Shown: piece after piece, positions 1 through 45,053 of the stretch
Numbering within the stretch: the first letter of the stretch is position 1
Layout: each line of letters begins with the position of its first letter
Made by a program: the position numbers and the translations under genes
Notes under the pieces: generated by a model
What the model was told of the DNA's origin: nothing
What the model saw: the letters and a program-made list of their open reading frames with translations, nothing else
Databases searched by the model: none
Source of the DNA: Escherichia phage vB_ecoS_OzMSK
DNA length: 45,053 bases
Sequence record: PQ659294.1
Direction: 5' to 3' (one strand)

Positions 1-119
1 AGCAATATTGCTTCAGATGCAATGATGTTTTTGATTGTTGCGGATTGAGCAATTAAGTGGTGAGTGAGTGAATGAAAGATGGATGGACTACCATACAAGT
101 TGATTTTGATTCTTGCTAA

Positions 120-460
120 GCTACTTTCACGCATACACGTTATAAAAGTTATGCCGTGTAGATGCGCCAGCTCCCCGTTGGAATCATGTACGTCTATCAC
201 GCTAAATTACGCAATGGTTACATAATAATATCTATATATATCAACCATTTAGTACTATTATTATTATTATTATTATATACGCGTATATAATGTATATAGT
301 GGATATTGGATATTGCGATAGTTTTCTATGATTTTTTCCTACAAGTGTAGGAATTGGATGACACTGTAGGAATAAATAGGCATATATGGGCCAATGCTCC
401 ATGAAAGCCGATGTACAAGCTATACGCAGTGGTTACATTGAGCTATATCTGGGGTTTGGA
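120..460. repeat. AT-rich repeat region with palindrome ATATACGCGTATAT and (TTA)6; diverged copy of 25840..26150
   Basis: See the paired region; (TTA)6 at 258..275. Confidence 0.6.
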
Positions 461-571
461 ACTGAAAAGCGTAAATAAATTGAATTCAACCATAAATAAC
501 AATTGATAACATGTAACCTCAATGATACCATGCACCCATCTTAACGAGAGCAACCAATCAGGAGTATATCT

Positions 572-1093
572 ATGTCAAATCGCATTCAACCAGTAAGCCT
601 TGGTGATGTTATCCGCTACATGGCTAAGCAGGCACTTAAGGCCGACAACAGGACTTTTCATGCTCCAATCAATCTTATAGCTCGCCAGGTTTACGGGCTA
701 ACGTCTGATGATATGGGTCGAATCAGCGCTGAGGATCTAGATAGTGGTGGCAAATACAGCCTGGCAAAGCTGAAGGCTTCATATGTCTCTAACACGGTTG
801 CCAGGATGCCAGAAATTCAGGCGGCGAACGTTCGGGCTAAGCTGTCAATCAAGGACGGAGACTTCGGGGATGATGTTGATGTTCGATGCGCATACATCAC
901 CTTGGTTGATGGGGCAATACAAACGGGAAGGAGAGTTAAAGCCAACAATCAGATTGCACAGAATGCGGTGAACGACTTCAAGGATAGAATCCTTAAGCTG
1001 ATGCCATCTGTGACAGATTTTGAAGGAGATGAGATTACAGGAGCAATCAAAGCAATCAAGATGTACCAAGAAATGATTAAGGAGACAAAATAA
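572..1093 (+). CDS. hypothetical protein (173 aa)
   Basis: Long ORF with RBS-like AGGAG 7 nt upstream of ATG; no recognisable motif. Confidence 0.55.
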   Translation: MSNRIQPVSLGDVIRYMAKQALKADNRTFHAPINLIARQVYGLTSDDMGRISAEDLDSGGKYSLAKLKASYVSNTVARMPEIQAANVRAKLSIKDGDFGDDVDVRCAYITLVDGAIQTGRRVKANNQIAQNAVNDFKDRILKLMPSVTDFEGDEITGAIKAIKMYQEMIKETK

Positions 1094-1512
1094 TGGGGAT
1101 GTTTGATTTTAACGAAGATAAGCTGACTGATGATGAGATTATGAAGATTGCCATGCGGGACGGGCTTCCACCGCTGCGGGTTGCTATCAATGCCAATGGC
1201 TATCGGTAATCACAGAGATTCTGGTGCAGTGTTGAGGAGTTGCTAAGCACAAAACTCAGCAGTAAGTTAGGTGTGGTTGTGCGCAAGATTCACGGTCAGA
1301 GCAGGAATGGTAAAGGGGTTGTAGGTATTCGATCAACATACGAAGTGCTGAGAAAGGTCCAGCCATTTGCAGGACTCGGCGGGGTCATGTATGACATGAA
1401 AAACAACATCCTGCCATCGCTACAGGACGCGGGAATCATCTGCTTAATAGGGGATAAGATTTACGTTCATCCATACGTAGTGGGCATGCATGCGATAGAA
1501 GTTGAAGAGTAG
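1093..1512 (+). pseudogene. internally deleted, stop-interrupted remnant of a paralog of the 527-aa P-loop protein (41384..42967, minus)
   Basis: Single reading frame 1093..1512 with one in-frame TAA at 1207..1209; N-terminal 38 aa (MGMFDFNEDKL...LPPLRVAINANGYR) and C-terminal ~75 aa (NGKGVVGIRS...CLIGDKIYV) match the N- and C-termini of the 527-aa protein; the central ~400 codons are missing. Confidence 0.5.
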
Positions 1513-1640
1513 TGCAAAGACTGGGATGAAGGTGAGCGCGCTAGTAGACTACCATACCACTTGCGGTACAGTGAGGAAGAGGTGGAGAAGGCCATCGAGT
1601 TCTTCCGGAAAGCGAAAGCTCTCCTGAATGGTGAATATTA

Positions 1641-1856
1641 ATGCTTATAAAATGCGTTTACGTAAGGCAAGCCAATAGCCACAACCTTTCAGTTGTAAAT
1701 GGCGGGATATACGTAGCTAAGCCAATACCTTGTTTTAATGGCTCATACCACATCAAGATTGATGACAATGAGTACATAGTAAAGACGGTAGGTGAAGCCC
1801 TCATGATAAAGAGCCTAGGTATCATAATGGCTAAATTCGAAATCGTTAGCAAATAG
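1641..1856 (+). CDS. hypothetical protein (71 aa)
   Basis: ORF; stop TAG lies inside the first promoter-like motif copy. Confidence 0.4.
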   Translation: MLIKCVYVRQANSHNLSVVNGGIYVAKPIPCFNGSYHIKIDDNEYIVKTVGEALMIKSLGIIMAKFEIVSK

Positions 1857-1896
1857 CACGAATTGCTAAACAATGGATCGGGTAGTCAGCTATGAT
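1851..1896 (+). promoter_or_regulatory. class-A promoter-like cassette (AAATAGCACGAATTGCTAAA, ~22 nt, TATGAT)
   Basis: Inverted repeat TAGCA-N5-TGCTA followed at conserved spacing by a -10-like hexamer and a conserved leader; same architecture recurs about 15 times. Confidence 0.5.
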
Positions 1897-1926
1897 TACC
1901 CCATCGACAACAAAGAGGAAATTAAG

Positions 1927-2115
1927 GTGATTAACCTAACTGATGATGAGTGCATTGCTGTAATAAAGGTTTCTAAGTTGATGAGTCAAAGATTTGACAC
2001 GCTTTCACTAAAGCATGGTTTTGCCTGGGAGATTTTTGATGATCATGTCAACCTGGATGACTTCATGTCAGCATCTATTAAGATTAAAGAATATATAAAA
2101 GAGGTGAGTGAATAA
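1927..2115 (+). CDS. small protein, member 1 of a tandem paralog trio (GTG start; the track ORF 1873..2115 starts inside the promoter cassette)
   Basis: Leader aligns with other cassette leaders (..caaagaggaaattaagGTG); N-terminus INLTDDE resembles MITINLSEE and MITINLSDK of the next two genes. Confidence 0.4.
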   Translation: MINLTDDECIAVIKVSKLMSQRFDTLSLKHGFAWEIFDDHVNLDDFMSASIKIKEYIKEVSE

Positions 2116-2116
2116 G

Positions 2117-2308
2117 ATGATTACTATCAACCTGTCAGAGGAGATGGCTGCCGACCTTCTTGATTCGCTAAGCCTGGTCAAAATTCGCTACGGAACTTAC
2201 CACAGAAGCGAATCAGTAAAGGAGGTGGTAAAGCAAGTTAAGCAGCAGGTCGGAGTGGTCAAGATCGAATTGCAGAACACCCCATACGATTTTAAGAAAG
2301 GTGAATAA
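2117..2308 (+). CDS. small protein, tandem paralog 2 (63 aa)
   Basis: ATG 2117 preceded by gaggtgagtgaataag; N-terminus MITINLSEE. Confidence 0.5.
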   Translation: MITINLSEEMAADLLDSLSLVKIRYGTYHRSESVKEVVKQVKQQVGVVKIELQNTPYDFKKGE

Positions 2309-2309
2309 G

Positions 2310-2528
2310 ATGATTACAATTAACCTGTCAGATAAGCAAGCAGCAGAACTGAAGTCCATGCTGTCAATCTTTGAGAAGCCAAATGACCGAGCAATTTCAA
2401 AAGAGGTTATTACTCAAATCAACAACCAGCAATTCGACGTAAGTGACTTCGAGTCATCACGACAGTACGAGGCGCTTAGCGTCAATGCGGCATACCTGAC
2501 TAATTGGGATAAGGCGACTAATAAATGA
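2310..2528 (+). CDS. small protein, tandem paralog 3 (72 aa)
   Basis: ATG 2310 preceded by near-identical aaggtgaataag; N-terminus MITINLSDK. Confidence 0.5.
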   Translation: MITINLSDKQAAELKSMLSIFEKPNDRAISKEVITQINNQQFDVSDFESSRQYEALSVNAAYLTNWDKATNK

Positions 2529-2754
2529 TTCTAAATGTTGATTTTGCAAGCTCCAGAGCTTGTAATATTTTGGATTCCGACGCGGCATGAAGTTGATTGC
2601 TGTAGTAAACGAACGCGGAATCCTCACAGTTAAATAACCGAAGACTGGCGTGCATATGCACGTAAAAGAAAATGGCGGAAGAGTTTTTATCAGATCAATG
2701 TCTGGTGAAACAATGGTAGCATCCTCAAAAATATAAGTACAAGGCGAATAAGAA

Positions 2755-2898
2755 ATGATTTACATCCATACATACTACACTGGTAAGTTTAACAGCGTTA
2801 AGCACGTTCGAGTGTACGAGGGGTTTCATAAAGCATTTGAGCAGCAGAGGGTTCTTGGTGGAACTATTAAGTGGTGTGAAGTTGTCAAAGAATGCTAA
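2755..2898 (+). CDS. possible small protein (~47 aa)
   Basis: ORF below the track cutoff; start context gaataagaaATGATTTAC resembles the paralog trio starts; stop in motif copy 2. Confidence 0.25.
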   Translation: MIYIHTYYTGKFNSVKHVRVYEGFHKAFEQQRVLGGTIKWCEVVKEC

Positions 2899-2942
2899 AT
2901 AGCACGAATTGCTAAACGCAGTCGCCACGGATGGCATATAAT
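2897..2942 (+). promoter_or_regulatory. class-A promoter-like cassette (motif, then TATAAT at 2937..2942)
   Basis: Consensus motif and -10-like hexamer at the conserved spacing. Confidence 0.5.
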
Positions 2943-2972
2943 TACCCAGTCAACACAAAGAGAGATTGAGAA

Positions 2973-3143
2973 ATGTTAACGATAATGATGACTAACCTTG
3001 AGTTAAATGAATTCAGCATTCTAGCTTTTATTATGCCAATACTGCTAATTCTTCCATTCGCTGCGTACGTCGTAATGAAAGATAATGCAGAGTGGAAGCG
3101 GATTGATAAGAAAATCAAAGAAGCAACGCACAGGAATAAGTAA
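2973..3143 (+). CDS. small membrane protein (56 aa, one hydrophobic helix)
   Basis: ORF below the track cutoff; sits at the conserved distance after the cassette leader; hydrophobic segment FSILAFIMPILLILPFAAYVV. Confidence 0.35.
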   Translation: MLTIMMTNLELNEFSILAFIMPILLILPFAAYVVMKDNAEWKRIDKKIKEATHRNK

Positions 3144-3144
3144 A

Positions 3145-3384
3145 ATGTTCGGACTAAATGAAGCTATGTTTAATGCAGTAAAGCGCCAGGCTAAAAAGCT
3201 CAACGATAAGTATGAGTCATTAAGCAAGCTTGACCGCAAGAATGATAAGTTAGTTGCGGGTATAATCACTGAGATTTGGCAACCAGTTTCTACAGTTATT
3301 AGCAGGGATCGATTTGTGTGGGTAGCCGGGTATCTCAAAGGTCGAGTTGGTCATGACGAGAATGGGAATAGCCTTTATGAGTGA
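3145..3384 (+). CDS. hypothetical protein (79 aa; ATG at 3145 within track ORF 3085..3384)
   Basis: TAAAATG stop-start junction with the upstream small ORF; basic N-terminal region. Confidence 0.4.
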   Translation: MFGLNEAMFNAVKRQAKKLNDKYESLSKLDRKNDKLVAGIITEIWQPVSTVISRDRFVWVAGYLKGRVGHDENGNSLYE

Positions 3385-3707
3385 GTTAACAATCTGGTTT
3401 ATCGCGGGACTGATTGCTTGGGGTTACTTTTTAATCGTTTAGATGAGATTGTTAAAAAGAGCTTGCATCACTGACCGGAATTATCTAACATTAACAACGT
3501 AGACAAACGAGGCCACCAAGTGGCAACGGCGCACGGAGCGAACTACACGGTAAGCCCGCTGTTCATTAAGTAGCATATGCGGCACATTGGACCAAGAGGA
3601 TAAGGCGTAAACCTCAACCCTTATGGGACTTGGAAGACCTAGCGCAAATAGGCAGATTAACCGGCTGTATCAGGCAGCCCCGGAGCCGTAACCGGGACTC
3701 ATTCAAA

Positions 3708-3785
3708 GCTCCGCTAGCTCAATTGGATAGCAGCAACGACCTTCTAAGTCGTAGGTTACTGGTTCGAGGCCAGTGCGGAGCGCCA
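3708..3785 (+). tRNA. tRNA-Arg, anticodon UCU, with encoded CCA
   Basis: Hand-folded cloverleaf: acceptor GCTCCGC/GCGGAGC (7 bp), U8, A14, GG in D-loop, anticodon stem ACGAC/GTCGT with loop CTTCTAA, 5-nt variable loop, T-stem ACTGG/CCAGT with loop TTCGAGG, discriminator G, CCA. Confidence 0.7.
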
Positions 3786-3812
3786 AATTTAACCAATAAT
3801 CCTGGGGGATTC

Positions 3813-3998
3813 ATGAAAATTGTAACATTCATCGTGAAAGATTCAGAAACAGGTTCCGTTCAGAAGTTTAACGCAAAGATGGACTTCACGGAAACCCGAG
3901 TGGTCAAAGGATCACTTAATGGAGTTTCTGTATCCGCGCAGCTTCCGCATGGTTTTGATTACTTATTCGGAAAACAATCAGCAAATGACGATGAGTAG
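3813..3998 (+). CDS. hypothetical protein (61 aa)
   Basis: ATG at 3813 with upstream GGGGGA; this is the 3' part of track ORF 3630..3998, whose 5' part runs through the tRNA. Confidence 0.4.
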   Translation: MKIVTFIVKDSETGSVQKFNAKMDFTETRVVKGSLNGVSVSAQLPHGFDYLFGKQSANDDE

Positions 3999-4182
3999 CT
4001 TGTGGGATGTGAAGTTGTCCATTCGCTTAATGGGCCGCTCGTGCAAGAATTGCACTCAAGATTACATCGCGTCAGTTGCCGCAATCAGCGCTGAGGATGC
4101 GGTAGCGAAAGTAAAGAGTATGTCAGGAGCTGCCCCTGATACTCACAAATTCCTGGTAGCTTACGTTCGTGAGCGAAAGTAA
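3985..4182 (+). CDS. hypothetical protein (~65 aa)
   Basis: ORF followed by a strong intrinsic terminator; start 3985 or 3991 uncertain. Confidence 0.35.
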   Translation: MTMSSLWDVKLSIRLMGRSCKNCTQDYIASVAAISAEDAVAKVKSMSGAAPDTHKFLVAYVRERK

Positions 4183-4226
4183 AAAGCGTTATACCCTCGT
4201 TAAGTTTCGTTTCTCTCGTTGTTTTT

Positions 4227-4250
4227 AGCCCTCGCTTGAGGGCTTTTTTT
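4227..4250 (+). terminator. rho-independent terminator (AGCCCTCGCTTGAGGGCT + T7)
   Basis: GC hairpin followed by a T-run. Confidence 0.7.
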
Positions 4251-4270
4251 CGTCTGTAATATGGTATAAT
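4251..4270 (+). promoter_or_regulatory. sigma70-like promoter with extended -10 (TGGTATAAT) ahead of the packaging/head operon
   Basis: TGGTATAAT at 4262..4270 directly after the terminator; AAGGAGG RBS and ATG 4294 follow. Confidence 0.5.
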
Positions 4271-4293
4271 CTGACCTCAACAAAGGAGGATTT

Positions 4294-4800
4294 ATGAGCA
4301 AAGCAGCATTAAAGATTGGTGAGGGAAACTTCAAGGCGCTCTACAACAAGAAGTATGGCGATATTGCTATGGTCGCAATCAACCGTAAGTACACGCCCGA
4401 GGAGGTATTTGACTTTGCAGTGAGATACTTTTCATGGGCTGAGAATGAGGCAATCAAGGCCATTGAGACGGCTGCATTCCAGGGTGTGGTTAGCGAGAGC
4501 CTGGTTCACAAGCCTCGAGTGTTCACCTTAACTGGCCTGGCGCTATTTATGGGTGTCAATATCAATAGATTCGCTCGCTGGCGTACTGAGGCTGGTTACT
4601 CTGACGTGATGGAATTCATTGATAACGTAATTTATGAGCAGAAGTATCAGCTTGGCGTTGCAGGCATCATCAACTCCACAATCGTTGGTAAAGAGTTAGG
4701 GATTGATAAGCCGCAGGAGATTACCATTAGCAACAACTCCACAGCTAACGACGTTGATAGCATGAAGGAAGCGCTGGAGTCTGTGATTAGTAAGTTATAA
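4294..4800 (+). CDS. terminase small subunit (putative)
   Basis: 168-aa ORF immediately upstream of the large terminase; strong RBS AAGGAGG. Confidence 0.55.
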   Translation: MSKAALKIGEGNFKALYNKKYGDIAMVAINRKYTPEEVFDFAVRYFSWAENEAIKAIETAAFQGVVSESLVHKPRVFTLTGLALFMGVNINRFARWRTEAGYSDVMEFIDNVIYEQKYQLGVAGIINSTIVGKELGIDKPQEITISNNSTANDVDSMKEALESVISKL

Positions 4801-4818
4801 CAATAAGAGGGTATAACA

Positions 4819-6384
4819 ATGTCTTTAGTGTGGGAAGAAATGACCATTCAGGAGAAGATGGCGGTTAAGGCTATATCAGAACACAGCTTCGAGGGTTTCC
4901 TTCGGTGCTGGTTTTCAATAACCCAGGGAGAACGATACATCCCTAACTGGCATCACAAGTACTTGTGCAGAATCATTGACGAGATTATCGCAGGAGAGCG
5001 CAAGGATACCATCATTAACATAGCGCCGGGCAGCGGAAAGACGGAAATCGCTTCAATACACTTCCCGGCATACTCGATGGTTAAGCTGAAGAAGGTGAGG
5101 AATCTTAACATCTCATTTGCCGACTCCCTTGTAAAGCGCAACTCGAAACGCGTACGTGACCTTATCAAGTCTCAAGAATTTCAATCACTCTGGCCTTGCA
5201 AGTTTGGCACATGCAAGGATGATGAGCTTCAGGTTCTTGATGAGAGCGGAAAGGTTAGGTTTGAGTCAATATCAAAGGCGGCTGGAGGCCAGATTACTGG
5301 TGCTCGCGGTGGCTACATAACTGAAAATTACAGTGGTGCGGTGTTGTTAGATGATTTCGATAAGCCCGCAGATATGCTTTCTCCGGTTTATCGAGCTAAT
5401 AACCACGTAATGCTCAAGAACACAATTCGATCACGTCGCGCTAGCTCTGTAAAAGGAAAAGCGACACCAATCATTTCGATACAGCAGCGTCTGCACGTCA
5501 ATGACTCAACCTGGTTCATGATGGAAGGTGGGATGGGCATCGATTTTGACTTGATTAAGATACCAGCGCTAGTTACTGAGGATTACATCGACTCGCTCCC
5601 TGACTGGATTAAAGAGCAGTTTGCGGAAGACGTTTTAAGCAGTGAGTACATTGAGAGAGATGGCGTAAAGTACTATAGCTACTTCCCAAAAAAGGAGTCA
5701 GTAAACGACCTGGTTGCGATGTGGGATAGTGACCCGTACACTTTTCTCAGCCAGTATCAACAAGAACCAGTAGCACTTGGTGGCAATCTGATTAACGTAG
5801 ACTGGTTCCAGCGTCTTAGTGATACATTCAGGCATCCAGCCAAGTACGATTATAGATTTATAACTTGCGATACTGCGATGACCACAAAGAGTTATAGTGA
5901 CTTCTCTGTACTTCAGTTGTGGGGATATAAGGATGCTAAGATTTACCTGATAGACCAGCGCAGGGGTAAATGGGAGGCTCCAGAATTAGAGGCTGAATTA
6001 CTTGACTTCGAGAAGAAATCAAGGGCAACCAGTCAGTCAGATGGCATCCTACGAAAAATCATTATCGAGAAGAAAGCCTCTGGTATCGGCTTGATTCAAT
6101 CTGCAGGCAGGGTAATGCGAACTCCGATAGAGCCATACGTACCGGATAGCGACAAGCTGACTCGCGTGATGAGCGCGTTACCACAGATCAAGGCTGGTAA
6201 CGTCGTCCTTCCAGAGTCTGCGCCATGGCTAAATGGATTGCTTACGGAGGTTGCGGCTTTTACGGCAGATGACTCGCATAAGCACGACGACCAAATTGAC
6301 TGTCTAACAATGGCAGTAAACCTTGTTCTCAATATCGCGGATGATCCTAAGGCACGACTAATGCGCATAGCGGGAATTAAATAG
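4819..6384 (+). CDS. terminase large subunit
   Basis: 521 aa; Walker A-like NIAPGSGKT near the N-terminus; C-terminal nuclease-like acidic residues; position before portal. Confidence 0.85.
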   Translation: MSLVWEEMTIQEKMAVKAISEHSFEGFLRCWFSITQGERYIPNWHHKYLCRIIDEIIAGERKDTIINIAPGSGKTEIASIHFPAYSMVKLKKVRNLNISFADSLVKRNSKRVRDLIKSQEFQSLWPCKFGTCKDDELQVLDESGKVRFESISKAAGGQITGARGGYITENYSGAVLLDDFDKPADMLSPVYRANNHVMLKNTIRSRRASSVKGKATPIISIQQRLHVNDSTWFMMEGGMGIDFDLIKIPALVTEDYIDSLPDWIKEQFAEDVLSSEYIERDGVKYYSYFPKKESVNDLVAMWDSDPYTFLSQYQQEPVALGGNLINVDWFQRLSDTFRHPAKYDYRFITCDTAMTTKSYSDFSVLQLWGYKDAKIYLIDQRRGKWEAPELEAELLDFEKKSRATSQSDGILRKIIIEKKASGIGLIQSAGRVMRTPIEPYVPDSDKLTRVMSALPQIKAGNVVLPESAPWLNGLLTEVAAFTADDSHKHDDQIDCLTMAVNLVLNIADDPKARLMRIAGIK

Positions 6385-6432
6385 CCGTGATAAACTAAGC
6401 CCCTATATGGGGATTTTCTATTGGAGAAAAAC

Positions 6433-7701
6433 ATGGTTAAGACAGACAGCTACGCCAATATCTTTCTAGGCGGCAGTGATGGTAGTGAGATTTACGGGAG
6501 TTTGCAGAGCCAATCCCCTACAATTCTGGCTTCGCTTTATGCGGACAATGCGCTGGTGCGTCGAATCATCGACACAATCCCGGAAACAGCACTAGCGGCA
6601 GGATTCCACATTGATGGAATTGATGATGAGCCTGCATTCTGGTCGCGCTGGGACTATCTAGAACTAACAAAGCACATCAATGAAGCCTGGTCGTGGGCTA
6701 GATTGTTCGGTGGGGCAGCAATTGTTGCTATCGTTAAGGACAATAGAGCTCTAACAAGCCCGGTCAGAGAAGGGGCGGAACTTGAAACCGTTCGCGTTTA
6801 CGACCGTACTCAAGTAAAAGTACAAACTCGCGAAGAGAATCCCCGCAACGCACGTTTTGGCAAGCCACTAACCTATCGCGTCACCACTAATGAGAGCGAT
6901 ATGTTCTATGATGTGCACTACAGCCGAATTCACATCATTGACGGAGAGCGAATCCCTAACGTAATGCGTCGGCAGAATGATGGCTGGGGCCGCAGCGTTC
7001 TTTCCAGTGACATTCTTGACTCAATCAAGGATTACACCAACTGCGAAAGACTCGCCACCCAACTACTGAGACGAAAGCAGCAAGCAGTGTGGAAAGCCAA
7101 AGGTCTGGCTGAGTTGTGTGATGATAGCGAGGGATTTGGTGCCGCAAGGTTGCGCCTAGCACAGGTTGATAACAATAGCGGCGTTGGTCAGGCGATTGGC
7201 ATTGACGCGGAATCTGAAGAGTATAGCATCCTAAACTCTGATATTGGCGGGATTGATGCGTTCCTGGATAAGAAGTTTGACAGAATCGTTGCACTGAGCG
7301 GCATTCATGAGATTATCCTGAAGAATAAGAACGTTGGCGGCGTATCATCAAGTCAGAACACCGCATTGGAGACATTCCATAAACTAGTCGATCGCAAGCG
7401 TAACGCTGAACTACTGCCGATTCTCGGGTTCCTGATTCCGTTCATTTCAGACGAGCAAGAATGGTCAGTGGAGTTTAATCCCCTAGCGCAGGAATCAAGT
7501 AAGGATAAGGCCGAGATTCTTGAGAAGAACGTAAACAGCATTGCGACACTAATTGCAGCTGGCGCTATGGACATTGACGAAGCTAGGGATACATTGCGCA
7601 CAATCGCTCCAGAGGTTAAGATTAGTGACGGTTCAGTAGAAACAGAGGTGACAATTAGTGAAGCCAGTAATGACCCGCTGGAAGTACCCACAGACAATTG
7701 A
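6433..7701 (+). CDS. portal protein
   Basis: ~420 aa ORF directly after terminase; ATG 6433 with GGAG RBS (track start 6421 is TTG). Confidence 0.8.
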   Translation: MVKTDSYANIFLGGSDGSEIYGSLQSQSPTILASLYADNALVRRIIDTIPETALAAGFHIDGIDDEPAFWSRWDYLELTKHINEAWSWARLFGGAAIVAIVKDNRALTSPVREGAELETVRVYDRTQVKVQTREENPRNARFGKPLTYRVTTNESDMFYDVHYSRIHIIDGERIPNVMRRQNDGWGRSVLSSDILDSIKDYTNCERLATQLLRRKQQAVWKAKGLAELCDDSEGFGAARLRLAQVDNNSGVGQAIGIDAESEEYSILNSDIGGIDAFLDKKFDRIVALSGIHEIILKNKNVGGVSSSQNTALETFHKLVDRKRNAELLPILGFLIPFISDEQEWSVEFNPLAQESSKDKAEILEKNVNSIATLIAAGAMDIDEARDTLRTIAPEVKISDGSVETEVTISEASNDPLEVPTDN

Positions 7702-8386
7702 GAGCCAGGTAAACCGCAATCTTAGCATTGCGGTAACTGAGCTAATTTCAGCAATGAGGGAATCAGCAACAAGACTTAAAATTGATACTGCAGAGGAGCT
7801 GGAGGAAGAGGATGGATATCTTGACGGGATAATTGCGGCGCTGGTGGCTTCATTTATATCAACAATCCCAACCATAGGTGCAGCTATATACAGATACAAT
7901 AGCTCGCAATTTCTTGTGCTTGCAATCAAGACTGGCGGGAGGTCAAACCCTAGCGTTCTAGACCTTGAAGTTAATGGCATCAATGGCGATGAGCCGTGGT
8001 ATAATGATGACCTTAATCAGTGGGTTTACACCACAAACAAGTCAGTGATTAAATTGCTGAATAACATTAAAGATGACTTTTTGCAGACGGCGTCAACAAT
8101 CCAGAATGGGGACTACGTTAAGTTATCCGATAGGTACAAAACATACAGGAAGCGAACGGCAAACATTGCATCTGGAATTGTCTCAAGTCTGAACTCAACA
8201 CTTATGAGACGTAGGCTTGAGGATGCTGGTGTTAGCCGATACGTCTGGCATGGAATGCTAGATGAAAGAGAGCGCCAATCTCATATAGCGAGAGAAGGTC
8301 TTAGCTTTAAACTTGGTGGTGATGATATATTTCCAGGTCAAGAATACGGTTGTCGTTGCTGGTCAGTTCCTGATTGGGAATCATAA
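7658..8386 (+). CDS. head morphogenesis / minor head protein (SPP1 gp7 / Mu F-like, putative)
   Basis: 242-aa ORF overlapping the portal 3' end; GTG start with GAGGTG RBS. Confidence 0.55.
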   Translation: MKPVMTRWKYPQTIESQVNRNLSIAVTELISAMRESATRLKIDTAEELEEEDGYLDGIIAALVASFISTIPTIGAAIYRYNSSQFLVLAIKTGGRSNPSVLDLEVNGINGDEPWYNDDLNQWVYTTNKSVIKLLNNIKDDFLQTASTIQNGDYVKLSDRYKTYRKRTANIASGIVSSLNSTLMRRRLEDAGVSRYVWHGMLDERERQSHIAREGLSFKLGGDDIFPGQEYGCRCWSVPDWES

Positions 8387-8433
8387 TGTGAGGATAAACG
8401 ATGAATTTGATGGCTTTTAGTGAGGAGAATTAA

Positions 8434-9519
8434 ATGAGTAAAATCCGCTATGACAGCGCAAAGTTTAAGGCAACAATCGACGAGAATGGATTCTTAGTCG
8501 ATACACCAGTAGTCGCACGTCTAGGTGTGCAAGTCTACTACATGGAGGACGGTCGCACTGTTCGAGAGTTTCGCCCAGCAGAGGAGGTTTTCAAGGATGA
8601 ATCACTCTCCAGCTACCAGGGTAAGCCAATGACTCTGGATCATGTTTTCGTTAACTCAGAGAACGCTAAAGAGGTAGTGGTAGGTTCCGTTACTGGCAAA
8701 GCTGAGCCATTGGGTAGCTCAGTGGTTGCTCCGATTGTTGTTTACGATAACACAGCCATTCAGGAAGCTATGGCAGGTAACGCCAAGGAGTTATCCGTTG
8801 GTTACTCTGCAATTCTTGACGAAACCCCTGGCTGGGGTGACCCTATTACTGGTGAGTACGTACTTAAATCTGATGGTGATCAATTCGATGCGCCAGATGG
8901 TTGGCAGGAGTTCGACGCAATTCAGCGTGACATTAAAGTGAACCATCTCGCAATGGTGTATCGAGGTAGGGCAGGTATTGCCAAATTGAATATGGACGGT
9001 GAGCAGGAAAACCCGTATACTACTGACGTTGATATCAATAAAGAGGATAAACAGGAAATGATTAAGATTAAACTCGACGGCGCGCAGGAATTTGAGGTTG
9101 CCCCGGAAATCGCTTCTCACATCGAAGCACTGAACGCAAAGGCTGACACCGCAATCGCTGAGCGCGATGCACTGAAAGCTAAAGTTGATGCAATGCCTGC
9201 TGAAATTGAGGCCGCAGTTGCTAAAGCGAAAGCTGACGCTGATGCCCTGGCGGCTCTGGTAGCTGTTGCCGCTGAAGCTGGTGTCAAGGCTGACGGCCTG
9301 GATGCTAAAGGCATTAAAGTGGCTTACGTTAAAGAAATCTCCGGCCTTGATGTTGGCGAGAAGTCTGACGCGTACATCGACGCAGCGTTCGACATTGCCA
9401 AAGAATCTGATAAAATGGCTGAAGTACGTAGAGCGACTACCGCTTCCGACAAATCTGACAGCGCCGTAGAGCCTAAGAAATTAGACCCGCGTGCTCGTTT
9501 AGCTAAAATTAAGAAATAA
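8434..9519 (+). CDS. capsid scaffolding protein (putative)
   Basis: 361 aa; C-terminal half is Ala/Lys/Asp/Glu-rich predicted coiled coil; lies between head morphogenesis and capsid genes. Confidence 0.55.
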   Translation: MSKIRYDSAKFKATIDENGFLVDTPVVARLGVQVYYMEDGRTVREFRPAEEVFKDESLSSYQGKPMTLDHVFVNSENAKEVVVGSVTGKAEPLGSSVVAPIVVYDNTAIQEAMAGNAKELSVGYSAILDETPGWGDPITGEYVLKSDGDQFDAPDGWQEFDAIQRDIKVNHLAMVYRGRAGIAKLNMDGEQENPYTTDVDINKEDKQEMIKIKLDGAQEFEVAPEIASHIEALNAKADTAIAERDALKAKVDAMPAEIEAAVAKAKADADALAALVAVAAEAGVKADGLDAKGIKVAYVKEISGLDVGEKSDAYIDAAFDIAKESDKMAEVRRATTASDKSDSAVEPKKLDPRARLAKIKK

Positions 9520-9530
9520 GGAGTTATAAC

Positions 9531-10040
9531 ATGGCAATTCGTTCCGTAGCACTGGCTGGTATGGTTTCTGATACCTCTCTGTACAACATCGATGGCGCTT
9601 GTGTAGTTGGCGGCGCAGCAGCCATTCCGGTTGGCACTTTTGTTGGCGTTACATCCGCTCAGCCTGTAGATGGTCACAAGGTTGTTGGACTCCCAGTCGT
9701 AACTGGCTCGGCAGTTAAACCTTATGGTGTTGTTGTTAAATCTCATTACGAGACTCCAGATGGCACAGCTCGCGTAAATGAAGCGGTTAACGTAATGACA
9801 CATGGTCGAGTCTGGGTTCGTACAAATCTAGCGGCTGCGCCAGCTTTTGGTGGCAAGGTTTTTGTAAACGCGAGTGGCGTTGTTGTCGCAGAAGCGGCAG
9901 GTGCTACTTGGGAGACTGGTTTTACATTTGCTGGTGGTTACATTAAAAACACGAGCACAGACCCGCAAGACCTAAGCGTTGATGGCGCACTAGTTGAAGT
10001 TCAGCTTATTCAATCCGCAGGCTCAACTGTTGCAGCTTAA
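9531..10040 (+). CDS. putative head decoration / structural protein (169 aa)
   Basis: Gly/Val/Ala-rich ORF between scaffold and major capsid, followed by a strong terminator. Confidence 0.4.
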   Translation: MAIRSVALAGMVSDTSLYNIDGACVVGGAAAIPVGTFVGVTSAQPVDGHKVVGLPVVTGSAVKPYGVVVKSHYETPDGTARVNEAVNVMTHGRVWVRTNLAAAPAFGGKVFVNASGVVVAEAAGATWETGFTFAGGYIKNTSTDPQDLSVDGALVEVQLIQSAGSTVAA

Positions 10041-10055
10041 TAATTAAGATATATA

Positions 10056-10079
10056 AAGCCTCCTTCGGGAGGTTTTTTT
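10056..10079 (+). terminator. rho-independent terminator (AAAGCCTCCTTCGGGAGG + T-run)
   Basis: GC hairpin with TTCG loop and T7. Confidence 0.7.
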
Positions 10080-10085
10080 ATGTCA

Positions 10086-10113
10086 TTGCGTGGGCTAAAA
10101 ACTCGTGTATAAT
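10086..10113 (+). promoter_or_regulatory. sigma70-like promoter (TTGCGT, 16 nt, TATAAT) for the major capsid gene
   Basis: Near-consensus -35/-10 hexamers with 16-nt spacer. Confidence 0.55.
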
Positions 10114-10151
10114 GAATACGTAAACACATAACTGAAAAGGAACAATAAAGA

Positions 10152-11096
10152 ATGGCCATTAAATTTGATGCAGAACAAGCAAAAATCACCGCTCACCTCG
10201 AGCAAATGGGCGTAGAAAAAGCTGATGCCGCTGGTATCTGGACCGTTAGCCAGCTCACCGCTGCTCTGAACCGTGCTTACGAAAAAGAATACGCAGAAAA
10301 CTCAGTTGTTAATATCTTCCCTGTAACAAATGAAATTCCTGGTCACGCGAAGTATTTCGAATACCCAGAGTTTGATGGTGTTGGCATTGCTCAGATTATC
10401 GCTGACTACTCTGACGATCTGCCGCTGGTTGATGCGTTTATGACCGAGAAACAAGGCAAAGTGTTCCGTTTCGGTAACGCATTCCTGATTTCTACCGATG
10501 AAATTAAAGCGGGTGCTGCAACTGGTCAGTCTCTGTCAACTCGCAAGCAGGCATTGGCTTTCGAAGCGCACGATAACTTGCTGGATAAACTGGTGTGGTC
10601 TGGTTCCACTCCTCACGGTATCGTAAGTGTATTCGATCAACCGAACATCAACAACGTTGTTGCCACTCCAAACTGGAGCGTCGCGCAGAACGCGATTAAT
10701 GACGTCACTGCGATGATTGATGCGGTTGAGAGCTCAACCCAGGGCCTACATCATGTAACTGACATTCTGCTTCCAGCTTCCGCTCGTCGAGTGATGCAGG
10801 GACTGGTTCCGCAGACAAACCTGAGTTACGGCGAATTGTTCACTCGTAACAACCCGGGTCTGACCATTCGCTTTATGCAGTTCCTGGACAACTACGATGG
10901 CGCAGGTGGCAAGGCTGCTCTGGCGTTTGAAAAGAATCCACTCAATATGTCTATTGAGATTCCAGAAGCTACTAACGTACTTCCTGGGCAGCCCAAGGAC
11001 TTGCACTTTAAGTACCCTGTAACATCAAAGGCGACGGGTTTGATCGTTTATCGTCCACTGACGATGGCTGTAATGAAAGGTATCACCTTCGCGTAA
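10152..11096 (+). CDS. major capsid protein
   Basis: 314 aa; own promoter and flanking strong terminators (high-expression context); position in head module. Confidence 0.75.
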   Translation: MAIKFDAEQAKITAHLEQMGVEKADAAGIWTVSQLTAALNRAYEKEYAENSVVNIFPVTNEIPGHAKYFEYPEFDGVGIAQIIADYSDDLPLVDAFMTEKQGKVFRFGNAFLISTDEIKAGAATGQSLSTRKQALAFEAHDNLLDKLVWSGSTPHGIVSVFDQPNINNVVATPNWSVAQNAINDVTAMIDAVESSTQGLHHVTDILLPASARRVMQGLVPQTNLSYGELFTRNNPGLTIRFMQFLDNYDGAGGKAALAFEKNPLNMSIEIPEATNVLPGQPKDLHFKYPVTSKATGLIVYRPLTMAVMKGITFA

Positions 11097-11100
11097 TAAA

Positions 11101-11125
11101 CCGCCCTCTTCGGAGGGCTTTTTTT
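11101..11125 (+). terminator. rho-independent terminator (CCGCCCTCTTCGGAGGGC + T7)
   Basis: GC hairpin plus T-run; followed by ACGTCTGTA..GGTTATAATC promoter-like sequence. Confidence 0.7.
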
Positions 11126-11189
11126 ACGTCTGTACCAAATGGAATTGTTGGGTTATAATCACTCAATCAGATAAACAAAGGAGACAAAA

Positions 11190-11435
11190 ATGATTCGTTT
11201 AGAACACACTGGCGCTTGCCTTATCGTTTACAAGGGTGAGAAATATTTGCCTGGTGACACTTTCGAGGTTGATGTAATTTGCGACGGACTCAAGCGTTTA
11301 ATCGCAGAGGGTAAACTCACTATTGAAGGTGACGCTAAAGCAACCAAGCAAATCGCGCAAGAAATTGTTAGCAAGAAAAAGCGCAAAGAACCGAAAACCA
11401 TCTCCGAAGCTGAGACTGGTAACGAGTACAAATAA
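11190..11435 (+). CDS. hypothetical protein (81 aa)
   Basis: ORF with AAGGAG RBS, flanked by terminator-like hairpins. Confidence 0.5.
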   Translation: MIRLEHTGACLIVYKGEKYLPGDTFEVDVICDGLKRLIAEGKLTIEGDAKATKQIAQEIVSKKKRKEPKTISEAETGNEYK

Positions 11436-11476
11436 CAAACAGGGCGCTTCGGCGTCCTTTATTGTATGGAGCTAAT

Positions 11477-11878
11477 ATGAATGATGCAATTTTGGCGTTT
11501 ATGCGCTCTCTTGTTCCTGCGCTTAAAGCGGTGGATGACGAAGCAATTAATGTATGGATTGATTTGGCACGTCTATATGTATGCGAAAGCAAGTTTGGCG
11601 CAGACAAAGATAAGGCCGTAGGACTTTACGCGCTACACCTGATGCTTTCTGATGGCGCATTTAAGGGTGAGAGTGAAAGTCTGGAAACATACAGTCGAAG
11701 AATGGCAAGTTACGCACTGAGCGGTGAATTCTCTATCACCTATGATAACCAATCAGCAATCCAAGGTGATTTATCATCTTCCTCCTGGGGCCGCATGTAC
11801 AAAGCACTGCTCCGCAAGAAAGGTGGCGGCTTTGGATTTATTACTTCCGCTGGTGGCGGCGGGTGCGGTTGCCGATGA
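11477..11878 (+). CDS. head-tail connector / neck protein (putative)
   Basis: 133-aa ORF (ATG 11477 with GGAG RBS) in neck region; Gly-rich C-terminus. Confidence 0.4.
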   Translation: MNDAILAFMRSLVPALKAVDDEAINVWIDLARLYVCESKFGADKDKAVGLYALHLMLSDGAFKGESESLETYSRRMASYALSGEFSITYDNQSAIQGDLSSSSWGRMYKALLRKKGGGFGFITSAGGGGCGCR

Positions 11879-12246
11879 ACTACAGCGAAATCGAATCAAT
11901 CACTCGCTCTGGCATTGACTTCTTTAGTGATGCCAATGGCGTTTATGAAATGAGTACTGGTGATGGATATGTTGAAATCGTTAACGGCGTTGAAGTTGAA
12001 GTTCCTTCGCAAACACTTCAGCTAAAAGGCTTGGTGCGAGAAATCAAGACGCGAGATATCGATGGCGAGTTTATCCAGTTTGGCGATAAGCGCGGAATCT
12101 TCACGGCACAGGTAGAAATCAAGCAGGGTTATCAGATTAAAGTTGATGGCGAGACTTTTGTTGTTGTTGATCCTCGCCCAGTTAAACCAACTGGTACAGT
12201 TGTTGGTTATAGACCAATTCTTCGTAGGGTGACTACTTATGGCTAG
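11875..12246 (+). CDS. head-tail joining protein (putative)
   Basis: ATGA stop-start overlap at 11875; position in neck module. Confidence 0.4.
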   Translation: MNYSEIESITRSGIDFFSDANGVYEMSTGDGYVEIVNGVEVEVPSQTLQLKGLVREIKTRDIDGEFIQFGDKRGIFTAQVEIKQGYQIKVDGETFVVVDPRPVKPTGTVVGYRPILRRVTTYG

Positions 12247-12688
12247 TTTTATACCGAAGGCTAATGGCGGGGTTATTGAATTTAGCCGTTCCATTTCTGA
12301 ATGGATAGATAAGGTTGAATCTGGAGTTGATGAGGTTGTTGCAGGAACCATTATCAAGACAGCCAAGGGTCTGGTAGATCAGTCACCGGTTGACACTGGT
12401 AGATTTAAAGCCAACTGGCAAATAACAGCAAACTCCCCGGCTCAGCAGTCAGTAATTGACTATGATAAACTTGGAACAGAGACCAAAAGAGCACTCGCAA
12501 GACAGGCAAGGGCGGTAGCCAGAGCAAAGGGAACAAAGGTCATTTACATAACAAACAGGCTTGATTACTCAATTCACCTTGAGTATGGCGGCTCGGGTCA
12601 AGCACCAAACGGCATTATTAGGATTGTTCAGATGCGGCTTGGTCGATACTTCCAGGAAGCAGTAGAGGAGGCTAAACGTGCACTATGA
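12239..12688 (+). CDS. tail completion protein (HK97 gp10-like, putative)
   Basis: 149 aa; motif DTGRFKANW resembles the HK97 gp10 family signature; overlapping start. Confidence 0.45.
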   Translation: MASFIPKANGGVIEFSRSISEWIDKVESGVDEVVAGTIIKTAKGLVDQSPVDTGRFKANWQITANSPAQQSVIDYDKLGTETKRALARQARAVARAKGTKVIYITNRLDYSIHLEYGGSGQAPNGIIRIVQMRLGRYFQEAVEEAKRAL

Positions 12689-13079
12689 ATTGTCTATAGC
12701 TGCCAGGAAATATGTTAATGATTTGCTGGTGAGTAGCTTCCCAGTCAGATATCCAGTATCTTGGGAAAACGTTGCTTTCACTCCTCCAGCAGATGGCTCT
12801 ATCTGGCTAAAGTATGACTACATCGAGGTTGACACCGTAACATACGGGCTGAGCAGGAAGTGCAAATACTATGTAGGGATGGTGCAGGTTTCTGTCTTCT
12901 TCAGTCCAGGCACTGGCATTGATAAGCCTAGACAAATCGCTAATCGATTGGCAGAATCTATCGTTGATGGTACAATGCTTGACAGCGGGACCATTTATGA
13001 GTCTGGAGTTGTTAACCCGGTTATCAAATCCAAGTCTGGGTGGTTTATCCCGGTTCATTTTTATGTTCGTCTAGACTAA
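12678..13079 (+). CDS. tail terminator-like protein (putative)
   Basis: 133 aa; GTG start with GGAGGAGG RBS; position immediately before major tail gene. Confidence 0.4.
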   Translation: MHYELSIAARKYVNDLLVSSFPVRYPVSWENVAFTPPADGSIWLKYDYIEVDTVTYGLSRKCKYYVGMVQVSVFFSPGTGIDKPRQIANRLAESIVDGTMLDSGTIYESGVVNPVIKSKSGWFIPVHFYVRLD

Positions 13080-13094
13080 CAAAAGGAAAAATAC

Positions 13095-13751
13095 ATGGCT
13101 CATCTCAGCAATGGCACGCAGGTCTTCGTAGAAGGCTCTCGCGGTGACACAATTGATGTAACTGCAATTTCTAACGCAGCTACCCCTGTTTTAACTGTAT
13201 CTGACGCCTCTGGCTTGGTTGTTGGTGATTACCTGCTTTTCACCTCATCGGCCTCTACACTTCTGGCTGACAAGCAAGTACGAATTACTGCAATTTCTGG
13301 CACTTCGGTAACAGTTGAAGGTATTGATACCTCCAACACCACTAAGTTCCCTGCTGGCTTAACTGGTGAAGTTGTTAAGATTACTTCATGGTTCGAAGTC
13401 CCGTGTGTTCAGGACGTATCTACTGACGGCGGCGAACAGCAGTTTGTTAACTTCCAGTGCCTTTCTGATGACCGCGAACAGCAGATTCCGACTTATAAAT
13501 CTGCGGTAACAAACACCTTCACCTTTGCTCACGAGTACACCAACCAGGTCTATCCGGTTCTGCGTAACTACGATGAGTCTGGCCAGGTTGTCGCGATTCG
13601 TCTGTTCGTACCTCGCGCTCAGGAAATGCGTTTGCAGTCCGGCACTATCACTTTCAACGACACCCCTACCATTGGTGTTAACGAGATCGAAACGGTATCC
13701 ATCGCAGTATCAATTCGTGGTCGCCTGTCCTCTGTAGCAGCTGAAGTTTAA
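13095..13751 (+). CDS. major tail protein
   Basis: 218-aa Thr/Ser/Val-rich ORF followed by a strong terminator; precedes chaperone pair and tape measure. Confidence 0.65.
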   Translation: MAHLSNGTQVFVEGSRGDTIDVTAISNAATPVLTVSDASGLVVGDYLLFTSSASTLLADKQVRITAISGTSVTVEGIDTSNTTKFPAGLTGEVVKITSWFEVPCVQDVSTDGGEQQFVNFQCLSDDREQQIPTYKSAVTNTFTFAHEYTNQVYPVLRNYDESGQVVAIRLFVPRAQEMRLQSGTITFNDTPTIGVNEIETVSIAVSIRGRLSSVAAEV

Positions 13752-13757
13752 AACACA

Positions 13758-13779
13758 AACCCTCTTCGGAGGGTTTTTT
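13758..13779 (+). terminator. rho-independent terminator (AAACCCTCTTCGGAGGGTTTTTT)
   Basis: GC hairpin with TTCG loop and T-run. Confidence 0.7.
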
Positions 13780-13784
13780 ATTGC

Positions 13785-13827
13785 ATAGCACTTTTGCTAA
13801 AGCACTTATTCAGCTTTACTGTATAGT
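13785..13827 (+). promoter_or_regulatory. degenerate class-A cassette (ATAGCACTTTTGCTAAAG, then TATAGT) driving the moron
   Basis: Variant of the inverted-repeat motif plus -10-like TATAGT and a leader resembling other cassettes. Confidence 0.4.
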
Positions 13828-13860
13828 TATCTCATCTAAACGAAATGAGAGATTAAAGAA

Positions 13861-14109
13861 ATGAATAACGTTAAAAACATCATCAAACTTGCTGCAGTTC
13901 TTGTTGCTTTTTATGCAGTAGTTCAGATTGTTAACCCAACTGGCGAGGCTGATGCCAATAGCAAGGCAAACAAATATACCGTTGAGTTCGCTAAAGCTGA
14001 GCGAGCATGCCAGGAGCTTGTGGGTAGTAAAGTTGACCAAATCATGAAATATGGCAAAGAGGTCTGCAAGGACTCAGCTGCTAAGATTGCAAAAGAAAAC
14101 ACTAAGTAA
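13861..14109 (+). CDS. small secreted or membrane-anchored protein (82 aa); moron candidate inside the tail module
   Basis: N-terminal hydrophobic segment IIKLAAVLVAFYAVVQIV; own promoter-like cassette and upstream terminator; AT-rich flank. Confidence 0.5.
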   Translation: MNNVKNIIKLAAVLVAFYAVVQIVNPTGEADANSKANKYTVEFAKAERACQELVGSKVDQIMKYGKEVCKDSAAKIAKENTK

Positions 14110-14148
14110 TAGAATACATACTCACAAACAATAAGAGGATTAACTAAG

Positions 14149-14463
14149 ATGGCTAAGTTCAAACTTTCACTGGCAGCACTCCCTGACTTCAAGCTTCCGG
14201 TAAAATTCAAGCTGGCTAACGACCAGGATGTAGAGGTTATCTTTACAGTCAAGCATAAGAAAACATCTGAGCTTCAGGAGCTTTTGCAGAAAGAAGACTT
14301 GAGTACTAAAGAATTGATTATGGCAATCGCCTCTGATTGGGATTTGGAAGAAGAATACAACGAGGATAACGTTAATGAGTTCTCCGACCTGTTCCCAGCG
14401 TCAACAGTTGCACTGACTACCGCTTACATGCAGGCACTGGCAGGCCAGCGGGTAAAAAACTAA
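14149..14463 (+). CDS. tail assembly chaperone (lambda G-like)
   Basis: 104-aa acidic ORF immediately upstream of tape measure; ends with slippery heptamer A_AAA_AAC then TAA. Confidence 0.65.
   Translation: MAKFKLSLAALPDFKLPVKFKLANDQDVEVIFTVKHKKTSELQELLQKEDLSTKELIMAIASDWDLEEEYNEDNVNEFSDLFPASTVALTTAYMQALAGQRVKN
14454..14460 (+). promoter_or_regulatory. candidate -1 programmed frameshift site (A_AAA_AAC)
   Basis: X_XXY_YYZ heptamer in the zero frame two codons before the G stop; the -1 frame is open into ORF 14472..14783. Confidence 0.55.
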
Positions 14464-14471
14464 AGAGGGCG

Positions 14472-14783
14472 GTGTATCTACAGTACCAGTCAGATCCAAC
14501 AGATGCCGAACTGGAAGCTATTGGGATGCGCCGCTCTGATTACGAAGACGAAGAGCCTGAAGTTTTGCACTTCGACGATAACATGATGAAGGCGTGGGAC
14601 ATTTATTGTTCAATGGCGACACAGTGGAGAGTCGGAGCCAACGGACCAACGGGCCTAGATTACAACGTGCTAAATTTCCTCTTTAGAGTGTATAATGTTT
14701 CTGAAGAGGAATTGGTACTCAGCGATTTACGCATCCTTGAAGCTAAGGCTCTCGAGATGATGGATAACCTGATAAAAAAATAA
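14472..14783 (+). CDS. tail assembly chaperone T-like extension (probably made as a G-T fusion by -1 frameshift)
   Basis: ORF in the -1 frame relative to G, no convincing independent RBS, followed by terminator and tape measure. Confidence 0.5.
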   Translation: MYLQYQSDPTDAELEAIGMRRSDYEDEEPEVLHFDDNMMKAWDIYCSMATQWRVGANGPTGLDYNVLNFLFRVYNVSEEELVLSDLRILEAKALEMMDNLIKK

Positions 14784-14806
14784 CCCGCTTCGGCGGGTTT
14801 TCTATT
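14782..14806 (+). terminator. terminator-like hairpin (AACCCGCTTCGGCGGGTT + TTCTATT)
   Basis: GC hairpin with TTCG loop; weak T-run. Confidence 0.45.
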
Positions 14807-14818
14807 ATGGAGGCTTAG

Positions 14819-17797
14819 ATGGCAACAAATGAATTAGCTGGAATCACACTAGCCGTAGACGTCTCGCAGGTAGACAGAGGTACGCAGTCCCTGCAGAAGT
14901 TCAGGCAGGCAAACCAGCAAGCCGCTTCCGGCATTAGTGAGTTCGTCAATGCTGAGCAGGTTGCTAAAAACCAGGCTAGAGATACCGCTCGCGCACTTGC
15001 TGAGCAACAAGCATCTTTAGCTAAATTGCAAACGGCTATTGACCCAACTGCGGCAAAGTTCCGTAAGCTGCAAGAGGCAGCGGTGGGTCTTGATAAGGCG
15101 TTTGCTGCTGGCGTAGTTCCTGATGAGGAGTTTTTCCGCTTAGGTGAGGCACTTGAAACGCAGAACGCAAAACTTGCTCGATCACGTGCAGCGCTAACTG
15201 AAGAGGGTAGGGCAGCAGCTCAAGCCGCAAAGGATAAGGCAAAGGCAAAGGCTGAAGCTGATAGGTTCATTGCGTCACTTGAGCGTCAGGCTCAGGCGGC
15301 AACATTGACGCGTGAGGAGTACTTAAAATTACAGGCTGCTCAGCTTGGCGTAAGTTCTCAGGCAGCGCCTATTATTGACAGAATCGCCGATGCATCACAG
15401 AAGGCAAACACCCAGCTAATTGCTCAGAGCAAGGCATTTCAACGCTCTGGATTAAGCGCGGGTCAATACAAGGCTGCAATCTCTCAATTGCCAGCGCAGA
15501 TTACAGACATTGGGACATCACTTGCTGGCGGCATTCCGATTTGGCTTATTGCAATTCAGCAAGGCGGGCAAATTAAGGATGCATTTGGAGGTATTGGTAA
15601 CACCTTTAGATTCGCGCTAGCAGCCTTAAATCCATTCAATGTTGCTGTTGGGGTTTTGGGTGGCGCGCTTGTTGCTCTAGGTATCGGTGCTGCCCAGGCA
15701 GAGAGTGAATTCAGAGCATTAAATTCTGCCATTGCGTTCTCAAACAACTCCACAATCGCATCAATCTCGCAGGTTAGAGATTTGGTTAGCTCTGTTTCTG
15801 ATGCTACTGATGCAACCAGAGGACTTGTGACTAGCATCGCAACAAGCCTTATTGAGCAAGGGAACCTTACGCTGACGCAGATTGACAAGATTACTAAATC
15901 TACCGCCAGATGGGCGCAGTTGACAGGTAAGGATGCAAAGGAAATTACTGGTTACTATAACCAGATTGCGAGCGACCCAATTCAAGGACTTGCTGATTTA
16001 GACAAGAGGTTTAACTTCCTTACACAGGGGCAGTTAACAACAATTGAAAGATTGAGAGAGACTAGGGGTGAGGTTGAAGCCGTAACTGCTGCTATTGATA
16101 TATTTAGCAAATCACAGGAGGCAAACCTTAACGATATTGCAGCCCAGCTTACTCCTCTTGAATTGGCCTGGAATGACTTCAGGAAGTACATATCTGATGT
16201 ATGGGATGCAATTAGTCGCAGAACGGTTGGGGCGCTAAACCTGTTTGTTGACGTAATCGCCGGAACAATTGAGCAAATTAGGGTCTTCATCAACCAGGGT
16301 GATGTGCTGATTGGTGAATTCGTAATTAGCGCAACACAGGCACTGCAGAACATCCCCGGCCTTGATGGTGTTGGTGATGATGTTATCAAGGGGCAGCAGA
16401 AGATTATCGATGCAGCTAAGAAGCAAAACATTGAGCTAGAGAAGTCTATCAAGGAGCGCGATGCCAGAATCAGAGAAGGAGAACTTGGTTACGTTACTCG
16501 CAGAGAAAATCAGAATACCAATGAGCAGTCAGGCACTGATGAGGAGTTTGCAAAAAGGAAGAAAGCACTTCAGGATGAACTTGATGCGATCAAGAAGAAC
16601 AGGAAAGAAGAAAATGGTAGGGTTAAAGAGCAAAGAGACCTTACAATTGGTTACGAATCTGGCGTACTTGCACTACAGGCACAACTCAAGGTGCTTCAGG
16701 AAAACAGGGATATTGGCGCAGTAATAAGCAATGAGCGCAAGCAGTATCTTCAGGAGGAGGCTAAATTCAGGATTCTTGAGCAGAGGCAACTTGATGGCTC
16801 AATTACCAAAGAGCAAGCAAGGCTTCTAATTGAAAAGGATAAAGTTCTTGCACTCGCAAGGCAGAAAGCTGAGTTAGGCGATCAGATTGTTTTGCAGGAG
16901 CGCGCCAATAAGTTAGCTGAAGATAACCGCAAGAAGATTCTTCAGATTAACAACGAAGCAAGCAATATTAATTTGGGGGCTGGTTTGTCATCTCGCGAGC
17001 AGCAGAGGGCAAGAGAGATTCAGGCTCTCCAGTCCAATCAGGTTAATGCTGGTGGCTCTCTTGATGATTTTGATTTTCAGCAATTACTGGAAGCAAGAAA
17101 GGAATACTACAAGCAGGAGGATAATCTTAGGTCTGATTGGCAAGCTGGCGTAACATCAACGCTTGCAGACTTGGCTGAGAAATATACAGACTACAATCAG
17201 ATAGCTAAGGATTTAACTGTTGCGGCATTCGATGGAATTACAGACCAGATTACAAACCTTGTAACCACTGGTGAGACCAACTTCAGGGAGTTCACCGCAA
17301 ACATCCTCAAAATGATTGCGAAGATTGCAACTCAGTTACTTTTGGTTAAGGCCATCGAATCAACATTGACTAGTTTTGGTGGTGGAGGAGGTAACGCGTT
17401 TGGCTCAATTGCTTCCGGGTTAGGTTTCGCTGGTGGCGGCTACACTGGTGATGGTGGAAAATATCAGCCAGCAGGAACGGTACACCGAGGTGAGTTTGTA
17501 TTCACAAAAGAAGCGACAAGCAGAATTGGTGTGAAAAACCTTTACGCACTAATGAAAGGTTACGCGAATGGCGGTGTTGTTGGTGGCCCTTCTGGTTATG
17601 CGAATGGTGGATTGGTTTCTGGAGGCGCAGATGTTAATGTTAGCGGGATTACTGTTAGCGTTAATAGTGGGATTGGAAGCAACCCAGAGCAGGCCAAGGC
17701 GCTGCAAAATGGCGTTAAGGCAATCGTAGCTGAAGAGATTGCTCAGTCATTCCAGCAGGGGGGCAGAGCTTATCAGTACCTTCGCGGATTCAACTAA
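14819..17797 (+). CDS. tail tape measure protein
   Basis: 992 aa; long Ala/Gln/Glu-rich predicted coiled coil, hydrophobic central segment, Gly-rich C-terminus; precedes M-L-K-I-J. Confidence 0.9.
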   Translation: MATNELAGITLAVDVSQVDRGTQSLQKFRQANQQAASGISEFVNAEQVAKNQARDTARALAEQQASLAKLQTAIDPTAAKFRKLQEAAVGLDKAFAAGVVPDEEFFRLGEALETQNAKLARSRAALTEEGRAAAQAAKDKAKAKAEADRFIASLERQAQAATLTREEYLKLQAAQLGVSSQAAPIIDRIADASQKANTQLIAQSKAFQRSGLSAGQYKAAISQLPAQITDIGTSLAGGIPIWLIAIQQGGQIKDAFGGIGNTFRFALAALNPFNVAVGVLGGALVALGIGAAQAESEFRALNSAIAFSNNSTIASISQVRDLVSSVSDATDATRGLVTSIATSLIEQGNLTLTQIDKITKSTARWAQLTGKDAKEITGYYNQIASDPIQGLADLDKRFNFLTQGQLTTIERLRETRGEVEAVTAAIDIFSKSQEANLNDIAAQLTPLELAWNDFRKYISDVWDAISRRTVGALNLFVDVIAGTIEQIRVFINQGDVLIGEFVISATQALQNIPGLDGVGDDVIKGQQKIIDAAKKQNIELEKSIKERDARIREGELGYVTRRENQNTNEQSGTDEEFAKRKKALQDELDAIKKNRKEENGRVKEQRDLTIGYESGVLALQAQLKVLQENRDIGAVISNERKQYLQEEAKFRILEQRQLDGSITKEQARLLIEKDKVLALARQKAELGDQIVLQERANKLAEDNRKKILQINNEASNINLGAGLSSREQQRAREIQALQSNQVNAGGSLDDFDFQQLLEARKEYYKQEDNLRSDWQAGVTSTLADLAEKYTDYNQIAKDLTVAAFDGITDQITNLVTTGETNFREFTANILKMIAKIATQLLLVKAIESTLTSFGGGGGNAFGSIASGLGFAGGGYTGDGGKYQPAGTVHRGEFVFTKEATSRIGVKNLYALMKGYANGGVVGGPSGYANGGLVSGGADVNVSGITVSVNSGIGSNPEQAKALQNGVKAIVAEEIAQSFQQGGRAYQYLRGFN

Positions 17798-17827
17798 TTA
17801 ATGGGGCTTCGGCCCCTAAGGATTTTT

Positions 17828-18178
17828 ATGGCTATTGATACTTTTAACTGGTGCACGCAGATTCAGGGCGGGTCCGCATCTTTCAGTAACACAAACAACG
17901 TCCGCATTGTTAGCTTCGGTAATGGTTATGAGGCTAGAGGCACTGGCGGTTATCGCAGCAATAAGCGCAGCTACCAGATGACCTACACTAACAAGGACTG
18001 GAGAGATGTGATGGATTTCTGCCTCAACCACATCATTACCCCGTTCTTCTGGACTACGCCGCAGGGCGACACATCCATGTTCGTTATTCAGCAGGATAGT
18101 ATTAGCGTTACACCAGTCAGTAAGGAAGTTCAGACTGTAAGCATGCAATTCGTAGAAGTATTTAGTTCAATGCGTTAA
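17828..18178 (+). CDS. minor tail protein (lambda M-like)
   Basis: 116 aa from ATG 17828 (track start 17801 lies in a hairpin); first gene after tape measure. Confidence 0.65.
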   Translation: MAIDTFNWCTQIQGGSASFSNTNNVRIVSFGNGYEARGTGGYRSNKRSYQMTYTNKDWRDVMDFCLNHIITPFFWTTPQGDTSMFVIQQDSISVTPVSKEVQTVSMQFVEVFSSMR

Positions 18179-18181
18179 ACT

Positions 18182-18204
18182 AAGCCCCTATGCGGGGCTT
18201 TTTT
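18182..18204 (+). terminator. rho-independent terminator (AAGCCCCTATGCGGGGCTTTTTT)
   Basis: GC hairpin plus T6. Confidence 0.6.
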
Positions 18205-18217
18205 ATTGGAGAAATAT

Positions 18218-18973
18218 ATGCTAAGTTCAAAGTTTGAAAATCAGTTGCAAAGCCTTTTCCCTGGCGAGATTGTGACGCTAATCCAGGTTGACGGAACCTC
18301 CTTCGGAAGTCTCGTTTACAACTTCCACAATGAGAACATTTCATACACGCCAGAAGAGATTATGATGGCTCAAATGAATGGCGAGCCACTACCAGAGAAG
18401 ACTATTACATTTCGTGGTGAAGAGTATGGCCCCAGACCTTTTGGTATCTCGGGCATCAATATGACCTCTGACGGCAAGGCCAACAAAGTTACGCTAACAG
18501 TATCAAACGTAGACCAGCGAATTAGCGCATTGATTCGAACATACAACGGACTTGTTAAAGCTAAGGTTACCATCTGGATTACTACGCGAGACAACATCAA
18601 CGAAGATGGAAGCATTGCTGATGGGGACTATCGCAGATTTGTTTACTTCATTGAGCGACCGAAGCAGGTTGATTACAAAACCGCATCATTTGAGCTAAGT
18701 AGCCCAATGGATATGGATGGCATTTACATCCCAGCGAGACCTGTTCAGTCTGTTTGCTATTTCGCCTCTAGGGGCTGGTATCGAAGTGGTAATGGTTGCA
18801 CCTATGCTGGTAATAGATATTTCGACAAGGATGATAATCCAGTGGCGGACCCTTCATTAGACTTCTGTGCGGGGACTGTCAATAGCTGCAAAATCAGGTT
18901 TGGTGAGAATAATCAGTTAGATTTCGGCGGTTGCGCTGCCGCAAGCCTTCAGGCTAAAGCCAACCAGAGTTAA
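18218..18973 (+). CDS. minor tail protein (lambda L-like)
   Basis: ATG 18218 with GGAG RBS; Cys-containing C-terminal region; synteny M-L-K-I-J. Confidence 0.7.
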   Translation: MLSSKFENQLQSLFPGEIVTLIQVDGTSFGSLVYNFHNENISYTPEEIMMAQMNGEPLPEKTITFRGEEYGPRPFGISGINMTSDGKANKVTLTVSNVDQRISALIRTYNGLVKAKVTIWITTRDNINEDGSIADGDYRRFVYFIERPKQVDYKTASFELSSPMDMDGIYIPARPVQSVCYFASRGWYRSGNGCTYAGNRYFDKDDNPVADPSLDFCAGTVNSCKIRFGENNQLDFGGCAAASLQAKANQS

Positions 18974-18983
18974 GGGGGAGCAA

Positions 18984-19742
18984 ATGTTAACACCAAAAGT
19001 TAAGCTGCAAATATTCCAGCATGCAAAAGAAGTTTACCCGCACGAATGTTGCGGGGTTGTAACGCAGAAGGGCCGAGTCCAGAAATACCACAGAATCACC
19101 AATGCCAGTAAAGACCCAGAAAATGAGTTTATCCTTGATTCAAATGATTATTCTGATATCGCATTTGGCTTAGCTGACAATGAGTCAATTGTTTACGTAG
19201 TTCACTCCCACACGGGTGATGGAGTCACAACAAGACCTAGCCCAGCGGATATTTGCAGCTGCAACGAGTGTGAGATTCCTTATGTTATCGTCAGCATTCC
19301 GGAGGGAGATATGCGCATCCTTGAGCCATCATCTATGCCACTGATTGGTCGCCCGTGGGGGCTTGGTAGCTTTGATTGCTGGGGGCTTGTGATGGAATTC
19401 CACAAGAAATACGGAGTAAAACTGAATGACTACCGCGTCAATTACCCGTGGTGGGAGAAACGGTACAATGAAAATATCTATGACGACAACTGGATTAAGG
19501 AAGGATTTGAGCTGGTAAAAACTTCAGATATTCCTATTGGCTCGATGATTATGATGCAGGTGCAAAGCGAGGTGACAAACCACGCAGGAATCTACATTGG
19601 CAATAACAGATTCATTCATCACCTTTATGGCAAAATGAGCTCCGTTGATATCTACTCCGATTACTGGCGAGAGCGCACAGTGCGAATCGTTCGCCATAAG
19701 GATTTACCAGAGGATGTAATTTATGACCCAGAAACTGATTGA
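18984..19742 (+). CDS. tail assembly protein (lambda K-like; MPN/JAB plus NlpC/P60 domains)
   Basis: HSH-x-GD-x7-S-x2-D metalloprotease motif (HSHTGDGVTTRPSPAD) followed by a Cys/His-containing C-terminal half. Confidence 0.8.
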   Translation: MLTPKVKLQIFQHAKEVYPHECCGVVTQKGRVQKYHRITNASKDPENEFILDSNDYSDIAFGLADNESIVYVVHSHTGDGVTTRPSPADICSCNECEIPYVIVSIPEGDMRILEPSSMPLIGRPWGLGSFDCWGLVMEFHKKYGVKLNDYRVNYPWWEKRYNENIYDDNWIKEGFELVKTSDIPIGSMIMMQVQSEVTNHAGIYIGNNRFIHHLYGKMSSVDIYSDYWRERTVRIVRHKDLPEDVIYDPETD

Positions 19743-20295
19743 TATTAAGTTAGGCTTGTCTCTAGGCCGCAAGTTTGGAAAGATTCACCAGATGGCAGTG
19801 AATAGCGTGCCAGAGGCTATGCGAGCGCTTTGCTCTCAGATTCCTGCATTCAAGGAGTTCATGAGCAGCCACGTTGGGCAGAACACAAGATACGCAGTCT
19901 TTGTAGATGGTAAAAATGTGAACGAGCATCGAATCTCTGATTTTAGTGCCGTTCAGGAGATACGCATCTTGCCAATCCCGCAAGGCAGAAAGTCCGGCGG
20001 TTTGTTTCAGACAATTTTAGGTGCAGCGCTTATCACGGTTGGCATCTTCACTGGGCAGATTTATCTTGTTGGTGCTGGCGTATCTTTGGCAGCAGGTGGT
20101 ATTGCCCAGCTACTCTCACCGCAGGCAACTGGATTAAAGACCCAGAACAACCAAACAAGCAACAGAGCATCTTACGCATTTGGCTCCGCTGTAAACACGG
20201 TGGCTGCTGGTTATCCTGTTTGCCTTCCTTACGGCTATCGGACGGTTGGAGGATCTGTGTTTAGTGCCGGCAGCTACGCTGAAGATAATGCTTAA
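19723..20295 (+). CDS. tail assembly protein (lambda I-like)
   Basis: 190 aa, hydrophobic Gly-rich C-terminal half, between K-like and J-like genes. Confidence 0.65.
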   Translation: MTQKLIDIKLGLSLGRKFGKIHQMAVNSVPEAMRALCSQIPAFKEFMSSHVGQNTRYAVFVDGKNVNEHRISDFSAVQEIRILPIPQGRKSGGLFQTILGAALITVGIFTGQIYLVGAGVSLAAGGIAQLLSPQATGLKTQNNQTSNRASYAFGSAVNTVAAGYPVCLPYGYRTVGGSVFSAGSYAEDNA

Positions 20296-20301
20296 ATATC
20301 A

Positions 20302-20323
20302 TACCCGCCTAGTGCGGGTTTTT
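20302..20323 (+). terminator. terminator-like hairpin (ACCCGCCTAGTGCGGGT + T6)
   Basis: GC hairpin plus T-run. Confidence 0.55.
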
Positions 20324-20375
20324 TATTTAGTGTAGAATGGCACAAATGATCAAAACAAACATGAGGCTTTGTGAT

Positions 20376-23300
20376 ATGGCTGAAGATATTAAGATTTATG
20401 GTGCTAAAGGCGGCAGCCAGAAGCAGCATCAACCAGTGGAGCAGGAAGACAACCTGATTTCATTAAACAAGGTCAAGGTATTACTTGCGGTTGCTGACGG
20501 CGAGGTTGACCCTAACTTCTCAATGAAAGATTTATACCTTGCTGACGTTCCGGTGCAAAACCAGGATGGTAGCTACAATTATGAGGGTGTTCGCGCTGAG
20601 TTCCGTGCTGGCACGCAGTATCAGGACTATATCGCCGGGCTTGACGGTGCTAACTCAGAGATTCAGGCATCCAGAGAAATCAAGAACGATACCCCGTACA
20701 TCATTGCGGTTAACAATACTCAGCTTTCAGCAATTCGAGTTAAGCTATTCTGGCCTCGACTGGTCAAGCAAGAGAGCAACGGTGACCTGAACGGAACTAC
20801 ATGTGAGTATGCAATTGATCTTTCTGTTAATGGTGGCGCTTATCAGGAATATACTCGCGGAGTTGCTAACGGCAAGACCACTACAGGTTACGACCGCAGC
20901 ATTCGCGTGAACCTTCCGGCTGAATTTGATAGCGCACTGGTTCGCATCCGTAAGATCACACCAGACTCAACAAGTAGCACCCTGGTTAACGGAATGCAGA
21001 TAACAACCTATCAGGAGGTAATCGACGCTAAATTCCGCTATCCGCTTACAGCCCTGGTTTATGTTGAGTTCGGCTCTGACCTTTTCCCTAACGGGATTCC
21101 AACAATCTCAATCAAGAAGAGATGGAAGCTGATTCAGGTCCCAACTAACTACGACCCTGAAACCAGAACTTACAGCGGGACATGGAATGGCCTATTCAAA
21201 ATGGCATGGTCAAACAACCCAGCGTGGGTTCTGTATGACTTAGTGACAAACCGCCGCTACGGTCTTGATCAGCGAGAGTTGGGTGTAGAGATTGATAAGT
21301 GGGGCCTGTATGAAGCCGCGCAATTCTGTGACCAGATGGTTCCTGATGGTAAGGGTGGAATGGAGCCGCGCTACCTGTGCGACATGGTTGTACAGAATAA
21401 AGTTGAGGCTTACACGCTAATTCGTGACATCTGCTCAATCTTCCGTGGCCTGACTTTCTATGACGGCGAAAAGATTGGTATTGTGGTTGATAAGCCACGC
21501 AACCCATCATACATCTTCACGAATGATAACGTTGTTAATGGATTGTTCAGCCGCACATTTGCCAGTGATAAGAGCCTTTACACCACTGCAAACGTTCAGT
21601 TTGATGATGTTGAGAACAACTATCAGCAAGATGTTGAGCCTGTTTTTGAGCTCGAGGCCACTCGCCGATTCGGCTTCAATCCAGTCGACCTTACGGCAAT
21701 CGGCTGCACTCGAAGAAGTGAAGCAAACAGACGCGGCAGATGGCTCCTAAAAACCAATCTGAGAAGCGAAACTATCAGCTTCACCACTGGGTTGGAGGGC
21801 ATGATTCCGATGATTGGCGAGGTGATTGCGGTCAATGATGCTGCATGGTCTAGCAACTATCAGCTAAACCTTTCCGGTCGTATTGAATCAGTTCAGGGGT
21901 TGCAGGTTTTTACCCCGTTTAAAGTTGACGCAGCGCCAGGTGACAGAATTCTTCTGAACAAACCCGACGGAAGCCCTGAAGCAAGAACTATTGCCAGCAT
22001 TTCGGAAGACGGTAGAACCATCAACCTGAACACGGCGTTCAGCTTTGTAGCTCAGCCTGATACTGTGTTCGCAATTGATAAGGATAATCTGGCACTTCAG
22101 CAATATGTTGTGACCGGTATTCAAAAAGCAGATACTGATGGTAAGGACTCATTCCAGTATACGATTACTGCGGTAGAGTACGACCCTAACAAGTATGACG
22201 AGATCGACTACGGCGTTAACATTGCTGACCGCCCGACTTCAATTGTAGAGCCTGACAGATTATCGCCACCAGAAAACCTGACGGTATCAAGCTACAGTAA
22301 GGTTGTTCAGGGTTTATCAGTTGAGACGATGGTTATCGGATGGGATAAGGCTCCATACGCAAAAACCTACAATGTTCAGTGGAGGAAAGAGAATGGCAAC
22401 TGGATTAACGTACCAAGAACAGCTAGTACAGAGGTTGATATCGAAGGTATTTACGCAGGAATCTATGACGTTAGGGTTCGCAGCGTATCAGATACTGAAA
22501 ACGTGTCTGCCTGGTCTGATATTGTAACGGTATCGCTAACTGGCAAGATTGGTCGCCCATCTGCGCCTACGGTTATCACGGCGTCAACTGATGAGGTATT
22601 TGGCATCCGTGTTAAATGGGGATTCCCTGATGGCTCTGGTGATACTGCTTACACTGAGCTTCAGCAGGTTCCTGATAATGGCGATGGTACTTACAATCCT
22701 GATAACGCAAGCTTGCTGACGTTGCTGCCTTATCCAGCCTATGAATACTGGCATACTCCTATTCAGCCAGGTAAGGTTATCTGGTATCGCGCAAGATTGA
22801 TTGACAGAATAGGTAATACGTCTGATTGGTCTAGTTTCGCAAGAGGCATGAGTACTGACGACGAAAACATTATCAATGATTACATCAAAGTTGATATTGA
22901 AGGCTCAGAAGGATTCAAATACCTCGAGCAGAATGCGATTCAAAAGAATCAGGACATTCAGAACCAGGCAGAATCAATTCTTGAGAACGCATTAGCTAAT
23001 GACACTGATGTTCGTCGCATGACTAAGGAGAACGGCAAACGTAAGGCTGAATATGTTCAGGCTGTTAATCTCATAGCCGATGAGACTCAGGCGCGTGTAG
23101 AGGCTCTCACAGCTCTTAAAGCGCAGATAGATGATGAAGTTGTAGCATCGATTACAGAAGTTCAGACAGCGCTAGCCACCGAGACAGAAGCAAGGACTAC
23201 TGCAGACACGGCTCTATCAGCAAGATTGGGTGATAACGAGGCGGCACTAAACCAGAAACTGGATGCTTTCTCTAATGCCACATCCACTGGTGTGCAGTAC

Positions 23301-23762
23301 GGAATTAGTCTTGGCCTTAAATACAATGGACAGACTTATTCATCCGGCATGAGTATGGAGCTTGTTGGCACTGGTGGTAATGTTCGCAGTCAGTTCATCT
23401 TTGACGCAAACAGATTCGCAATCAGTAATGGTATTGGTTCTGGCTCCGGTCAATGGCAGCTCCCCTTCGTTGTCGAGAACGGAAACGTAATGATCCAAAG
23501 CGCAGTAATCGGAGATGGCTCAATTACTAACGCGAAGATTGGTAACAGGATTCAATCTAACAGCTACGTTCCTGGCTCTCAAGGATGGGCGATTGACAAG
23601 TCAGGAAGTGCGGAATTTAGTAACGCCACTGTAATGGGTAACCTGTATGCCAATAATGGTAACTTCGCATTTAACGGAACCAATAACACGGTTCAGATTA
23701 ACAATAACGGAATCACTGTAAACTTACCGAACGGAGGAAGAGTGGTAGTTGGAGTGTGGTAA
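20376..23762 (+). CDS. tail tip / central fibre protein (lambda J-like host specificity protein)
   Basis: ~1128 aa; N-terminal region aligns by eye with lambda J; ATG 20376 chosen over 20337 because of GAGG RBS and J-like N-terminus. Confidence 0.85.
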   Translation: MAEDIKIYGAKGGSQKQHQPVEQEDNLISLNKVKVLLAVADGEVDPNFSMKDLYLADVPVQNQDGSYNYEGVRAEFRAGTQYQDYIAGLDGANSEIQASREIKNDTPYIIAVNNTQLSAIRVKLFWPRLVKQESNGDLNGTTCEYAIDLSVNGGAYQEYTRGVANGKTTTGYDRSIRVNLPAEFDSALVRIRKITPDSTSSTLVNGMQITTYQEVIDAKFRYPLTALVYVEFGSDLFPNGIPTISIKKRWKLIQVPTNYDPETRTYSGTWNGLFKMAWSNNPAWVLYDLVTNRRYGLDQRELGVEIDKWGLYEAAQFCDQMVPDGKGGMEPRYLCDMVVQNKVEAYTLIRDICSIFRGLTFYDGEKIGIVVDKPRNPSYIFTNDNVVNGLFSRTFASDKSLYTTANVQFDDVENNYQQDVEPVFELEATRRFGFNPVDLTAIGCTRRSEANRRGRWLLKTNLRSETISFTTGLEGMIPMIGEVIAVNDAAWSSNYQLNLSGRIESVQGLQVFTPFKVDAAPGDRILLNKPDGSPEARTIASISEDGRTINLNTAFSFVAQPDTVFAIDKDNLALQQYVVTGIQKADTDGKDSFQYTITAVEYDPNKYDEIDYGVNIADRPTSIVEPDRLSPPENLTVSSYSKVVQGLSVETMVIGWDKAPYAKTYNVQWRKENGNWINVPRTASTEVDIEGIYAGIYDVRVRSVSDTENVSAWSDIVTVSLTGKIGRPSAPTVITASTDEVFGIRVKWGFPDGSGDTAYTELQQVPDNGDGTYNPDNASLLTLLPYPAYEYWHTPIQPGKVIWYRARLIDRIGNTSDWSSFARGMSTDDENIINDYIKVDIEGSEGFKYLEQNAIQKNQDIQNQAESILENALANDTDVRRMTKENGKRKAEYVQAVNLIADETQARVEALTALKAQIDDEVVASITEVQTALATETEARTTADTALSARLGDNEAALNQKLDAFSNATSTGVQYGISLGLKYNGQTYSSGMSMELVGTGGNVRSQFIFDANRFAISNGIGSGSGQWQLPFVVENGNVMIQSAVIGDGSITNAKIGNRIQSNSYVPGSQGWAIDKSGSAEFSNATVMGNLYANNGNFAFNGTNNTVQINNNGITVNLPNGGRVVVGVW

Positions 23763-23767
23763 TAAAT

Positions 23768-23795
23768 AAAGCCCCTTAATTGGGGCTTTTCTTTT
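23768..23795. terminator. bidirectional terminator between J (plus) and the RBP candidate (minus)
   Basis: AAAGCCCCTTAATTGGGGCTTTT flanked by A-run and T-run. Confidence 0.65.
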
Positions 23796-24765
23796 AGTAG
23801 AAGTTTGGAATGAATGGAAGTTCCATTGATATGTTCGTGTCGAAAGGAAACCGAGCGCCTGATTGCGTCGAGTAGTTACCAATTACAGAGCCAGGAACAG
23901 CCCTAACAGAGCCTCCAGACATGCAGACCCCCTTGTACCTTAAGTTGTTATAACCTCCAGTAACTCTAGTCGTAGCGCCGCATCTAAGCAGCGGGAAGAA
24001 TCCACCATTTATTGACTGGTATCCATTATTGATCTGAATGAATCCACCAAGAACAAATGGGCGGCGAACACTTGAAAAAACAATCTGACCAGAACTATTC
24101 GACATTGTTAGTCCTGGTCCGGCTGGTGGGGGTTCATTTCTGAATATCACCAACTGAACATAAGTACTTGCCGCAATATCATCTGTACCTCCGTAGGTTA
24201 TATCCCTACACCATATTGTTGATCCATCTGATTCAAGTGATACGTTTGGATTATCCCACTTGCCGAATGGTATGCCGCTAACTGGTAGCGATGCCGCCCT
24301 GTTAACCTGTATTCCTCCAACCCATGCTGCTGACATTAGTCTAGAGTTGCTTGATATAGCAAGGAAATCAGTTGAGTTTTCAACGAGTATCCCTGGGCTT
24401 GATGAAGATGATGCTGGTAGAATTTCAAAGCAATTCCCAGCAAAGTCAATTATTCGACCTTTAGCACCATTGAAGTTGCTGAGCGTTATCCTACCAGTGC
24501 CGTCATTTACCTTTTGAAACCCGTTCATGTAATAAACTTCGGGTATAACATCATAAGCGTCAACGTGGACTGCCTTCGTTGGTATGCAGAAAGCCGTAGA
24601 ACCGGGGGACATTGTCAATCCAAAATCCCACGAACTTGCTGGGGTTGAAAGTCCATTGGTATTTATTGATCCAGTCACAGCAGGCGCCCTTAATCCTGCC
24701 GTTATTTCCATCGCTGGTCTTCCGTCATTGAGGTCAATCAATATACCCTGCGGCATTATTTCCAC
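23794..24765 (-). CDS. putative receptor-binding protein (323 aa)
   Basis: Gly/Ser/Asn/Thr-rich beta-type composition; convergent with J and co-transcribed downstream of a lipoprotein gene. Confidence 0.4.
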
Positions 24766-25001
24766 TCCTTACTGCCATGATCTGCAACAGATCCGCCGTA
24801 ACCTCCGCCAGCTTTGCTTTCAATGCCAGCGTATCGAATATCAACCTCACCAGCCGGAACAACCAAACCGCCTTTCCACTTAGCTACGCACACGCCGTTT
24901 GCTTGCGTTGCACACCAACCATCAGGACGGGGACCTGATGAACAACCAACTGCCATGATTACTGCTGCTGCGATGATTGCTGATTTGATGAAGTTATTCA
25001 T
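24756..25001 (-). CDS. small lipoprotein, superinfection-exclusion candidate (Cor/Llp-like)
   Basis: Signal peptide with lipobox AVGC ([23 protein letters not shown]); ATG at 25001 with AAGGA RBS; own class-A cassette upstream. Confidence 0.55.
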
Positions 25002-25036
25002 TTTGTATTCCTTAGTAATTTCGTTTCGATGGAGTA

Positions 25037-25082
25037 ATAGTATCGCATCCTTGCGATCAGTGTTTAGCAATTCGTGCTATTT
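25037..25082 (-). promoter_or_regulatory. class-A promoter-like cassette inside the 3' end of the methylase gene, ahead of the lipoprotein gene
   Basis: Minus-strand AAATAGCACGAATTGCTAAA then TACTAT at the conserved spacing; the motif encodes the methylase C-terminus INSTNC and its stop. Confidence 0.5.
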
Positions 25083-25756
25083 ATTCTTTCTTTCGCAATT
25101 TTAAAGTAATCCGAATCAAGCTCTATACCTATAAAGCTCCTTCTTGTATTGACGCATGCCACGCCAGTGGTTCCGCTACCCATGCAGTTATCAAGAACTG
25201 TATCCCCTTCGTTTGTATATGTATTAATCAGGTATTCCATTAACGCTACGGGCTTTTGGGTAGGGTGTGCGCCTGTTTCTGTTGCGAATTCAAGAATTGT
25301 GGTTGGGTATCCAGTAACTGTTTGTCTTGTTGTCTTACTGCACTCATTGTAATTTCCGCGATTGGTTCTTGAAACCATCACATCCGTTTGCCTTGTCCCT
25401 TGCGGGTTGTATGTTGGCTGATTTGCATAAAACACCGCTATATCTTCAGTGTTTATAAGTGGTTGCTTTTTCGCATTTAGATGTCCAGTAGGTTTTGATT
25501 TTTTCCAAATCCAGCAATATTTAAATTCCTTTAGATTGCTTGTTATCAGCGCGGACGTGAAAGGCTGTGCGCAAGTAAGAACAACCGCCCCACGGCTTAT
25601 GCGGCGGTATTGACGCCAAAGTAACCGCAAATCGATGATGACATCCCATCTGTTTCTCGTTGTTCCATACGGCAAATCACATAAAATAAGGTCTATACTC
25701 TTGTCTGGGATATCATTCATCATCTCTAAGCAGTCGCCATTCATTAATTTAATCAT
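25064..25756 (-). CDS. dam: DNA N6-adenine methyltransferase (Dam-like)
   Basis: Motif IV DLPYG (ILCDLPYGT) precedes motif I-like [10 protein letters not shown], as in N6-adenine methyltransferases; 230 aa. Confidence 0.8.
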
Positions 25757-25790
25757 TTTCTATCTCTCTCTTCGTGTTTTTGATGTGGTA

Positions 25791-25835
25791 ATAATACAGC
25801 CGCCGCTGCGGAATGTCTTTAGCTATTCGTGCTAT
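25791..25835 (-). promoter_or_regulatory. class-A promoter-like cassette upstream of the methylase operon
   Basis: Minus-strand AATAGCACGAATAGCTAAA then TATTATTACC and a conserved leader. Confidence 0.5.
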
Positions 25836-25839
25836 TGTA

Positions 25840-26150
25840 TACGCGTAATCGATGTAACTCGATGTATACAATTTCATCCGCGGAAAATGGTATACGCGCT
25901 GTTACGCCAATTTACGCATTAGTTACATTGAAATATCTATATATATCAACCTTTTACTCTTATTATTATTATTATACATATTACTGTGTATATCATGTAA
26001 CTACTTCTATAGAGCGTTCCGGTTATAATTTTAATATCATGTGGATTTATACAGTATTGCGTGGCAGCTATACTAATGCACCCCCTGCAAGAAACGGTAT
26101 ACACGATATACACGATGGTTACATTTAGCTATAGCTGGGATGAGATGCCA
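25840..26150. repeat. AT-rich repeat region with palindromes (TACGCGTA, GTATAC) and (TTA)n; diverged copy of window region ~120..460
   Basis: Shared blocks ACGCA(A/T)TGGTTACAT...ATATCTATATATATCAACC...TTATTATTATTAT and GGTTACATT(G/T)AGCTATA(T/G)CTGGG in both regions. Confidence 0.6.
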
Positions 26151-26297
26151 TTTTACGTAACAAGTGGCAATGCCTACACGGAATTACAATGATTCGCACG
26201 TAAACTTAAATCAACGATTGGCAAAACCAATTGGACTGGTTACCGTGCTGAATATATAGTTAACCCATCTAAAGCAAACAACCAGAGAGATACAGAA

Positions 26298-26492
26298 ATG
26301 ACCCACTACATTATCAAAGAGAAAAACAACGCACTGTTCGGTGATTGCTACTTTGGTGGCCCTGCTGGATACACCACAGATAAGAGTGAAGCTGACAGAT
26401 TCGAGACTAAAGAAGAAGCCCGAGATGTGCTGACTGGCTACTTCACCGAGGAAGACCTCAAGTCTGTTAAAGTAGTTAAGGTTAAGGAATAG
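26298..26492 (+). CDS. hypothetical protein (64 aa)
   Basis: ORF with AGAGAGA RBS-like sequence. Confidence 0.45.
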   Translation: MTHYIIKEKNNALFGDCYFGGPAGYTTDKSEADRFETKEEARDVLTGYFTEEDLKSVKVVKVKE

Positions 26493-26495
26493 GAT

Positions 26496-27461
26496 ATGAG
26501 CTTTAAAGTTTTTACGAGAAATGAGCTAAGCAACGAGGCTTACCACTCTGAGACTGATCACATCTCAGGATCCTCACTTGTCGAGATTATTCAGGGTTCA
26601 CCAGCCAAGTGGAAATTCAAGCAGCGCAATAGCGATAGCAAGGCTCTTAAGTTTGGCACCCTAAGCCACACGATGATTTTAGAGCAAGATGTATTTGATA
26701 AAGAATACCTTCGAGCTACAGACCTTGACGCGATTGAAGGATTAATTACAAGCCAGGCTGGACTGTCGGCAGCACTTAAAAAAAATGGCGTGGCTGGCAC
26801 GTCCGGGAAGGGCTGTAGCGAGCTCGTGGAGATGATGTACAGCTCTGGCGAGGATTGGCCTGTTAAATGGCTAATTGAGCAGCAGGAGAGCGCTCAAGCG
26901 CTTGTGGAGGGTAAGGAGCTAGTTAGTGCCGCTGACTACGATAAAGTTGTGGCTATGCGTGAGGTTCTTTGCAATATACCGGCATATAATGCAATCGTGA
27001 ATAGTGAGACAGCACAAAAAGAGCTATCAATATTCGGTGAGATTCTTGGTGTCGGCGTGAAGATTCGAATTGACCACGTTGACGTTGTTGATGGGGTGGT
27101 AATGATCAACGATTATAAAACTACCGCAGACGCAAGCCCGGAAGGGTTTGGTAAATCGGCATTCTCGCACGGATATCTTGCAAAAATGGCATTGCAGCGA
27201 GATCTGTTTGTGAAGGCATTTAACGAGAAGCGCAAGGTTGTTGTGGGATTACTGGCACAGGAGAAGGTAGAGCCATACTTGCCAATGCGATACACGCTAA
27301 CAGATGAACAGCTACGAATCGGTAGATTGCAGTATCTTGAGGCGCTTGCCACTTACAAGAAGTGCAAGGAGCTTGATATCTGGCCTGGCTACTCAAATGG
27401 CATTACAGAGCAAGAGCTATTGGTTCCTGAGTGGGCATTAAAACAATACAAAGAAATCTAA
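26496..27461 (+). CDS. PD-(D/E)XK-type exonuclease (putative recombination exonuclease)
   Basis: 321 aa; candidate nuclease motif D..INDYK (RIDHVDVVDGVVMINDYKT); immediately upstream of Erf-like and SSB genes. Confidence 0.5.
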   Translation: MSFKVFTRNELSNEAYHSETDHISGSSLVEIIQGSPAKWKFKQRNSDSKALKFGTLSHTMILEQDVFDKEYLRATDLDAIEGLITSQAGLSAALKKNGVAGTSGKGCSELVEMMYSSGEDWPVKWLIEQQESAQALVEGKELVSAADYDKVVAMREVLCNIPAYNAIVNSETAQKELSIFGEILGVGVKIRIDHVDVVDGVVMINDYKTTADASPEGFGKSAFSHGYLAKMALQRDLFVKAFNEKRKVVVGLLAQEKVEPYLPMRYTLTDEQLRIGRLQYLEALATYKKCKELDIWPGYSNGITEQELLVPEWALKQYKEI

Positions 27462-27505
27462 ATAGCACTAATTGCTAAAAACAAAATTGAAAGATTGGGT
27501 ATGAT
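27460..27505 (+). promoter_or_regulatory. class-A promoter-like cassette (AAATAGCACTAATTGCTAAA, then TATGAT)
   Basis: Motif overlaps the upstream stop codon; -10-like hexamer at the conserved spacing. Confidence 0.5.
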
Positions 27506-27536
27506 TACCACATCAACAACGAACGAGGTTAATCTA

Positions 27537-27686
27537 ATGAAAGTCTACATTGTAACGTCACACGATCAATATGATTACGATACAGAAATTGTGTCCGCAT
27601 TCCTTAGTGAAGAACTAGCAAGTGCATTTATTGACAAGTCAATCTTGCCATGCCTAATGATTGAAGAAGTGGAGGTATCTGAGTAA
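27537..27686 (+). CDS. hypothetical protein (49 aa; the track 27495 start lies in the -10 element)
   Basis: ATG 27537 with GAGG RBS at the conserved leader position. Confidence 0.4.
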   Translation: MKVYIVTSHDQYDYDTEIVSAFLSEELASAFIDKSILPCLMIEEVEVSE

Positions 27687-28336
27687 TGCAAATTTCAGAG
27701 TCATGCAAATCAATTTTAAACGCGCTGCACACTGCTAAATCGCTATTCGCAAAGGCTGAAAAGTCTAAGCAGAACTCACACCTTAAGAATAAATACGCTA
27801 CCCTAGAAGACGTTTTGGCGGCCGTTGAGCCTGGACTTGATGAGTGCGGATTGGTGATGTTCCAGAGTGTGCTTGATGATGAACAAACTAATCGCATGAA
27901 GGTTGAGACAAAGCTATTTCACGCAGAGTCAGGAGAATGGGTTAGCTTCTTGATGATTGTACCAATCAGTAAGAATGATGCGCAAGGTTACGGCTCAGCT
28001 TTAACATACGCTCGACGCTACGGAATCACGGCAGCTTTAGGTCTTAGCCAGGCGGATGATGATGGTAATCTAGCAGCTAAAGGTGTTAAAGACTTTAAGA
28101 GAGAACTCGAGAAATGCAATAATCTAGATGAGCTTCGTAATGTATGGAAAGAAGCCAAGCAATCACTTGATGCGGCAGGATGGAAGGTTTTTGAGCCTCA
28201 CATTATCGAGAGAAAAGCAGAAATCGAAGCAAATGCGATGACTGGCTTTAACCCAGCAACACCAAAGAAAGTTGCAGAAAAAAGTAGTCCTGAAGAAAAG
28301 ATTAAAGTAGAATCACAACAAATCGACACGTTCTAA
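27686..28336 (+). CDS. Erf-like single-strand annealing protein (putative)
   Basis: 216 aa; sequence GYGSALTYARRYG resembles ERF-family annealing proteins; sits between exonuclease and SSB. Confidence 0.5.
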   Translation: MQISESCKSILNALHTAKSLFAKAEKSKQNSHLKNKYATLEDVLAAVEPGLDECGLVMFQSVLDDEQTNRMKVETKLFHAESGEWVSFLMIVPISKNDAQGYGSALTYARRYGITAALGLSQADDDGNLAAKGVKDFKRELEKCNNLDELRNVWKEAKQSLDAAGWKVFEPHIIERKAEIEANAMTGFNPATPKKVAEKSSPEEKIKVESQQIDTF

Positions 28337-28377
28337 ATTTAACGGGGCTTCGGCCCCAACAATAGAGAGATAAAAAC

Positions 28378-28812
28378 ATGCACGTAATTACCGGTCAGAT
28401 TCGCCGCGCTCCGTTCACCAAAGAAGGTCAAAACGCCAATGGTAACTGGAAGATGTTTGCGGTTGATTTGAGTGAGAGATACAAGGATAAAGATGGTCAA
28501 ACTCAGTACACAAACTACCGCGCAGTACTTTTCGCCAAAGAGTCGATGCTGGATTGGTATAACGAAGCATTTCAGGAAGGTAAAGTTGTCAGCCTAAGCG
28601 CCGAGAGTTTGTCGGTTGATGTTCGCGATAAAGATGGCAAGACTTACGTTACAGTTAATATGAATAATCCTCGACTGGAATTTAGTCAGCGAGGTGATTC
28701 AGCGACACAACAGCAGATGCAAAACCAACAGCGTCAGCAACAGAAGCAGCAGCAACAACAGCGACAACAGCCACAACAGCAAAGTCAATTTGACGACGAC
28801 ATTCCTTTTTGA
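28378..28812 (+). CDS. ssb: single-stranded DNA-binding protein
   Basis: OB-fold-like N-terminal region, Gln-rich linker and acidic C-terminal tip DDDIPF typical of bacterial-type SSBs. Confidence 0.8.
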   Translation: MHVITGQIRRAPFTKEGQNANGNWKMFAVDLSERYKDKDGQTQYTNYRAVLFAKESMLDWYNEAFQEGKVVSLSAESLSVDVRDKDGKTYVTVNMNNPRLEFSQRGDSATQQQMQNQQRQQQKQQQQQRQQPQQQSQFDDDIPF

Positions 28813-28823
28813 TGTAAAATATA

Positions 28824-28846
28824 AAGCCCCTTTCGGGGCTTTTTTA
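28824..28846. terminator. bidirectional terminator (AAAGCCCCTTTCGGGGCTTTTTT)
   Basis: GC hairpin flanked by A-run and T-run, between convergent ssb and tail fibre genes. Confidence 0.7.
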
Positions 28847-28847
28847 T

Positions 28848-31298
28848 TTAATAAATATTTACATCTGGAGAAATTCCAACGCAAGTCCAGCGCGAGAACT
28901 TGGCATCATAAACGAATGACATTCCAATTTGTCTCCCCTCAGATGGAGTTGTGAATGAGCCAACTCTAAACTTATTGCTAAATGAAACGGATGGACGCCG
29001 GCCGCCTGAAAGGTTGTAAATTATGAAGTCTATCCTCTGTGCATCTCTTGCGTTATCCTGAACATCAATAACTACAGGACTTGAATCAATTACAACGGTT
29101 GCAAGACTTGTTCTTAGTGGGTTAAATAGAATACTACCACCAGATAGCTGAACCCTTTTTTGAACGGGGTTAGAAGAATCCGTGTACAACCCTGTGTTTA
29201 TATTATACAAAGCCTCCCATGAATTCAGTTTTGAGTCATCAATCACTGTTGCATGCTGCCCAAATAGTATAGTCCCTTCTACATGGTTTCCTGAAGCTCC
29301 ATTATAAAAATCAAAACCAGAAGCTGATCCACCAACAAACCTATTAGCTCTAGCTCCGTTAACTTGAATTGATGGAGACTGAAAACCTGACTTCAGGCCA
29401 TTGAACAAGTTTCCTGTCGCCGTCTTCCTAAGAACGACGTCACCACCAGAGTTGACCTCAAGGTCGCAACCAATAACAGTGTTAGTTACTGCTGTTATGC
29501 CTAGGTCTGACTCATGACCGAAAGAAAACCCATACTTATTTCCCTCGCTGGTTCCACCAATAAATGTCGTATTACTGCAGAATGTAGCCTCAATTCCTGA
29601 TTCTGTTACATGCTCGCAAGTTGGGTTAATAAAAAGATCTGCAGATGTGCCGCGGAAGTTCACAGCGCCAGCCTCTGCGTCAATTAATATGCCGTACGTA
29701 GGCGTCGTTGTGAAGGTCTCAACGTTACCAGAGCACACAAAGTTATTATGCACGCATAGCTGAGTCCACCAGCAGTGTAAACCAGCCCTTCTAATGTTCG
29801 TAGCCATTAGGTTGTCAAAGCATGATGATATGACACCCCTTAATGAAAAGCCATCACTAGCATACCCATTCCCATCGACAATGATGTTGCTCATATATGA
29901 GTTGTATGCCCAATAATCTAGGTTTACATCCCTATGATCCATTTGGATGACGTAATCATGAGGTCCGCTAGTTAGTGAGATTCTTGCGCCTTTCTCACCG
30001 ATAATTGTTGCTGGCCTCAGAAAGTTTAATGGCTGAGATGTAAGATAATTACCTTTAGGAATATGTATAGCAATAGCGTTGTTTCTAGATGCCTCAACAG
30101 CGGCAAGCAATGCCTGAGTATCATCTGTTACACCATCACCAACAGCGCCAAAGTCCTTCTTAATATCGACATGAGTAAGTAAAGCGTTTACCTCTGGCTT
30201 TGAGTAAACATCAAGATTTGTTCTTGCTGCTGACTTATTTGCAACATCAGAGAAATTCAATGATTTTTGAAAAGTCTCATTTTTTGAATAAACATCAAGA
30301 TTTGTTCTTGCTTCTGACTTATTTGCAACATCAGAGAAATTCAATGATTTTTGAAAAGTCTCATTTTTTGAATAAACATCAAGTAAGTTTCTAGCCCTCG
30401 ATGCCGTAGCTCCACCTCCGGACTTGCCAGCCTCAACCATCACCATTTCCCTACCTGGTGCATAAACCCTGCTTCCGGGCGCTCCCACAAACTGAATGTA
30501 AATCTCCCTGCTATACTGGTTGCTTGTTGAAGATTGGCCTACAACTCGCAAGGAGTGCGTGGTTGTATTGCTTGACTTTGATATTACCTGAATGCATAAA
30601 GCAGCAATTGATGTTCCAAATGTTGAGATTATGTCATTTGGAGCATTTATCATTGATGAAACGTTAACCATATAAAGGCCACCGGATTTAAAAACAAATT
30701 CCTGCCAATCAAAATTGCTTATCAATGGCGTAGTGTCTGTCGCCAATCCATATCCGGCAAGAGTTACCAACGTTCCGGCATCCCCGGCGTTATTAATTGC
30801 TTTAATCGTCTGATCTCTTGCTGCAGTGGTCGTGTCTCTTGCACTAATAGCAGTAGCGGCGCTCTCTTCGGCAGCAATCTGGCTAGCAAGAGCCTCAGCA
30901 GCTCCAGTGGTGGATTGTTTTGCAAGCTGCTCGAAGAGAGGCCAGTCGAAAGTGTCTTGACCAATAAATTGCAACAATCCTTCGATTGATGTCTCCTTTG
31001 ACTGGTAGTAACGCAAAGTCTCTGCTACATCCTGAGCCAACCCCTGAACGGTAATTCCATCGTGCGCAAGAATTGCATAACCAGTTCCGGAAGGAACAGT
31101 TTCAGAGTTAGGGTTGTAAACATTAATCTGAGTATCGCTGATGATTTCAGAGATGGTATAAATCTTCAGGGGGCTGGTTTTAAAAATAATGGTTGCACCT
31201 ACGCGAATAAGTGTAAGCGGTGCTTTCCATGTTGTACCCACGCCAGTTACCTCGCCATTTGCGGCCAGCGACGCTGTTCCTAAGTCATAAATTGCCAT
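28848..31298 (-). CDS. lateral tail fibre / tailspike with right-handed beta-helix (pectate-lyase-like) domain
   Basis: 816 aa from ATG 31298 (GGAG RBS); motif DIKKDFGAVGDGVTDDTQAL typical of pectate-lyase-type tailspikes; internal 28-aa tandem repeats. Confidence 0.75.
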   Translation of the reverse strand: MAIYDLGTASLAANGEVTGVGTTWKAPLTLIRVGATIIFKTSPLKIYTISEIISDTQINVYNPNSETVPSGTGYAILAHDGITVQGLAQDVAETLRYYQSKETSIEGLLQFIGQDTFDWPLFEQLAKQSTTGAAEALASQIAAEESAATAISARDTTTAARDQTIKAINNAGDAGTLVTLAGYGLATDTTPLISNFDWQEFVFKSGGLYMVNVSSMINAPNDIISTFGTSIAALCIQVISKSSNTTTHSLRVVGQSSTSNQYSREIYIQFVGAPGSRVYAPGREMVMVEAGKSGGGATASRARNLLDVYSKNETFQKSLNFSDVANKSEARTNLDVYSKNETFQKSLNFSDVANKSAARTNLDVYSKPEVNALLTHVDIKKDFGAVGDGVTDDTQALLAAVEASRNNAIAIHIPKGNYLTSQPLNFLRPATIIGEKGARISLTSGPHDYVIQMDHRDVNLDYWAYNSYMSNIIVDGNGYASDGFSLRGVISSCFDNLMATNIRRAGLHCWWTQLCVHNNFVCSGNVETFTTTPTYGILIDAEAGAVNFRGTSADLFINPTCEHVTESGIEATFCSNTTFIGGTSEGNKYGFSFGHESDLGITAVTNTVIGCDLEVNSGGDVVLRKTATGNLFNGLKSGFQSPSIQVNGARANRFVGGSASGFDFYNGASGNHVEGTILFGQHATVIDDSKLNSWEALYNINTGLYTDSSNPVQKRVQLSGGSILFNPLRTSLATVVIDSSPVVIDVQDNARDAQRIDFIIYNLSGGRRPSVSFSNKFRVGSFTTPSEGRQIGMSFVYDAKFSRWTCVGISPDVNIY
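30199..30385. repeat. 84-bp direct tandem repeat (two copies plus a partial third) inside the tail fibre gene
   Basis: AAACATCAAG recurs at 30206, 30290 and 30374; copies differ at about one position; encodes ARTNLDVYSKNETFQKSLNFSDVANKSE twice. Confidence 0.85.
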
Positions 31299-31318
31299 TG
31301 TGTAAATTCTCCATTTGT

Positions 31319-31338
31319 AAAATAGCACGAATTGCTAA
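31319..31338 (+). promoter_or_regulatory. class-A motif copy in plus orientation, 21 nt upstream of the minus-strand tail fibre start
   Basis: AAATAGCACGAATTGCTAAG; the only copy oriented against the adjacent downstream gene. Confidence 0.4.
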
Positions 31339-31363
31339 GTTGGATTGTAGCATCTTTCAGGCA

Positions 31364-31386
31364 TAAAAAAACCTCCCAAAGGAGGT
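31364..31386 (-). terminator. rho-independent terminator for the primase transcript
   Basis: Minus strand reads AACCTCCTTTGGGAGGTTTTTTT. Confidence 0.65.
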
Positions 31387-32312
31387 TAGTCTATTAATTC
31401 GCTTGCTTTGTATATTCGCTTTCTTATGCCAGACTTGAAAAAATTATCATCATTTGGCATTACAACATCAAGATTGCGATCATCAGCAACGGCAAGTAAA
31501 TCAAAAGAGTGGCGAGTACAAGCGACGCGTAACTTGTAGTTTCTAAGCGCATAAGCAACCATTTCCATGTTGTAGCTGGAGTGGCAAACAAGCACGCAGC
31601 GGTTGCCACTAGCAAGATGAACGCGAACACCATCAATCCAATTATCGACCAGATAAGCGTACTCACTATCCTTAAAGGCACCAATAACAGCCACAGATTG
31701 GCGAGTATAATCTTTTGCAGCATAACTAACATCTCCCTCTTCATTTATAAAAATTACATTGCACATCTCATCTGACACGCCGTCACTATAAGCCATAAAG
31801 CACGGCACTGCGTGTATTAGTTCACCAGATTTAGCCCTACCAACATCAAAGCCGAACTCGCTATAGATACCCTCGTATATACTGAGTGGAGTTGATTCTA
31901 CTCTTTCCGTCCTTCCCATTATCTCTAAGCATCTTTCGTGGTCAATCTGAGCGCCCATTTTGTATGGTGATGTTCTTGAAGCTCTTTTGTTTGCTTTTGA
32001 TATAACCTCTACTGGAACTAGATTCAGCCAATCACCAAGCGTATCTATTGTTTCACTATAACTCATTCCGGAACACTTCATTACCCAACCAACACCAGAA
32101 TCATTTCCGCACTGGTTGCATATTGCTGCGCCATTTCCCTTTTCCTGACCTAACTCATCAGTGAAGCGAAACCTATCCCTTCCAAAGCAGTAAGGGCACG
32201 GACCATGTTTCTTGCTGAGATTCTCCTTTGTCCATCCAAGGTGCGATGAGTAGAAATCACTCCACATTCCCTTCATTTTTGCTATCACTTCGTTCTTATC
32301 ATGGTGACTCAT
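31386..32312 (-). CDS. DNA primase (zinc-binding)
   Basis: Cys-rich N-terminal segment CPYC...CNQC (GPCPYCFGRDRF...AICNQCGN); ATG 32312 with GGAGG RBS. Confidence 0.65.
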   Translation of the reverse strand: MSHHDKNEVIAKMKGMWSDFYSSHLGWTKENLSKKHGPCPYCFGRDRFRFTDELGQEKGNGAAICNQCGNDSGVGWVMKCSGMSYSETIDTLGDWLNLVPVEVISKANKRASRTSPYKMGAQIDHERCLEIMGRTERVESTPLSIYEGIYSEFGFDVGRAKSGELIHAVPCFMAYSDGVSDEMCNVIFINEEGDVSYAAKDYTRQSVAVIGAFKDSEYAYLVDNWIDGVRVHLASGNRCVLVCHSSYNMEMVAYALRNYKLRVACTRHSFDLLAVADDRNLDVVMPNDDNFFKSGIRKRIYKASELID

Positions 32313-32337
32313 AGTTACCTCCATAAACAATAAATGC

Positions 32338-32383
32338 ACTATACACAATGTATAGCGCCACTGTTTATCAATTCGTGCTATTT
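32338..32383 (-). promoter_or_regulatory. class-A promoter-like cassette upstream of primase
   Basis: Minus-strand AAATAGCACGAATTGATAAA then TATAGT; motif overlaps the stop of the upstream gene. Confidence 0.5.
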
Positions 32384-32860
32384 CCCTTGCTCTTTAGCTT
32401 TTCGCGCTGCCTCGTTAGCGGCCTTAATCTTGCGCCATGATCGACACTCTGTCTTGGTGGCTAATTCAGCCTCAGTAACAACACGCAGCATGTGACGCTT
32501 TTTGCAACGAAGAGTTAGCGGCTTCCCGTTACCGTCGAATTGCAAATCTGGTCGGCAGAATGTGGCGCGAAAACCTTCTCCATTTCGCTTGTAGTAGTTG
32601 TGCGACAGCTGGGCGCCACGTGCCGATATCATGCCGCGCTTAAACCATTGTTCTACAGCCTGTGGTGTTACCTTTAACTGCTTTGCGATATTCGCCTTTG
32701 TGCCGAAGAAATCAAGAACTATCTCCAGGCGTGCCCGTAACCCTGCTCTTACTTCATCCTTTAAAACGTAGTAACCTGAAGGTCGTTTACGTTGCTTTTT
32801 GTCTTCAGTGCGGATAGTTCCGTTGTTGCCGTTAATGGTTCTCTTGTCGACTGTATTCAT
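32378..32860 (-). CDS. putative DNA-binding protein (160 aa, basic, HTH-like segment)
   Basis: Highly basic; segment IAKQLKVTPQAVEQWFKRG resembles a helix-turn-helix. Confidence 0.4.
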   Translation of the reverse strand: MNTVDKRTINGNNGTIRTEDKKQRKRPSGYYVLKDEVRAGLRARLEIVLDFFGTKANIAKQLKVTPQAVEQWFKRGMISARGAQLSHNYYKRNGEGFRATFCRPDLQFDGNGKPLTLRCKKRHMLRVVTEAELATKTECRSWRKIKAANEAARKAKEQGK

Positions 32861-32961
32861 CTTATTACCTCAATAGCATTTTTTGTTAAAAGTAATTCTG
32901 ATTTGATGTTAGTATTGTACTTAATTGAACGCTACAAGACAATTTTTATAGGAGTTTAGAT

Positions 32962-34956
32962 ATGTTGCCTATCGAGAAGCTGGTTGCAAACTTCGATAAA
33001 GAAAGAATCAAGCAGATTCAGAAAGATTACCAGTTTGGCGAGATAACCCCTTACGAATTCCAGTGCGTTACATTTGACGTAATTGGGAAGGCTATTGGCA
33101 AGTACGAAGCGCCATTTATCGCAGACCTTTCCGTATCGGCTGGTAAGACAATCATTCTTGCTATGATTGGAAAGCGAATGGAGCAGCTTGGTCTTCCTTA
33201 TATGGTTCTCTCTCGCCAGTCAGAGATAATCAGCCAGAACTCAGAAGAGCTTCGTAATTTCGGGATCCGTAACAGCGTATATTGCGCTGGCCTTAACGTT
33301 AAATCAGTTTACTACCCAACCATAGTTGCTAGCGAAGGAACTGCGGCTAATGGCTTATTTAAGGGGCTTGGTGACTATGTTCCTGCCGTTATAGCTATAG
33401 ATGAATGTCACATGCTTGATACCATAGATATTGTGGAAGCCGAAGAGAATGAAGAAACATTTGAGCAAATGAGCACAAAGAAGGGCGAGATGGTTTTTAA
33501 GGATGGCGTTAATACTGGATTGCTTGGTACTGGTCGTGCGCAGTACACGCTAATAATCACTGAGATGAAGCGTCGCTGCCGTGAAAAATACGGGCGGGAG
33601 CTTCGTATATTCGGCCTTACTGGTAGCCCTTATCGAAACAATGACCATATCGTCGTCAGCAATCCAAACATCCGTGGGTTCTGGCGAAAAGCTGTGATTC
33701 ATGTTCCAACAAATTACCTTGTTGATTTGGGATTCGTGGTTCCTACTGTTTATGGCGAGGTTGGCGATTTAGGTTATGACCTTAGCGAGTTTGTTCCAGA
33801 CGGTAGTGATGGCGTGAAAGACTTTAGCAGAAAAGAAATGGATGCAATGGTCGCAAAGATTCACGACAACCAAACCATGACACAAAAGATAATGCAGTTT
33901 GTCGTCAAAATACTGGAGACTCGCAACGCCGCATTGGTCACCTGCGCCGGAAAACTCCATTGCAGCGAAGCGGCTTCCGCACTGCCTGACGGATACCCTT
34001 ACGCTATTATCACCGATTCTACCGGAGAGAGGAAGCGCAGAGAGATTCTTGCAGATTGCCAGACTGGAAAGTACAAGATTATCTTTCAGATTGGATGTCT
34101 AACCACGGGTGTAAACCAACCGCTGTGGGATACTAGCGTCATACTACGCAAGATTGGCAGTCTAACCTTAATGATTCAGCTTCTTGGTCGTGGCATGCGA
34201 AAACTAAAAAAGGCGCACATAGATGCTGGGTTCAAGAAGGAGGACCACTTGGTATTAGACTTTGCCGGAGCGCTTGATGACATGGCAGAGCTTTACTTTG
34301 ACCCGATAATTGAAGAGATTCAGGCTGAAAAGTTTAAAACATCAAGGAGGAGTGGTGATGAGGTTCGCCAGTGTCCGCAGTGTGGATATGATAACTCGCC
34401 ATTTGCTCGACGCTGTAGCAATAAGATTAATGGCGTTAGATGCGATCACTTTTTCCAGTTCACAACATGTGAGGATATTACCGACCAACAAACAAAGGCG
34501 GTAATCAAGAAAGGTTGTGGAACTAAAAATGACATAGCAGCAAAAGTTTGTCGTGAATGCGGAGAAATGCTTAAAGACCCAAACGCTAACCTGACTGGAA
34601 AGATGTATCGTCGCGGAGACTATTTGCGTGTTTATGACTTCCAGGTTGGATTAAGCAAAAATAAAACTGGTATAGTAGTTAAGTATAATATCATGGCGCA
34701 CAACGGAGAGAGGTTTAACGCGTGGGAGTTCTTTAACCCAGAATCAGACCATAGGGTTTGTAGTGTGCTTTGGAAAAACTTTTGCCTTGCTCACATTGAA
34801 AATCGCGCTGAAGCAGCACGGATTGGTAAAATTCGTAACGCAAAAATGATTATGATGAATGTAGATAAATTCCGTGCTCCAGTGCAAGTTACACACAGGA
34901 AGAACGGAAAGGGGAAGGATGTGATCGCATACAAGAATTTTGGAGAATTGAAATGA
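32962..34956 (+). CDS. SF2 helicase (DEAD/DEAH-like) with C-terminal Cys-rich zinc-ribbon region
   Basis: Walker A SVSAGKT, Walker B-like IDECHML, paired CxxC motifs (CPQCG, CRECG). Confidence 0.75.
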   Translation: MLPIEKLVANFDKERIKQIQKDYQFGEITPYEFQCVTFDVIGKAIGKYEAPFIADLSVSAGKTIILAMIGKRMEQLGLPYMVLSRQSEIISQNSEELRNFGIRNSVYCAGLNVKSVYYPTIVASEGTAANGLFKGLGDYVPAVIAIDECHMLDTIDIVEAEENEETFEQMSTKKGEMVFKDGVNTGLLGTGRAQYTLIITEMKRRCREKYGRELRIFGLTGSPYRNNDHIVVSNPNIRGFWRKAVIHVPTNYLVDLGFVVPTVYGEVGDLGYDLSEFVPDGSDGVKDFSRKEMDAMVAKIHDNQTMTQKIMQFVVKILETRNAALVTCAGKLHCSEAASALPDGYPYAIITDSTGERKRREILADCQTGKYKIIFQIGCLTTGVNQPLWDTSVILRKIGSLTLMIQLLGRGMRKLKKAHIDAGFKKEDHLVLDFAGALDDMAELYFDPIIEEIQAEKFKTSRRSGDEVRQCPQCGYDNSPFARRCSNKINGVRCDHFFQFTTCEDITDQQTKAVIKKGCGTKNDIAAKVCRECGEMLKDPNANLTGKMYRRGDYLRVYDFQVGLSKNKTGIVVKYNIMAHNGERFNAWEFFNPESDHRVCSVLWKNFCLAHIENRAEAARIGKIRNAKMIMMNVDKFRAPVQVTHRKNGKGKDVIAYKNFGELK

Positions 34957-35372
34957 ATATTACAGACAAAGTTGATTACATTGAGTTTTACCCGGGCCCG
35001 GTTAAGTCATGTCCTAAAGAGGATGACGAACAAATCTTTTGTTCTGATTGGGTTAAGTATAACTACCCGGATATGGTATTTTTCCACTGCGTGAATGAGG
35101 GTAAGAAAACCATTGGTCAAGCAAGAAAGGACCAGGCTAAAGGATTGCTTAAAGGGGTTTCGGACTGCTTATTCCTTATACCTGAATCACTGCGAGGCAA
35201 ATACCCATTTGGCGCTATAGAGCTAAAGAGAGCAGGTAAAACGCAAGCTAGCCCAGTTAGCGATGAGCAGAAGTCATTCCTAAAAAGCGTAAGAGAATCA
35301 GGTGGCTTCTCCGCAGTAGCCTATGGCAGAGGTGGCTTTCTTGCAGCATTCGCAGAGATGATTCGAAAATAG
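34953..35372 (+). CDS. VRR-NUC domain nuclease (PD-(D/E)XK fold)
   Basis: 139 aa; motif DCLFLIPE...GAIELKRAGK matches the D..E.K signature; ATGA overlap with helicase. Confidence 0.55.
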   Translation: MNITDKVDYIEFYPGPVKSCPKEDDEQIFCSDWVKYNYPDMVFFHCVNEGKKTIGQARKDQAKGLLKGVSDCLFLIPESLRGKYPFGAIELKRAGKTQASPVSDEQKSFLKSVRESGGFSAVAYGRGGFLAAFAEMIRK

Positions 35373-35412
35373 CACGAATTGCTAAAGACGAATCGGTGAG
35401 GTGGTGTATTAT
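35367..35412 (+). promoter_or_regulatory. class-A promoter-like cassette (first of a tandem pair)
   Basis: AAATAGCACGAATTGCTAAA then TATTAT; downstream ~165 nt has no plausible ORF. Confidence 0.5.
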
Positions 35413-35576
35413 CAACTCATCGAAACGAAACACTCACAAAAAAGGTGAGAAGTTGCAAACGTAGGCCGGAGCAACGAAAGACGTTTCAAAATATGATGTG
35501 ACAAACCCATGAGAAAGGAAGTTGCAAACGTAGGCCGGAGCAACGAAAATCACATCATAATAAATTATAACTTAGT
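35413..35576 (+). ncRNA. candidate small non-coding RNA or iteron region with two copies of a 29-bp element
   Basis: AGTTGCAAACGTAGGCCGGAGCAACGAAA at 35451..35479 and 35520..35548; each is an inverted repeat GTTGC..GCAAC around GGCCGG; no ORF longer than 8 codons. Confidence 0.3.
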
Positions 35577-35622
35577 AAATAGCACGAATTGCTAAAGAGG
35601 AATCGGTGAGGTGGTGTATTAT
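35577..35622 (+). promoter_or_regulatory. class-A promoter-like cassette (second of the tandem pair)
   Basis: Near-identical to 35367..35412 including GAATCGGTGAGGTGGTGTATTATCA. Confidence 0.5.
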
Positions 35623-35658
35623 CACTTCATCGAAACGAGACGCAGAGAGAGAAATAAA

Positions 35659-35853
35659 ATGTCTACTATCTTTACTGGTAAAATCTACGAATCACGCAAA
35701 ACTGGTTACGAGTATGAATTAGTAATCACCGCTGATGGTTATGTTCTTGACGATGGTGAAGGTTATTCTTTCGAAGTCAGCCCAACCTACAAAGATGATT
35801 TAGAAACTGTTAAAAACGAATTTGGCGAAAAATTTGATGAGATATCTGAATAA
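35659..35853 (+). CDS. hypothetical protein (64 aa)
   Basis: ATG 35659 after conserved leader; the track start 35611 lies inside the promoter element. Confidence 0.45.
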   Translation: MSTIFTGKIYESRKTGYEYELVITADGYVLDDGEGYSFEVSPTYKDDLETVKNEFGEKFDEISE

Positions 35854-36071
35854 TGCAAATCTTAACCTTTGACAAACAATGGGAGCTATTTCAGGCAATG
35901 GCGGTTCAGGAGCTACACAATGCTGGTTATAAAGGTGACTCATGGTTTTTAGCAGGATGCCTTGATTACAGCTTTGAAGAAGATTACTTGCGAACGGACA
36001 TCGAAACATGGCGCGAACGCATGGTTGCAGACATTGCAGAAATGAAGAAAGATATCCCGGAGGATTTTTAA
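35853..36071 (+). CDS. hypothetical protein (72 aa)
   Basis: TAATG stop-start overlap; acidic. Confidence 0.45.
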   Translation: MQILTFDKQWELFQAMAVQELHNAGYKGDSWFLAGCLDYSFEEDYLRTDIETWRERMVADIAEMKKDIPEDF

Positions 36072-36073
36072 CA

Positions 36074-36199
36074 ATGAAAATCGTAGATAAAGAGATTTTC
36101 CAGATTGCTCAAATTTATGCGAAGCAAGCAGTTAGAGATAATGACAATTATTGCTGGATGCTAGCAAAAGAGTATATAAAAATGGCTTATGGCTTATGA
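36074..36199 (+). CDS. hypothetical small protein (41 aa)
   Basis: ATG 36074 with GGAGGA RBS. Confidence 0.3.
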   Translation: MKIVDKEIFQIAQIYAKQAVRDNDNYCWMLAKEYIKMAYGL

Positions 36200-36444
36200 T
36201 AGTTGAAACCGGACGAGACGCAGTATGGGCGCACTGTGGAGAGGCGGGGTTGCAGGATGACATTAAGCAGATATCCCGCTTCTTTGACATAAAAGATATC
36301 AGCGTTGTGTTTAATGGTAAATTCTCTTACATGGATGAGCGACCAAGAAAATACGTAAGAGTTAAGCCAGGTGTGAGAATTGATGTTAATGAGTTCCTTA
36401 AATCAAAGGGACTCAAGTTTAAGATAACGAATCCTAAGGATTGA
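36196..36444 (+). CDS. hypothetical protein (82 aa)
   Basis: ATGA overlap with the upstream ORF. Confidence 0.4.
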   Translation: MIVETGRDAVWAHCGEAGLQDDIKQISRFFDIKDISVVFNGKFSYMDERPRKYVRVKPGVRIDVNEFLKSKGLKFKITNPKD

Positions 36445-36446
36445 TT

Positions 36447-36593
36447 ATGAAGCCACAAGAATATTCAGCATTGGTTAACGGGTTGCTTGATATTTCTATA
36501 AAATTCAAGGACACGCAGCAGTTAAGAGAGCAGCTATCGCGAGAACTATCAAGGCATGGTATTAGGCCGAGACATAAGATGAAAAAGGATTAA
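36447..36593 (+). CDS. possible small protein (48 aa)
   Basis: ORF below the track cutoff, tightly packed between neighbours. Confidence 0.25.
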   Translation: MKPQEYSALVNGLLDISIKFKDTQQLREQLSRELSRHGIRPRHKMKKD

Positions 36594-36595
36594 AC

Positions 36596-36847
36596 ATGTT
36601 GGGTTTAGATTTTCAGCCAGATCATTATGATTTAGTTCATGGCAGTAGCGGTGCTAAGTTTAGGGCGATACCTATTGCTGATTGGTTCCCACCTGATTAT
36701 GTGGATGTTAATGCTAAGACGAAGGATGGTAAGTGGGTACATATTTACTACTCGCCAGCTTGCGGTAATCTATGCATGACAGACCTGGACCAGAAATTAG
36801 CAATTAGTGCGGATTTAATTGATTATTGGTTGAAAGAGGTTGTATGA
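36596..36847 (+). CDS. hypothetical protein (83 aa)
   Basis: ORF with AAGGA RBS. Confidence 0.45.
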   Translation: MLGLDFQPDHYDLVHGSSGAKFRAIPIADWFPPDYVDVNAKTKDGKWVHIYYSPACGNLCMTDLDQKLAISADLIDYWLKEVV

Positions 36848-36928
36848 AGTACGCCGCCCTAGTAGCATTAGTACCACTGTTTAGCTTTACTATCTTATAT
36901 TTTATCGTGATGAACTAAGGACTTAAAA

Positions 36929-38059
36929 ATGGCAGTAGCAAAGATTACCAACGAGCAGCTTATCGAAGAGTTGAAAAATGGCATGACTAACAAGGCGATT
37001 GCAGAGAAGTATGGCATGAACATTCGCAACGTCGAGCTTCGTCGCAGCAAGTTGGCTAAGAGTGGAGTTGGGCATGGTAATGAGGGTATCAATAAGCTAG
37101 TACCGGATGGATATTTAGTCAAGGGCACTTCAACCATGATTGATGCGGAAGGGAATGAGAAGCTGCGCTGGGTTAAGACGAGCGTTGATAATGAGCGCCT
37201 TGAGGTTTTAATGGAGCAAGCTCGAGAAGCGTTTTGCTCTGAGTTGCCAAAGGCAGATTCGGTCAACCACTCAGGTAATGAGGTCAATTCTGAATTAATG
37301 ACTCTTTACCCGATTTTCGATATCCATATCGGCATGATGGCTCATCGACATGAGTCTGGTGAAAATTATGACACGAACACAGCAGAGAAATTGATGGGGT
37401 CATATTTTGACCATGCAATTTCTGTATCACCAGCCTCGGAGAAAGCCGTGATTTTAGTTGGCGGCGACTTCCTTCACTCTGATGGACTGGAGGCTGTAAC
37501 CCCAGCAAGCGGACACTGCCTTGATCAAGATAGTCGATATGCCAAGTTAGTTTATGTAGCAATTCGATCAATTCGCGGTGCGGTAGAGAAGATGCTTAAG
37601 AAACACAAGGAGGTCGAGATTCAAATCATAGAGGGCAATCATGATCAAAGTGGTATGATTTGGCTTCGCGCTGCAATGGCTGCATTTTATGAAAGAGAGA
37701 GTCGAGTGTTTGTTGATACCAGTCCGGCAATCATGCACAAGACGCGATTTGGCTCAACATTACTTGGTTACACGCACGGTCACACGATGAAGAAAGCCGA
37801 GGGTCGACTAGCAGCAATGGCGACCGACTACCGCAAAGACTTTGGTGAATGTGAGTTTGTTTACTGCCACTCCGGCCATTTCCATCATGCAACTGTTACA
37901 GAGTGCACTCTTGGGATTGATGAAGTCCACCCTGCACTTGCTAGCAAGGATGCATATGCGGCACGGGGAGGGTGGAGATCATATCGACAAGCGGCTGCAA
38001 TTATTTACCACAAGAATTTTGGCGAGGTTGGTCGACACATTTATCGCCCAGGTATGTAA
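36929..38059 (+). CDS. metallophosphoesterase (calcineurin/Mre11-SbcD-like motifs) with N-terminal HTH-like domain
   Basis: Motifs FDIHIG (D-x-H), GGDFLHSDG (GD), EGNHDQ (GNHD), YTHGHT (GH); N-terminal MTNKAIAEKYGMNIRNVELRR resembles a sigma70-region-4/LuxR-type HTH. Confidence 0.55.
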   Translation: MAVAKITNEQLIEELKNGMTNKAIAEKYGMNIRNVELRRSKLAKSGVGHGNEGINKLVPDGYLVKGTSTMIDAEGNEKLRWVKTSVDNERLEVLMEQAREAFCSELPKADSVNHSGNEVNSELMTLYPIFDIHIGMMAHRHESGENYDTNTAEKLMGSYFDHAISVSPASEKAVILVGGDFLHSDGLEAVTPASGHCLDQDSRYAKLVYVAIRSIRGAVEKMLKKHKEVEIQIIEGNHDQSGMIWLRAAMAAFYERESRVFVDTSPAIMHKTRFGSTLLGYTHGHTMKKAEGRLAAMATDYRKDFGECEFVYCHSGHFHHATVTECTLGIDEVHPALASKDAYAARGGWRSYRQAAAIIYHKNFGEVGRHIYRPGM

Positions 38060-38133
38060 ATAGTACTTTTTGTTAATAAAGCCTCAAAGGATTGAGGCAA
38101 AATGAATAAACGATAAAGAGATGAGGAATTGTA

Positions 38134-38607
38134 ATGATTTACGTATTTGATATCGATGGAACTATAGCTAATAATGAGCATAGAAGTAACCTCTTGCCAT
38201 TCAGCGACCTTCACTTGACTTCAAGTTGGAAGGATTACAATAAAGCCTGTTCTGGAGACTCACCAATAATTCCAATGATAAACATGATGAATACGTTATC
38301 CGACTCATCGCCAGTTTACATCATGACCTCAAGAAGTGATGAAGTTGAATGGAGGACTCTTGAGTGGCTTAAGGATAATGAGGTTGAGTATGATTCGATA
38401 TACATGAGAAGTCGATATGACAACCGAAAAGATTACAAAATAAAAGAGGAATGGCTTAATGAAATCAGTGGTGGCGATAAAAGCAATGTGATTATTTTTG
38501 AAGATAACCCACAAGTAATTAAGCACCTAAGAAGTTGCGGATACACCGTTATGGCTGTATGTGAATATGAAGACCTACCTAAAGACTGCGAATCTCACGG
38601 AGAATGA
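38134..38607 (+). CDS. HAD-family phosphatase (putative nucleotidase)
   Basis: N-terminal HAD motif I VFDIDGTIA; 157 aa; adjacent to the dNMP kinase gene. Confidence 0.5.
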   Translation: MIYVFDIDGTIANNEHRSNLLPFSDLHLTSSWKDYNKACSGDSPIIPMINMMNTLSDSSPVYIMTSRSDEVEWRTLEWLKDNEVEYDSIYMRSRYDNRKDYKIKEEWLNEISGGDKSNVIIFEDNPQVIKHLRSCGYTVMAVCEYEDLPKDCESHGE

Positions 38608-39161
38608 AAATGACTAAATTATTTATCCTTAATGGCCCAGCTGGAGTTGGCAAGGACACTATAGCGGATATGATGGTTGAGACTGGTGTCGCAAAAGAAA
38701 AGGTATCATTCAAGTCACCAATATTTAGAGTTGCAAAAGGAATGCTATCAAGCGATGAATTTGATGAATTCATCAAGAATTACGACAATAGAGACTATAA
38801 GGAATCACCTCATAGATTTCTTGTCGGTATGACAGTTCGTGAATTTATGATTTGGATTAGCGAGTCTGTAATGAAGCCAGCCTTTGGTGATGATGTTTTC
38901 GGTAAAAGGCTAGCGCAGTCACTTGGTGATGGCTGCTACATTTGCGCTGACGGTGGATTTGCTAGCGAGATTAAGCCACTGATCGACGCTGGTGTTGAGG
39001 TCACGTTAATCAGATTGCATAGGGCAGGGTACACATTTGATGGCGATAGTCGCTCATACATTCACGGGGTGTGCGCAAGAGAAATTGATGTTCGTGTTGT
39101 TGATTGTGATATTAATGGAACATCAGCATTGGTAAGGCACGTAATAAATAGCACAAATTGA
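38604..39161 (+). CDS. deoxynucleoside monophosphate kinase (P-loop kinase, putative)
   Basis: N-terminal P-loop ILNGPAGVGKDT; size and motif typical of phage dNMP kinases; C-terminus INSTN is encoded by a class-A motif copy. Confidence 0.55.
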   Translation: MKMTKLFILNGPAGVGKDTIADMMVETGVAKEKVSFKSPIFRVAKGMLSSDEFDEFIKNYDNRDYKESPHRFLVGMTVREFMIWISESVMKPAFGDDVFGKRLAQSLGDGCYICADGGFASEIKPLIDAGVEVTLIRLHRAGYTFDGDSRSYIHGVCAREIDVRVVDCDINGTSALVRHVINSTN

Positions 39162-39166
39162 TAAAG
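39147..39166 (+). promoter_or_regulatory. class-A motif copy (AAATAGCACAAATTGATAAA) overlapping the kinase stop
   Basis: Motif variant followed by the conserved leader ..ACATCGAAACGAG.. Confidence 0.4.
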
Positions 39167-39232
39167 ATAATAATAAAAACTTAGTTATCATTAACACATC
39201 GAAACGAGATTAACTAAACGAGGAAACACAAA

Positions 39233-39409
39233 ATGACTAAAATGATTTATTGCACCAAAAACAACTCCAAGACTCTGCCATTTACAGTTAACCAGCCGTA
39301 CAACGCAGAGTACCAGGGCGATGGATATTACAAGATTTATGGAGACGATATGACGCACATCTTAGCGCCGATTGATGGTTCGTTGGTTGAATTTATTATC
39401 GCTGACTAG
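39233..39409 (+). CDS. hypothetical small protein (58 aa)
   Basis: ATG with GAGG RBS after a class-A cassette, followed by a strong terminator. Confidence 0.4.
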   Translation: MTKMIYCTKNNSKTLPFTVNQPYNAEYQGDGYYKIYGDDMTHILAPIDGSLVEFIIAD

Positions 39410-39435
39410 CGCAGCAAAAACATAATGTTACGAAC

Positions 39436-39463
39436 GGGGAGCCTTTTGGCTCCCTTTTTTTAT
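39436..39463 (+). terminator. rho-independent terminator (GGGGAGCCTTTTGGCTCCC + T7)
   Basis: GC hairpin plus T-run. Confidence 0.7.
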
Positions 39464-39539
39464 GCTTCTTTTCCGAGCGGTGCTAATGTATCATTCTTTT
39501 ATTAACTTAAGAATTGACAAATACATAAAGGTGGATCAC

Positions 39540-39755
39540 ATGAGGGAAGTAATCAACGCCGCTACAGCATCAACTGGCGGTGCTGCGTTTACTGGAGCGG
39601 CAACTGGTCAAATGACTATAGCAATAATCAGCCTTATCGCTCTAATCATTTTTGGAGCTTGGGGTGCTTACTGGAAGTATAAGGATAGTCAAGCTATCAG
39701 GCGGGCGCTTGAATCTGGAGACTTGAAAATAGCAATCAATATAAGGAGCAAATAA
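39540..39755 (+). CDS. holin (71 aa)
   Basis: Hydrophobic core TIAIISLIALIIFGAWGAYW with charged C-terminus; immediately upstream of endolysin; AGGTGG RBS. Confidence 0.55.
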   Translation: MREVINAATASTGGAAFTGAATGQMTIAIISLIALIIFGAWGAYWKYKDSQAIRRALESGDLKIAINIRSK

Positions 39756-40241
39756 ATGAAGCAGAAGCTGCTAATTGGCGCGGCTACGGCTGCGGCGATA
39801 TACATCGCAGCGCCGCTTGTTGAGCTCGTTGAGGGTGTGGAGAATAATCCTTACATGGACATTGCCGGAATCCCTACGGTATGTTCCGGTATTACTGGAC
39901 CTGATGTTGTTTGGGGTAAGACTTACAGCAATAGGGAGTGCCGGAACCTACTGGAGAAGCACATCCAGATTCATGCTAAGTATGTTCAGGATGCGGTTAC
40001 TTACCCAATTGCACAGCAGACAAGGGCAGCGTTAATTAGCTTTAGCTACAACGTTGGTGGTCATGCCATGAAGAACTCAACGGCAGTTCGACTTATCAAC
40101 CAGGGTAAAGTGGAGCAGGGTTGCAAGGCTCTCGGAATGTGGAATAAGGCTACCGTTAATGGAAAAAAGGTTGTCGTTAAGGGTTTGGTGAATCGCAGGA
40201 ATGAGGAGATTAAGTTATGCTTAAGCGGATTGCAGCGTTAG
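39756..40241 (+). CDS. endolysin, T4-lysozyme-like (GH24) with probable N-terminal SAR signal-anchor
   Basis: Catalytic-triad spacing E-x8-D-x5-T (ELVEGVENNPYMDIAGIPTVCSGIT); Ala/Gly-rich weakly hydrophobic N-terminus LLIGAATAAAIYIAAPLV. Confidence 0.75.
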   Translation: MKQKLLIGAATAAAIYIAAPLVELVEGVENNPYMDIAGIPTVCSGITGPDVVWGKTYSNRECRNLLEKHIQIHAKYVQDAVTYPIAQQTRAALISFSYNVGGHAMKNSTAVRLINQGKVEQGCKALGMWNKATVNGKKVVVKGLVNRRNEEIKLCLSGLQR

Positions 40242-40606
40242 TAATGTGCGTAGCTTTATCTGGATGTTCAGCAACATCTGCTCTGACCGGCTTGATTGGC
40301 AGTAAGCCAGAGATTAGCGCTCAAGCTGGTGCAGAGAACAATAAGATTGGGGTTGGGTTAACTAATAAGGTTGACTCCAGTAACTCAAGTGATGCTTCCG
40401 TTAAGGATTCTAGTGTTGGCTCTCTGGATAGCTCTAGCGGCAAAAAGACCTCTGACAACTCGATTAAGGCATCCACAATAACTGCTGAAAAGATTGAGAT
40501 CACCAATAACGACTCTTCCGCTCTTCCGTGGATTGGAACAGGGGCTATGGGGTTGCTGGTTTTTATTCTCCTGGCAGTAATCTTAAGACGTAAAAAAGCC
40601 CCTTGA
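40217..40606 (+). CDS. unimolecular spanin (T1 gp11-type)
   Basis: N-terminal lipoprotein signal with lipobox LSGC, Ser/Asn-rich periplasmic region, C-terminal transmembrane helix AMGLLVFILLAVIL plus RRKK; overlaps the endolysin 3' end. Confidence 0.75.
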   Translation: MLKRIAALVMCVALSGCSATSALTGLIGSKPEISAQAGAENNKIGVGLTNKVDSSNSSDASVKDSSVGSLDSSSGKKTSDNSIKASTITAEKIEITNNDSSALPWIGTGAMGLLVFILLAVILRRKKAP

Positions 40607-40626
40607 TAGGGGCTGTATATTTTTAT
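40592..40626. terminator. terminator hairpin (GCCCCTTGATAGGGGC) between the convergent lysis and right-arm transcripts
   Basis: GC hairpin with A-run upstream and T-rich downstream. Confidence 0.5.
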
Positions 40627-40638
40627 CTACAACTAACT

Positions 40639-40848
40639 TTAAAGTGGGATTAACTGCATTGATTCCACTCTAATTTCAATCCCGCGCACAAGTCCTTCCA
40701 GGCTTGTGGTGATGAATGACTCCGATACGTATCCACCATCAGAGATGGTAGCGATAATGTCACCATCACCCTGCTCTTTAATATCCACGGTCAGGAGGTT
40801 GGCTTTTGCTTTTGCAAGTACTGCCATCAGTTTTTCTACTGTGCTCAT
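40639..40848 (-). CDS. hypothetical protein (69 aa)
   Basis: ATG 40848 with AGGAG RBS (track ORF extends to 40896). Confidence 0.4.
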   Translation of the reverse strand: MSTVEKLMAVLAKAKANLLTVDIKEQGDGDIIATISDGGYVSESFITTSLEGLVRGIEIRVESMQLIPL

Positions 40849-40931
40849 TTTATATACTCCTGTCTTAATATTATTTTCGGGTTGGCTTTTAAGCACCCGC
40901 GCTTCGATGGATTAATAATAGCAAAAGCCCT

Positions 40932-40955
40932 CTAGGGGCTTTTAACAAAAAGGGC
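40932..40955 (-). terminator. terminator-like hairpin (AAAAGCCCCTAGAGGGCTTTT)
   Basis: GC hairpin with flanking T-run on the minus strand. Confidence 0.5.
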
Positions 40956-40958
40956 TAT

Positions 40959-41294
40959 TTAATAGAATAATTCGTCGTCAGTCATTTTTCCTATGTTCAT
41001 CATCTCTTTTATGTACTTGCTCTCATACCCGCTAAGTGACTCAAAGTTGAAGCTAAATGGCCTATTTAAACTCCCCTTGCTAACAAACTCCCCACACTTA
41101 CCATCAATGTATCCAGCAGTTAACATCTTTGCGCAAAACTCCTTTGAAGCAGCGCTGCAAAACTCTCTATGCGATAACCCTGCCGCCTTGCTAAATCTCT
41201 TAGAATCCTTATGTTGGTAGATGAATCGCGCCAAATGCTGGCGCGTGAAATAGGAATACGACTCGCAGAACTTAAATATATCGAGCAGGAACAT
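40959..41294 (-). CDS. hypothetical protein (111 aa)
   Basis: ORF with several Cys and basic residues. Confidence 0.45.
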   Translation of the reverse strand: MFLLDIFKFCESYSYFTRQHLARFIYQHKDSKRFSKAAGLSHREFCSAASKEFCAKMLTAGYIDGKCGEFVSKGSLNRPFSFNFESLSGYESKYIKEMMNIGKMTDDELFY

Positions 41295-41296
41295 AA

Positions 41297-41380
41297 TTAA
41301 CTCCAGGATATGCTTAAAACAACTACGATACCAAAAATCAATACAAAGAAATCAAGCAATATAAGTAGAATTTCAATCAT
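41297..41380 (-). CDS. possible 27-aa hydrophobic peptide
   Basis: MIEILLILLDFFVLIFGIVVVLSISWS; stop overlaps the next start (TAATTATG); GGGGTGA upstream. Confidence 0.25.
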   Translation of the reverse strand: MIEILLILLDFFVLIFGIVVVLSISWS

Positions 41381-41383
41381 CTA

Positions 41384-42967
41384 TCACCCCAGCAGTCGTG
41401 GATTAATGTAAACTTTATCACCAATCAGGCACGTATAGTTTTTCTCATCAAGCATTGGTAGTAAGTGGTCTTTAATCTTCGTCATTACTCCCGCTTGACC
41501 CTCGAACGGCTTAACCTTGCGAGCAGCTTCATATAGAGACCGGATGCCTACTACGCCTTTCCCATTTTTTACTTGCTTAATCAGAATATCAATCAGCTTA
41601 TTCATCTCTGCATTGTCGCCAGCGTGACCCGCAGCGTTGGCAGATGACAAATAAGTCTTGCTAAGTTCCTGGAACATAATTACAGCTTCCTGCATTGTAT
41701 CAAGCTCAATTTCTCTCGACTTCTGAGGGCTACCGCCATTTGGGTTGAACCAGTTACGCACAGTGTGAAGAACCGCCGCAATCCTGATTGCCTGCTTATC
41801 GAACTTACCCAACGCGCCTCGCAACATTGTGTGTGAATACTTCCCGCCGTCAGCAAGGTGCGGTTCCATTTCCTGACGAGCGCGGTTGAGATATTTCATT
41901 GCTGAATTACTAACTGTCAACTTAACTTCTTGCTCATTCATTATCTCGTGAACTAAACGGAAGTAATCAGCCTTCAACCCGGCATCAATTGGCTCATAAG
42001 TCGATTCGCCATTTTCATCAACGAATACACGCTCGCCCAGGAGTGACTTTTCACGTACAAGCAGGAAACGCTCAGATACACCGATACCACGCGCGCCAGC
42101 GTTCATGATAGCGTTGATTGTCTCATCCTGCGCAATTACAGAGATGCAACCCATAGCTACGAAGCTCATGTTGTTTTCAGCGTTAGCACGAGCGATAGAT
42201 ACGTTGCCAGCATCCCATGCCTTCAGTACAAGCTCGCTGTTCGTTTTCTTTGATCCGTCACCATAGGTCATGCCAAGTAGTGAGTTTACACTCGTTGCCT
42301 CATCCGAGATTACTGCAAAGTTACCCTGACGATTGTTTATTCGCGCAAGACCTTCCGGTGTGGTATCTGAAACCGGGAAAACGATATCGCATAGTTTCTC
42401 GAGCTTTTCCTCAAGATCTTCTTTCTCCTCAAAAAGCGATTTCATCTCAGATGGTGACTTTTCCTGCTTCATCTCTTTGGATAACGCAGATAGTTTAGCC
42501 ATAATCTTTTTGCGCTCGCGCTTTCGAACTTCATTCAGTCGCTGAGTCTCGGCAATCATTGGCGCAATAGAAAGTGAGTTAATTGCTGATTTACCAGTCG
42601 ATGGTGGCTGACTCGTTACGACGTAAAGCGAGGTTGGCTGCTGAGTTCCGTGATACTCTACGGTAAAACGTCCAAGCATGGCAGCGGAAATACACCCCAG
42701 GAAGTGCATGTATGCGGACGACTCCGGGAATTGCACGCTCCGAGCAATGTTAGCTGACAGCTTACCAACAACATCAATATCATTTCCGAGTGATATTACA
42801 GGGTACTTATCATTTGCCGCATCAATCTCGACAGGAGCCTTCCAGAATGATTGAGACTGGCGATAGCCATTTGCATTAATAGCGACGCGCAAAGGTGGAA
42901 GGTTGTCTGCGGCAGCAATTGCCATAACCTGTTCAACAGATAGTTTATCTTCGTTGAAATCAAACAT
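41384..42967 (-). CDS. P-loop NTPase of unknown function (527 aa; possible replication-associated ATPase)
   Basis: Walker A-like PPSTGKS and Walker B-like AVISDE; GGAGAG RBS; N- and C-termini are paralogous to the remnant at 1093..1512. Confidence 0.55.
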   Translation of the reverse strand: MFDFNEDKLSVEQVMAIAAADNLPPLRVAINANGYRQSQSFWKAPVEIDAANDKYPVISLGNDIDVVGKLSANIARSVQFPESSAYMHFLGCISAAMLGRFTVEYHGTQQPTSLYVVTSQPPSTGKSAINSLSIAPMIAETQRLNEVRKRERKKIMAKLSALSKEMKQEKSPSEMKSLFEEKEDLEEKLEKLCDIVFPVSDTTPEGLARINNRQGNFAVISDEATSVNSLLGMTYGDGSKKTNSELVLKAWDAGNVSIARANAENNMSFVAMGCISVIAQDETINAIMNAGARGIGVSERFLLVREKSLLGERVFVDENGESTYEPIDAGLKADYFRLVHEIMNEQEVKLTVSNSAMKYLNRARQEMEPHLADGGKYSHTMLRGALGKFDKQAIRIAAVLHTVRNWFNPNGGSPQKSREIELDTMQEAVIMFQELSKTYLSSANAAGHAGDNAEMNKLIDILIKQVKNGKGVVGIRSLYEAARKVKPFEGQAGVMTKIKDHLLPMLDEKNYTCLIGDKVYINPRLLG

Positions 42968-43153
42968 TACTTCTCTCCGTGTTGTTTCTGAGAGGCCATT
43001 ATATCAACGACCTCTTACAATTCATTATCAATTTGTGATATTGGTTGTTCTTAATCCACTTTAGGCACATCCACAATCCAGCCCCATAAAATGCAATCTT
43101 AAGAATTTCAACCAACAAAAGGATAATAAAGTAACCACCACCAAGTAAATCAA

Positions 43154-43393
43154 TCATTTTTTAATCTCCATTTCCACAATTTCATAACTTATGTAATTAT
43201 TTATCATTCCAATAAGTGATTTTTGGTATGTTTTCATATGCTCCCTAGCGGAATCTTCATCAAGATGCGCTGATATGTTGTGAAAATTGTATTCATAATC
43301 CATGCCCATTAGTATGTATATCTTATCGTGCGCCTTAATGAGGTTATTTGATTTTATTTCCCCAAGCGACCATCCTTTTCCTTTTCTAATCAT
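43154..43393 (-). CDS. hypothetical protein (79 aa)
   Basis: ORF; overlapping stop-start with its neighbour. Confidence 0.45.
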   Translation of the reverse strand: MIRKGKGWSLGEIKSNNLIKAHDKIYILMGMDYEYNFHNISAHLDEDSAREHMKTYQKSLIGMINNYISYEIVEMEIKK

Positions 43394-43743
43394 TTGTATT
43401 GAGCCTCAAATCGATAGTCGCCGCAAACTGTAACAAAGCCAACATCTTCGTCACGATATAGCTGCCAGGCGCTGCCCTCTTTATCGTAAATGTATCCAGC
43501 ACGCTGCCCAAGTCCAGCATGGAGATCTACTTGATATCTCTTCCCTTCAGTGAAGTACTTACGAATGGATGAGCGATGATTAACATTTGTGCAGTAAATG
43601 GTCTTTGTCTTGATGTACTTGCCCCGCTCTTCAAGGTTAATCCATTTTCCATCTTTCTTGATTTGCTCTACTCCATTTTTAACGCGAGCTTTATAGAGTA
43701 CATTTTCGTTGCTGATCCAGTTTTTAGTTAGTGTAGTAGTCAT
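43390..43743 (-). CDS. hypothetical protein (117 aa)
   Basis: ORF; overlapping stop-start with its neighbours. Confidence 0.45.
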   Translation of the reverse strand: MTTTLTKNWISNENVLYKARVKNGVEQIKKDGKWINLEERGKYIKTKTIYCTNVNHRSSIRKYFTEGKRYQVDLHAGLGQRAGYIYDKEGSAWQLYRDEDVGFVTVCGDYRFEAQYK

Positions 43744-43904
43744 TTTGTTACTCTCTTAGTTGTCCACATGAATTTGTTAGGTACTGATTTGCGCACGATT
43801 CGCACAACAATCTTGTCAACCTTCTGAACTAAACCGTAAATCTTTCCATCAGGTGAGGCTCGGTAAAAAGCCTCATCAATTGCGTCATTAAAGTTGTCGA
43901 ACAT
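43740..43904 (-). CDS. possible small protein (54 aa)
   Basis: ORF below the track cutoff; ATGA overlap with the downstream gene and TAATG overlap with the upstream ORF. Confidence 0.3.
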   Translation of the reverse strand: MFDNFNDAIDEAFYRASPDGKIYGLVQKVDKIVVRIVRKSVPNKFMWTTKRVTK

Positions 43905-44083
43905 TAAATCTCTACCTTAACGTCAAACTCTTCAATAAGATAATAATCAGGACCAATTTCAAGATCTTTATCGATACCTGATAGTCTATTTTTTTCCAAT
44001 TCAGCCAGTTCATATGTATCAAAAACACCAAAAATTTCAAAACCGTCATAGTTAGTGTAACCATTAAGTATGTAAACTTTCAT
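43904..44083 (-). CDS. possible small protein (59 aa)
   Basis: ATG 44083 with GGGAG RBS directly after a class-A cassette. Confidence 0.35.
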   Translation of the reverse strand: MKVYILNGYTNYDGFEIFGVFDTYELAELEKNRLSGIDKDLEIGPDYYLIEEFDVKVEI

Positions 44084-44109
44084 TTTTTATCTCCCGTTTA
44101 GATGAGATG

Positions 44110-44155
44110 AATATACAGGAAAAGCCCCTGAAGGGTTTTAGCAATTCGTGCTATT
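44110..44155 (-). promoter_or_regulatory. class-A promoter-like cassette with an embedded hairpin
   Basis: Minus-strand AATAGCACGAATTGCTAAA, then CCCTTCAGGGG hairpin, then TATATT. Confidence 0.45.
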
Positions 44156-44299
44156 GCGTGCCTTTTCTATCGCCTTAAGCATAATTTCGTGACTTTCCAG
44201 TAAGTCCTCTCGGAACCAGTCCCCGCAAGGCCAACCCTTTCCGCTGTATGCGCTAATAACTTCCAGATCGAAGTAGTTTATCTCAGATGGTAATAGCAT
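44138..44299 (-). CDS. possible small protein (53 aa) ending ..NSTNC inside the motif
   Basis: ORF below the track cutoff; C-terminal NSTNC plus stop encoded by the class-A motif. Confidence 0.3.
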   Translation of the reverse strand: MLLPSEINYFDLEVISAYSGKGWPCGDWFREDLLESHEIMLKAIEKARNSTNC

Positions 44300-44310
44300 C
44301 AGTAATCATC

Positions 44311-44496
44311 CTATTCTTCTGGTTCGAAATCCCATACGATATATTCGCCTAATCTCTGAATTTCCGCACCAGACAGAAAATCGCCTAAAGCGAAAGATCT
44401 GTCTTCATCAGTTTTAAACGACTCCAAAGGGTACCGCTCGTAAAACTTATTAATTAAGTGTGCAATGTCAAATTTATCTGATTGATTAGTCATCAC
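44311..44496 (-). CDS. hypothetical protein (61 aa, acidic)
   Basis: ORF in a compact minus-strand block. Confidence 0.4.
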   Translation of the reverse strand: MMTNQSDKFDIAHLINKFYERYPLESFKTDEDRSFALGDFLSGAEIQRLGEYIVWDFEPEE

Positions 44497-44732
44497 TTCA
44501 CCTCGTCAAAAGTTGCAATACCAGGAATAAACATTTTAACCTTCCAGCCTTCGATAGCAATCCAGCCAGAATCGTTCTTGTGCGGTCTCTCAGCGCCATT
44601 AATCAACCACTCGTTCGGGATTACCTTGCCGTTAATGATTAGTGGCTCAGCGTCGTATACAGAGCCTTTAACGAACGGTGTTAACACTTTTTTGTCGGTA
44701 CTTGTAATGCAATTGGTGCAGCGAATTTTCAT
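44493..44732 (-). CDS. hypothetical protein (79 aa)
   Basis: ATG 44732 with GAGGA RBS; N-terminal CTNC pair. Confidence 0.45.
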   Translation of the reverse strand: MKIRCTNCITSTDKKVLTPFVKGSVYDAEPLIINGKVIPNEWLINGAERPHKNDSGWIAIEGWKVKMFIPGIATFDEVK

Positions 44733-44742
44733 ATCTCAATCC

Positions 44743-44922
44743 TCAAATAAATGGTAGGCATTCGGCGCATCCAAGTCCATCACAGCACAGGAATTCATCC
44801 TCTGACTGGAATTGCTTAGCCAAATCTATGTCTAACTTTCCGCGCAACACAAGGTCGGTGTAATCTTCGTTAAGCTCAATCAGTGCGCAATCGTGGCGCA
44901 ATTCATCTTTATCAATCTTCAT
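44743..44922 (-). CDS. possible small Cys-rich protein (59 aa)
   Basis: Hand-translated, no internal stops; GAGGG RBS; C-terminal CCDGLGCAEC; preceded by a degenerate class-A cassette. Confidence 0.35.
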   Translation of the reverse strand: MKIDKDELRHDCALIELNEDYTDLVLRGKLDIDLAKQFQSEDEFLCCDGLGCAECLPFI

Positions 44923-44949
44923 ATCTATACCCTCGTTGTTGGTGAGTTA

Positions 44950-44995
44950 ACTATAGCCTCGCCACCAGCACATGTCTTTAGCAAAAAGTGCTATT
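44950..44995 (-). promoter_or_regulatory. degenerate class-A cassette (AATAGCACTTTTTGCTAAA, then TATAGT)
   Basis: Motif variant with -10-like hexamer at the conserved spacing. Confidence 0.4.
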
Positions 44996-45053
44996 CGTTA
45001 GATTTATGTATTGTTGCATATATTGCAATGATTCACATGATTATTGCACATAC

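What the first reader, a model, noticed from the sequence alone, without database searches (positions are those of the whole stretch)
14149..14783. Tail chaperone pair with a canonical A_AAA_AAC -1 slippery heptamer
The G-like ORF ends ...CGG GTA AAA AAC TAA. The heptamer A_AAA_AAC (14454..14460) is in the zero frame two codons before the stop, and the -1 frame is open from there into the 103-aa downstream ORF, which lacks a convincing RBS of its own. This matches the conserved G/GT programmed frameshift of tailed phages.
Basis: partly seen in the sequence, partly recalled or inferred. Interest (0 to 1): 0.45.

Follow-up and report, generated by a model that had tools for sequence, protein, structure and literature searches.

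The report
Phage tail chaperone G/GT frameshift site
This is the ordinary programmed -1 ribosomal frameshift that lets a T1/Rtp-like coliphage make a short and a long tail-assembly chaperone from one message; it is real and well conserved, but it is a known feature of tailed phages.

Summary
The window is Escherichia phage Msk (MW057918, an Rtp-like Drexlerviridae). ORF 14149..14463 (Pfam Phage_TAC_4) ends CGG GTA AAA AAC TAA, and A_AAA_AAC (14454..14460) is in the zero frame, abutting the stop. ORF 14472..14783 (DUF1799) lies in the -1 frame, which is open from 14379. The pair sits between the tail tube gene and the tape measure gene.

Comparison of 52 distinct junctions from relatives supports the frameshift reading:
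- The heptamer's first A is invariant (52/52), while neighbouring four-fold codons use all four bases.
- The -1-frame residues L-K-R-A-V-Y-L, which begin inside the G stop codon and lie upstream of the GTG, are conserved with synonymous changes.
- GTG 14472 is only a Val codon: it is GTG in 8 of 52 junctions and GTT/GTA/GTC in the rest.
- In phage jat a -1-frame stop abuts the heptamer, which pins the shift site there.

Msk also has a stable hairpin (14466..14537, -31.5 kcal/mol, z -4.2). It starts 5 nt after the heptamer and buries the weak SD-like motif and the GTG. Relatives pair the same 5' arm with different partners.

The fusion is already annotated in sibling phages (Stevie, Sparks, Silvanus, CPT-T1), but not in Rtp-like records. 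I found no experimental data for this family. The finding is of low novelty.

The parts
13095..13751 (+). Major tail (tube) protein gene, the upstream neighbour that defines the G/GT context
   Evidence: Pfam Phage_tail_3 E 7.8e-67
14149..14463 (+). G-like tail assembly chaperone ORF (104 aa), the zero-frame product
   Evidence: Pfam Phage_TAC_4 E 3.2e-33 over its full length; phrog_569 and phrog_17368. SD AAGAGGA lies 9 nt before the ATG.
14454..14460 (+). Slippery heptamer A_AAA_AAC in the zero frame; proposed site of the -1 shift
   Evidence: It is the only in-frame X_XXY_YYZ in G. AAAAAAC ends 51 of 76 distinct related G-T sequences and the final codon is AAC in 41 of 52 distinct junctions. 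It is also present in Silvanus, jat and Susuwatari at 28-30% identity. The first A is invariant in 52/52 junctions.
14461..14463 (+). G stop codon TAA, immediately 3' of the heptamer; its last two bases plus 14460 form the first -1-frame codon CTA (14460-14462)
   Evidence: A stop abuts the slip site in all 52 junctions (TAA 50, TGA 2).
14460..14783 (+). -1-frame T extension (107 codons plus stop). Fused to G it gives a predicted 211-aa GT protein reading ...QRVKN|LKRAVYLQ...
   Evidence: Translation. Pfam DUF1799 E 1.8e-16. phrog_17368 (213 positions) spans both G and T. LKRAVYL is conserved with synonymous variation.
14464..14474 (+). SD-like AGAGGG plus GTG 14472 (the mechanical ORF start); judged not to be a functional initiation site
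   Evidence: The spacer is 2 nt, against 4-9 nt for the SD-bearing genes of the module. This codon is GTG in only 8 of 52 relatives and otherwise GTT/GTA/GTC. Both motifs lie in the 5' arm of the hairpin.
14466..14537 (+). Predicted 72-nt stem-loop beginning 5 nt 3' of the heptamer; candidate frameshift stimulator
   Evidence: MFE -31.5 kcal/mol, z -4.2, 0 of 200 shuffles as stable. RNAalifold gives 24 pairs kept in 9 distinct Rtp-like sequences, with 3 one-sided changes and 0 compensatory. Third-codon-position variability is 1/16 in the core stems against 32/80 in the rest of T.
14782..14807 (+). Terminator-like hairpin plus T tract between T and the tape measure gene
   Evidence: Terminators are annotated at the same place in Stevie and Silvanus.
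14819..17797 (+). Tape measure protein gene, the downstream neighbour
   Evidence: Pfam TMP_2 E 8.8e-49 and Tape_meas_lam_C E 6.9e-17

Best explanation
Most ribosomes translating the chaperone gene of phage Msk terminate at TAA 14461 and release the 104-aa G-like chaperone. A small fraction slip back one base on A_AAA_AAC (14454-14460). In that event tRNA-Lys re-pairs from AAA 14455-57 to AAA 14454-56, and tRNA-Asn from AAC 14458-60 to AAA 14457-59. Those ribosomes then read CTA AAG AGG GCG GTG... in the -1 frame to 14783, producing a 211-aa G-T fusion.

The slip is probably helped by the adjacent stop codon and by a stable hairpin (14466-14537) that starts 5 nt downstream. The same hairpin also occludes the vestigial SD/GTG, so T is not made on its own.

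By analogy with lambda gpG/gpGT, G and the G part of GT would coat the tape measure protein, and the T part would recruit the tail tube protein. The low slip rate would then set the G:GT ratio.

- **Shown here:** the anatomy of the site, its conservation, and coding constraint in the -1 frame from the stop codon onward.
- **Inferred:** that the slip occurs at all, its efficiency, the role of the hairpin, and the functions of the proteins.
For: 1. **Site geometry.**
2. **Context and families.** Tail tube gene, then Phage_TAC_4, then DUF1799 in the -1 frame, then tape measure gene.
3. **Synonymous-site constraint on the heptamer (52 distinct junctions).** Codon -3 is GTA or GCA, with third base A in 52/52. 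Flanking Arg, Ala and Gly codons use all four third bases. Codon -2 is AAA 48 / AAG 4. A stop always follows.
4. **Coding constraint in the -1 frame before any start codon.** L-K-R-A-V-Y-L begins at base 14460. It is conserved while its codons vary synonymously: Arg AGG 18, CGG 20, CGA 3, CGC 8; Ala all four codons; Val GTG 8, GTT 30, GTA 6, GTC 8.
5. **No conserved start for T.** Outside the Rtp-like group, the first start codon in the T frame lies 20-122 nt downstream, inside conserved sequence, or well upstream inside G. In one junction, a probable sequencing-error outlier, there is none at all.
6. **Shift site pinned in a relative.** In Dhillonvirus jat a -1-frame TGA abuts the 5' side of the heptamer, so the shift can only happen on it.
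7. **Existing fusion annotations.** Joined CDSs of the length expected for a -1 fusion are annotated in Stevie, Sparks and Silvanus. The Silvanus note cites a 'CPT-T1 tape measure chaperone frameshift product'. phrog_17368 spans both halves.
8. **Hairpin.**. The same 5' arm is paired with probability above 0.9 in most lineages, but with different 3' partners: +32, +26, +35, and +70 in Msk.
9. **Literature.** A_AAA_AAC is a weak but used -1 motif in E. coli, proven for IS1 (PMC4066793). Lambda G:GT is about 30:1 and the G-T frameshift is widespread (PMC5009743).
Against: - There is no protein-level evidence for Msk or, as far as I could find, for any Drexlerviridae. The MSK paper (PMC8421802) does not mention it. 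GT would not be expected in virions, so virion proteomics would not detect it.
- A_AAA_AAC is among the low-efficiency heptamers in E. coli (PMC4066793).
- The hairpin has no compensatory covariation within the genus. It is broken in the AHP42-like clade and absent in a few T1-like genomes, so it is not essential family-wide.
- Other stretches of T also show low synonymous variability.
- Some relatives (GCA AAG GTC; GCA AAA GTT) keep only an A_AAR tetramer. The conserved event may therefore be a single P-site tRNA-Lys slip rather than a tandem slip.
Confidence: 0.88

Rival explanations
1. There are two independent genes. T is translated on its own from GTG 14472 using the AGAGGG motif, and no fusion is made. 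This is how the Rtp, IME253, FP and ZL19 records are annotated.
For: the ORF listing gives a GTG-started 103-aa ORF. An SD-like AGAGGG with -6.3 kcal/mol duplex energy precedes it. Several GenBank and RefSeq records annotate two separate CDSs.
Against: - The SD ends 2 nt before the GTG, too close for efficient initiation; the SD-bearing genes here have spacers of 4-9 nt.
- The SD and the GTG are both inside a -31.5 kcal/mol stem.
- The motif is not conserved even within the genus (AACGAGCG in Rtp).
- The codon is GTG in only 8 of 52 junctions.
- Residues LKRA upstream of the GTG are under protein-coding constraint in the -1 frame.
- T1, Stevie and vojen have no start codon there at all.
- Annotators disagree on the start: BEK6 uses an internal ATG.
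Confidence: 0.04
2. The fusion is made, but by transcriptional slippage. RNA polymerase would add an extra A in the A6 run (14454-14459), giving an mRNA in which G and T are in one frame.
For: A homopolymeric A6 run overlaps the site. The product would have almost the same size and sequence (…VKKLKRA…).
Against: - Known productive slippage sites use longer runs, roughly 9 or more A/T (general knowledge; reviewed in PMC5009743).
- Relatives retain the same two-frame architecture with only A4 (GCA AAA GTT) or A3 (GCA AAG GTC), where polymerase slippage is not plausible.
- The zero-frame register of the heptamer and the adjacent stop are conserved. Both matter to ribosomes, not to RNA polymerase.
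Confidence: 0.04
3. The outcome is the same -1 ribosomal frameshift and GT fusion, but the event is a single P-site slip of tRNA-Lys on A_AAA, before or without tRNA-Asn accommodation. The junction would then read …VKK|LKRA…, and the heptamer's last three bases would be incidental.
For: The only element common to all 52 junctions is A_AAR. The final codon is AAC in 41, GTT in 6, GTC in 4 and GCC in 1. tRNA-Lys(UUU) is notably shifty in E. coli, and A_AAG and A_AAA tetramers are used by IS elements (PMC4066793).
Against: AAC is kept in 41 of 52 junctions, and in relatives as distant as Silvanus, jat and Susuwatari. In Sharma et al. (PMC4066793), the heptamer format greatly outnumbers the tetramer format among known IS frameshift sites.
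Confidence: 0.3
4. The arrangement is a chance juxtaposition or an assembly error. Either the A-run length was miscalled and G-T is really one ORF, or the heptamer is incidental.
For: Homopolymer miscalls do occur. Three IMG/VR relatives (L043, L092, L094) show A5 at this site together with other frame breaks.
Against: More than 50 independently sequenced genomes show A6 with the same two-frame layout. The window is 100% identical to the GenBank record. Synonymous-site conservation is specific to the heptamer.
Confidence: 0.01

Closest known systems
Tape measure chaperone frameshift of T1-like phages (CPT annotations of T1, Citrobacter phage Stevie KM236241, Klebsiella phage Sparks PQ358943, Stenotrophomonas phage Silvanus MZ326867)
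   Same: The proteins are orthologous (44-58% identity for Sparks and Stevie, about 30% for Silvanus). The gene order is the same. Stevie and T1 have the identical motif [GTA/GCA] AAA AAC TAA abutting the stop. The fusion length matches (210-213 aa), and a terminator follows T.
   Different: - Msk and the other Rtp-like phages have lost the compact GGGCGG…CCGCC hairpin of the T1, Tls and Hanriver groups. They pair the same 5' arm with a partner about 60 nt further on, giving a 72-nt hairpin.
- They alone have a GTG at the Val codon, which makes gene callers emit a separate T ORF.
- Rtp-like records do not annotate the fusion.
Bacteriophage lambda gpG/gpGT (Levin 1993; Xu, Hendrix & Duda 2004, 2013, 2014; reviewed in PMC5009743)
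   Same: There are two ORFs between the tail tube gene (V) and the tape measure gene (H). The second is in the -1 frame without its own start. A slippery heptamer with a Lys codon lies near the end of G. The presumed role is a chaperone pair made at a fixed ratio.
   Different: - Lambda uses G_GGA_AAG starting 22 nt before the stop; Msk uses A_AAA_AAC abutting the stop.
- The protein families differ: Phage_TAC_2 and Phage_tail_T in lambda against Phage_TAC_4 and DUF1799 here.
- BLASTP finds no significant similarity.
- The lambda proteins are larger (140 aa and 144 aa).
IS1 insA-insB' -1 frameshift on A_AAA_AAC
   Same: It uses the same heptamer in E. coli. It is a proven low-efficiency -1 frameshift that produces a fusion protein (PMC4066793).
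   Different: IS1 has no established stimulator (PMC4066793). It makes a transposase rather than a phage chaperone, and the proteins are unrelated.
E. coli dnaX and IS911/IS3-type -1 PRF signals
   Same: They consist of a heptamer of A and a Lys codon plus a downstream stem-loop or pseudoknot at a short spacer.
   Different: Those use the efficient A_AAA_AAG heptamer, and dnaX also has an upstream SD-like stimulator. Here the heptamer ends in C, no upstream SD-like element was seen, and the SD-like motif lies downstream inside the stem.

Membership tests
Tailed-phage G/GT tail assembly chaperone frameshift (Xu, Hendrix & Duda 2004) | Two small ORFs located between the major tail (tube) gene and the tape measure gene | tested here: met
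   MTP 13095..13751 (Phage_tail_3), G 14149..14463, T 14472..14783, TMP 14819..17797 (TMP_2). An extra 82-aa ORF lies between MTP and G.
Tailed-phage G/GT tail assembly chaperone frameshift (Xu, Hendrix & Duda 2004) | The second ORF is in a shifted (-1) frame that is open across the end of the first ORF, and it lacks a conserved start of its own | tested here: met
   The -1 frame is open from 14379 to 14783. The start codon is not conserved: GTG in 8 of 52 junctions. The SD spacer is 2 nt.
Tailed-phage G/GT tail assembly chaperone frameshift (Xu, Hendrix & Duda 2004) | A slippery sequence in the zero frame near the 3' end of G, conserved among relatives | tested here: met
   A_AAA_AAC at 14454-14460. 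AAAAAAC ends 51 of 76 distinct related G-T sequences, and the final codon is AAC in 41 of 52 distinct junctions, with first base A in 52/52. It is also present in relatives at 28-30% identity.
Tailed-phage G/GT tail assembly chaperone frameshift (Xu, Hendrix & Duda 2004) | The upstream ORF is a tail assembly chaperone protein | tested here: met
   Pfam Phage_TAC_4 E 3.2e-33, full length
Tailed-phage G/GT tail assembly chaperone frameshift (Xu, Hendrix & Duda 2004) | A fusion protein is actually made at a low, fixed percentage and is required for tail assembly; G binds the tape measure protein and T binds the tube protein | not testable with these tools
   This needs protein detection and genetics. 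I found no such data for Msk or any Drexlerviridae.
Lambda gpG / gpT protein families (Pfam Phage_TAC_2 PF06894, Phage_tail_T PF06223) | Sequence membership in those Pfam families | tested here: not met
   Msk G matches Phage_TAC_4 and Msk T matches DUF1799. Lambda G and T match PF06894 and PF06223. BLASTP gives E 1.3 and 0.03, with only short motifs aligned.
Canonical -1 PRF signal (X_XXY_YYZ, 5-9 nt spacer, downstream structure) | A heptamer in the correct register | tested here: met
Canonical -1 PRF signal (X_XXY_YYZ, 5-9 nt spacer, downstream structure) | A stable downstream structure at a 5-9 nt spacer, supported by evolution | tested here: inconclusive
   - The hairpin 14466-14537 has a 5-nt spacer, -31.5 kcal/mol and z -4.2.
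- It is maintained in 9 distinct Rtp-like sequences, but with 0 compensatory pairs.
- Synonymous variability is suppressed in the stems: 1/16 against 32/80, p about 0.009. This test is post hoc and the sequences are not independent.
- Other clades pair the same 5' arm with other partners, and some have no hairpin.
Transcriptional (RNA polymerase) slippage sites | A long homopolymeric A/T run (about 9 or more) | tested here: not met
   The run is A6 here, and A4 or A3 in relatives with the same architecture.
Rfam frameshift elements or any curated RNA family | A covariance-model match at or above the gathering score | tested here: not met
   Only two sub-threshold chance hits (22.8 bits against a cut-off of 90; 21 against 56) in 14350-14850

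The most novel reading that the evidence does not exclude
The frameshift itself is ordinary, but its cis-signal appears to be evolving in a compensatory way across Drexlerviridae and their relatives. The same 5' arm (GGGCGG, +4 to +9 after the stop) is kept paired, but with at least four different 3' partners.

- Rtp-like phages, including Msk, replaced the compact hairpin with a 72-nt long-range one that also silences a fortuitous SD/GTG.
- The AHP42/Sf12-like clade lost the hairpin altogether, and most of its members switched to A_AAG_GUC, which places the shift-prone A_AAG tetramer (Lys AAG) at the site.

If real, this would be a natural series showing a trade-off between slip-site strength and stimulator strength that holds the G:GT ratio constant.
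Probability: 0.3. Interest if true: 0.3.

Novelty: already known. Interest (0 to 1): 0.13.

Why it matters
The practical value is in annotation. The Msk record is unannotated. Rtp-like GenBank and RefSeq records list two separate CDSs, often mislabelled 'tail length tape measure protein', where there should be a G CDS plus a joined G-T ribosomal-slippage CDS. The T domain (Pfam DUF1799, still 'hypothetical') can be named as the T part of a tail assembly chaperone.

Biologically it adds one more well-supported case of the widespread G/GT recoding. It also offers a small, testable series of related signals (heptamer plus hairpin variants) that could be used to study how frameshift efficiency is tuned in E. 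coli phages.

It does not open a new question.

Tried and rejected
- **PDB sequence search with the fusion protein:** no hit at E <= 1, so no solved homologue to anchor function.
- **Rfam scan of 14350-14850:** only chance sub-threshold hits.
- **Covariation for the Msk hairpin:** the Rtp-like genus is too uniform, giving 0 compensatory pairs. I extended the test to the AHP42-like sister clade by hand (inference from the sequences). The pairs there are broken rather than compensated, so the hairpin is genus-specific.
- **One common register for a family-wide hairpin:** rejected, because the 3' partner differs between clades (+26, +32, +35, +70).
- **IMG/VR loci L043, L092, L094 (A5 run) and L095:** I considered them as possible natural hard-wired variants. 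I rejected this because they carry several other frame breaks and look like homopolymer sequencing errors.
- **Literature:** the MSK paper (PMC8421802) and the TLS re-annotation (PMC11447400) say nothing about the chaperones or a frameshift. I could not reach Xu et al. 2004 or the T1 genome paper in the library, so whether T1 was in their original table is not verified here.

Full report
**Identity of the window.** The window is 100% identical over the tested 2.5 kb to Escherichia phage Msk, MW057918.1. That record is 45,053 bp, the same length as the window but circularly permuted, and it is unannotated in the collection. The closest annotated relatives are Rtpvirus IME253 and Rtp (Drexlerviridae, Braunvirinae).

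**Check of the observation.**
- ORF 14149..14463 (ATG, 104 aa) ends CGG GTA AAA AAC TAA.
- The heptamer A_AAA_AAC lies at 14454-14460 in the zero-frame register X_XXY_YYZ. It is followed directly by the stop at 14461-14463.
- ORF 14472..14783 (GTG, 103 aa) is in the -1 frame. That frame is open from 14379, with no potential start codon before 14472.
- It is the only in-frame slippery heptamer in the G ORF.
- AAAAAAC is rarer in the window than in shuffles: 6 against 12.6.
- A -1 slip would give a 211-aa fusion reading ...AGQRVKN|LKRAVYLQYQ....

**What the genes are.**
- The upstream ORF is a full-length Pfam Phage_TAC_4 tail assembly chaperone (E 3e-33).
- The downstream ORF is DUF1799 (E 2e-16).
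- They lie between the tail tube gene (Phage_tail_3, 13095..13751) and the tape measure gene (TMP_2, 14819..17797). A tail terminator lies upstream and a minor tail protein downstream.
- PHROG 17368 is a 213-position profile. It matches G over positions 1-107 and T over 113-209, so the family was built from fused products.

**Comparative evidence for the frameshift.** A tblastn search with the fusion finds 1,150 phage records. In nearly all of them the match is split into two pieces.

I collected more than 100 loci from IMG/VR and GenBank. They reduce to 52 distinct junction sequences. Four results matter.

1. *The heptamer's first base is constrained at a synonymous site.* The codon before the Lys is GTA (29) or GCA (23), so its third base is A in 52/52. 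The neighbouring Arg, Ala and Gly codons use all four third bases. The Lys codon is AAA in 48 and AAG in 4. The final codon is AAC in 41, and a stop always follows immediately.
2. *The -1 frame is under protein-coding constraint from the G stop codon onward.* The residues L-K-R-A-V-Y-L begin with base 14460, inside the G stop codon region and upstream of the GTG. They are conserved while their codons vary synonymously: Arg AGG/CGG/CGA/CGC, Ala all four codons, Val GTG 8 / GTT 30 / GTA 6 / GTC 8. No start codon precedes these residues in the -1 frame, so only ribosomes arriving from G can translate them.
3. *GTG 14472 is just one synonymous form of a conserved Val codon.* Outside the Rtp-like group, the first start codon in the T frame is 20-122 nt further downstream, inside conserved sequence, or well upstream inside G.
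4. *The site persists in very distant relatives.* Stenotrophomonas phage Silvanus, Dhillonvirus jat and Serratia phage Susuwatari share only 28-30% identity with Msk, yet all have A_AAA_AAC followed by a stop. In jat a -1-frame TGA abuts the 5' edge of the heptamer, so the shift can only occur on it.

**The putative independent start.** An SD-like AGAGGG at 14464-14469 does precede the GTG. The duplex ends 2 nt before the start codon, whereas the SD-bearing genes of this module have spacers of 4-9 nt. The motif is not conserved within the genus (AACGAGCG in Rtp). Annotators disagree on the start of T: BEK6 uses an internal ATG equivalent to 14526.

**Downstream structure.**
- The 72 nt at 14466-14537 fold into a long hairpin of -31.5 kcal/mol, with z -4.2 and 0 of 200 shuffles as stable.
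- It begins 5 nt after the heptamer, which is the canonical spacing for a -1 stimulator.
- Its 5' arm contains both the SD-like motif and the GTG.
- In 9 distinct Rtp-like sequences all 24 consensus pairs are kept. There are three one-sided changes (G·U to A-U, U-A to U·G, G-C to G·U) and no compensatory change.
- Third-codon-position variability is 1/16 in the core stems against 32/80 in the rest of T (Fisher p about 0.009). This test is post hoc, the sequences are related, and other low-variability stretches exist.
- Across the wider family the same 5' arm (+5 to +9 after the stop) is paired with probability above 0.9 in most lineages. The 3' partner differs: +32 in T1, Tls, Hanriver, Silvanus and jat; +26 in Webervirus; +35 in Susuwatari; +70 in Rtp-like phages including Msk.
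- The arm is largely unpaired in the AHP42/Sf12-like clade and in a few others. Most of the AHP42/Sf12-like members have also replaced the heptamer by A_AAG_GUC, though at least one (L019) keeps A_AAA_AAC.

I therefore regard a stimulatory hairpin as plausible and lineage-specific in form, but unproven.

**Mechanism.** The best-supported reading is the standard one: a low-frequency -1 ribosomal slip on A_AAA_AAC yields G-T.
- Sharma et al. (PMC4066793) classify A_AAA_AAC as a low-efficiency heptamer in E. coli that is nevertheless used by IS elements, including the proven IS1 case. This fits a chaperone pair needed at a skewed ratio, about 30:1 in lambda (PMC5009743).
- Some relatives retain only A_AAA_G or A_AAG_G. 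A single P-site tRNA-Lys slip is therefore a live sub-variant. It predicts …VKKLK… at the junction instead of …VKNLK….
- Polymerase slippage is unlikely, because the run is A6 here and A3-A4 in relatives with the same architecture.

**Comparison with what is known.** The arrangement works like lambda G/GT. Lambda, however, uses G_GGA_AAG starting 22 nt before its stop. Its proteins belong to other Pfam families (Phage_TAC_2 and Phage_tail_T) and show no significant BLASTP similarity to Msk G or T.

The true orthologues are the 'tape measure chaperone' pairs of T1-like phages. The Center for Phage Technology already annotates the joined frameshift product for Stevie, Sparks and Silvanus, and the Silvanus note refers to a CPT-T1 frameshift product. 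[quoted passage not shown]

Rtp-like records annotate two separate CDSs. The MSK paper does not mention the chaperones.

**Verdict.** The feature is a standard, already recognised recoding site, so novelty and interest are low. The modest additions made here are:
- the codon-level proof that the -1 frame is read from the stop codon onward;
- the demonstration that GTG 14472 is not a conserved start;
- the lineage-specific long hairpin.

All functional claims remain inferences until the fusion protein is detected.

Noticed in passing
window 13757-13784 and 14782-14807: Terminator-like GC hairpins with T tracts bracket the chaperone genes, one just after the tail tube gene and one just after the T stop, before the tape measure gene. 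Terminators are annotated at the same places in Stevie, and after GT in Silvanus. This suggests transcriptional attenuation helps set tube : chaperone : tape measure stoichiometry.
   Followed up: partly
window 14087-14115: A sigma-70-like promoter match (TTGCAA, 17 nt spacer, TAGAAT; 9 of 12) lies just upstream of the G start. It is a consensus match only; the region holds 1 site against 2.4 expected in shuffles.
   Followed up: no
window 13861-14109: An 82-aa ORF is inserted between the tail tube gene and G. It has no Pfam hit and matches phrog_22925 (unknown function, E 1e-55). It is present in Rtp-like phages but not at this position in Stevie, vojen or Sparks. Its SD is weak.
   Followed up: partly
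L001 (NC_047810) 2651-3285; L005 (NC_007603) 401-1035; L118: The G and T homologues are labelled 'tail length tape measure protein' in RefSeq and pharokka-style annotations. The label apparently comes from the names of PHROGs 569, 680 and 17368. It is a misnomer for the chaperones, and the ribosomal-slippage join is missing.
   Followed up: partly
L015-L018, L020 (AHP42/Sf12-like) around 1304-1315; L006 and L096-L114 (Webervirus): Two clades lack a canonical heptamer at the orthologous site, with GCA AAG GTC TAA and GCA AAA GTT TAA. Only the A_AAR tetramer is common to all, which points to tRNA-Lys P-site slippage as the conserved core. The AHP42-like clade also lacks the adjacent hairpin.
   Followed up: partly
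L043, L092, L094 (IMG/VR UViGs) at about 1100: These genomes have GTAAAAAC (A5) instead of A6 at the slip site, and other frame breaks in G or T. They are most likely homopolymer sequencing errors rather than natural variants.
   Followed up: partly
L122 (Escherichia phage jat, Dhillonvirus) about 850-870; L121; L123: Relatives at 28-30% protein identity keep A_AAA_AAC plus a stop, followed by a GGCGG…CCGCC hairpin whose arms encode conserved Ala-Ala/Val and Pro-Pro. In jat a -1-frame TGA directly abuts the heptamer. Neither the jat nor the Susuwatari record annotates the fusion.
   Followed up: partly
L116 (Escherichia phage BEK6) 1527-1784: The T homologue is annotated from an internal ATG (equivalent to window 14526) instead of the GTG. 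This shows that gene callers find no consistent start for T.
   Followed up: no
L120 (MG065688 'Campylobacter phage A110b', UNVERIFIED); 21 'Campylobacter' records: Records named as Campylobacter phages are about 94% identical to Rtp-like coliphages. They are probably coliphage contaminants or misattributed hosts.
   Followed up: no
window 14649-14684 against lambda T (L124 1378-1413): The only similarity between Msk T (DUF1799) and lambda T is a short motif, TGLDYNVLNFLF against SGLTYTVLSLFF (single-comparison E 0.03). This may hint at distant homology of the T domains.
   Followed up: no

Follow-up and report, generated by a model that had tools for sequence, protein, structure and literature searches.

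The three minus-strand genes that face the end of the J-type tail gene raise the question of what decides which host bacteria this phage can kill. The window, meaning the whole stretch of DNA analysed (45,053 nucleotides, PQ659294.1), comes from the T1-like coliphage Msk/OzMSK of the Drexlerviridae (Rtp-like); it matches phage Msk (MW057918) at 100%, its gene coordinates are the same as in the OzMSK annotation, and the OzMSK and MSK genomes are reported to differ by 9 nt. Known as a contaminant in laboratories and in industry, OzMSK lyses FhuA-deficient, "T1-resistant" strains of E. coli B. The locus that combines a receptor-binding protein (RBP) with superinfection exclusion has an established position in Drexlerviridae, downstream of gpJ, and the locus described here is already known as the published host-recognition module of MSK/OzMSK, consisting of the RBP, a lipoprotein that blocks LptD and a methylase gene inserted upstream. 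A sequence-only reading had arrived at an RBP, a lipoprotein blocking the phage's own receptor, a preceding methylase and a second promoter cassette for the lipoprotein, and this core is supported. The model preferred here, to which we assign a probability of about 0.88, is that the genes form a host-recognition and self-exclusion module of a T1-like coliphage into the head of which a methylase gene has been inserted.

Three open reading frames of the window (23794..24765, 24756..25070 and 25064..25756) lie in the same orientation on the minus strand, just as the sequence-only reading had described them, and each has a strong Pfam match (DUF6453, E = 5.7e-138; PF24052, E = 8.7e-38; and PF01555, E = 7.5e-26, respectively), which excludes chance open reading frames. 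Its description of overlapping gene ends is correct for one junction, at which the stop codon of the lipoprotein gene overlaps the ATG of the RBP gene by 1 nt (TAATG), but not for the other, where the methylase and lipoprotein genes are separated by a 62-nt spacer if the lipoprotein has its 81-aa start. The J-type central tail fibre or tip attachment gene on the plus strand (20337..23762, 1141 aa; FNIII-A_GpJ, Phage_Tail_Tip and Phage-tail_3 domains; phrog_31, central tail fiber J) ends at 23762 and is convergent with the RBP gene, which ends at 23794. Between the two ends the terminator scan found a bidirectional intrinsic terminator hairpin (AAAGCCCC-TTAATT-GGGGCTTT, 23768..23789) with T runs on both strands, which is common to J and the minus-strand operon; the homologous sites of SU57 and AKS96 carry a terminator annotation. 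The scan gave no credible terminator between the three minus-strand genes. A sub-threshold match of the hairpin to sraL, the only Rfam match within 23500-26500 at E <= 1, was dismissed as noise.

The frame nearest to J had been read as a 323-aa protein convergent with J; the convergence stands, but the length does not, for the RBP gene (OzMSK_038, 23794..24756, minus strand) most likely starts at the ATG at 24756-24754 and encodes 320 aa. The ATG has a Shine-Dalgarno sequence (AAGGAG, 24770-24765) 8 nt upstream, the GTG at 24765 that would give 323 aa overlaps this same Shine-Dalgarno sequence, and the 320-aa start agrees with the annotations of homologues and with the N-terminus of the solved homologue. 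The proposal that this frame encodes a receptor-binding protein was borne out by comparison with known RBPs: the match to DUF6453 (PF20051) covers model positions 1-291 of 291, and residues 5-323 of the open reading frame align with residues 2-321 of PDB chain 9RPT_C (E = 3.7e-65), the cryo-EM-solved RBP of phage Oekolampad, with full-length matches also to chain C of 9RPW and of 9RQI (Oekolampad RBP bound to LptDE). The fold of the RBP is settled by these full-length matches to solved chains. Identity to the Oekolampad protein is 41.4% over 320/320 residues, within the published family criterion for LptD-binding RBPs (>30% identity at >99% coverage), and identity to alleles of the Rogue1/AHP24/T145P1 type is 85-96%. 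The protein belongs to the LptD-binding RBPs (DUF6453) by this homology, which includes a solved LptD binder, and also by position, its gene being convergent with J and overlapped at its start by a lipoprotein gene. Black et al. (2025) named this OzMSK gene as the LptD-RBP, found that two LptD mutant strains were not infected by OzMSK, and proposed about three loop groups for LptD-binding RBPs. Details of the receptor contacts are not transferable to the OzMSK protein, because its identity to the solved homologue is no more than 41% and because AlphaFold3 models published for Rtp45 and the complexes were wrong or inaccurate.

Existing labels point elsewhere. The 320-aa protein falls in phrog_1265, which PHROGs annotates as "membrane protein" in the moron category, its homologues carry the RefSeq name "membrane protein", and the paper describing MSK regards a tail fibre, a homologue of Rtp43, as the determinant of host specificity; taken together, these labels would make the protein a membrane protein or a host-takeover moron and leave J itself to bind the receptor. 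Such an assignment is exceedingly improbable, given that the protein has no hydrophobic or transmembrane segment (the maximum 19-residue Kyte-Doolittle value is 0.96), that it is homologous over its full length to a protein whose structure with LptDE has been solved, that LptD mutants resist OzMSK, and that the allele type of the RBP locus tracks receptor specificity across Drexlerviridae. In the literature the RBP is thought to dock on the J-type protein. The SDS-PAGE "proteome" of the MSK paper is uninformative about the presence of the RBP in virions, because its bands were assigned by size only, without mass spectrometry.

The open reading frame 24756..25070 encodes 104 aa if translation starts at a TTG and 81 aa if it starts at the ATG at 25001, and the candidate superinfection-exclusion lipoprotein gene is placed at 24756..25001 (minus strand, 81 aa) with a Shine-Dalgarno sequence, TAAGGA, at 25014-25009. 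The lipobox AVGC of the earlier description is present, the signal peptide ending, as read by eye, in AVG|C20 with S21 at the +2 position, and the protein matches PF24052 (Phage_lipoprotein). NCBIfam returned no matches for either the lipoprotein or the RBP. Among solved lipoproteins only Rtp45 matches the 81-aa protein (9RPS_D, E = 3e-34; 59/80 identical residues, 74%), and membership of the Rtp45 type follows from this homology together with the lipobox cysteine and a Cys30-Cys38 pair. Rtp45, in which Cys30 and Cys38 form a disulfide, has been solved bound to LptDE (9RPS), and the structure shows its superinfection-exclusion mechanism to be steric displacement of an LptD loop rather than allostery. 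The earlier expectation that a lipoprotein encoded next to the RBP gene would block the phage's own receptor in the outer membrane agrees with 74% identity to this solved LptDE-binding exclusion lipoprotein, and by analogy to Rtp45 the 81-aa lipoprotein of this phage is predicted to exclude superinfection.

The lipoprotein is far more conserved than the RBP beside it: identity is 74% to Rtp45 versus about 39% to Rtp44, and in phage 12397I the lipoprotein is 81% identical to that of the present phage, the RBP only 41%. Such a difference fits an exclusion that would act on the receptor and not on a particular RBP. As for nomenclature, the OzMSK annotation lists the lipoprotein as "hypothetical" despite its close homology to Rtp45. 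The gene that the MSK paper calls "MSK_000046 lipoprotein (cor)" adjoins holin (044) and lysozyme (045) and, given these neighbours, may be a spanin gene rather than the gene of the 81-aa lipoprotein.

Upstream of the lipoprotein gene, a predicted orphan beta-class DNA methyltransferase gene (25064..25756, minus strand) encodes 230 aa. Its product scores 91.9 bits against PF01555 (N6_N4_Mtase), for which the cut-off is 26.7, and in four homologues motif IV (D27-L-P-Y30) and motif I (M192-G-S-G-T-T-G198) are invariant; a score above the gathering threshold and the order of the motifs, IV of the D/S-P-P-Y type before I of the FxGxG type, place it in the beta class of PF01555. The nearest phage homologues, 76% identical, are in Xanthomonas and Salmonella phages, and the best solved relatives are an adenine methyltransferase of H. 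pylori (5HFJ) and CcrM (6PBD). A role as one half of a restriction-modification pair was rejected, the operon having no nuclease gene. The protein is probably an orphan amino-methyltransferase of the N6-adenine kind, and its role would most plausibly be to shield phage DNA from some restriction systems.

The methylase had been called "Dam-like" by the sequence-only reading, a designation that found no support: PF01555 is the only Pfam family matched at E <= 0.01, and in NCBIfam no Dam model matches, the only matches being sub-threshold ones to CcrM (GANTC) and PRK11524. The Dam enzymes of E. coli and T4 we take to be members of PF02086, and that of T1 a member of PF05869. That the gene nevertheless encodes a true Dam-type methylase of adenine in GATC is distinctly unlikely; the aspartate of motif IV (DLPY) suits N6-adenine enzymes, one homologue is annotated "dpnA", the depositors of 5HFJ, the best solved match, called their protein DpnA, and the MSK paper labels the gene an adenine methyltransferase, but neither PF02086 nor PF05869 was returned, the CcrM and PRK11524 matches are far below their cut-offs, and the members of PF01555, the beta-class family to which the protein does belong, have many different specificities. 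GATC is depleted threefold (0.31) in Msk, but equally so in ACG-M12, which has no methylase, and GATC statistics were rejected as a clue to specificity because this methylase-free phage shows the same bias.

On either side of the methylase gene lies a copy of a promoter-like element about 70 nt long, termed the class-A cassette, of which the genome has 12 copies. The 20-nt core of the cassette has six matches in the window at <=3 mismatches, against none expected, and its 18-nt box recurs in all 12 copies at <=3 mismatches and in fixed register; at 10 of the 12, a Shine-Dalgarno sequence and start codon follow on the same strand 25-41 nt downstream of the -10-like hexamer. Within the box is the dyad TAGCA-N5-TGCTA, whose centre lies some 42 nt upstream of the inferred start. 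The internal cassette (25021..25082, minus strand), which the sequence-only reading had placed in the 3' end of the methylase gene, is real: it has a perfect 18/18 box (ATAGCACGAATTGCTAAA, 25080-25063) that contains the methylase stop codon (TAA, 25066-25064), so that the last codons of the methylase (S-T-N-C-stop) are encoded by the box, then a 20-nt spacer, the -10-like hexamer TACTAT (25042-25037) and the conserved leader TACTCCATCGAAACGAAA, and it stands upstream of the lipoprotein gene. The C-terminal tail of the methylase is common to the protein of IMM-001 only. The upstream cassette (25775..25837, minus strand) has the box ATAGCACGAATAGCTAAA at 25835-25818 and the arrangement AAGACA-17-TATTAT, with the -10 hexamer at 25796-25791.

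A sigma-70 scan reported a 9/12 promoter-like site at 25819..25791 in the upstream cassette; at its 9-of-12 threshold it did not report the internal cassette, which, compared by eye with sigma-70 hexamers at 16-18 nt spacing, reads TAAACA-18-TACTAT (8/12) with the conserved box at about -50 to -33. By itself the scan is no proof, because its count of promoter-like sites was not above that of shuffled controls. The cassette has no canonical -35 hexamer at 17-nt spacing, TTGCTA being 22 nt from the -10-like hexamer; its activity may therefore depend on an activator, or the element may be something other than a simple sigma-70 promoter. In all four relatives that were aligned (SU57, IMM-001, ACG-M12 and AKS96, from two subfamilies) a cassette is kept upstream of the lipoprotein gene, and across the five phages the length of the spacer changes but box, -10-like hexamer and leader stay conserved. 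This conservation, and the position of the cassettes relative to genes, support a putative promoter function; its activity, and the early timing that the sequence-only reading suggested, are predictions. A search of the literature for the motif string, and of papers on T1-like phages for promoter descriptions, did not find the element.

The internal cassette could instead be a recombination scar left by insertion of the methylase gene, with all three genes expressed from the upstream cassette alone. Read-through would suffice for this, no terminator separating the methylase and lipoprotein genes; the generic promoter scan is silent on the internal cassette, and TACTAT is the only -10-like hexamer in the cassette family with C at the third position. 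It is rather unlikely all the same, since the internal box is perfect, better than the upstream copy; since relatives that have no insert possess just one cassette upstream of the lipoprotein gene, and the internal cassette is collinear with it; since the insert-bearing phages IMM-001 and ACG-M12 keep good -10-like hexamers at this cassette (TATAGT and TATGAT, respectively); and since the box, hexamer and leader have been conserved although the spacer was free to vary. A functional internal promoter is the preferred interpretation.

The same comparison reveals a slot between the cassettes in which genes are swapped, a small new point. Its contents differ among close relatives: where Msk has its methylase gene, IMM-001 has a methylase gene of only 58% identity and ACG-M12 an unrelated gene of 101 aa, while the slot is empty in SU57 and AKS96. 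The 3' end of the inserted gene enters the box of the next cassette in Msk and IMM-001, as it does in ACG-M12 to judge by position. In more than 20 relatives homology stops at 25081-25082, the 5' edge of the internal box. SU57 has a single cassette, immediately upstream of its lipoprotein gene, and the upstream cassette of the present phage is collinear with it. A tentative extension, on balance doubtful, is that class-A cassettes serve as portable linkers for regulation and recombination that mark the exact borders of the slot. The cassettes may further be controlled by a phage DNA-binding protein, a candidate being the 160-aa helix-turn-helix protein encoded at 32378-32860. If all this were true, recombination from promoter to promoter would be a route by which T1-like phages acquire genes for defence evasion, and any gene so acquired would immediately share the control of the exclusion and RBP genes. 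The swappable, cassette-bounded methylase, the greater conservation of the lipoprotein than of the RBP and the lipoprotein's continued status as "hypothetical" in OzMSK are three small points that go beyond the literature searched.

The module is predicted to work as follows. The RBP would be the terminal receptor-binding protein, hung non-covalently on the J-type tail tip, and loops at one end of it would insert into the extracellular face of the barrel of LptD, a component of the lipopolysaccharide translocon LptDE, as in the solved homologue; this insertion would commit the phage to injection of its DNA. After export and lipidation at Cys20, the lipoprotein would be targeted to the outer membrane and reside in its inner leaflet; there, in the manner of Rtp45, it would attach to LptD from the periplasm, in between LptE and LptM. 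A hairpin of the lipoprotein, pushed up the lumen of the barrel, would displace extracellular loop 4, leaving RBPs unable to bind. Exclusion of this kind would protect infected cells and stop the loss of progeny phage on cell debris. Translation of the lipoprotein and RBP genes is coupled through TAATG. Transcription would run from the upstream cassette (start at about 25785) through the three genes to the terminator at 23768-23789, and the methylase gene would have been captured between two copies of the conserved cassette, the second start (about 25030, at the internal cassette) being the putative ancestral promoter of the lipoprotein-RBP pair.

Among known systems, the closest to the RBP are the DUF6453 LptD-binding RBPs of Oekolampad/Bas18 (9RPT, 9RPW, 9RQI) and AugustePiccard/Bas01, together with Rtp44 and Rogue1_0039. 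All are of the same size (320-327 aa), and the genes of this family are likewise convergent with and directly downstream of gpJ, with a lipoprotein gene adjoining; the OzMSK protein differs in being only 41% identical to the Oekolampad RBP and 39% to Rtp44, and its LptD-contacting loops may differ. The lipoprotein shares with Rtp45 the positions of C20, Cys30 and Cys38, the LptD-pairing strand 30-35 (CATQA[N/S]), the position of its gene and the 1-nt overlap with the RBP gene; unlike Rtp45, it has a five-residue Gly-rich insertion near the C-terminus, where Rtp45 reads K-----GSSGS, and its partner RBP is only about 39% identical to Rtp44.

The methylase resembles other orphan phage methyltransferases of PF01555 in its order of motifs, its length of about 230 aa and its stand-alone gene. 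It differs from the solved beta-class enzymes (5HFJ and 6PBD) in that only its C-terminal 70 residues align confidently with them, and the Xanthomonas and Salmonella phages that have its 76%-identical relatives are unrelated to the present phage and carry the gene in quite different contexts. Mobile promoter cassettes, such as the PeSL elements of T4-type phages, have reportedly been described by Juhala et al. in 2000 and Arbiol et al. in 2010. The slot is like these elements, and like morons, in that the variable gene has a conserved promoter-like element on either side, at which homology between genomes breaks off exactly; the element here nevertheless differs in sequence from the T4-type PeSL, for it has no stem-loop and combines a dyad box (TAGCA-N5-TGCTA) with a -10-like hexamer and a conserved leader.

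The sequence-only reading had likened the lipoprotein to that of T5, and the functional part of the comparison stands: in T5 (pb5 and Llp), as in T1 or phi80 (Cor), an RBP gene lies beside the gene of a small lipoprotein of the outer membrane, which puts the phage's own receptor out of action from within the periplasm. The comparison fails in homology, none to T5 Llp or T1 Cor being detectable, since PF24052 is the only Pfam family matched by the lipoprotein at E <= 0.01 and DUF6453 is the only other one of the pair; in mechanism, since that published for Rtp45 is steric displacement of a loop and not long-range allostery; and in the receptor itself, which in the T5 and T1/phi80 systems is the TonB-dependent transporter FhuA and here is LptD.

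The 2.2-kb region studied is identical (100% by megablast) to Escherichia phage Msk (MW057918, 45,053 bp), an Rtp-like member of the Drexlerviridae that, like its near twin OzMSK, carries the module described here; MSK and OzMSK have been reported to be 9 nt apart, OzMSK being a laboratory contaminant. An ORF scan found the three minus-strand genes of the sequence-only reading, and none of them is a chance reading frame: Pfam assigns the receptor-binding protein (RBP) gene (23794..24756) to DUF6453 (E=5.7e-138), the lipoprotein gene (24756..25001; 81 aa) to PF24052, Phage_lipoprotein (E=8.7e-38), and the methylase gene (25064..25756; 230 aa) to PF01555, N6_N4_Mtase (E=7.5e-26), the latter two having the same coordinates in the supplementary annotation of vB_EcoS_OzMSK. 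Convergence with the gene of the 1141-aa J-type central tail fibre (20337..23762, +) is seen in the ORF, Pfam and PHROGs data, and a terminator scan placed a bidirectional hairpin terminator at 23768-23789, between J and the minus-strand transcription unit. Overlapping gene ends had been proposed throughout the module; read in the sequence, only the lipoprotein stop and the RBP start share bases (TAATG), and with the 81-aa lipoprotein starting at ATG 25001 (Shine-Dalgarno TAAGGA) the methylase and lipoprotein genes are 62 nt apart. Once gene boundaries are corrected the observation is confirmed, and its interpretation is supported in everything except the label "Dam".

The RBP had been assigned 323 aa from GTG 24765, which falls within the Shine-Dalgarno sequence AAGGAG (24770-24765) and is unlikely to be the start. 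The corrected start, ATG 24756, lies 8 nt 3' of that sequence, corresponds to Met1 in the solved homologue and gives 320 aa, the length of the annotated product in the relatives SU57 and ACG-M12 and in OzMSK. The proposed receptor-binding function is supported by a match (E=3.7e-65; residues 5-323 in the 323-aa numbering versus 2-321) to chain C of 9RPT, 9RPW and 9RQI, the sole set of solved chains matched. They show the RBP of Bas18 (phage Oekolampad) bound to Shigella LptDE, as resolved by cryo-EM, and inserted deeply into an LptD barrel in the open state. By tblastn, the RBP is 41% identical to that of Oekolampad and 85-96% identical to the Rogue1, AHP24, Jk06, P817 and T145P1 alleles. The same gene, OzMSK_038, was named a putative LptD-RBP by Black et al. 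(2025), who found that OzMSK plates on K-12 deltaRM and not on two LptD mutant derivatives, and that deletion of LptD loop 11 results in a resistant BL21 strain. The position of the gene agrees with Maffei et al. (2021) and a 2026 preprint, in which the locus directly 3' of gpJ encodes the RBP and exclusion factor of Drexlerviridae and LptD is the target of one of four allele families there. The label "membrane protein" that PHROGs and RefSeq give the RBP finds no support, as a hydrophobic segment is absent (maximum 19-residue Kyte-Doolittle score 0.96).

The methylase gene is an insertion in a variable slot upstream of the lipoprotein gene (window 25002-25837 compared). In SU57, which shares the RBP and lipoprotein genes, the slot is empty, the intergenic region directly adjoining the lipoprotein gene, and AKS96 resembles SU57; the slot is occupied in ACG-M12 by an unrelated 101-aa gene and in IMM-001 by a methylase with only 58% identity to that of Msk. 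Megablast homology to more than 20 relatives ends at query 1382-1383 (window 25081-25082), which is exactly the 5' edge of the box of a promoter-like repeat, the class-A cassette. Where the slot is filled (Msk, IMM-001 and ACG-M12), the insert has a cassette copy on either side and its 3' end enters the downstream box; the two copies of ACG-M12 are at 25752 and 25435, and the 101-aa gene overlaps the downstream box at its 3' end. In Msk the perfect box of the internal cassette encodes the methylase tail S-T-N-C-stop (AGC ACG AAT TGC TAA), which is common only to the IMM-001 enzyme at the same locus and is absent from homologues elsewhere.

The class-A cassette is a genuine repeat family: in the window, its 20-nt core has six matches with at most three mismatches versus 0 expected, and its 18-nt box, ATAGCACGAATTGCTAAA, has 12 copies at the same threshold, located at 1853, 2899, 27462, 31322, 35369, 35579 and 39148 on the plus strand and at 25080, 25835, 32381, 44154 and 44994 on the minus strand. 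Full copies (~70 nt) consist of ATAGCACGAATTGCTAAA, a variable spacer of 20-21 nt, a TATNAT-type hexamer and a conserved leader, TAC..CATCGAAACGA; a Shine-Dalgarno sequence and start codon follow 25-41 nt past the hexamer on the same strand in all but two copies, those at 35369 (followed by a tandem copy at 35579) and 31322 (box alone). The cassette family lacks a canonical -35 element at 17 nt, and the box contains a dyad, TAGCA-N5-TGCTA, centred ~42 nt 5' of the start predicted from the -10-like hexamer. The copy preceding the methylase gene (box 25835-25818, -) is at the same site as a promoter scan report, AAGACA-17-TATTAT. The internal copy that had been noticed at the methylase 3' end (box 25080-25063, -; hexamer 25042-25037) proves to belong to the family. 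Its hexamer, TACTAT, is odd, which leaves room for this copy to be weak or inactive; when the regions upstream of the lipoprotein genes of Msk, SU57, IMM-001, ACG-M12 and AKS96 were aligned, the box, -10-like hexamer, leader and Shine-Dalgarno sequence were kept and the spacer varied, the pattern that would be expected from a functional promoter. The internal cassette is best read as the original promoter of the lipoprotein and RBP genes, which would have survived the insertion of a gene upstream; we infer its promoter activity and the "early" timing that had been suggested for it. No cassette copy is present in the structural module of Msk (~3000-23762); ACG-M12 has 14 copies, three of them inside the structural gene block (5966, 17152, 18846), and an HNH endonuclease gene lies just downstream of the one at 17152. 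A 160-aa protein (32378-32860, -) with a helix-turn-helix-like segment (ANIAKQLKVTPQAVEQWFKRGMIS), the 3' end of whose gene abuts the cassette preceding the primase gene, is a speculative candidate for binding the dyad; in ACG-M12 a gene annotated "transcriptional regulator" has the corresponding position beside the primase gene.

The methylase belongs to the compact beta-class amino-methyltransferases, motif IV (D27-L-P-Y30) preceding motif I (M192-G-S-G-T-T-G), and both motifs are invariant among homologues. The description "Dam-like" is not upheld: PF01555 is the only Pfam family at E<=0.01, a search that returned neither PF02086 nor PF05869, the families of E. coli and T4 Dam and of T1 Dam, respectively. 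NCBIfam matches to CcrM and PRK11524 are far under their cut-offs, and the best solved relatives, an H. pylori adenine methyltransferase and CcrM, align only over the C-terminal ~70 residues. The motif IV aspartate favours N6-adenine as the predicted chemistry. No 4-mer palindrome in the window is more depleted than GATC (66 observed versus 215 expected, ratio 0.31), but the ratio is likewise 0.31 in ACG-M12, which has no annotated methylase; therefore the depletion is a lineage trait, and is ruled out as a pointer to methylase specificity. Among phage proteins, the closest homologues (76%) come from Xanthomonas and Salmonella phages, where the gene contexts are unrelated, and this methylase is the only one in the OzMSK annotation.

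Other repeats also occur in the window. One, AT-rich, non-coding and ~300-400 nt long, has two copies (120-520 and 25830-26230; ~75% identity) with almost identical cores, GGTTACAT..AATATCTATATATATCAACC..TATTATTATTATTAT and ATGGTTACATT.AGCTATA.CTGGG, each copy 5' of a plus-strand operon (starts 572 and 26298); a 99-aa "hypothetical" ORF annotated in OzMSK within the second copy (25829..26128, +) looks spurious. A tandem 84-nt duplication (30199-30366, 98% identity) repeats the peptide NLDVYSKNETFQKSLNFSDVANKS within an 826-aa ORF (28848-31328, -) resembling a lateral tail fibre or tailspike. The OzMSK authors described repeat-driven variability in a predicted tailspike protein of 816 aa; provided that the two genes are the same, this duplication is probably what they saw.

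Kuravirus-type podophages (SU10, NJ01 and others) encode distant homologues of the RBP and of the lipoprotein at separate loci ~45 kb apart. In SU10 these are gp019 (L009:3902-4933; DUF6453, E=2.2e-23), between the genes of tail needle gp18 and ejection protein gp20, and SU10_0104 (L010:1926-2207; PF24052, E=2.6e-36); gp19 did not come up when the text of the paper on the SU10 virion structure was searched. As both homologues are present, such phages may also engage LptD. Klebsiella siphophages of ~49-52 kb have, by tblastn, RBP and lipoprotein homologues of 31% and 64% identity, respectively, ~10 kb apart rather than adjacent (for instance, 19794-20747 and 30395-30574 in PP889486).

Everything important about the module is already known: the architecture of the locus has been in print since 2021 and the RBP of OzMSK and its LptD dependence since 2025, the year in which mechanisms were also solved for homologues of the RBP and of the lipoprotein, and the MSK and OzMSK papers had noted the methylase and the lipoprotein. 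What may be new is confined to the cassette dyad and the gene-swap slot that the cassettes bound, neither of which was found described in the searchable literature.

The lipobox reported for the 81-aa lipoprotein is present, with the cysteine at position 20 and Ser at +2, which by the rules of Lol sorting implies an outer-membrane location. The gene is still annotated "hypothetical protein" in OzMSK. The original MSK paper (PMC8421802) describes MSK_000046 as a "lipoprotein (cor), resembles Rtp45"; because MSK_000044 is a holin and MSK_000045 a lysozyme, MSK_000046 may be a spanin instead of the 24756-25001 gene. The lipoprotein is 74% identical (59/80) to Rtp45, the exclusion lipoprotein of phage Rtp (PDB 9RPS chain D), and across LptD-targeting phages it is far more conserved than the RBP (81% versus 41% for vB_EcoS-12397I). 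Cys30 and Cys38, disulfide-bonded in Rtp45, are kept in the Msk protein, and the LptD-pairing strand (residues 30-35) is almost unaltered. In the solved complex, Rtp45 contacts LptD from the periplasm, between LptE and LptM, and its hairpin rises through the lumen and moves extracellular loop 4 as much as 20 Å, preventing RBP binding. The analogy drawn with T5 holds in its logic, but not in homology, as Pfam returns no family besides PF24052, nor in mechanism: the receptor is LptD, not FhuA, and the action published for Rtp45 is steric, not allosteric.

What the first reader, a model, noticed from the sequence alone, without database searches (positions are those of the whole stretch)
28690..28812. 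Gln-rich low-complexity linker in the SSB
The SSB linker before the acidic tip is almost pure Q with interspersed R/K (QQQMQNQQRQQQKQQQQQRQQPQQQSQ), encoded by CAG/CAA-rich DNA. This differs from the Gly/Pro-rich linkers of host SSBs and could affect condensation behaviour or be prone to length variation.
Basis: seen in the sequence. Interest (0 to 1): 0.25.

Follow-up and report, generated by a model that had tools for sequence, protein, structure and literature searches.

The report
Glutamine-rich flexible linker of phage SSB
The CAG/CAA-rich stretch encodes the floppy, almost all-glutamine tether that joins the DNA-binding core of a T1/Rtp-type phage single-stranded-DNA-binding protein to its partner-recruiting acidic tail; it is real and evolves fast in length and order, but it is an ordinary example of a known kind of protein segment.

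Summary
Confirmed. The window is Escherichia phage Msk, an Rtp-like member of the Drexlerviridae. ORF 28378..28812 (+, 144 aa) has three parts. Residues 1-104 are a confidently predicted OB fold that is remotely but significantly related to bacterial SSBs. Residues 106-137 (28693..28788) are a disordered linker with 20 glutamines in 32 residues. The tip, FDDDIPF, is identical to the E. coli SSB tip.

Among 120 close relatives (OB domain 92-100% identical) there are 108 different linkers, 26-36 aa long, all 53-72% Q. One 96%-identical relative carries an in-frame 15-nt deletion inside the tract.

Residue order is almost free, but composition is held. Synonymous sites in the OB part are saturated, and a neutral simulation predicts Q falling to about 0.1, yet relatives keep 0.54-0.71. 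Acidic and hydrophobic residues are excluded.

The DNA is not a perfect triplet repeat: CAA and CAG are mixed at random, so simple codon slippage is not supported.

Compared with the host linker (G 29%, Q 19%, P 15%), this one lacks glycine and aromatic residues. An effect on condensation remains untested.

Verdict: a compositional extreme of the known SSB disordered-linker type. Low interest.

The parts
28378..28812 (+). ssb gene of phage Msk (144 aa plus stop), the homologue of Rtp49 and T1 gp27
   Evidence: ORF. PHROG 44 'single strand DNA binding protein', E=2.4e-29. A family profile hits Klebsiella and E. coli SSB structures at E=2.6e-10 and 2e-6. hhalign against EcSSB gives probability 98.5%. 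Annotated as SSB in Rtp, SU57, RobRod40, EC3a and Tls.
28378..28689 (+). OB-fold ssDNA-binding core (aa 1-104)
   Evidence: In the AlphaFold2 model, pLDDT is 96-98 over the 10-residue blocks of residues 1-100, and the last strand ends at residue 103. The model has strands with one helix at 55-64. The top Foldseek PDB hits are all bacterial-type SSB or PriB. In the hhalign alignment Y35, Y47 and F52 align with EcSSB W40, W54 and F60. Y47 is invariant in the family. dN/dS is 0.01-0.03.
28693..28788 (+). Intrinsically disordered linker, GDSATQQQMQNQQRQQQKQQQQQRQQPQQQSQ (aa 106-137). The Q core runs from 28708.
   Evidence: 20 of 32 residues are Q, with CAA:CAG 10:10. pLDDT is 50-64 with no secondary structure. 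It is hypervariable in order and length but constant in composition among relatives.
28789..28809 (+). SSB C-terminal acidic tip, FDDDIPF
   Evidence: Identical to the last 7 residues of E. coli SSB (alignments). IPF is kept in all 120 relatives, and the acidic positions vary among N, E, D and S.
28823..28842 (.). Bidirectional intrinsic terminator between the ssb gene and the convergent tail-fibre gene (28848..31328, - strand)
   Evidence: An 8-bp GC-rich stem with T-runs on both strands. Conserved in Rtp, FP, SU57, DTL and T1, and annotated as a terminator in SU57, EC3a and T1.
27686..28336 (+). Erf-family single-strand annealing protein, immediately upstream
   Evidence: Pfam ERF E=6.9e-28. 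PHROG 155 E=4.2e-48. The Erf-then-SSB gene order is kept in T1, Rtp and HK544, and in Tls with a gene annotated recT/recombinase in the Erf position.
26496..27461 (+). Exonuclease VIII-like PD-(D/E)XK nuclease, the first gene of the recombination module
   Evidence: Pfam DUF3799 E=7.1e-21. PHROG 412 'exonuclease VIII' E=4.3e-99.

Best explanation
The CAR-rich DNA at 28693..28788 encodes the intrinsically disordered linker of a T1/Rtp-type phage single-stranded-DNA-binding protein. The protein has the standard three-part SSB layout. An N-terminal OB fold binds ssDNA. A flexible tail follows. A terminal FDDDIPF peptide, identical to the host SSB tip, docks partner proteins.

The linker most likely works as a hydrophilic, slightly basic, non-folding tether. 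It sets how far the tip can reach, both back onto its own OB fold and out to partners. The probable partners are the phage Erf annealase and exonuclease encoded just upstream, and the host proteins that bind the SSB tip.

Selection acts on the linker's composition: about 60% Q, 1-4 K/R, a few P, and no acidic, hydrophobic or aromatic residues. Selection also acts on its approximate length (23-36 aa). It does not act on residue order, so the segment drifts quickly through substitutions and multi-codon in-frame indels.

Shown here: the architecture, the predicted disorder, the homology to SSBs, the variability and the compositional constraint. Inferred: ssDNA binding, the identity of the partners and the tether role.
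For: Architecture:
- In the AlphaFold2 model, residues 1-104 form a high-confidence OB fold, and residues 105-144 are coil with pLDDT 50-64.
- The best Foldseek hits are all bacterial SSB or PriB.
- A family profile hits the Klebsiella SSB structure 7f2n at E=2.6e-10, E. coli SSB 1eqq at 2e-6 and yeast Rim1 at 2.5e-5.
- hhalign against EcSSB gives 98.5% probability, and aromatic residues Y35, Y47 and F52 align with the DNA-stacking residues W40, W54 and F60.
- The tip is identical to the EcSSB tip.

Context:
- The exoVIII - DUF7336 - Erf - SSB module is followed by a terminator.
- The same Erf-then-SSB adjacency is seen in T1, Rtp and the lambdoid phage HK544, and in Tls with a gene annotated recT/recombinase in that position.

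Variability:
- There are 108 distinct linkers among 120 relatives whose OB domain is 92-100% identical. Linker length is 26-36 aa.
- Mean pairwise identity is 0.95 for the OB domain and 0.67 for the linker. Composition-matched shuffles give 0.56.
- 77% of pairs with >=98% identical OB domains differ in linker length.
- A 96%-identical relative has a 15-nt in-frame deletion inside the tract. Another has 3 nonsynonymous changes in the linker against 0 in the OB domain.

Compositional constraint:
- Q is 53-72% in every linker.
- OB-domain dS against named relatives is 0.7 to >3, with dN/dS 0.01-0.03.
- A neutral simulation at those distances predicts Q of 0.08-0.16, with a 97.5th percentile of at most 0.28. 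The observed values are 0.54-0.71.
- Among the single-step neighbours of CAA/CAG, P (226), R (148), H (79) and K (77) are common, while E (4) and L (4) are almost absent.

Precedent:
- The tip of a phage SSB is needed to stimulate its neighbouring annealase in HK620 (PMC5928155).
- E. coli SSB linkers are low-complexity Q/G/P-rich tethers whose length and composition tune tip availability (PMC12143593).
Against: - No experiment exists on this protein or its family. ssDNA binding, oligomeric state and partners are all inferred.
- Neither Pfam SSB (PF00436) nor NCBIfam TIGR00621 reaches its threshold with the single sequence. Pfam finds nothing; TIGR00621 scores 23 bits against a cut-off of 54.
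- EcSSB W88 and the tetramer residue H55 have no counterpart in the hhalign alignment, so the DNA-wrapping mode and oligomer may differ.
- Strong retention of about 60% Q suggests glutamine does something more specific than 'any flexible spacer'. The wider family manages with a median of 27% Q.
- The HK620 SSB used as a functional precedent is not homologous to this family (hhalign probability 0.15%).
Confidence: 0.75

Rival explanations
1. The Q-rich linker is primarily a self-association module. Glutamine side-chain amide contacts between tails of neighbouring SSB oligomers would drive cooperative coating of ssDNA or liquid-like condensates. These might be immiscible with host SSB, because the linker composition differs while the tip is the same.
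For: - Composition, not order, is conserved, and Q is held at 53-72% across saturated synonymous divergence. That is more than a mere spacer would need.
- The clade is the Q-richest of its family: 0.62 against a family median of 0.27 and maximum of 0.50.
- The EcSSB linker is required for phase separation and for non-nearest-neighbour cooperativity, and amide-amide contacts are proposed to drive both (10.1101/2022.01.17.476650; PMC7584906).
- SSB C-terminal regions are a known class of bacterial prion-like domains (PMC6400439).
Against: - The same literature attributes EcSSB condensation mainly to glycine backbone amides and to aromatic or basic 'stickers'. A W136D change abolishes it, and the N/Q-rich Plasmodium SSB tail does not phase separate.
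- The Msk linker has 1 G and no aromatic residue.
- The linker is short, at 32 aa. Its Q runs are at most 5 long and are interrupted by R, K and P, which oppose amyloid-type polyQ association.
Confidence: 0.15
2. The tract is selectively neutral filler. Replication slippage on CAG/CAA repeats would create and maintain it, with no constraint beyond keeping the reading frame and the tip.
For: - Residue order is close to random: linker identity is 0.67 against 0.56 for shuffles.
- Length differs in most near-identical pairs.
- In-frame indels lie inside the tract.
- An 18-nt tandem duplication is visible in phage vB_EcoS-26174I.
Against: - The order of CAA and CAG is indistinguishable from random. 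Adjacent identical Q codons number 72 observed against 77.8 expected, and the longest run in Msk is 2. There is therefore no signature of codon-unit slippage.
- Repeats found by TRF are imperfect, with 72-80% matches.
- Neutral drift at the observed synonymous distances would cut Q to about 0.1 and introduce 6-8 hydrophobic residues. The observed Q is 0.54-0.71 and hydrophobic residues are under 1%.
- E and L are 20- to 50-fold rarer than the equally accessible K and P.
- Length stays within 23-36 aa, while the wider family spans 18-117 aa.
Confidence: 0.06
3. The protein is not a working SSB. It would be a decoy that displays the host SSB tip on a small scaffold, to titrate or redirect host SSB-interacting proteins during infection. 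The Q-rich stretch would simply present the tip.
For: - The tip is identical to the host's.
- The OB domain is too divergent for the Pfam and NCBIfam SSB models.
- EcSSB W88 and H55 have no counterpart.
Against: - The OB core is under very strong purifying selection, with dN/dS 0.01-0.03.
- It keeps aromatic residues at three of the four EcSSB DNA-stacking positions, including the family-invariant Y47.
- The gene sits in a recombination module beside Erf in several phage lineages, as expected for a genuine ssDNA-handling partner.
Confidence: 0.04

Closest known systems
E. coli SSB (P0AGE0; PDB 1EQQ/1EYG): OB core, intrinsically disordered linker (IDL) and SSB-Ct tip
   Same: The three-part architecture is the same. 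The last 7 residues, FDDDIPF, are identical. The OB fold is related at profile level (E=2e-6; hhalign 98.5%), with aromatic residues at the positions of W40, W54 and F60. The linker is low-complexity, disordered and already Q-rich in the host, at 19%.
   Different: The linker is 32 aa here, against about 56-59 aa in the host. Q is 62% against 19%, G 3% against 29%, and P 3% against 15%. There are no aromatic residues, whereas EcSSB has W136 and F148. EcSSB W88 and H55 have no counterpart. The single sequence fails the Pfam and TIGR00621 thresholds.
Rtp49 and T1 gp27 (ST27): putative SSBs of the Drexlerviridae
   Same: They are direct homologues. Their OB domains are 94% (Rtp) and about 50% (T1-type) identical to Msk's. 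They occupy the same position after Erf and before the convergent tail-fibre gene, and they have Q-rich linkers and an IPF tip.
   Different: The exact linker differs. Rtp has 31 aa with a Q12 run. T1 has GQSNQQQRAPQQQQRSQQQSQPQPNQQST. Tls has a Q/P-rich linker that ends with the host-like NEPPMDFDDDIPF. None has been studied biochemically, and T1 gp27 is still annotated as 'hypothetical protein'.
Phage HK620 SSB, the partner of the Sak4 annealase (Hutinet et al. 2018, PMC5928155)
   Same: It is a phage 'distant SSB' encoded next to a single-strand annealing protein. Its C-terminal six residues are required to load and stimulate the annealase. This is the best experimental analogue for the proposed role of the tip on its tether.
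   Different: It is not homologous to the Msk family (hhalign probability 0.15%). Its tip is NDYPPF, and its partner is Sak4 rather than Erf.
Prion-like / N,Q-rich C-terminal regions of bacterial SSBs (Harrison 2019, PMC6400439; Campylobacter hominis SSB, Fleming et al. 2019, cited in PMC7584906)
   Same: It is an SSB linker strongly enriched in Q/N, a composition class already catalogued in 802 SSB orthologues.
   Different: The Msk tract has only 27-32 residues, with Q runs of at most 5 interrupted by R, K and P. That is shorter than the windows used by prion predictors.

Membership tests
Bacterial-type SSB (Pfam PF00436 / TIGR00621) | N-terminal OB fold of the SSB/PriB type | tested here: met
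   The AlphaFold2 model has pLDDT 96-98 over the 10-residue blocks of residues 1-100, with the last strand ending at residue 103. The top 50 Foldseek PDB hits are SSB or PriB, apart from one trypanosome RNA-editing complex chain, with probability 0.99-1.00 and TM 0.4-0.58.
Bacterial-type SSB (Pfam PF00436 / TIGR00621) | Sequence match to the curated family models above their thresholds | tested here: not met
   There is no PF00436 hit. TIGR00621 scores 23.2 bits against a cut-off of 53.95. Homology is recovered only at profile level: hmmsearch of the family profile against PDB SSBs gives E=2.6e-10, and hhalign gives 98.5%. The protein is therefore a divergent relative, not a member of the curated family as defined.
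Bacterial-type SSB (Pfam PF00436 / TIGR00621) | Aromatic ssDNA-stacking residues (EcSSB W40, W54, F60, W88) | tested here: inconclusive
   In the hhalign alignment Y35, Y47 and F52 align with W40, W54 and F60, and Y47 is invariant in the family. W88 aligns with R83. Three of the four positions are aromatic. The alignment is remote.
Bacterial-type SSB (Pfam PF00436 / TIGR00621) | C-terminal acidic tip (D-D-D-I-P-F) that binds partner proteins | tested here: met
   The sequence FDDDIPF is identical to the EcSSB tip. Binding of partners is not testable with these tools.
Bacterial-type SSB (Pfam PF00436 / TIGR00621) | Homotetramer; high-affinity ssDNA binding | not testable with these tools
   Only single-chain prediction is available. 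The EcSSB tetramer residue H55 falls in a gap in the alignment.
SSB intrinsically disordered linker (IDL) | Disordered, low-complexity segment between the OB core and the tip | tested here: met
   pLDDT is 50-64 with no secondary structure for residues 105-144. Q is 62%.
SSB intrinsically disordered linker (IDL) | Poorly conserved in sequence and length among orthologues while core and tip are conserved | tested here: met
   There are 108 distinct linkers among 120 relatives, 26-36 aa long. Mean pairwise identity is 0.67 for the linker against 0.95 for the OB domain, and IPF is invariant.
Prion-like / polyQ domain | Long Q/N-rich core (about 60 residues in PLAAC) or a long uninterrupted Q run | tested here: not met
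   The Q core is 27 residues and the longest Q run is 5 in Msk (3-11 among the 120 relatives). It is interrupted by R, K and P. PLAAC itself could not be run.
Simple-sequence contingency locus (slippage-prone trinucleotide repeat) | Perfect tandem repeats of one unit, with length changes in repeat units among near-identical strains | tested here: not met
   TRF finds only imperfect repeats, with period 9 or 12 and 72-80% matches. CAA and CAG are randomly interleaved, and the longest run of one codon is 2. The observed indels are 15 and 18 nt and are in frame.

The most novel reading that the evidence does not exclude
The near-pure-glutamine linker, stripped of the glycine and aromatic residues that drive host SSB condensation, might be an adaptation that lets the phage SSB form its own assemblies on phage ssDNA without mixing with host SSB. 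These assemblies could be cooperative coats or condensates. Because the tip is host-identical, they would still recruit the host's SSB-interacting enzymes and the phage Erf and exonuclease. The result would be a private recombination and replication compartment defined by linker composition.
Probability: 0.1. Interest if true: 0.6.

Novelty: new member of a known kind. Interest (0 to 1): 0.2.

Why it matters
The practical value is modest. The finding supplies a natural, well-sampled series of SSB linkers: more than 100 variants, 23-36 aa long, at about 60% Q and with no Gly or aromatic residues, all on an almost invariant OB core and tip. That series could be used to test current ideas about how linker composition and length tune SSB cooperativity, tip availability and condensation.

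It also shows that the T1/Rtp 'SSB' is a genuine, though divergent, OB-fold SSB relative that the Pfam and NCBIfam models miss and that T1 still lists as hypothetical. Its conserved pairing with Erf is relevant to the choice of SSB partners for Erf-based recombineering.

Nothing here challenges current understanding.

Tried and rejected
- A single-sequence search of PDB sequences found nothing meaningful (best E=0.16). Only the family profile reached SSBs.
- Pfam gave no SSB domain, and NCBIfam gave only a sub-threshold hit.
- I tested whether the biochemically studied HK620 SSB belongs to this family, so that its data could be transferred. It does not (hhalign probability 0.15%), so it is cited only as an analogue.
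- I tested for codon-level slippage by permuting the CAA/CAG labels. There is neither an excess nor a deficit of identical adjacent codons.
- The enrichment of CAA in the linker relative to genome usage is not significant for Msk alone (Fisher P=0.08).
- The overlapping ORFs created by the repeat are 28694..28954 (+, 86 aa) and 28699..28884 (-, 61 aa, poly-Leu). I judged them by-products of the CAR tract and did not pursue them.
- Literature searches for a described glutamine-rich phage SSB linker, and a search of the Msk genome paper, found no specific treatment.

Full report
**Identity of the window and the gene.** The window is 100% identical to Escherichia phage Msk (MW057918.1, 45,053 bp), an Rtp-like siphovirus of the Drexlerviridae. 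The finding lies at the 3' end of ORF 28378..28812 (+, 144 aa). Upstream on the same strand are three genes: an exonuclease VIII-like PD-(D/E)XK nuclease (26496..27461), a small DUF7336 gene, and an Erf-family annealing protein (27686..28336). Downstream, a bidirectional intrinsic terminator (28823..28842) separates the ORF from a convergent tail-fibre gene.

Translating 28690..28812 gives RGDSATQQQMQNQQRQQQKQQQQQRQQPQQQSQFDDDIPF*.
- The linker proper (aa 106-137, 28693..28788) has 20 Q in 32 residues, encoded by 10 CAA and 10 CAG.
- Q is 3.95% of residues in the phage's long ORFs, so the binomial P is about 1e-20.
- It is the only Q-rich window in any of the six frames of the genome.
- At the DNA level it is not a clean triplet repeat. 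TRF reports only imperfect period-9 and period-12 arrays with 72-80% matches.

**Is the protein an SSB?** A single-sequence search finds no Pfam SSB domain, only a sub-threshold TIGR00621 hit (23 bits against a cut-off of 54), and no PDB relative. PHROG 44 ('single strand DNA binding protein') does match, at E=2.4e-29.

An exhaustive search with the OB part alone found just 77 cluster representatives in 1.8 billion proteins. This is a small, distinct family.

Several results tie the family to canonical SSBs:
- A profile built from 55 members (A1) hits Klebsiella SSB 7f2n (E=2.6e-10), E. coli SSB 1eqq (2e-6) and yeast Rim1 (2.5e-5).
- hhalign against E. coli SSB gives 98.5% probability. Y35, Y47 and F52 align with the DNA-stacking residues W40, W54 and F60. 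W88 and H55 have no counterpart. Y47 is invariant in the family.
- In the AlphaFold2 model, residues 1-104 form a high-confidence OB fold (pLDDT 96-98 over the 10-residue blocks to residue 100), and residues 105-144 are coil with pLDDT 50-64.
- The best Foldseek matches in the PDB are all bacterial-type SSBs or PriB.
- The last seven residues are identical to the E. coli SSB tip.
- The gene is the homologue of Rtp49 and T1 gp27.

I conclude that it is a divergent but genuine SSB-type protein with the canonical layout of OB core, disordered linker and tip.

The 120 closest protein clusters have OB domains 92-100% identical to Msk's (mean 96%). Between them they carry 108 different linkers, 26-36 aa long with a median of 31. 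IPF is invariant at the C-terminus, and the acidic positions before it vary.

Named phages span 23 aa (AugustePiccard) to 33 aa (SU57).

Mean pairwise identity is 0.95 for the OB domain and 0.67 for the linker. That is barely above the 0.56 obtained when each linker is shuffled. In addition, 77% of pairs with >=98% identical OB domains differ in linker length.

The pattern holds at the shortest distances:
- A metagenomic relative (P0007) differs from Msk by an in-frame 15-nt deletion that removes RQQQK inside the tract.
- Another relative (P0002) has three nucleotide changes in the linker, all nonsynonymous, against two synonymous changes in the 315-nt OB part.

The refutation condition ('length and composition identical across relatives') is therefore not met for length or sequence. 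Composition, however, is strikingly constant.

**Composition is under selection; order is not.**
- Every linker is 53-72% Q.
- Between Msk and the named relatives, the OB-domain dS is 0.7 to >3 (saturated), with dN/dS of 0.01-0.03.
- A simulation let the Msk linker drift at such distances and rejected only stop codons. It predicts a Q fraction of 0.08-0.16 (97.5th percentile at most 0.28) and 6-8 hydrophobic residues. The observed Q fraction is 0.54-0.71, and hydrophobic residues are under 1%.
- Within the Q core, the non-Q residues are mostly single-step neighbours of CAA/CAG. P (226), R (148), H (79) and K (77) are common. The equally accessible E (4) and L (4) are almost absent.

The linker is thus kept hydrophilic, neutral to slightly basic (net charge +1 is the mode), and free of aromatic residues.

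**How length changes arise.** Permuting the CAA/CAG labels shows that their order is random. Adjacent identical Q codons number 72 observed against 77.8 expected, and the longest run in Msk is 2. There is therefore no signature of single-codon slippage. The indels actually seen are multi-codon: the 15-nt deletion and an 18-nt tandem duplication (CAA CCT CAG CGG CAA CAG) in vB_EcoS-26174I. Length variation is real, but calling the tract 'slippage-prone CAG repeat' overstates what the DNA shows.

**How unusual is it?**
- E. coli SSB residues 113-171, as computed, are G 29%, Q 19% and P 15% and include two aromatic residues. This agrees with the counts given in PMC12143593.
- Across the wider phage family, linkers have a median of 27% Q (range 4-50%) and a median length of 42 aa (range 18-117). 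Ten of 35 carry a GWGxPQQP-like motif matching the host linker around W136.
- The Rtp-like clade is therefore the Q-richest extreme and has lost glycine and aromatic residues. T1 gp27 is also Q-rich, and Tls ends in the host-like NEPPMDFDDDIPF.

N/Q-rich 'prion-like' SSB tails are already catalogued in bacteria (PMC6400439; PMC7584906).

**Mechanism.** The best-supported reading is a flexible tether that presents the host-identical tip to partners, with selection on composition and approximate length. Three observations support it:
- The conserved adjacency of Erf and this SSB type in T1, Rtp and the lambdoid phage HK544, and in Tls with a gene annotated recT/recombinase in that position. HK544 gp31 ends ...SGNSQQQQSSNHQNHPEYDNSIPF.
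- The HK620 precedent, in which the SSB tip is required to stimulate the neighbouring annealase (PMC5928155). That SSB is not homologous to this family.
- Evidence that EcSSB linker length and composition tune tip availability (PMC12143593).

A self-association or condensation role is possible but unproven. Published work assigns EcSSB phase separation mainly to glycine amides and aromatic or basic stickers. It also shows that an N/Q-rich Plasmodium linker does not phase separate.

**Verdict.** It is an extreme-composition member of the well-known class of SSB disordered linkers, in a gene already annotated as a putative SSB in relatives. The Msk genome paper does not discuss it. Interest is low (0.2). 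The most novel reading not excluded is a linker-defined, host-immiscible phage SSB assembly, with a probability of about 0.1.

Noticed in passing
window 28343..28358 (erf-ssb intergenic gap, 28337..28377): A GC-rich hairpin (GGGGC-UUCG-GCCCC) sits between the erf stop codon and the ssb ribosome-binding site, with no T-run after it on the + strand. It is conserved in position across Rtp-like phages. T1 (GGGCGGC-TTAG-GTCGCCC) and Tls (GCGGGGC-GTAA-TGCCCCG) have hairpins of different sequence at the same place. The structure, not the sequence, is therefore kept. It may be an mRNA stability or processing element, or an attenuator that sets the SSB:Erf ratio.
   Followed up: partly
window 28823..28842: A bidirectional intrinsic terminator (AAAGCCCC-TTTC-GGGGCTTT, with T-runs on both strands) is shared by the ssb gene and the convergent tail-fibre gene. 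It is conserved and annotated in SU57, EC3a and T1.
   Followed up: partly
proteins P0121, P0122, P0147, P0155, P0163; Tls locus L003:1501-1926: Members of the same phage OB family from other clades carry linker strings identical to enterobacterial host SSB tails (GGWGQPQQPQ, NEPPMDFDDDIPF). This suggests either exchange of tails between host ssb and phage ssb, or strong convergence on a functional W-containing motif. The Rtp-like clade lacks the motif.
   Followed up: partly
L018:800-1788 (phage HK544): The lambdoid phage HK544 encodes Erf (gp32), followed directly by a 127-aa 'hypothetical protein' (gp31). It is a member of this SSB family, with a short N/Q/S-rich linker and a YDNSIPF tip. 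The Erf-SSB gene pair is therefore conserved beyond the Drexlerviridae and is under-annotated.
   Followed up: partly
window 27495..27686: The DUF7336 ORF is listed from a TTG start as 63 aa. The Pfam match covers residues 15-63, and relatives' gene calls give 49 aa. The likely start is therefore the ATG at 27537.
   Followed up: no
L012:24-398 (phage TR1): In phage TR1 an HNH endonuclease gene is annotated directly upstream of, and overlapping, the ssb start. In the other relatives the gene directly upstream is the Erf/recombinase gene.
   Followed up: no
proteins P0129, P0134, P0126, P0127: Some metagenomic family members have tails that look like frameshifted or truncated readings of the Q-rich region (for example ...NNINKRHKSREVIISSRKH..., or ending at FSQRGEG). 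These are either assembly errors in low-complexity DNA or real tip-less variants.
   Followed up: no

Follow-up and report, generated by a model that had tools for sequence, protein, structure and literature searches.

We propose, with good confidence in the explanation as a whole, that the lateral tail fibre of the Drexlerviridae phage Msk is built as an enzymatic tailspike, i.e., that it cleaves a glycan, arose by recombination within a linker and is dispensable on hosts that lack O-antigen. The window, i.e., the whole stretch of 45,053 nucleotides that we analyzed, is the Msk genome MW057918.1 rotated by 8,283 bp. The following features were assigned in and around the fibre gene.

28823..28842, both strands: hairpin resembling a terminator in both directions, where the ssb-like ORF and the fibre gene converge (terminator scan)
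28848..31298 (-): lateral tail fibre/tailspike gene, 816 codons plus stop at 28848-28850 (ORF list, translation check)
28851..29159 (-): C-terminal β-sandwich domain, residues 714-816 (DSSP strands at fragment positions 334-429, pLDDT mostly 81-95)
29160..30167 (-): right-handed parallel β-helix, residues 378-713, with the PF12708 N-terminal cap motif DIKKDFGAVGDG followed by the rungs
29439..29615 (-): carboxylate stack E562, E585 (GTSEG), D612, E614 and D620, candidate catalytic groove
30199..30386 (-): 28-aa linker unit LLDVYSKNETFQKSLNFSDVANKS(E/A)ART, residues 305-367, two full copies and a partial third
30429..30731 (-): small β-sandwich middle domain, residues ~190-290, common to P0061-type fibres
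30753..31049 (-): helical segment, residues 84-182, equivalent of the helical-bundle 'head' in Webervirus depolymerases
31065..31298 (-): N-terminal β-rich virion-anchor domain, residues 1-78, conserved in all Drexlerviridae lateral fibres
31344..31352 (-): TGcTACAAT, resembling an extended -10 element, upstream of the fibre gene (found by inspecting the letters, unlisted by the consensus scan)
31370..31387 (-): terminator-like hairpin with T-run, upstream of the fibre gene and overlapping the primase stop codon (terminator scan, sequence)

The fibre gene, its locus and its N-terminal half

The 816-residue minus-strand fibre described by the first-pass annotation is present. Its open reading frame spans 28848..31328(-), and we take the ATG at 31298 as the true start because homologues begin at the equivalent methionine and GGAG is found 10 nt upstream of this codon. 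On the same grounds, i.e., homologue starts and local sequence, the upstream GTG at 31328 was ruled out. The 2,451-bp gene region is 99.9% identical to that of Escherichia phage Msk (MW057918.1; Drexlerviridae, Braunvirinae; host E. coli C). The GenBank record MW057918.1 is marked 'UNVERIFIED' and carries no annotation. In the Msk paper the product, MSK_000019, was named just 'tail fiber protein' (PMC8421802), and the terms 'pectate', 'depolymerase', 'tailspike' and 'halo' never appear there. Virion proteins were assigned in that work by SDS-PAGE band size only, and this gene was confused with Rtp43 (PMC8421802). Given size matching and this mix-up, the band assignment is no proof of virion incorporation. 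Among the PHROG families, 24092 ('tail fiber') matches residues 1-334 and 18522 ('tail protein') residues 381-812 (E 2e-178).

On the plus strand, a PDDEXK exonuclease (DUF3799), an ERF recombinase and the SSB-like ORF converge on the fibre gene; upstream of it on the minus strand lie a zinc-ribbon primase, a Cro-like protein and then a helicase. The position between ssb and primase, far from the tail module, had been given correctly before. It is no oddity but a family hallmark, because the BASEL study found a lateral-fibre locus between conserved recombination and primase/helicase genes in all Drexlerviridae (PMC8594841), and a Drexlerviridae contig (L003) has the identical synteny of helicase, cro-like gene, primase, spike P0001, ssb, ERF and exonuclease. 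Moreover, only the 5' end of the main lateral-fibre gene is conserved in this family, the distal part being hypervariable (PMC8594841). The lateral fibres of E. coli Drexlerviridae, e.g., JeanPiccard, JulesPiccard and Rtp-like phages, share the locus, the conserved 5' end and the hypervariable distal part with Msk. With a hairpin on either side and the -10-like element, which may be its own promoter, the fibre gene looks like a separate transcription unit, these signals being pattern matches.

The N-terminus had been described as anchor-like, and it is indeed the conserved Drexlerviridae anchor (residues 1-78), modelled with a pLDDT of about 87-93 in most 10-residue blocks. The extreme N-terminus of about 100 aa, which is conserved in Drexlerviridae lateral fibres, is present in Msk: residues 1-105 are 91-92% identical to the BEK3 and ETEP102 fibres, and across 49 homologues 33 columns within residues 1-171 are invariant. 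Anchor and helical bundle (residues 1-182) are also homologous to the proven capsule depolymerases Depo32 (7VYV/7VZ3) and DpK2 (7LZJ) of Webervirus, i.e., KP36-like Drexlerviridae; these residues match the deposited chains with E 5e-35, and the anchor aligns with their residues 1-100. For Depo32, a trimer, depolymerase activity on K2 capsule is proven, and its anchor and helical bundle up to residue 185 are invisible in the cryo-EM map (PMC10581125). For this reason 7VYV was rejected as a structure of the Msk N-terminus, and no structure is available for this part of the protein.

We modelled residues 1-380 as a monomer, with a mediocre pLDDT of 69.4. DSSP assigned helices 84-99, 102-112, 119-171 and 174-182 at low monomer confidence, and the linker repeats were poorly defined; most blocks of the middle β-sandwich reached pLDDT 80-91. 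Foldseek returned no significant neighbour for this model. Its best matches, Bet v 1/START proteins at E 0.024, were treated as noise. Pfam showed neither the Kuttervirus TSP2 N-domain PF18668 nor the Peptidase_S74 chaperone PF13884 in the Msk protein, although the latter is present in P0061-type relatives sharing residues 1-334. Most Drexlerviridae relatives end in S74 (PF13884), PF25670, PF21882, GDPD or EEP domains, whereas a PF12708 β-helix is found in a minority that includes Msk.

The C-terminal β-helix and its candidate active site

The first-pass annotation had proposed a C-terminal pectate-lyase-like β-helix starting at 30150, which is right to within 17 nt: the β-helix motif begins at residue 378 (position 30167) and leaves 439 residues to the end of the protein. 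PF12708 (Pect-lyase_RHGA_epim) matches with 46.8 bits against a gathering cut-off of 27, its alignment at residues 381-455 covering the cap and first rungs only. NCBIfam gave sub-threshold matches to the cap motif only, far below the cut-offs. With a 49-sequence alignment as input, AlphaFold2 modelled residues 381-816 at a mean pLDDT of 94.3 and a pTM of 0.88. The model consists nearly entirely of β-strands, with one short N-terminal helix, a run of short strands and a β-sandwich from fragment position ~334 (full-length 714). With probability 1.0, Foldseek matched this model in the PDB to PfbA, to alginate epimerases and to the tailspikes of Sf6, HK620, AS12, CBA120 and Depo32. From the model and these matches we conclude that the domain is a right-handed β-helix. 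The C-terminal β-sandwich is co-conserved with the β-helix and kept in all full-length homologues; an autocleaving chaperone at residues 714-816 was hence ruled out, also because an S74 match was lacking. Msk has the modular build of tailspike depolymerases, i.e., a family-shared anchor and an exchangeable β-helix receptor-binding domain, and from its relatives Depo32, Sf6, P22 and CBA120 it is probably a homotrimer.

'Pectate-lyase-like' is the name of a fold. At 10-18% identity and similar scores, the structural neighbours comprise hydrolases, lyases, epimerases and the non-catalytic adhesin PfbA, so that the fold alone gives no chemistry and a depolymerase activity can only be inferred. Across the 49 homologues, down to 22% identity, the columns G568, G582, T583, S584, E585, G590 and E614 (full-length numbering) are invariant (49/49), E562, D620, N606, N616 and N630 are conserved at ≥94%, and D612 at 86%. 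The carboxylates are spaced 23-29 residues apart, i.e., about one rung, and from this spacing and the secondary structure they would stack on one face of the helix. An invariant Lys, Arg, His or Tyr was not found among the 49 homologues, the best conserved basic residue being R439 (80%).

The tailspike endoglycosidases of P22, Sf6 and HK620 use Glu/Asp catalytic pairs, and the active site of the Sf6 tailspike lies between subunits. Msk shares the fold of these P22- and Sf6-type tailspikes. In a profile search, the neck, cap and first rungs were homologous to the Sf6 endorhamnosidase (E 1.6e-19), but over the catalytic rungs no sequence similarity to Sf6 was detectable. Catalytic residues of Depo32 are likewise Glu/Asp (PMC10581125). 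Because of the conserved carboxylates resembling those of tailspike endoglycosidases, the lack of an invariant basic residue and the Sf6 profile homology, we favour, with moderate confidence, a glycoside hydrolase over a Ca2+/Arg pectate lyase. The features of a strict pectate lyase, i.e., a conserved Arg or Lys as catalytic base together with a Ca2+-binding Asp cluster, were not found in the alignment of 49 homologues.

Two other chemistries have to be weighed against hydrolysis. The β-helix may be a mere adhesin that attaches to a surface glycan, or to some other structure, and leaves it intact, as PfbA does not catalyze a reaction and yet appears among the structural neighbours at equal Z. 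Two invariant Glu and three near-invariant carboxylates on successive rungs, retained in homologues down to 22% identity while other surface residues have diverged, fit a catalytic site better than a serotype-specific binding surface, and we regard pure binding as unlikely. Alternatively, the module may be a polysaccharide lyase acting by β-elimination on a capsule or O-antigen that contains uronic acid, which is what the label 'pectate lyase' would imply. Such an enzyme needs a Brønsted base, for which no invariant Lys, Arg, His or Tyr is at hand; the invariant residues are Glu, Asp and Asn, as in the P22, Sf6 and HK620 endoglycosidases, and the sequence homology, in neck and first rungs, is to the Sf6 endorhamnosidase. 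We hence consider a lyase quite unlikely and retain the hydrolase as the preferred reading.

Mosaic origin and relatives of the receptor-binding module

Over residues 1-334 the protein shows 97% identity to P0061, a Drexlerviridae fibre of 625 aa whose C-terminus is an S74 chaperone domain. Over residues 349-816 it shows 92% identity to P0001, a spike of 662 aa from a Drexlerviridae contig, in which the N-terminal part is shorter. The module boundaries are sharp in BLAST against the collected homologues, and the linker (residues 305-367) is the recombination junction of the N- and C-terminal modules. The motif LNFSDVA.K..AR.NL is found in both parental types. At the DNA level the linker is a tandem repeat of 84 bp × 2.2 with 98% matches (TRF), and a further homologue, P0026, is the same chimera minus one linker unit. 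The first-pass annotation had described a repeat-containing shaft; this holds for the 2.2 copies of the 28-aa linker, but there is no long repeat array, and the remainder consists of the helical segment and the small β-sandwich.

The fibre gene would hence have formed when a P0061-type fibre and a P0001-type tailspike recombined within the linker motif that they have in common, and in the simplest reading of the sequences this was followed by duplication through unequal crossover or slippage. About 60 records of Rtp-like phages share the linker DNA alone, at 80-98%, while their flanking sequences differ on both sides, and weaker matches to the linker peptide occur in fibres of Aeromonas, Vibrio and Klebsiella phages. 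A more speculative proposal has two branches, either that the LNFSDVA.K..AR.NLDVYSK linker serves Rtp-like phages as a 'cassette joint', conserved in nucleotides and peptide, for homologous recombination, plugging in receptor-binding modules of unrelated myo- and podoviruses, or that the module targets a glycan of rough strains; jointly, we rate these as rather improbable. If the cassette joint were real, Msk would have been caught just after the exchange, marked by its near-perfect 84-bp duplication.

The 436-residue C-terminal module is, end to end, 62% identical in tblastn to tail spike protein 2 (TSP2) of the Kuttervirus phages PhiSH19, SPTD1, PM10, SE14, Chennai and others; for the spikes of three further E. 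coli phages, identity is 41-43%. The PhiSH19 TSP2 gene lies in a TSP1-TSP3 cluster and is annotated with a pectate lyase superfamily domain. Msk and TSP2 of the PhiSH19/SPTD1/PM10/SE14 subtype thus have the β-helix and the C-terminal domain in common. Their N-terminal halves differ: Msk has the Drexlerviridae anchor, helical bundle, sandwich and linker, whereas homologues related to TSP2 in the C-domain carry PF18668 of the branched myovirus complex. With 62% identity, the two may also recognise different glycans. The Webervirus depolymerases present the converse case. They share one design with Msk, i.e., a lateral spike with a β-helix of the enzyme type, but their β-helix domains are related to that of Msk at the fold level only (12-16% identity), and Depo32 has extra connection and CBM domains and targets Klebsiella capsule.

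Six of the Kuttervirus phages have TSP2 receptor-binding regions that are conserved to about 99% (PMC9965104). CBA120 equipped with the TSP2 C-terminus of SPTD1 forms spots on Citrobacter sedlakii and no longer on E. coli O157, and SPTD1 without this C-terminus loses its Citrobacter activity (PMC9965104). The swap, which read out host specificity and not cleavage, is direct evidence that this module family is a determinant of host specificity. The earlier suggestion that the fibre determines host range is therefore supported by SPTD1 TSP2, the closest relative with a known function, whose 62%-identical module transfers specificity (PMC9965104), but it applies only to hosts with the cognate glycan.

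C-module homologues are fused to varied anchors, i.e., the P22 head-binding domain PF09008, the Ackermannviridae TSP domain PF18668, the T7 fibre domain PF03906 and Drexlerviridae anchors. The module is also found in prophages of E. coli, Citrobacter and Salmonella, with bacterial prophage homologues at ≤47% identity, and PF09008 is the head-binding domain on such prophage homologues. In an exhaustive HMMER scan, with clusters formed at 50% identity, E≤1e-30 gave 51 clusters; the looser threshold of E≤1e-3 gave 1,078. The DNA of the module had no match in 5,426 complete E. coli genomes, and neither this search nor the prophage homologues yielded a substrate candidate. Together, the comparisons suggest that this receptor-binding module, of a tailspike family that phages of Salmonella, Citrobacter and E. 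coli share, circulates among sipho-, myo- and podoviruses.

Hosts and proposed role of the spike

In the mechanism that we propose, residues 1-~180, i.e., anchor and helical bundle, would attach the spike to the virion, and the small β-sandwich and the duplicated 28-aa linker would lead to the ~330-residue β-helix with its C-terminal β-sandwich. The β-helix would most likely bind one particular polysaccharide on the surface of enterobacteria, either an O-antigen or, less probably, a capsule, and most likely cleave it by acid/base hydrolysis in the groove lined by E562, E585, D612, E614 and D620. Cleavage would let the virion pass the glycan layer to a terminal outer-membrane receptor, which a separate tail-tip protein would recognise. 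For the lateral fibres of Drexlerviridae, O-antigen was suggested as a primary receptor that is not essential, and the terminal porin receptor is bound by a separate protein encoded beside gpJ (PMC8594841).

Msk came from an E. coli C culture that had lysed; it can be plated on DH5alpha, Rosetta and TOP10, whereas neither Salmonella nor Pseudomonas supports plating (PMC8421802). The substrate of the spike is probably absent from all known Msk hosts and the spike dispensable there. The reason is that E. coli C, DH5alpha, Rosetta and TOP10 are, to our knowledge, rough strains without O-antigen. By analogy with the family (PMC8594841), the terminal-receptor protein beside gpJ would decide infection on such hosts.

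The opposite would hold if the spike targeted a glycan that rough laboratory strains also carry, e.g., ECA, colanic acid, PGA or LPS core, and were hence indispensable on E. coli C and K-12. The phage turned up as a laboratory contaminant, all of its known hosts are laboratory strains (PMC8421802), and some phage fibres do target ECA (PMC8594841); with such a target, the acquired module may aid the success of Msk as a contaminant. The shift of CBA120 from O157 to Citrobacter sedlakii by a 62%-identical module fits a variable antigen instead (PMC9965104). Also, the diversification of the module family into 51 clusters is as expected for serotype-specific receptors, and the N-terminal module is paired with many alternative C-domains in otherwise similar phages. 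We therefore regard a rough-strain glycan as very unlikely and prefer a polysaccharide that the known hosts lack.

Lateral tailspikes of the enzymatic type are a normal and well-known design, and Msk is no new kind of system; current understanding of phage host recognition is unchanged by its spike. The gain is in annotation, where the Msk paper has just 'tail fiber' and MW057918.1 nothing. The clean module boundaries and the shared linker offer a ready joint for receptor-binding-domain swaps on a T1-like chassis. Finally, the host range of Msk probably extends, so far hidden, to some enterobacterium that is smooth or encapsulated, which is relevant because the Msk paper proposes the phage for therapy (PMC8421802).

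Expression signals and neighbours of the fibre gene

The lateral tail fibre is encoded by a late-type structural gene amid replication genes. Pattern matching placed terminator-like hairpins on both sides of it, one accompanied by an extended −10-like element belonging to the gene itself:

28823–28842, terminator-like hairpin on one side
31344–31387, terminator-like hairpin and extended −10-like element on the other side
28378–28812, plus strand, neighbouring ORF called ssb
3708–3785, plus strand, tRNA-Arg, anticodon TCT

From their sequence, the flanking hairpins and the gene's own −10-like element suggest that the fibre gene is expressed with independent timing. The ORF called ssb had no Pfam match at E ≤ 0.001; its product ends in a Gln-rich tail and DDDIPF, an acidic tip of the kind that SSB proteins typically carry, and may be a divergent SSB. 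The tRNA-Arg was the only tRNA found, in agreement with the single tRNA-Arg (TCT) described for phage Msk (PMC8421802).

Differences from the Msk record

For MSK_000019, the 816-residue fibre product of Msk, the same description states a length of "816 a.a." alongside a mass of "~277 kDa" and treats the protein as equivalent to Rtp43. A mass of 277 kDa is impossible for a monomer of 816 residues, and we hence conclude that the published annotation of the fibre gene is unreliable.

Compared with the Msk sequence (MW057918.1), the window carries eight substitutions and a 1-nt difference:

28857, 29255 and 30313, substitutions in the fibre gene
23109, substitution in the gpJ-like tail-tip gene
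9746, 9749, 44826 and 44997, remaining substitutions
31365, 1-nt difference within the A/T run of the terminator

The fibre gene makes up 5% of the genome yet has three of the eight substitutions, all of which alter the protein (E329A, H682Y, N814K). Of the other five, one falls in the gpJ-like tail-tip gene. The pattern may represent variation clustered in host-recognition genes; alternatively, the differences may be sequencing noise or noise between record versions.

The region at 20337–24765 corresponds in position to the "bona fide RBP / Cor" locus, which the BASEL study of E. coli phages (PMC8594841) tied to terminal-receptor choice. It is ~88–92% identical to other Rtp-like phages, and the counterpart of its protein in a syntenic Drexlerviridae contig is paired with a phage lipoprotein.

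C-terminal partners of the Drexlerviridae anchor

Among the collected homologues sharing the fibre N-terminus (P0061–P0178), the Drexlerviridae anchor is fused to at least eight C-terminal domain types, i.e., S74 chaperone fibre tips, PF25670, PF21882, PF27114, the β-helices PF12708 and PF13229, GDPD phosphodiesterase (PF03009) and EEP nuclease/phosphatase (PF03372). Phosphodiesterase-type tips are unusual, and might target phosphodiester-linked glycans.

Follow-up and report, generated by a model that had tools for sequence, protein, structure and literature searches.

The Rod and Shaft domains of the pyocin fibre consist of interdigitated helix-plus-turn repeats (Buth et al. 2018, PMC6116203), and repeats of this type have been argued to allow the adjustment of fibre length via motif duplication (PMC6116203). 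A slender trimer, about 25 Å thick, has been described for gp92, the short tail fibre of phage P7-1 (PMC12697256). In Enterococcus phage EfV12-phi1, the fibre gene repeatedly acquired in-frame tandem duplications, and only while the phage coevolved with a host that resisted it (Wandro et al. 2019, PMC6365445). The lateral fibres of Drexlerviridae are encoded between the recombination and the primase/helicase genes (PMC8594841), and fibres of this type are dispensable for host recognition on strains without O-antigen (BASEL paper, PMC8594841).

Here, we analysed a 45,053-nt stretch of DNA (the window), which is a rotated, near-identical version of the Drexlerviridae genome MW057918.1 (Escherichia phage Msk). 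The host used to isolate Msk was E. coli C. The window and MW057918.1 differ at nine positions, one within the repeat described below and one in the length of a homopolymer. MW057918.1 is flagged UNVERIFIED and carries no annotation, and the copy number of two units depends on one assembly lineage. Most likely, a 28-aa rod module in the neck of the Msk lateral fibre has genuinely been duplicated in tandem, in frame and very recently. Such a duplication is a real but ordinary route of fibre length change, an event of a known type.

The lateral fibre gene and its locus

The fibre gene occupies 28848..31298 on the minus strand and encodes 816 a.a., from an ATG at 31298 to a stop codon at 28848-28850, within an enclosing minus-strand ORF at 28848-31328; the 84-nt units are in frame with the fibre. 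The ATG agrees with the homologues, all of which start with MAIYD, and a ribosome-binding site, GGAG (31309..31312, minus strand), lies 10 nt upstream. A 15-bp "repeat" at 31288-31321 was rejected as a weak likeness over the ribosome-binding site and the start codon.

PHROG tail fibre families match the product with E-values down to 2.4e-178, and PHROG 24092 covers a.a. 11-344 (E 3.8e-157). The gene is flanked by PDDEXK exonuclease, ERF and SSB-like ORFs on one side, the ERF neighbour being recognised at E 6.9e-28, and by a zinc-ribbon primase on the other, and the gene order is identical in the relatives BEK6, G8 and L007. From its conserved N-terminus and its position, with the Erf/exonuclease genes on one side and the primase on the other, we assign the gene to the distal subunit of the Drexlerviridae lateral tail fibre, here with a C-terminal domain that resembles a tailspike. 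The PHROG matches, the locus and the C-terminal fold thus bear out the earlier note on this DNA, which had called it a tail fibre gene.

Besides the repeat, the fibre has three regions. The conserved N-terminal virion-anchor and helical region (a.a. 1-182; 30753..31298, minus strand) resembles the N-termini of the Klebsiella phage depolymerases 7VYV, 7VZ3 and 7LZJ (E 5e-35). The residues invariant among 41 compared homologues fall within a.a. 1-100, across the first ~100 codons the nucleotide identity with relatives mostly lies at 78-100%, and the AF2 model is confident for a.a. 1-80. The middle domain (a.a. ~190-298; 30405..30732, minus strand) is rich in beta strands (AF2 pLDDT 80-90) and varies between relatives, with a nucleotide identity of only ~40-60% to BEK6, BEK1-1 and G8. 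The exchangeable C-terminal cassette (28851..30197, minus strand) is a right-handed, pectate-lyase-like beta-helix: the Pfam family PF12708 matches a.a. 391-465 of the ORF with 46.3 bits (cut-off, 27), and a second AF2 model is all-beta with pLDDT >90 from about a.a. 379. The full-length AF2 model was poor (pLDDT 45) and was set aside for the linker and the C-terminus. Foldseek matched the cassette with probability 1.0, at TM-scores of 0.3-0.5, to the tailspikes of CBA120 (TSP3), Sf6 and HK620 and to phi29 gp12, and with the same probability and TM-scores to polysaccharide lyases/epimerases. Judged from these models, the cassette is presumably a glycan depolymerase or receptor-binding domain.

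The tandem repeat and its copy number in relatives

Tandem Repeats Finder reported a repeat at 30199-30383 with a period of 84, 2.2 copies, 98% matches and zero indels. In the register of the duplication, the 84-nt unit matched the minus strand at 30216-30299 with 0 mismatches and at 30300-30383 with 1 mismatch, and it matched 0/100 dinucleotide-preserving shuffles. These analyses confirm two full copies and a partial third of an 84-bp unit, differing at about one nucleotide, as claimed previously; the end given then, 30385, lies no more than 2 nt from the measured one, and the codon register reaches 30401. In that register, the repeat spans 30198-30401 (minus strand), where two complete units of 84 nt are followed by 36 nt of a third. 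Unit U0 (30318..30401, minus strand; SRARNLLDVYSKNETFQKSLNFSDVANK) is 100% identical in DNA to the sole unit of the relative P0003, U1 (30234..30317, minus strand; SEARTNLDVYSKNETFQKSLNFSDVANK) is the extra copy and a hybrid, and the partial U2 (30198..30233, minus strand; SAARTNLDVYSK) is the junction box of N- and C-terminal-type homologies. The 28-aa module named in the earlier note, ARTNLDVYSKNETFQKSLNFSDVANKSE, is the U0/U1 unit in another phase. The sole internal difference between U0 and U1 is at 30313 (minus strand), which is T in the window (codon GAA, Glu) and G in MW057918.1 (GCA, Ala). The copies in MW057918.1 are identical across 95 nt, and the NCBI protein of Msk, P0123, has KSA in both units.

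The C-terminal domain of Msk recurs in eight close relatives (seven full-length, one truncated by its contig), and each of them has exactly one unit fewer; proteins P0124-P0130 share this domain and have one unit each. P0126 (788 a.a.) is 96.3% identical to the Msk fibre over the full length, and the sole gap corresponds to Msk a.a. 306-333 (28 a.a.). P0003 lacks exactly 84 nt; its DNA is otherwise 97.6% identical to that of Msk ahead of the repeat and 99.6% identical beyond it. A single unit is also found in 55/56 cluster representatives with this linker, two units being present in Msk alone. Since near-identical relatives and the other linker representatives carry one unit, the Msk duplication is young. 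The proposal of a recent duplication therefore holds, as P0126 and P0003 differ from Msk by one gap of 28 a.a. or 84 nt and 8/8 relatives with the same C-terminal domain are one-unit; likewise, the comparison with related genomes proposed at the time found that copy number is not invariant, Msk having one unit more.

Four other pairs of fibres, 91.5-99.7% identical, differ solely by one whole module (28, 30 or 39 a.a.), giving support at the level of the family to the suggested in-frame copy-number change between isolates. The repeat had also been called a hotspot of slippage or recombination. Whole-unit gains and losses do recur, but a high frequency is not borne out, with the extra unit in only 1/56 representatives.

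We also searched environmental sequences. The duplication junction, as an exact 35-mer, was absent from IMG/VR, where a control pattern for the single-unit type matched only one contig. A degenerate pattern for TNLDVYSKNETFQK had no match in IMG/VR or the JGI metagenomes (the control pattern was run on IMG/VR only), and no relatives of the Msk C-terminal domain were found in either set. Because these metagenome sets barely contain this fibre type, the negative results for the junction say little.

Origin and expected effect of the extra unit

An 11-nt box, CTTGATGTTTA (encoding LDVY), is read on the minus strand at 30373..30383, again at 30289..30299, where the aligned units place the duplication junction, and a third time at 30205..30215. 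In the aligned units, the first 18 nt of U1 correspond to the ancestral second box region and the remainder to the ancestral first unit, and the NETF..ANK parts of U0 and U1 are identical in DNA (66/66 nt). Reconstructed from these sequences, the ancestral gene had one full module between two LDVYSK-coding boxes 84 nt apart, a state that persists in close relatives. The junction points to unequal exchange or replication slippage from box to box, in which pairing of the 11-nt identical cores would have generated the second full module; Msk's own Erf-type annealing protein and exonuclease, whose genes adjoin the fibre, may have assisted. The intact frame is no independent sign of function, because any box-to-box event yields 84 nt. 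The extra copy is expected to be genetically unstable and could revert or expand, since a perfect direct repeat of 95-101 nt arises.

With the rise per residue taken from the R2 pyocin Shaft, the extra copy would lengthen the neck by roughly 3-4 nm, and the beta-helix domain would sit further from the tail by about that distance. E. coli C is a rough strain, and above all on this host the extra unit would be nearly neutral. Its functional effect would probably be small.

Several other explanations were weighed against a young and nearly neutral duplication. The longer neck might have been selected, for reaching or processing surface glycan in a thicker layer or for better cooperation of the beta-helix domain with the central fibre, with copy number as a selectable trait. 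Whole-unit differences recur among fibres that are 91.5-99.7% identical and arrays range from 1 to 27, indicating that length is evolvable, and the EfV12-phi1 duplications arose repeatedly, and only while phage and resistant host coevolved (PMC6365445). However, two units occur in only 1/56 representatives of the linker type, and Msk was isolated on E. coli C, while such fibres are dispensable on hosts without O-antigen (BASEL paper, PMC8594841); we regard adaptive tuning as unlikely. It is less probable still that Msk in truth has a single unit, the second being a product of mis-assembly. The unverified and unannotated record, the lack of the junction in any independent sequence in IMG/VR or the JGI metagenomes, and the nine disagreements between window and record, including the one in the repeat and the one in homopolymer length, which suggest an imperfect consensus, are all compatible with this. 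Nevertheless, the boxes of a one-unit template share only 11 exact nt, well under assembly k-mers, and would form no graph cycle, and the duplicated stretch, present in the window and in the GenBank version alike, is a clean hybrid whose frame is intact.

Out-of-register recombination between the first box of a donor and the second box of a recipient would leave units from two parents as the scar of a cassette swap; this is mechanically plausible, as the box is the exchange point of N- and C-terminal types, and the single residue separating the units (Glu/Ala) occurs in both forms in relatives (P0125, KSE; P0126, KSA). We consider it highly improbable, because P0126 and P0003 already pair the same N- and C-terminal parts with one unit, so that no swap accompanied the duplication and the segments on either side of the junction already point to the same nearest relative, and because the NETF..ANK DNA is 66/66 nt identical and the GenBank repeat is perfect over 95 nt, whereas linkers across phages differ by 8-15%. 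A diversity-generating retroelement that targets the fibre gene, with the copies as its template and variable repeats, came into consideration on account of two near-identical ~90-nt repeats in a phage fibre gene with a lone mismatch of A versus C on the coding strand. This idea retains next to no probability: the copies directly adjoin each other in a single ORF, without a change of frame, in a mid-gene neck rather than the ligand-binding C-terminus, relatives have one copy, the GenBank record has zero mismatches, and no reverse transcriptase is present among the genes examined around the locus. A simple-sequence contingency locus was rejected, as the unit is 84 nt (not about 1-9), in 2.2 copies, and the frame is kept. 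The reading we favor for the extra unit is thus the young box-to-box duplication, which provides a base-level example of fibre length change, with an 11-nt identity and an ancestral allele that is still available.

The neck position and the rod module in other fibres

In Drexlerviridae fibres, conservation of the linker is 90-99% and drops to 10-30% directly after LDVYSK, and at least 18 unrelated C-terminal groups come after the linker. At the DNA level, the linker is an island of 80-92% identity between flanks that are either ~40-55% identical or unrelated. The homology to BEK6 and BEK1-1 stops at gene nt 1100/1101 and that to P0020 begins at gene nt 1075, leaving a DNA box common to differing N- and C-terminal fibre types. 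By these sequence comparisons, the module stands where the conserved, virion-proximal part of Drexlerviridae fibres joins many unrelated C-terminal receptor-binding/depolymerase cassettes. The earlier suggestion of a change in shaft length is correct insofar as a whole 28-aa unit was gained in frame, but what was extended is a short neck, where the exchangeable C-terminal domain joins on, and not a long shaft. The repeat thus marks the exact boundary where the Drexlerviridae join their at least 18 receptor-binding cassettes, a boundary that tolerates an added unit and is useful for the design of chimeric fibres.

Conserved motifs reportedly mediate the exchange of receptor-binding domains in gp37/gp38 of T-even phages, a finding attributed to Tetart and colleagues in 1998. 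It is unlikely that the module is, beyond a passive rod brick, a dedicated portable splice adaptor of Drexlerviridae lateral fibres, its coding sequence serving as a preferred Erf-driven crossover site for cassettes, with its copy number as a selectable depolymerase spacer. Extra conservation of the linker at the DNA level was not supported, as its nucleotide identity (80-92%) follows the amino acid identity (85-90%), much as in the N-terminal anchor; a dedicated DNA role of the stretch is without support because its DNA is no more conserved than its protein. If the adaptor reading were true, the Msk duplication would be a snapshot of spacer tuning and the junction a length-tolerant natural site for chimeric fibre engineering.

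The Msk unit belongs to a fibre rod repeat, ..NLSDV..K..AR.NLDVYSK, with the broader form ..L.K..NLSD(V/L)..K..AR.NL(D/G)(V/L).. The Msk linker alone matched P7-1 gp92 (9ZD7) at E 1.1e-9 in several registers, and the family profile matched it at E 5.5e-34 over 6 repeats. The profile also matched the SU10 fibre 7Z47, the DT57C fibre chain 8HQZ, 8VBX gp47, the R2 pyocin fibre 6CL5 and Mu gpS 5YVQ, and a match of the linker to the designed TPR protein 7OBI was put down to repeat-composition bias. The module is present in 13,328 cluster representatives, with up to 27 matched stretches per protein, and the fibre matches contain tandem arrays of 1-7 copies. The sequence matches make the Msk module a member of this widespread fibre repeat. 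Pfam has no model over the units, be it in Msk or in the multi-repeat proteins scanned, and NCBIfam likewise has none in Msk and four multi-repeat proteins, a set that only partly overlaps the one scanned with Pfam; a literature search with the motif as text matched no paper. A 108-aa linker query of a 5.8-billion-protein set found two marine proteins only, the E-values being too strict for short queries; longer queries succeeded. Modelling a repeat so abundant (>13,000 cluster representatives) that has no Pfam or NCBIfam model would improve the annotation of fibre genes.

In solved fibres, the module builds thin trimeric rods, and by analogy the Msk units would adopt the same fold. The linker has pLDDT <50 in both monomer AF2 models. 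A coiled coil was considered since 28 = 4 × 7; both AF2 models lack a continuous helix across the units, with low confidence there, and the hydrophobic spacing, judged by eye, was not heptad-like.

The closest parallels to the Msk module are found in P7-1 gp92 (9ZD7) and the SU10 fibre (7Z47), which contain the tandem motif ..L.K..NL(S/A)D(V/L)..K/V..AR.NLG(L/V), in six copies in gp92. P7-1 and SU10 are a myovirus and a podovirus, and the N- and C-terminal domains of their fibres are unlike those of Msk; their modules have a period of ~30-35 a.a. instead of 28, and the copies are old and diverged, in contrast to the fresh duplication in Msk. The match to the R2 pyocin (6CL5), a weak one (E 4e-4), extends over one unit only, at chain positions 252-278, which by arithmetic would be about residues 559-585, within the Shaft (529-598); unlike those of Msk, the repeats of the R1/R2 pyocins are so short and irregular that they escape detection at the sequence level. 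Depo32 (7VYV/7VZ3) and DpK2 (7LZJ) of Klebsiella phages share with Msk the homologous N-terminal anchor (Msk a.a. 1-182) and a beta-helix depolymerase-type C-terminus, but their middle regions and catalytic domains have no sequence homology to those of Msk. As in Msk, E. coli tailspike phages have a short conserved stretch beside highly variable receptor-binding parts, and it is at this stretch that homology between phages ends (Pas et al. 2023, PMC10408124); the exchange motifs of the tailspike and T-even phages belong to other phage groups and have other sequences, whereas the stretch in Msk is itself a structural repeat unit. EfV12-phi1 resembles Msk in having an in-frame tandem duplication in a fibre gene, just upstream of a carbohydrate-binding region, with a copy number that varies within populations (PMC6365445). 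Its unit is 1.8 kb, is laboratory-derived and has a measured copy-number heterogeneity, whereas that of Msk is 84 bp and known from one genome.

Repeat array and the lateral tail fibre that carries it

Tandem Repeats Finder returned a single strong array in the window, at 30199-30383 (period 84, 2.2 copies, 98% matches, no indels, score 356). On the minus strand, the 84-nt unit is exact at 30216-30299 and recurs with one mismatch at 30300-30383, and 0 of 100 dinucleotide-preserving shuffles gave a match; both results agree that the repeat claimed in the earlier note is real, and its 28-aa module matches the measured unit in another phase. The repeat is in frame within the minus-strand ORF 28848-31328. 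When the gene is numbered from the ATG at 31298 (window position = 31299 - gene nt), the first full unit, U0 (SRARNLLDVYSKNETFQKSLNFSDVANK), spans gene nt 898-981, the second, U1 (SEARTNLDVYSKNETFQKSLNFSDVANK), gene nt 982-1065, and the partial third, U2 (SAARTNLDVYSK), gene nt 1066-1101, followed by unrelated sequence. The two full units of the window differ at position 30313 alone. An internally repeated antisense ORF of 64 aa (30200-30394, plus strand; ..KHQDLFLLLTYLQHQRNSMIFEKSHFLN.. twice) came about through the duplication and is probably not a gene.

The repeat-bearing gene encodes a lateral tail fibre. The protein matches PHROG tail fibre families over aa 11-344 (E 3.8e-157) and aa 391-822 (E 2.4e-178) and starts with the MAIYD common to all homologues, with GGAG 10 nt 5' of its ATG. 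The locus is flanked on one side by a PDDEXK exonuclease, an ERF-family annealing protein and an SSB-like ORF, and on the other by a zinc-ribbon primase, whose gene precedes the fibre gene and ends in an intrinsic terminator. According to the BASEL study, Drexlerviridae lateral fibres have this layout, and their conservation is limited to the far N-terminus (PMC8594841). The terminator (31365-31385, minus strand; CCTCC-TTTG-GGAGG plus T-run) lies directly 3' of the primase stop and upstream of the fibre gene, and the window lacks 1 base of the T-run of the GenBank record. The SSB-like ORF (28378-28812, C-terminal end DDDIPF) contains a second in-frame repeat, five copies of the 9-bp unit CAACAGCAA coding its Gln-rich tail (28738-28782), which could also vary in length.

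Over its first 182 residues, the protein matches the N-terminal ends of Klebsiella phage depolymerases of known structure (7VYV, 7VZ3 and 7LZJ; E 5e-35). For the C-terminal part, PF12708 gives a pectate-lyase-like signature (46.3 bits versus a cut-off of 27), and an alignment of 42 sequences yields a beta-helix model (pLDDT >90) similar to phage tailspikes and polysaccharide lyases/epimerases. Taken together, the anchor match and the C-terminal signature and fold indicate that the protein is a predicted fibre-anchored, tailspike-like enzyme. Within it, the middle beta-rich domain (aa ~190-298) is joined to the beta-helix by the repeat, as a short neck; in the AF2 monomer, this linker has a pLDDT <50.

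Ancestral state and origin of the second unit

After rotation, the window corresponds to the genome of Escherichia phage Msk (MW057918.1, 45,053 bp), a member of the Drexlerviridae (Braunvirinae) with E. coli C as host; its record is flagged UNVERIFIED and carries no annotation. Window and record differ by 8 substitutions, 3 of them within the 2.45-kb fibre gene, and by 1 homopolymer base missing from the window (9746, 9749, 23109, 28857, 29255, 30313, 31365, 44826 and 44997), perhaps because another isolate was sequenced, because the assembly was corrected, or through sequencing noise. Since MW057918.1 has G at 30313, both of its units read KSAARTN and its repeat is perfect across 95 nt.

The recent duplication proposed in the earlier note is borne out by single-unit relatives. 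The metagenomic relative P0003 is 97.6% identical to Msk DNA up to the repeat and 99.6% beyond it, with one unit shared by the two alignment blocks; Msk is thus longer by exactly 84 nt. The homologue P0126 (788 aa) shows 96.3% identity across the whole protein, and its alignment to Msk has a lone gap, at Msk aa 306-333. All six further full-length representatives with the Msk-type C-terminal domain (P0124, P0125 and P0127-P0130; 782-799 aa) have one unit, and two units occur in Msk alone among the 56 representatives with its linker type. Because the close relatives all carry one unit, the single-unit state is ancestral. Elsewhere in the gene, a ~90-nt patch (~30789-30878, fibre aa 141-170) is 83-85% identical between Msk and P0003 DNA, with both flanks at ~100%, suggesting a small recombination tract in a helical region.

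The single-unit allele has two LDVYSK-coding boxes at a distance of 84 nt, and these copies, CTTGATGTTTATTCAAAA and CTTGATGTTTACTCAAAG, have 11 exact nt in common. U1 is a hybrid, in which the first 18 nt, TCAG(A/C)AGCAAGAACAAAT, equal the sequence 5' of the second box and the remainder, from the box on, equals the sequence 3' of the first. Such a hybrid is what unequal exchange or slipped mispairing in CTTGATGTTTA would leave behind, and from the junction we infer that the second unit arose in this way. Annealing on short homology is plausible given the adjoining ERF and exonuclease genes, which may have taken part. Every box-to-box event gives 84 nt, so the frame is kept automatically, and this is no evidence of selection. 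The product is a near-perfect direct repeat of 95-101 nt. Direct repeats are readily lost or further expanded by recombination, and the Msk array should be prone to either.

The second unit might instead have been created by mis-assembly, in keeping with the UNVERIFIED flag on MW057918.1, but this is unlikely because 11 nt is the only exact repeat that a single-unit template offers. A by-product of a cassette swap is very unlikely, because the single-unit P0126 and P0003 combine the same N- and C-terminal parts and the units are identical in DNA (in the window, save 30313). The geometry of the repeats is unsuitable for a diversity-generating retroelement or a contingency locus. Selection of the extra unit for fibre length is possible but unsupported, with that unit found in 1 of 56 representatives and Msk isolated on E. 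coli C, a rough strain. Moreover, according to the BASEL study, recognition of hosts without O-antigen does not require such fibres (PMC8594841). The earlier interpretation was essentially right; the comparisons add the ancestral allele, a mechanism inferred from the junction, the position of the unit at a cassette junction, and its nature as a very common, uncurated fibre rod repeat.

The module at a cassette boundary

Homology between Msk and its relatives BEK6 and BEK1-1 (same linker, different C-termini) stops at gene nt 1100/1101, and that between Msk and the homologue P0020 (different shaft, same C-terminus) sets in at gene nt 1075; the two overlap in the ~27-nt ARTNLDVYSK box. Alignment columns of the 56 representatives are 90-99% conserved in the linker and 10-30% conserved right after LDVYSK, where at least 18 unrelated C-terminal groups follow. 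The module marks the boundary between the conserved part and exchangeable cassettes. DNA identity is 80-92% in the linker and ~40-55% in the middle domain, and the C-terminal side is unrelated; the linker value follows that of the protein and thus does not demonstrate a constraint specific to the DNA. The Msk boundary agrees with the known idea of conserved motifs at the flanks of receptor-binding domains (Pas et al. 2023, PMC10408124, citing Tetart et al. 1998).

Distribution of the module and likeness to known fibres

Four fibre pairs differ solely by one whole module: P0031/P0029 and P0079/P0078 (each 99.7% identity, 30-aa indel), P0165/P0168 (99.2%, 39 aa) and P0021/P0087 (91.5%, 28 aa). 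These pairs accord with the earlier view of the repeats as sites of in-frame length change, and copy number among relatives varies, whereas invariance would have refuted the earlier note. Together with P0043, which joins P0029/P0031, the pairs form series of otherwise near-identical metagenomic fibre proteins exactly one module apart, and these are independent cases of units gained or lost, of NLSD and GGTGA types alike.

No Pfam or NCBIfam model was found for the unit in Msk and the multi-repeat proteins scanned. The module profile A2 (36 copies from homologues, 34 positions) has the consensus ..L.K..NLSD....AR.NL.V, with a sister form ..P...GGTGA.....AR.NLGLG. In a search of 1.84 billion cluster representatives, it matched 13,328 proteins (E <= 1e-3), of which 224 reached E <= 1e-30; the largest number of matched stretches, 27, is that of P0230 (3,287 aa). 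The matches include P0230-P0374, and in the proteins scanned neither database has a model over the module. By tblastn, the module was found in fibres of Pseudomonas, Aeromonas, Vibrio and Enterobacter phages. The 34-aa module (..NLSD....AR.NLG..) seems to represent a large repeat family that has gone uncurated. Two 127-aa proteins from Tara/ENA marine metagenomes (P0001, P0002) consist of a short N-terminal segment and three 28-aa copies reading ARTNLDVYSK.EAL..AN.LSDV...., and look like miniature fibres or fibre fragments of marine phages. The linker peptide (30198-30401) also matches the designed consensus tetratricopeptide repeat protein 7OBI (E 1.7e-4; ..NL.DVYSKNETFQKSLNF.. against ..NLGNVYRKQGDYQKAIEY..), probably through repetition and composition bias, and the match hints at a local helix-turn-helix-like pattern.

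The profile also matched the P7-1 short tail fibre gp92 (9ZD7; six repeats, E 5.5e-34), the E. coli phage SU10 fibre (7Z47; two repeats, E 7.6e-15), chain d of the DT57C structure 8HQZ (deposited as 'L-shaped tail fiber assembly'), gp47 (8VBX), the R2 pyocin fibre (6CL5) and Mu gpS (5YVQ). If the pyocin Shaft rise (~93 A per 70 residues) holds, one extra unit would lengthen the neck by an estimated ~3-4 nm. In an Enterococcus phage, a 1.8-kb in-frame tandem duplication in a fibre gene arose repeatedly under laboratory coevolution (PMC6365445). The pyocin Rod and Shaft are interdigitated trimers of helix-plus-turn repeats; according to the authors, repeats allow fibre length to be adjusted by motif duplication (PMC6116203). 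The Msk linker by itself matches gp92 in several registers (E 1.1e-9), and gp92, a slender trimer ~410 A long and ~25 A thick (PMC12697256), carries six copies of the module found in the Msk linker.

Follow-up and report, generated by a model that had tools for sequence, protein, structure and literature searches.

Phage TLS, re-annotated in 2024, carries a 21-nt direct repeat with the consensus aaATAGCACnnnTTGnTAAAA in 21 places, of which 18 are listed (PMC11447400). These repeats fall into three spacer classes (GAA, TTT and AAA), are described as running with transcription, with start codons about 76 nt downstream, and also occur in T1, Rtp and Rogue1 (PMC11447400). Stoperators, enhancer-binding sites or UP elements were suggested by the TLS authors without data, the function of the repeat being left open (PMC11447400). 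Beyond the TLS paper, a literature search returned no transcript map, characterised regulator, footprint or binding study for T1-like phages.

The DNA analysed here (the window) is a stretch of 45,053 nucleotides from Escherichia phage vB_ecoS_OzMSK (PQ659294.1), a T1/Rtp-like siphophage genome of the Drexlerviridae whose closest annotated relatives are Rtp-like and T1-like. Phage Msk (MW057918.1) matches the 4.2-kb stretch around positions 31319-31338 at 99.9% over its full length, and the name Msk is used below for this genome. In this part of the genome, the minus strand carries in order a regulator gene, the primase gene, an intrinsic terminator and a fibre gene which is stranded inside the replication module. 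The features of the fibre locus are the following:

28848-31298, minus strand: gene of an 816-aa lateral tail fibre or tailspike protein that has a pectate-lyase-like domain (Pfam PF12708, E 4e-12; relatives carry the annotation tail fibre or lateral tail fibre)
31309-31312, minus strand: GGAG ribosome-binding site of the fibre gene, 10 nt upstream of the ATG (from the sequence)
31319-31338, plus strand: reversed copy of the T1-family 21-nt repeat, AAAATAGCACGAATTGCTAA (exact match to the family consensus)
31336-31337, minus strand: predicted start of the fibre mRNA, 7-8 nt past the -10 hexamer and inside the motif (standard sigma-70 geometry)
31344-31352, minus strand: extended -10 element TGCTACAAT of a predicted sigma-70 fibre promoter (from the sequence; 14 of 15 relatives, Sf12 included, have TGnTAnAAT at this location)
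31362-31387, minus strand: intrinsic terminator of the primase gene, with its stem at 31370-31387 and its T-run at 31362-31369 (terminator scan; kept in relatives)
31386-32312, minus strand: DNA primase gene (Pfam Zn_Ribbon_Prim, E 8e-12)

The fibre gene was taken to start at the ATG 31298-31296 on the minus strand and not at the GTG 31328 where the open reading frame mechanically begins, because relatives annotate proteins starting with MAIY or MALY from this ATG. Fibre genes are mosaic, more distant phages sharing just the N-terminal part and the upstream region. Within the coding sequence, an 84-nt tandem duplication (30199-30366, 98% identical) is in frame and adds 28 residues.

The motif at 31319-31338 is intergenic, between the primase and fibre genes which both lie on the minus strand, and its dyad core is TAGCA-CGAAT-TGCTA (31323-31337). 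The original prediction had placed a plus-oriented copy beside the minus-strand fibre gene, 21 nt upstream of its start and next to the primase terminator; this description is borne out, since AAAATAGCACGAATTGCTAA is found there exactly and the motif is separated by 20 nt from the ATG and by 23 nt from the end of the terminator T-run. The sequence AAAATAGCACGAATTGCTAAG fits all upper-case positions of aaATAGCACnnnTTGnTAAAA except the final two A's, where it reads A, then G. The reversed copy is identical at 19 of 21 positions to the TLS repeats DR2, DR5, DR13 and DR15 (aaatagcacgaattgctaaaa), which are likewise intergenic and from a member of the Drexlerviridae. Unlike the TLS repeats, it points the opposite way and lies 20 nt from an ATG, and a -10 box is missing from its 3' side.

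A chance occurrence was ruled out, as the 20-mer AAAATAGCACGAATTGCTAA has 11 matches with up to three mismatches on both strands of the genome when 0.01 are expected from shuffles. The looser pattern ATAGCAN5TGNTAA gives 17 matches for 1.27 expected, all but one of them (16/17) at gene boundaries. All other copies of this genome (15 good ones and a shortened one) do point toward the gene that they precede, as originally claimed. The copy at 31319-31338, its neighbours on either side being both on the minus strand, is the sole one among the 16 good copies and the short-spacer copy to point away from the neighbouring gene, a count that is limited to the present genome as T1 has additional reversed copies in its late region. 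T1 copies running against the surrounding genes are located at 15070-15086, 18834-18850 and 104-120, all on the minus strand; one of the opposing T1 copies occurs before the major head protein gene and another 22 nt before the ATG of gp40, past the terminator of the major tail protein gene. In TLS, repeat DR7 (15024-15044, negative strand) sits in the plus-strand structural region.

At the normally oriented copies (the 15 other good copies and the shortened one), the start of a gene on the same strand is found ca. 60-90 nt downstream, and all three spacer classes (GAA, TTT and AAA) are represented in the genome. A TATnAT -10 box follows these copies at 22-23 nt, with neither a -35 hexamer at 16-18 nt nor a TG extension. 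When 59 copies from Msk, T1 and Rtp were considered together, the consensus 3' of the motif was TATAATTACCnCATCGAAAC / AAnnnnAnnnnAGnnATnnGnTATAATTACCnCATCGAAACnAAA, and TAnnnT was found exactly 22 nt after TTGnTA in 39 of them and at 23 nt in most others. The primase gene provides an example, with a normally oriented copy at 32365-32384 (minus strand) followed after 22 nt by TATAGT. With the A of CATCGA, 7 nt past the hexamer, taken as the transcription start, the 15-bp core would span -49 to -35 with its centre at -42. This core, TAGCA-N5-TGnTA, forms an imperfect inverted repeat of 5 bp whose half-sites are centred 10 bp from each other, and could suit a dimeric helix-turn-helix protein. 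Complementarity is kept at four of the five half-site positions in at least 53 of the 59 copies, and the conserved flanking and spacer positions are asymmetric: the C at core position 7 and the T at position 11 are complementary in a single copy out of 59, and the A's of the outer flanks in none (0/59). From the strict spacing, the missing -35 box and the dyad near -42, we infer that the motif is an activator site of the class II type at the normal promoters. A UP element or a -35 box read by the host polymerase was also considered and can probably be discarded, TTGCTA being 22 nt from the -10 box, which is too far, and a GC-containing dyad being unlike a UP element.

Several other observations were made on the motif promoters. 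The sequence CATCGAAACGA is conserved ca. 7 nt after the -10 box, at the predicted start of most motif promoters of Msk, T1 and Rtp (e.g. 35417-35427), and is absent at the fibre promoter. The copy with a 1-nt-shorter spacer (13783-13799, ATAGCACTTTTGCTAA) is followed by TATAGT and CATCTAAACG; it occurs just after the terminator of the major tail protein gene and precedes a gene start at 13861. In several cases, terminators and normal motif promoters are interleaved: the 22-nt spacer between motif and -10 box contains the hairpin that terminates the preceding gene at 40916-40958, 44110-44154 and 38060-38110, as well as at 39976-40030 and 41956-42010 in T1. Elsewhere in the genome, two long non-coding regions (150-570 and 25840-26240) form a diverged duplicate with a mean identity of 67%; their near-identical blocks include ATATCTATATATATCAACC, a (TTA)n run and TGGTTACATTnAGCTATAnCTGGG, and the regions could correspond to origin-like regions or to early promoter clusters.

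The situation at the fibre gene is different from that of the normal promoters. On the minus strand, the terminator is followed in order by TTTTTTTATGCCTGAAAGA, the extended -10 element TGCTACAAT, CCAAC, TTAGCAATTCGTGCTATTTT, ACAAATGGAGAATTTACACA and the ATG. Extended -10 elements are of a type that does not need a -35 box. On the fibre strand, the motif begins 5 nt downstream of the TGCTACAAT hexamer (6 nt in T1) so that, with standard geometry, it would cover about -1 to +19 of the predicted start; it falls in the polymerase footprint (-10 to about +20) of the predicted promoter. Its TTGCTAA end faces the fibre -10 element, the same as at every normal promoter. A class II arrangement is found on neither strand: the plus strand offers no -10 box at the required spacing and, on the minus strand, the place 30 nt from the dyad centre where a -10 box would be needed is taken by the start codon, for which reason an activator site at -42 of the fibre gene itself was rejected. 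Genome-wide, TGnTAnAAT is not enriched (12 matches for 9.85 expected), and the weight of the fibre -10 box therefore comes from its position and conservation. A third half-site within the extended -10 element (TGCTA) was discarded since it is not conserved, relatives reading TGATA or TGGTA.

Two further loci bear on whether this promoter depends on the motif. In Sf12 (Rogunavirinae), TGATACAAT is kept at the fibre gene and the motif is absent, and the small terminase gene of the present genome has a layout like that of the fibre gene, with a terminator and TGGTATAAT, again without the motif. Both cases suggest that the fibre promoter is independent of the motif, and the terminase layout points to a class of self-sufficient promoters of which the fibre promoter would be a member with the motif added. 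In T1, the fibre promoter reads TTGCAA-17-TGATAAAAT, i.e. it has a -35 box at 17 nt besides the -10 element. Terminators directly followed by a motif-less sigma-70-type promoter were found at both the small terminase and the major capsid genes (TTGCGT...TATAAT for the latter), at 4229-4297 and 10059-10152.

Conservation of the layout was assessed in 15 relatives that were obtained by BLAST of the region, T1 and TLS being added by accession, and none of which was picked for the motif. In 13 of them (Msk, G8, Rtp, DTL, ETEP102, AugustePiccard, phiA2-1, Rao1, TH21, LF82-11, HazelMika, NBD2 and T1), the same succession occurs: terminator, TGnTAnAAT, 5-6 nt, reversed motif, 20-24 nt that include the ribosome-binding site, and ATG. 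These phages span the Braunvirinae (Rtp-like), the Tunavirinae (T1), Vilniusvirus and Nouzillyvirus. TLS has another sigma-70-like promoter at its fibre gene and no copy of the motif there. An exact-pattern scan further detected the composite in 18 IMG/VR contigs of 46-52 kb, once per genome and always with a terminator on one side and the fibre ATG on the other. Mean pairwise identity among nine non-redundant phages was 0.93 for the motif and 0.81 for the extended -10 element, both values being pattern-anchored and hence partly circular, and, in the same pattern-anchored alignment, 0.36 for the 5-nt gap between the two, 0.42 for the 12 nt upstream and 0.49 for the 17 nt after the motif. By this measure, conservation is concentrated in the motif and the extended -10 element. 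The anatomy of the fibre locus and its conservation are direct observations. The repeat family has already been described, and what appears to be new is that a copy is kept over the predicted start of the lateral tail fibre promoter; in the only published account (TLS, 2024), all copies are described as pointing with transcription, from which this conserved, operator-like copy departs.

The original prediction had proposed an orientation-independent operator for the fibre gene. The operator idea is in line with the anatomy, as the motif occurs between the extended -10 element and the ribosome-binding site and is kept there in T1, Rtp and other genera; orientation independence is not apparent from the sequence, in which asymmetric positions are conserved and the TTGCTAA end faces the -10 element. 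We give an even chance to the reading in which the protein specific for the T1-family repeat also binds the reversed copy, there in the position of an operator, and thereby lowers fibre transcription. At the ca. 15 other sites, the protein bound near -42 would most likely recruit the host RNA polymerase in a class II manner. At the fibre gene, the bound protein would cover the start and either compete with RNA polymerase or block its escape, so that transcription would be lowered or delayed. Placement at the fibre gene compared with normal placement implies that a motif-binding protein would act both ways, depending on the position of its site: if so, the same protein-site pair would raise transcription at -42 and lower it at +8. 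We infer the activity of the promoter, its start site, the identity of the binder and the sign of the effect from the layout described above. Among the points that speak against this operator model, repression of a structural gene by the factor that activates most other phage promoters would be puzzling, and both TLS and Sf12 manage without the reversed copy.

The alternative that survives best, which we regard as unlikely, is that the site is bound with an effect other than simple repression, the polymerase being held, a loop being formed to the copy of the primase promoter, or read-through being blocked. The TTGCTAA end faces the -10 box here as it faces the polymerase at normal promoters, and the second copy at 32365-32384 lies 1046 bp upstream on the same transcription unit. 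The p4 protein of phage phi29, which represses one promoter by keeping the polymerase in place there, provides a precedent for the first of these effects. The sequence does not, however, separate any of the three from plain occlusion, and no sign of higher oligomers of the regulator was seen.

In another reading, rather improbable in our view, the copy has no regulatory role and is the relic of a plus-strand promoter or a recombination boundary used in exchanges of the fibre module. The mosaic nature of the fibre genes, the possibility that repeats at gene boundaries serve as crossover points and the lack of a copy in TLS and Sf12 would all be in line with such an origin. A relic or a boundary nevertheless fits poorly with the sharp conservation of the motif (identity of 0.93 versus 0.36-0.49 in the adjoining nucleotides) and with distances that are fixed across subfamilies, at 5-6 nt to the -10 box and 20-24 nt to the ATG.

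The motif might also act as RNA. With the predicted start inside the motif, the fibre mRNA would begin with (U)AGCAAUUCGUGCUA, which can form a hairpin of 4-5 bp at the 5' end that might stabilise the message or modulate translation. This hairpin is weak, however (-2.4 to -3.8 kcal/mol). It disappears in Rao1 with no compensating change, and the TTGATAA variant of that phage is one that normal DNA sites also accept; the full leader prefers another fold and is not unusually stable (z = -1.08), no Rfam match with E up to 1 was found in 30800-31900, and the other copies occur upstream of the start, outside the transcript of the promoter concerned. Taken together, a role in the RNA appears highly improbable.

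The plus strand was examined for the antisense RNA that had been put forward, a short transcript entering the primase gene from its 3' end, i.e. for a promoter activated from the reversed copy whose RNA would run through the terminator hairpin. No plus-strand gene follows the copy, and a small plus-strand ORF past the motif was rejected as just a 25-codon frame devoid of a ribosome-binding site. The copy is a full motif in plus orientation with the correct asymmetry, and a weak CATAAA, which reads TATAAA in DTL, is present 24 nt after TTGCTA. Against this, the plus strand has no TATnAT at 22-23 nt and no CATCGAAAC start region, the hexamer at the canonical 22 nt is GGCATA, CATAAA is without the essential final T, T1 reads TACCTG, which is not -10-like, in the corresponding place, the A-run is accounted for by the terminator of the other strand, and neither a ribosome-binding site nor a plausible ORF follows. 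Scored with a position weight matrix for the promoter core, the sequence on the plus side of the reversed copy reaches -24.7 in Msk and that of the equivalent Rtp copy -27.2, when the leave-one-out median of normal copies is +18.9 and random genome positions have a mean of -19.2. Spacing, hexamer quality, core score and the lack of conservation in T1 thus leave the antisense promoter unsupported, and we consider it extremely improbable.

To return to a protein bound at the operator position, the likely binder would be the phage's own Cro-like regulator, whose gene lies ca. 1 kb from the reversed fibre copy. The features of this second locus are the following:

32378-32860, minus strand: 160-aa regulator with a Cro-like helix-turn-helix, of the T1 gp23 / Rtp52 family, candidate motif binder (Pfam P22_Cro, E 6.7e-7, just under the curated cut-off; phrog_2856, E 6e-84)
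32873-32889, plus strand: TTT-type copy of the motif, ATAGCATTTTTTGTTAA, which serves the divergent helicase promoter (from the sequence)
32914-32942, minus strand: sigma-70-type promoter of the regulator gene, TTGTCT-17-TACAAT (promoter scan and sequence)

The P22 Cro-like helix-turn-helix corresponds to residues 48-72 of the regulator, and phrog_2856 is labelled 'transcriptional regulator'. In the AlphaFold model (mean pLDDT 87.5, built on 29 sequences), the helical core has its best matches with the all-alpha Cro proteins of Xfaso 1, N15 and P22, with TM scores of ca. 0.65-0.73 (target-normalised) and weak E values of 0.04 to 2, and controller (C) proteins are found among the weaker structural matches. 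A sequence search against solved structures gave a marginal match with P22 Cro alone. The 113 homologues that were detected are encoded on contigs of Drexlerviridae size. We regard the Cro-like regulator as a plausible candidate for the motif binder. Within the family, the recognition helix is variable, whereas the motif is near-constant and an N-terminal D-K-R-x-x-N-G-N-N-G-T-x-R segment is invariant, so that the binder could be another protein or another part of the regulator, such as the N-terminal arm. A C-terminal F-C-R-P-D-x-x-F-D-x-N-G-K segment is conserved as well.

The promoter of the regulator gene fires toward the TTT-type copy 32873-32889, which is located at ca. +15 to +37 of the predicted regulator start. 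An equal arrangement with the motif is found at the regulator gene of T1, where the promoter is TTGAAT-17-TATAAT, and at that of TLS, with promoter P57 and repeat DR11. The regulator and fibre genes have in common a self-sufficient promoter with a motif copy on its downstream side, and in both cases the TTGnTAA end faces the -10 box. The presence of a copy downstream of its own sigma-70 promoter suggests that the regulator is autoregulated. Over the whole interval 32861-32961, the promoters of the regulator and helicase genes are oriented toward one another beside one TTT-type copy, and their -10 boxes overlap; T1 and TLS share this organisation, which resembles a small autoregulated switch.

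A broader proposal, which we put forward tentatively and hold to be somewhat doubtful, is that a single Cro-like protein may run the whole transcription programme, as a class II activator at ca. 15 promoters that have no -35 box and as a repressor at the lateral tail fibre promoter and at its own. If this were true, the reversed fibre copy would be a built-in negative arm of the circuit, and fibre synthesis could be timed or limited relative to that of the other virion genes. The proposal would bear on how T1, a classical T phage, orders its gene expression with the host RNA polymerase alone. The function of the repeat also bears on the annotation of promoters in T1-like phages that are sequenced for therapy or as fermentation contaminants.

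As with the stoperators of phage L5 (gp71 sites), a parallel raised by the TLS authors (PMC11447400), the T1-family copies are many short, asymmetric and intergenic sites whose orientation tracks transcription. L5 stoperators differ in that they are the sites of a lysogenic repressor and are scattered through transcribed regions, with promoters at variable distances, whereas a strict 22-23 nt separates the T1-family copies from the -10 box, and the orientation of the 31319-31338 copy is opposite to that of the others. The fibre locus itself may be likened to lac O1, centred at +11, and to the lambdoid Cro/CI operators, where a short dyad lies over a sigma-70 start, as the imperfect dyad of the motif does over the predicted fibre start, with a phage Cro-like protein as the candidate binder here. 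Unlike these, it belongs to a virulent phage with no lysogeny switch, its site is reused ca. 15 times at -42 in what resembles an activator position, and its operator is a predicted one. Finally, the two-way behaviour proposed for the motif would recall lambda CI at OR2/PRM, phi29 p4, Mu Mor and C, and the controller (C) proteins of restriction-modification systems. The Msk regulator is distinguished from them by its additional N- and C-terminal parts and its confinement to Drexlerviridae-like contigs, and the likeness would be one of logic only, with no membership by sequence: like these proteins, which activate promoters without a -35 box from near -42 and repress when their site overlaps the polymerase footprint, the motif-binding protein would owe the sign of its effect to the position of its site.
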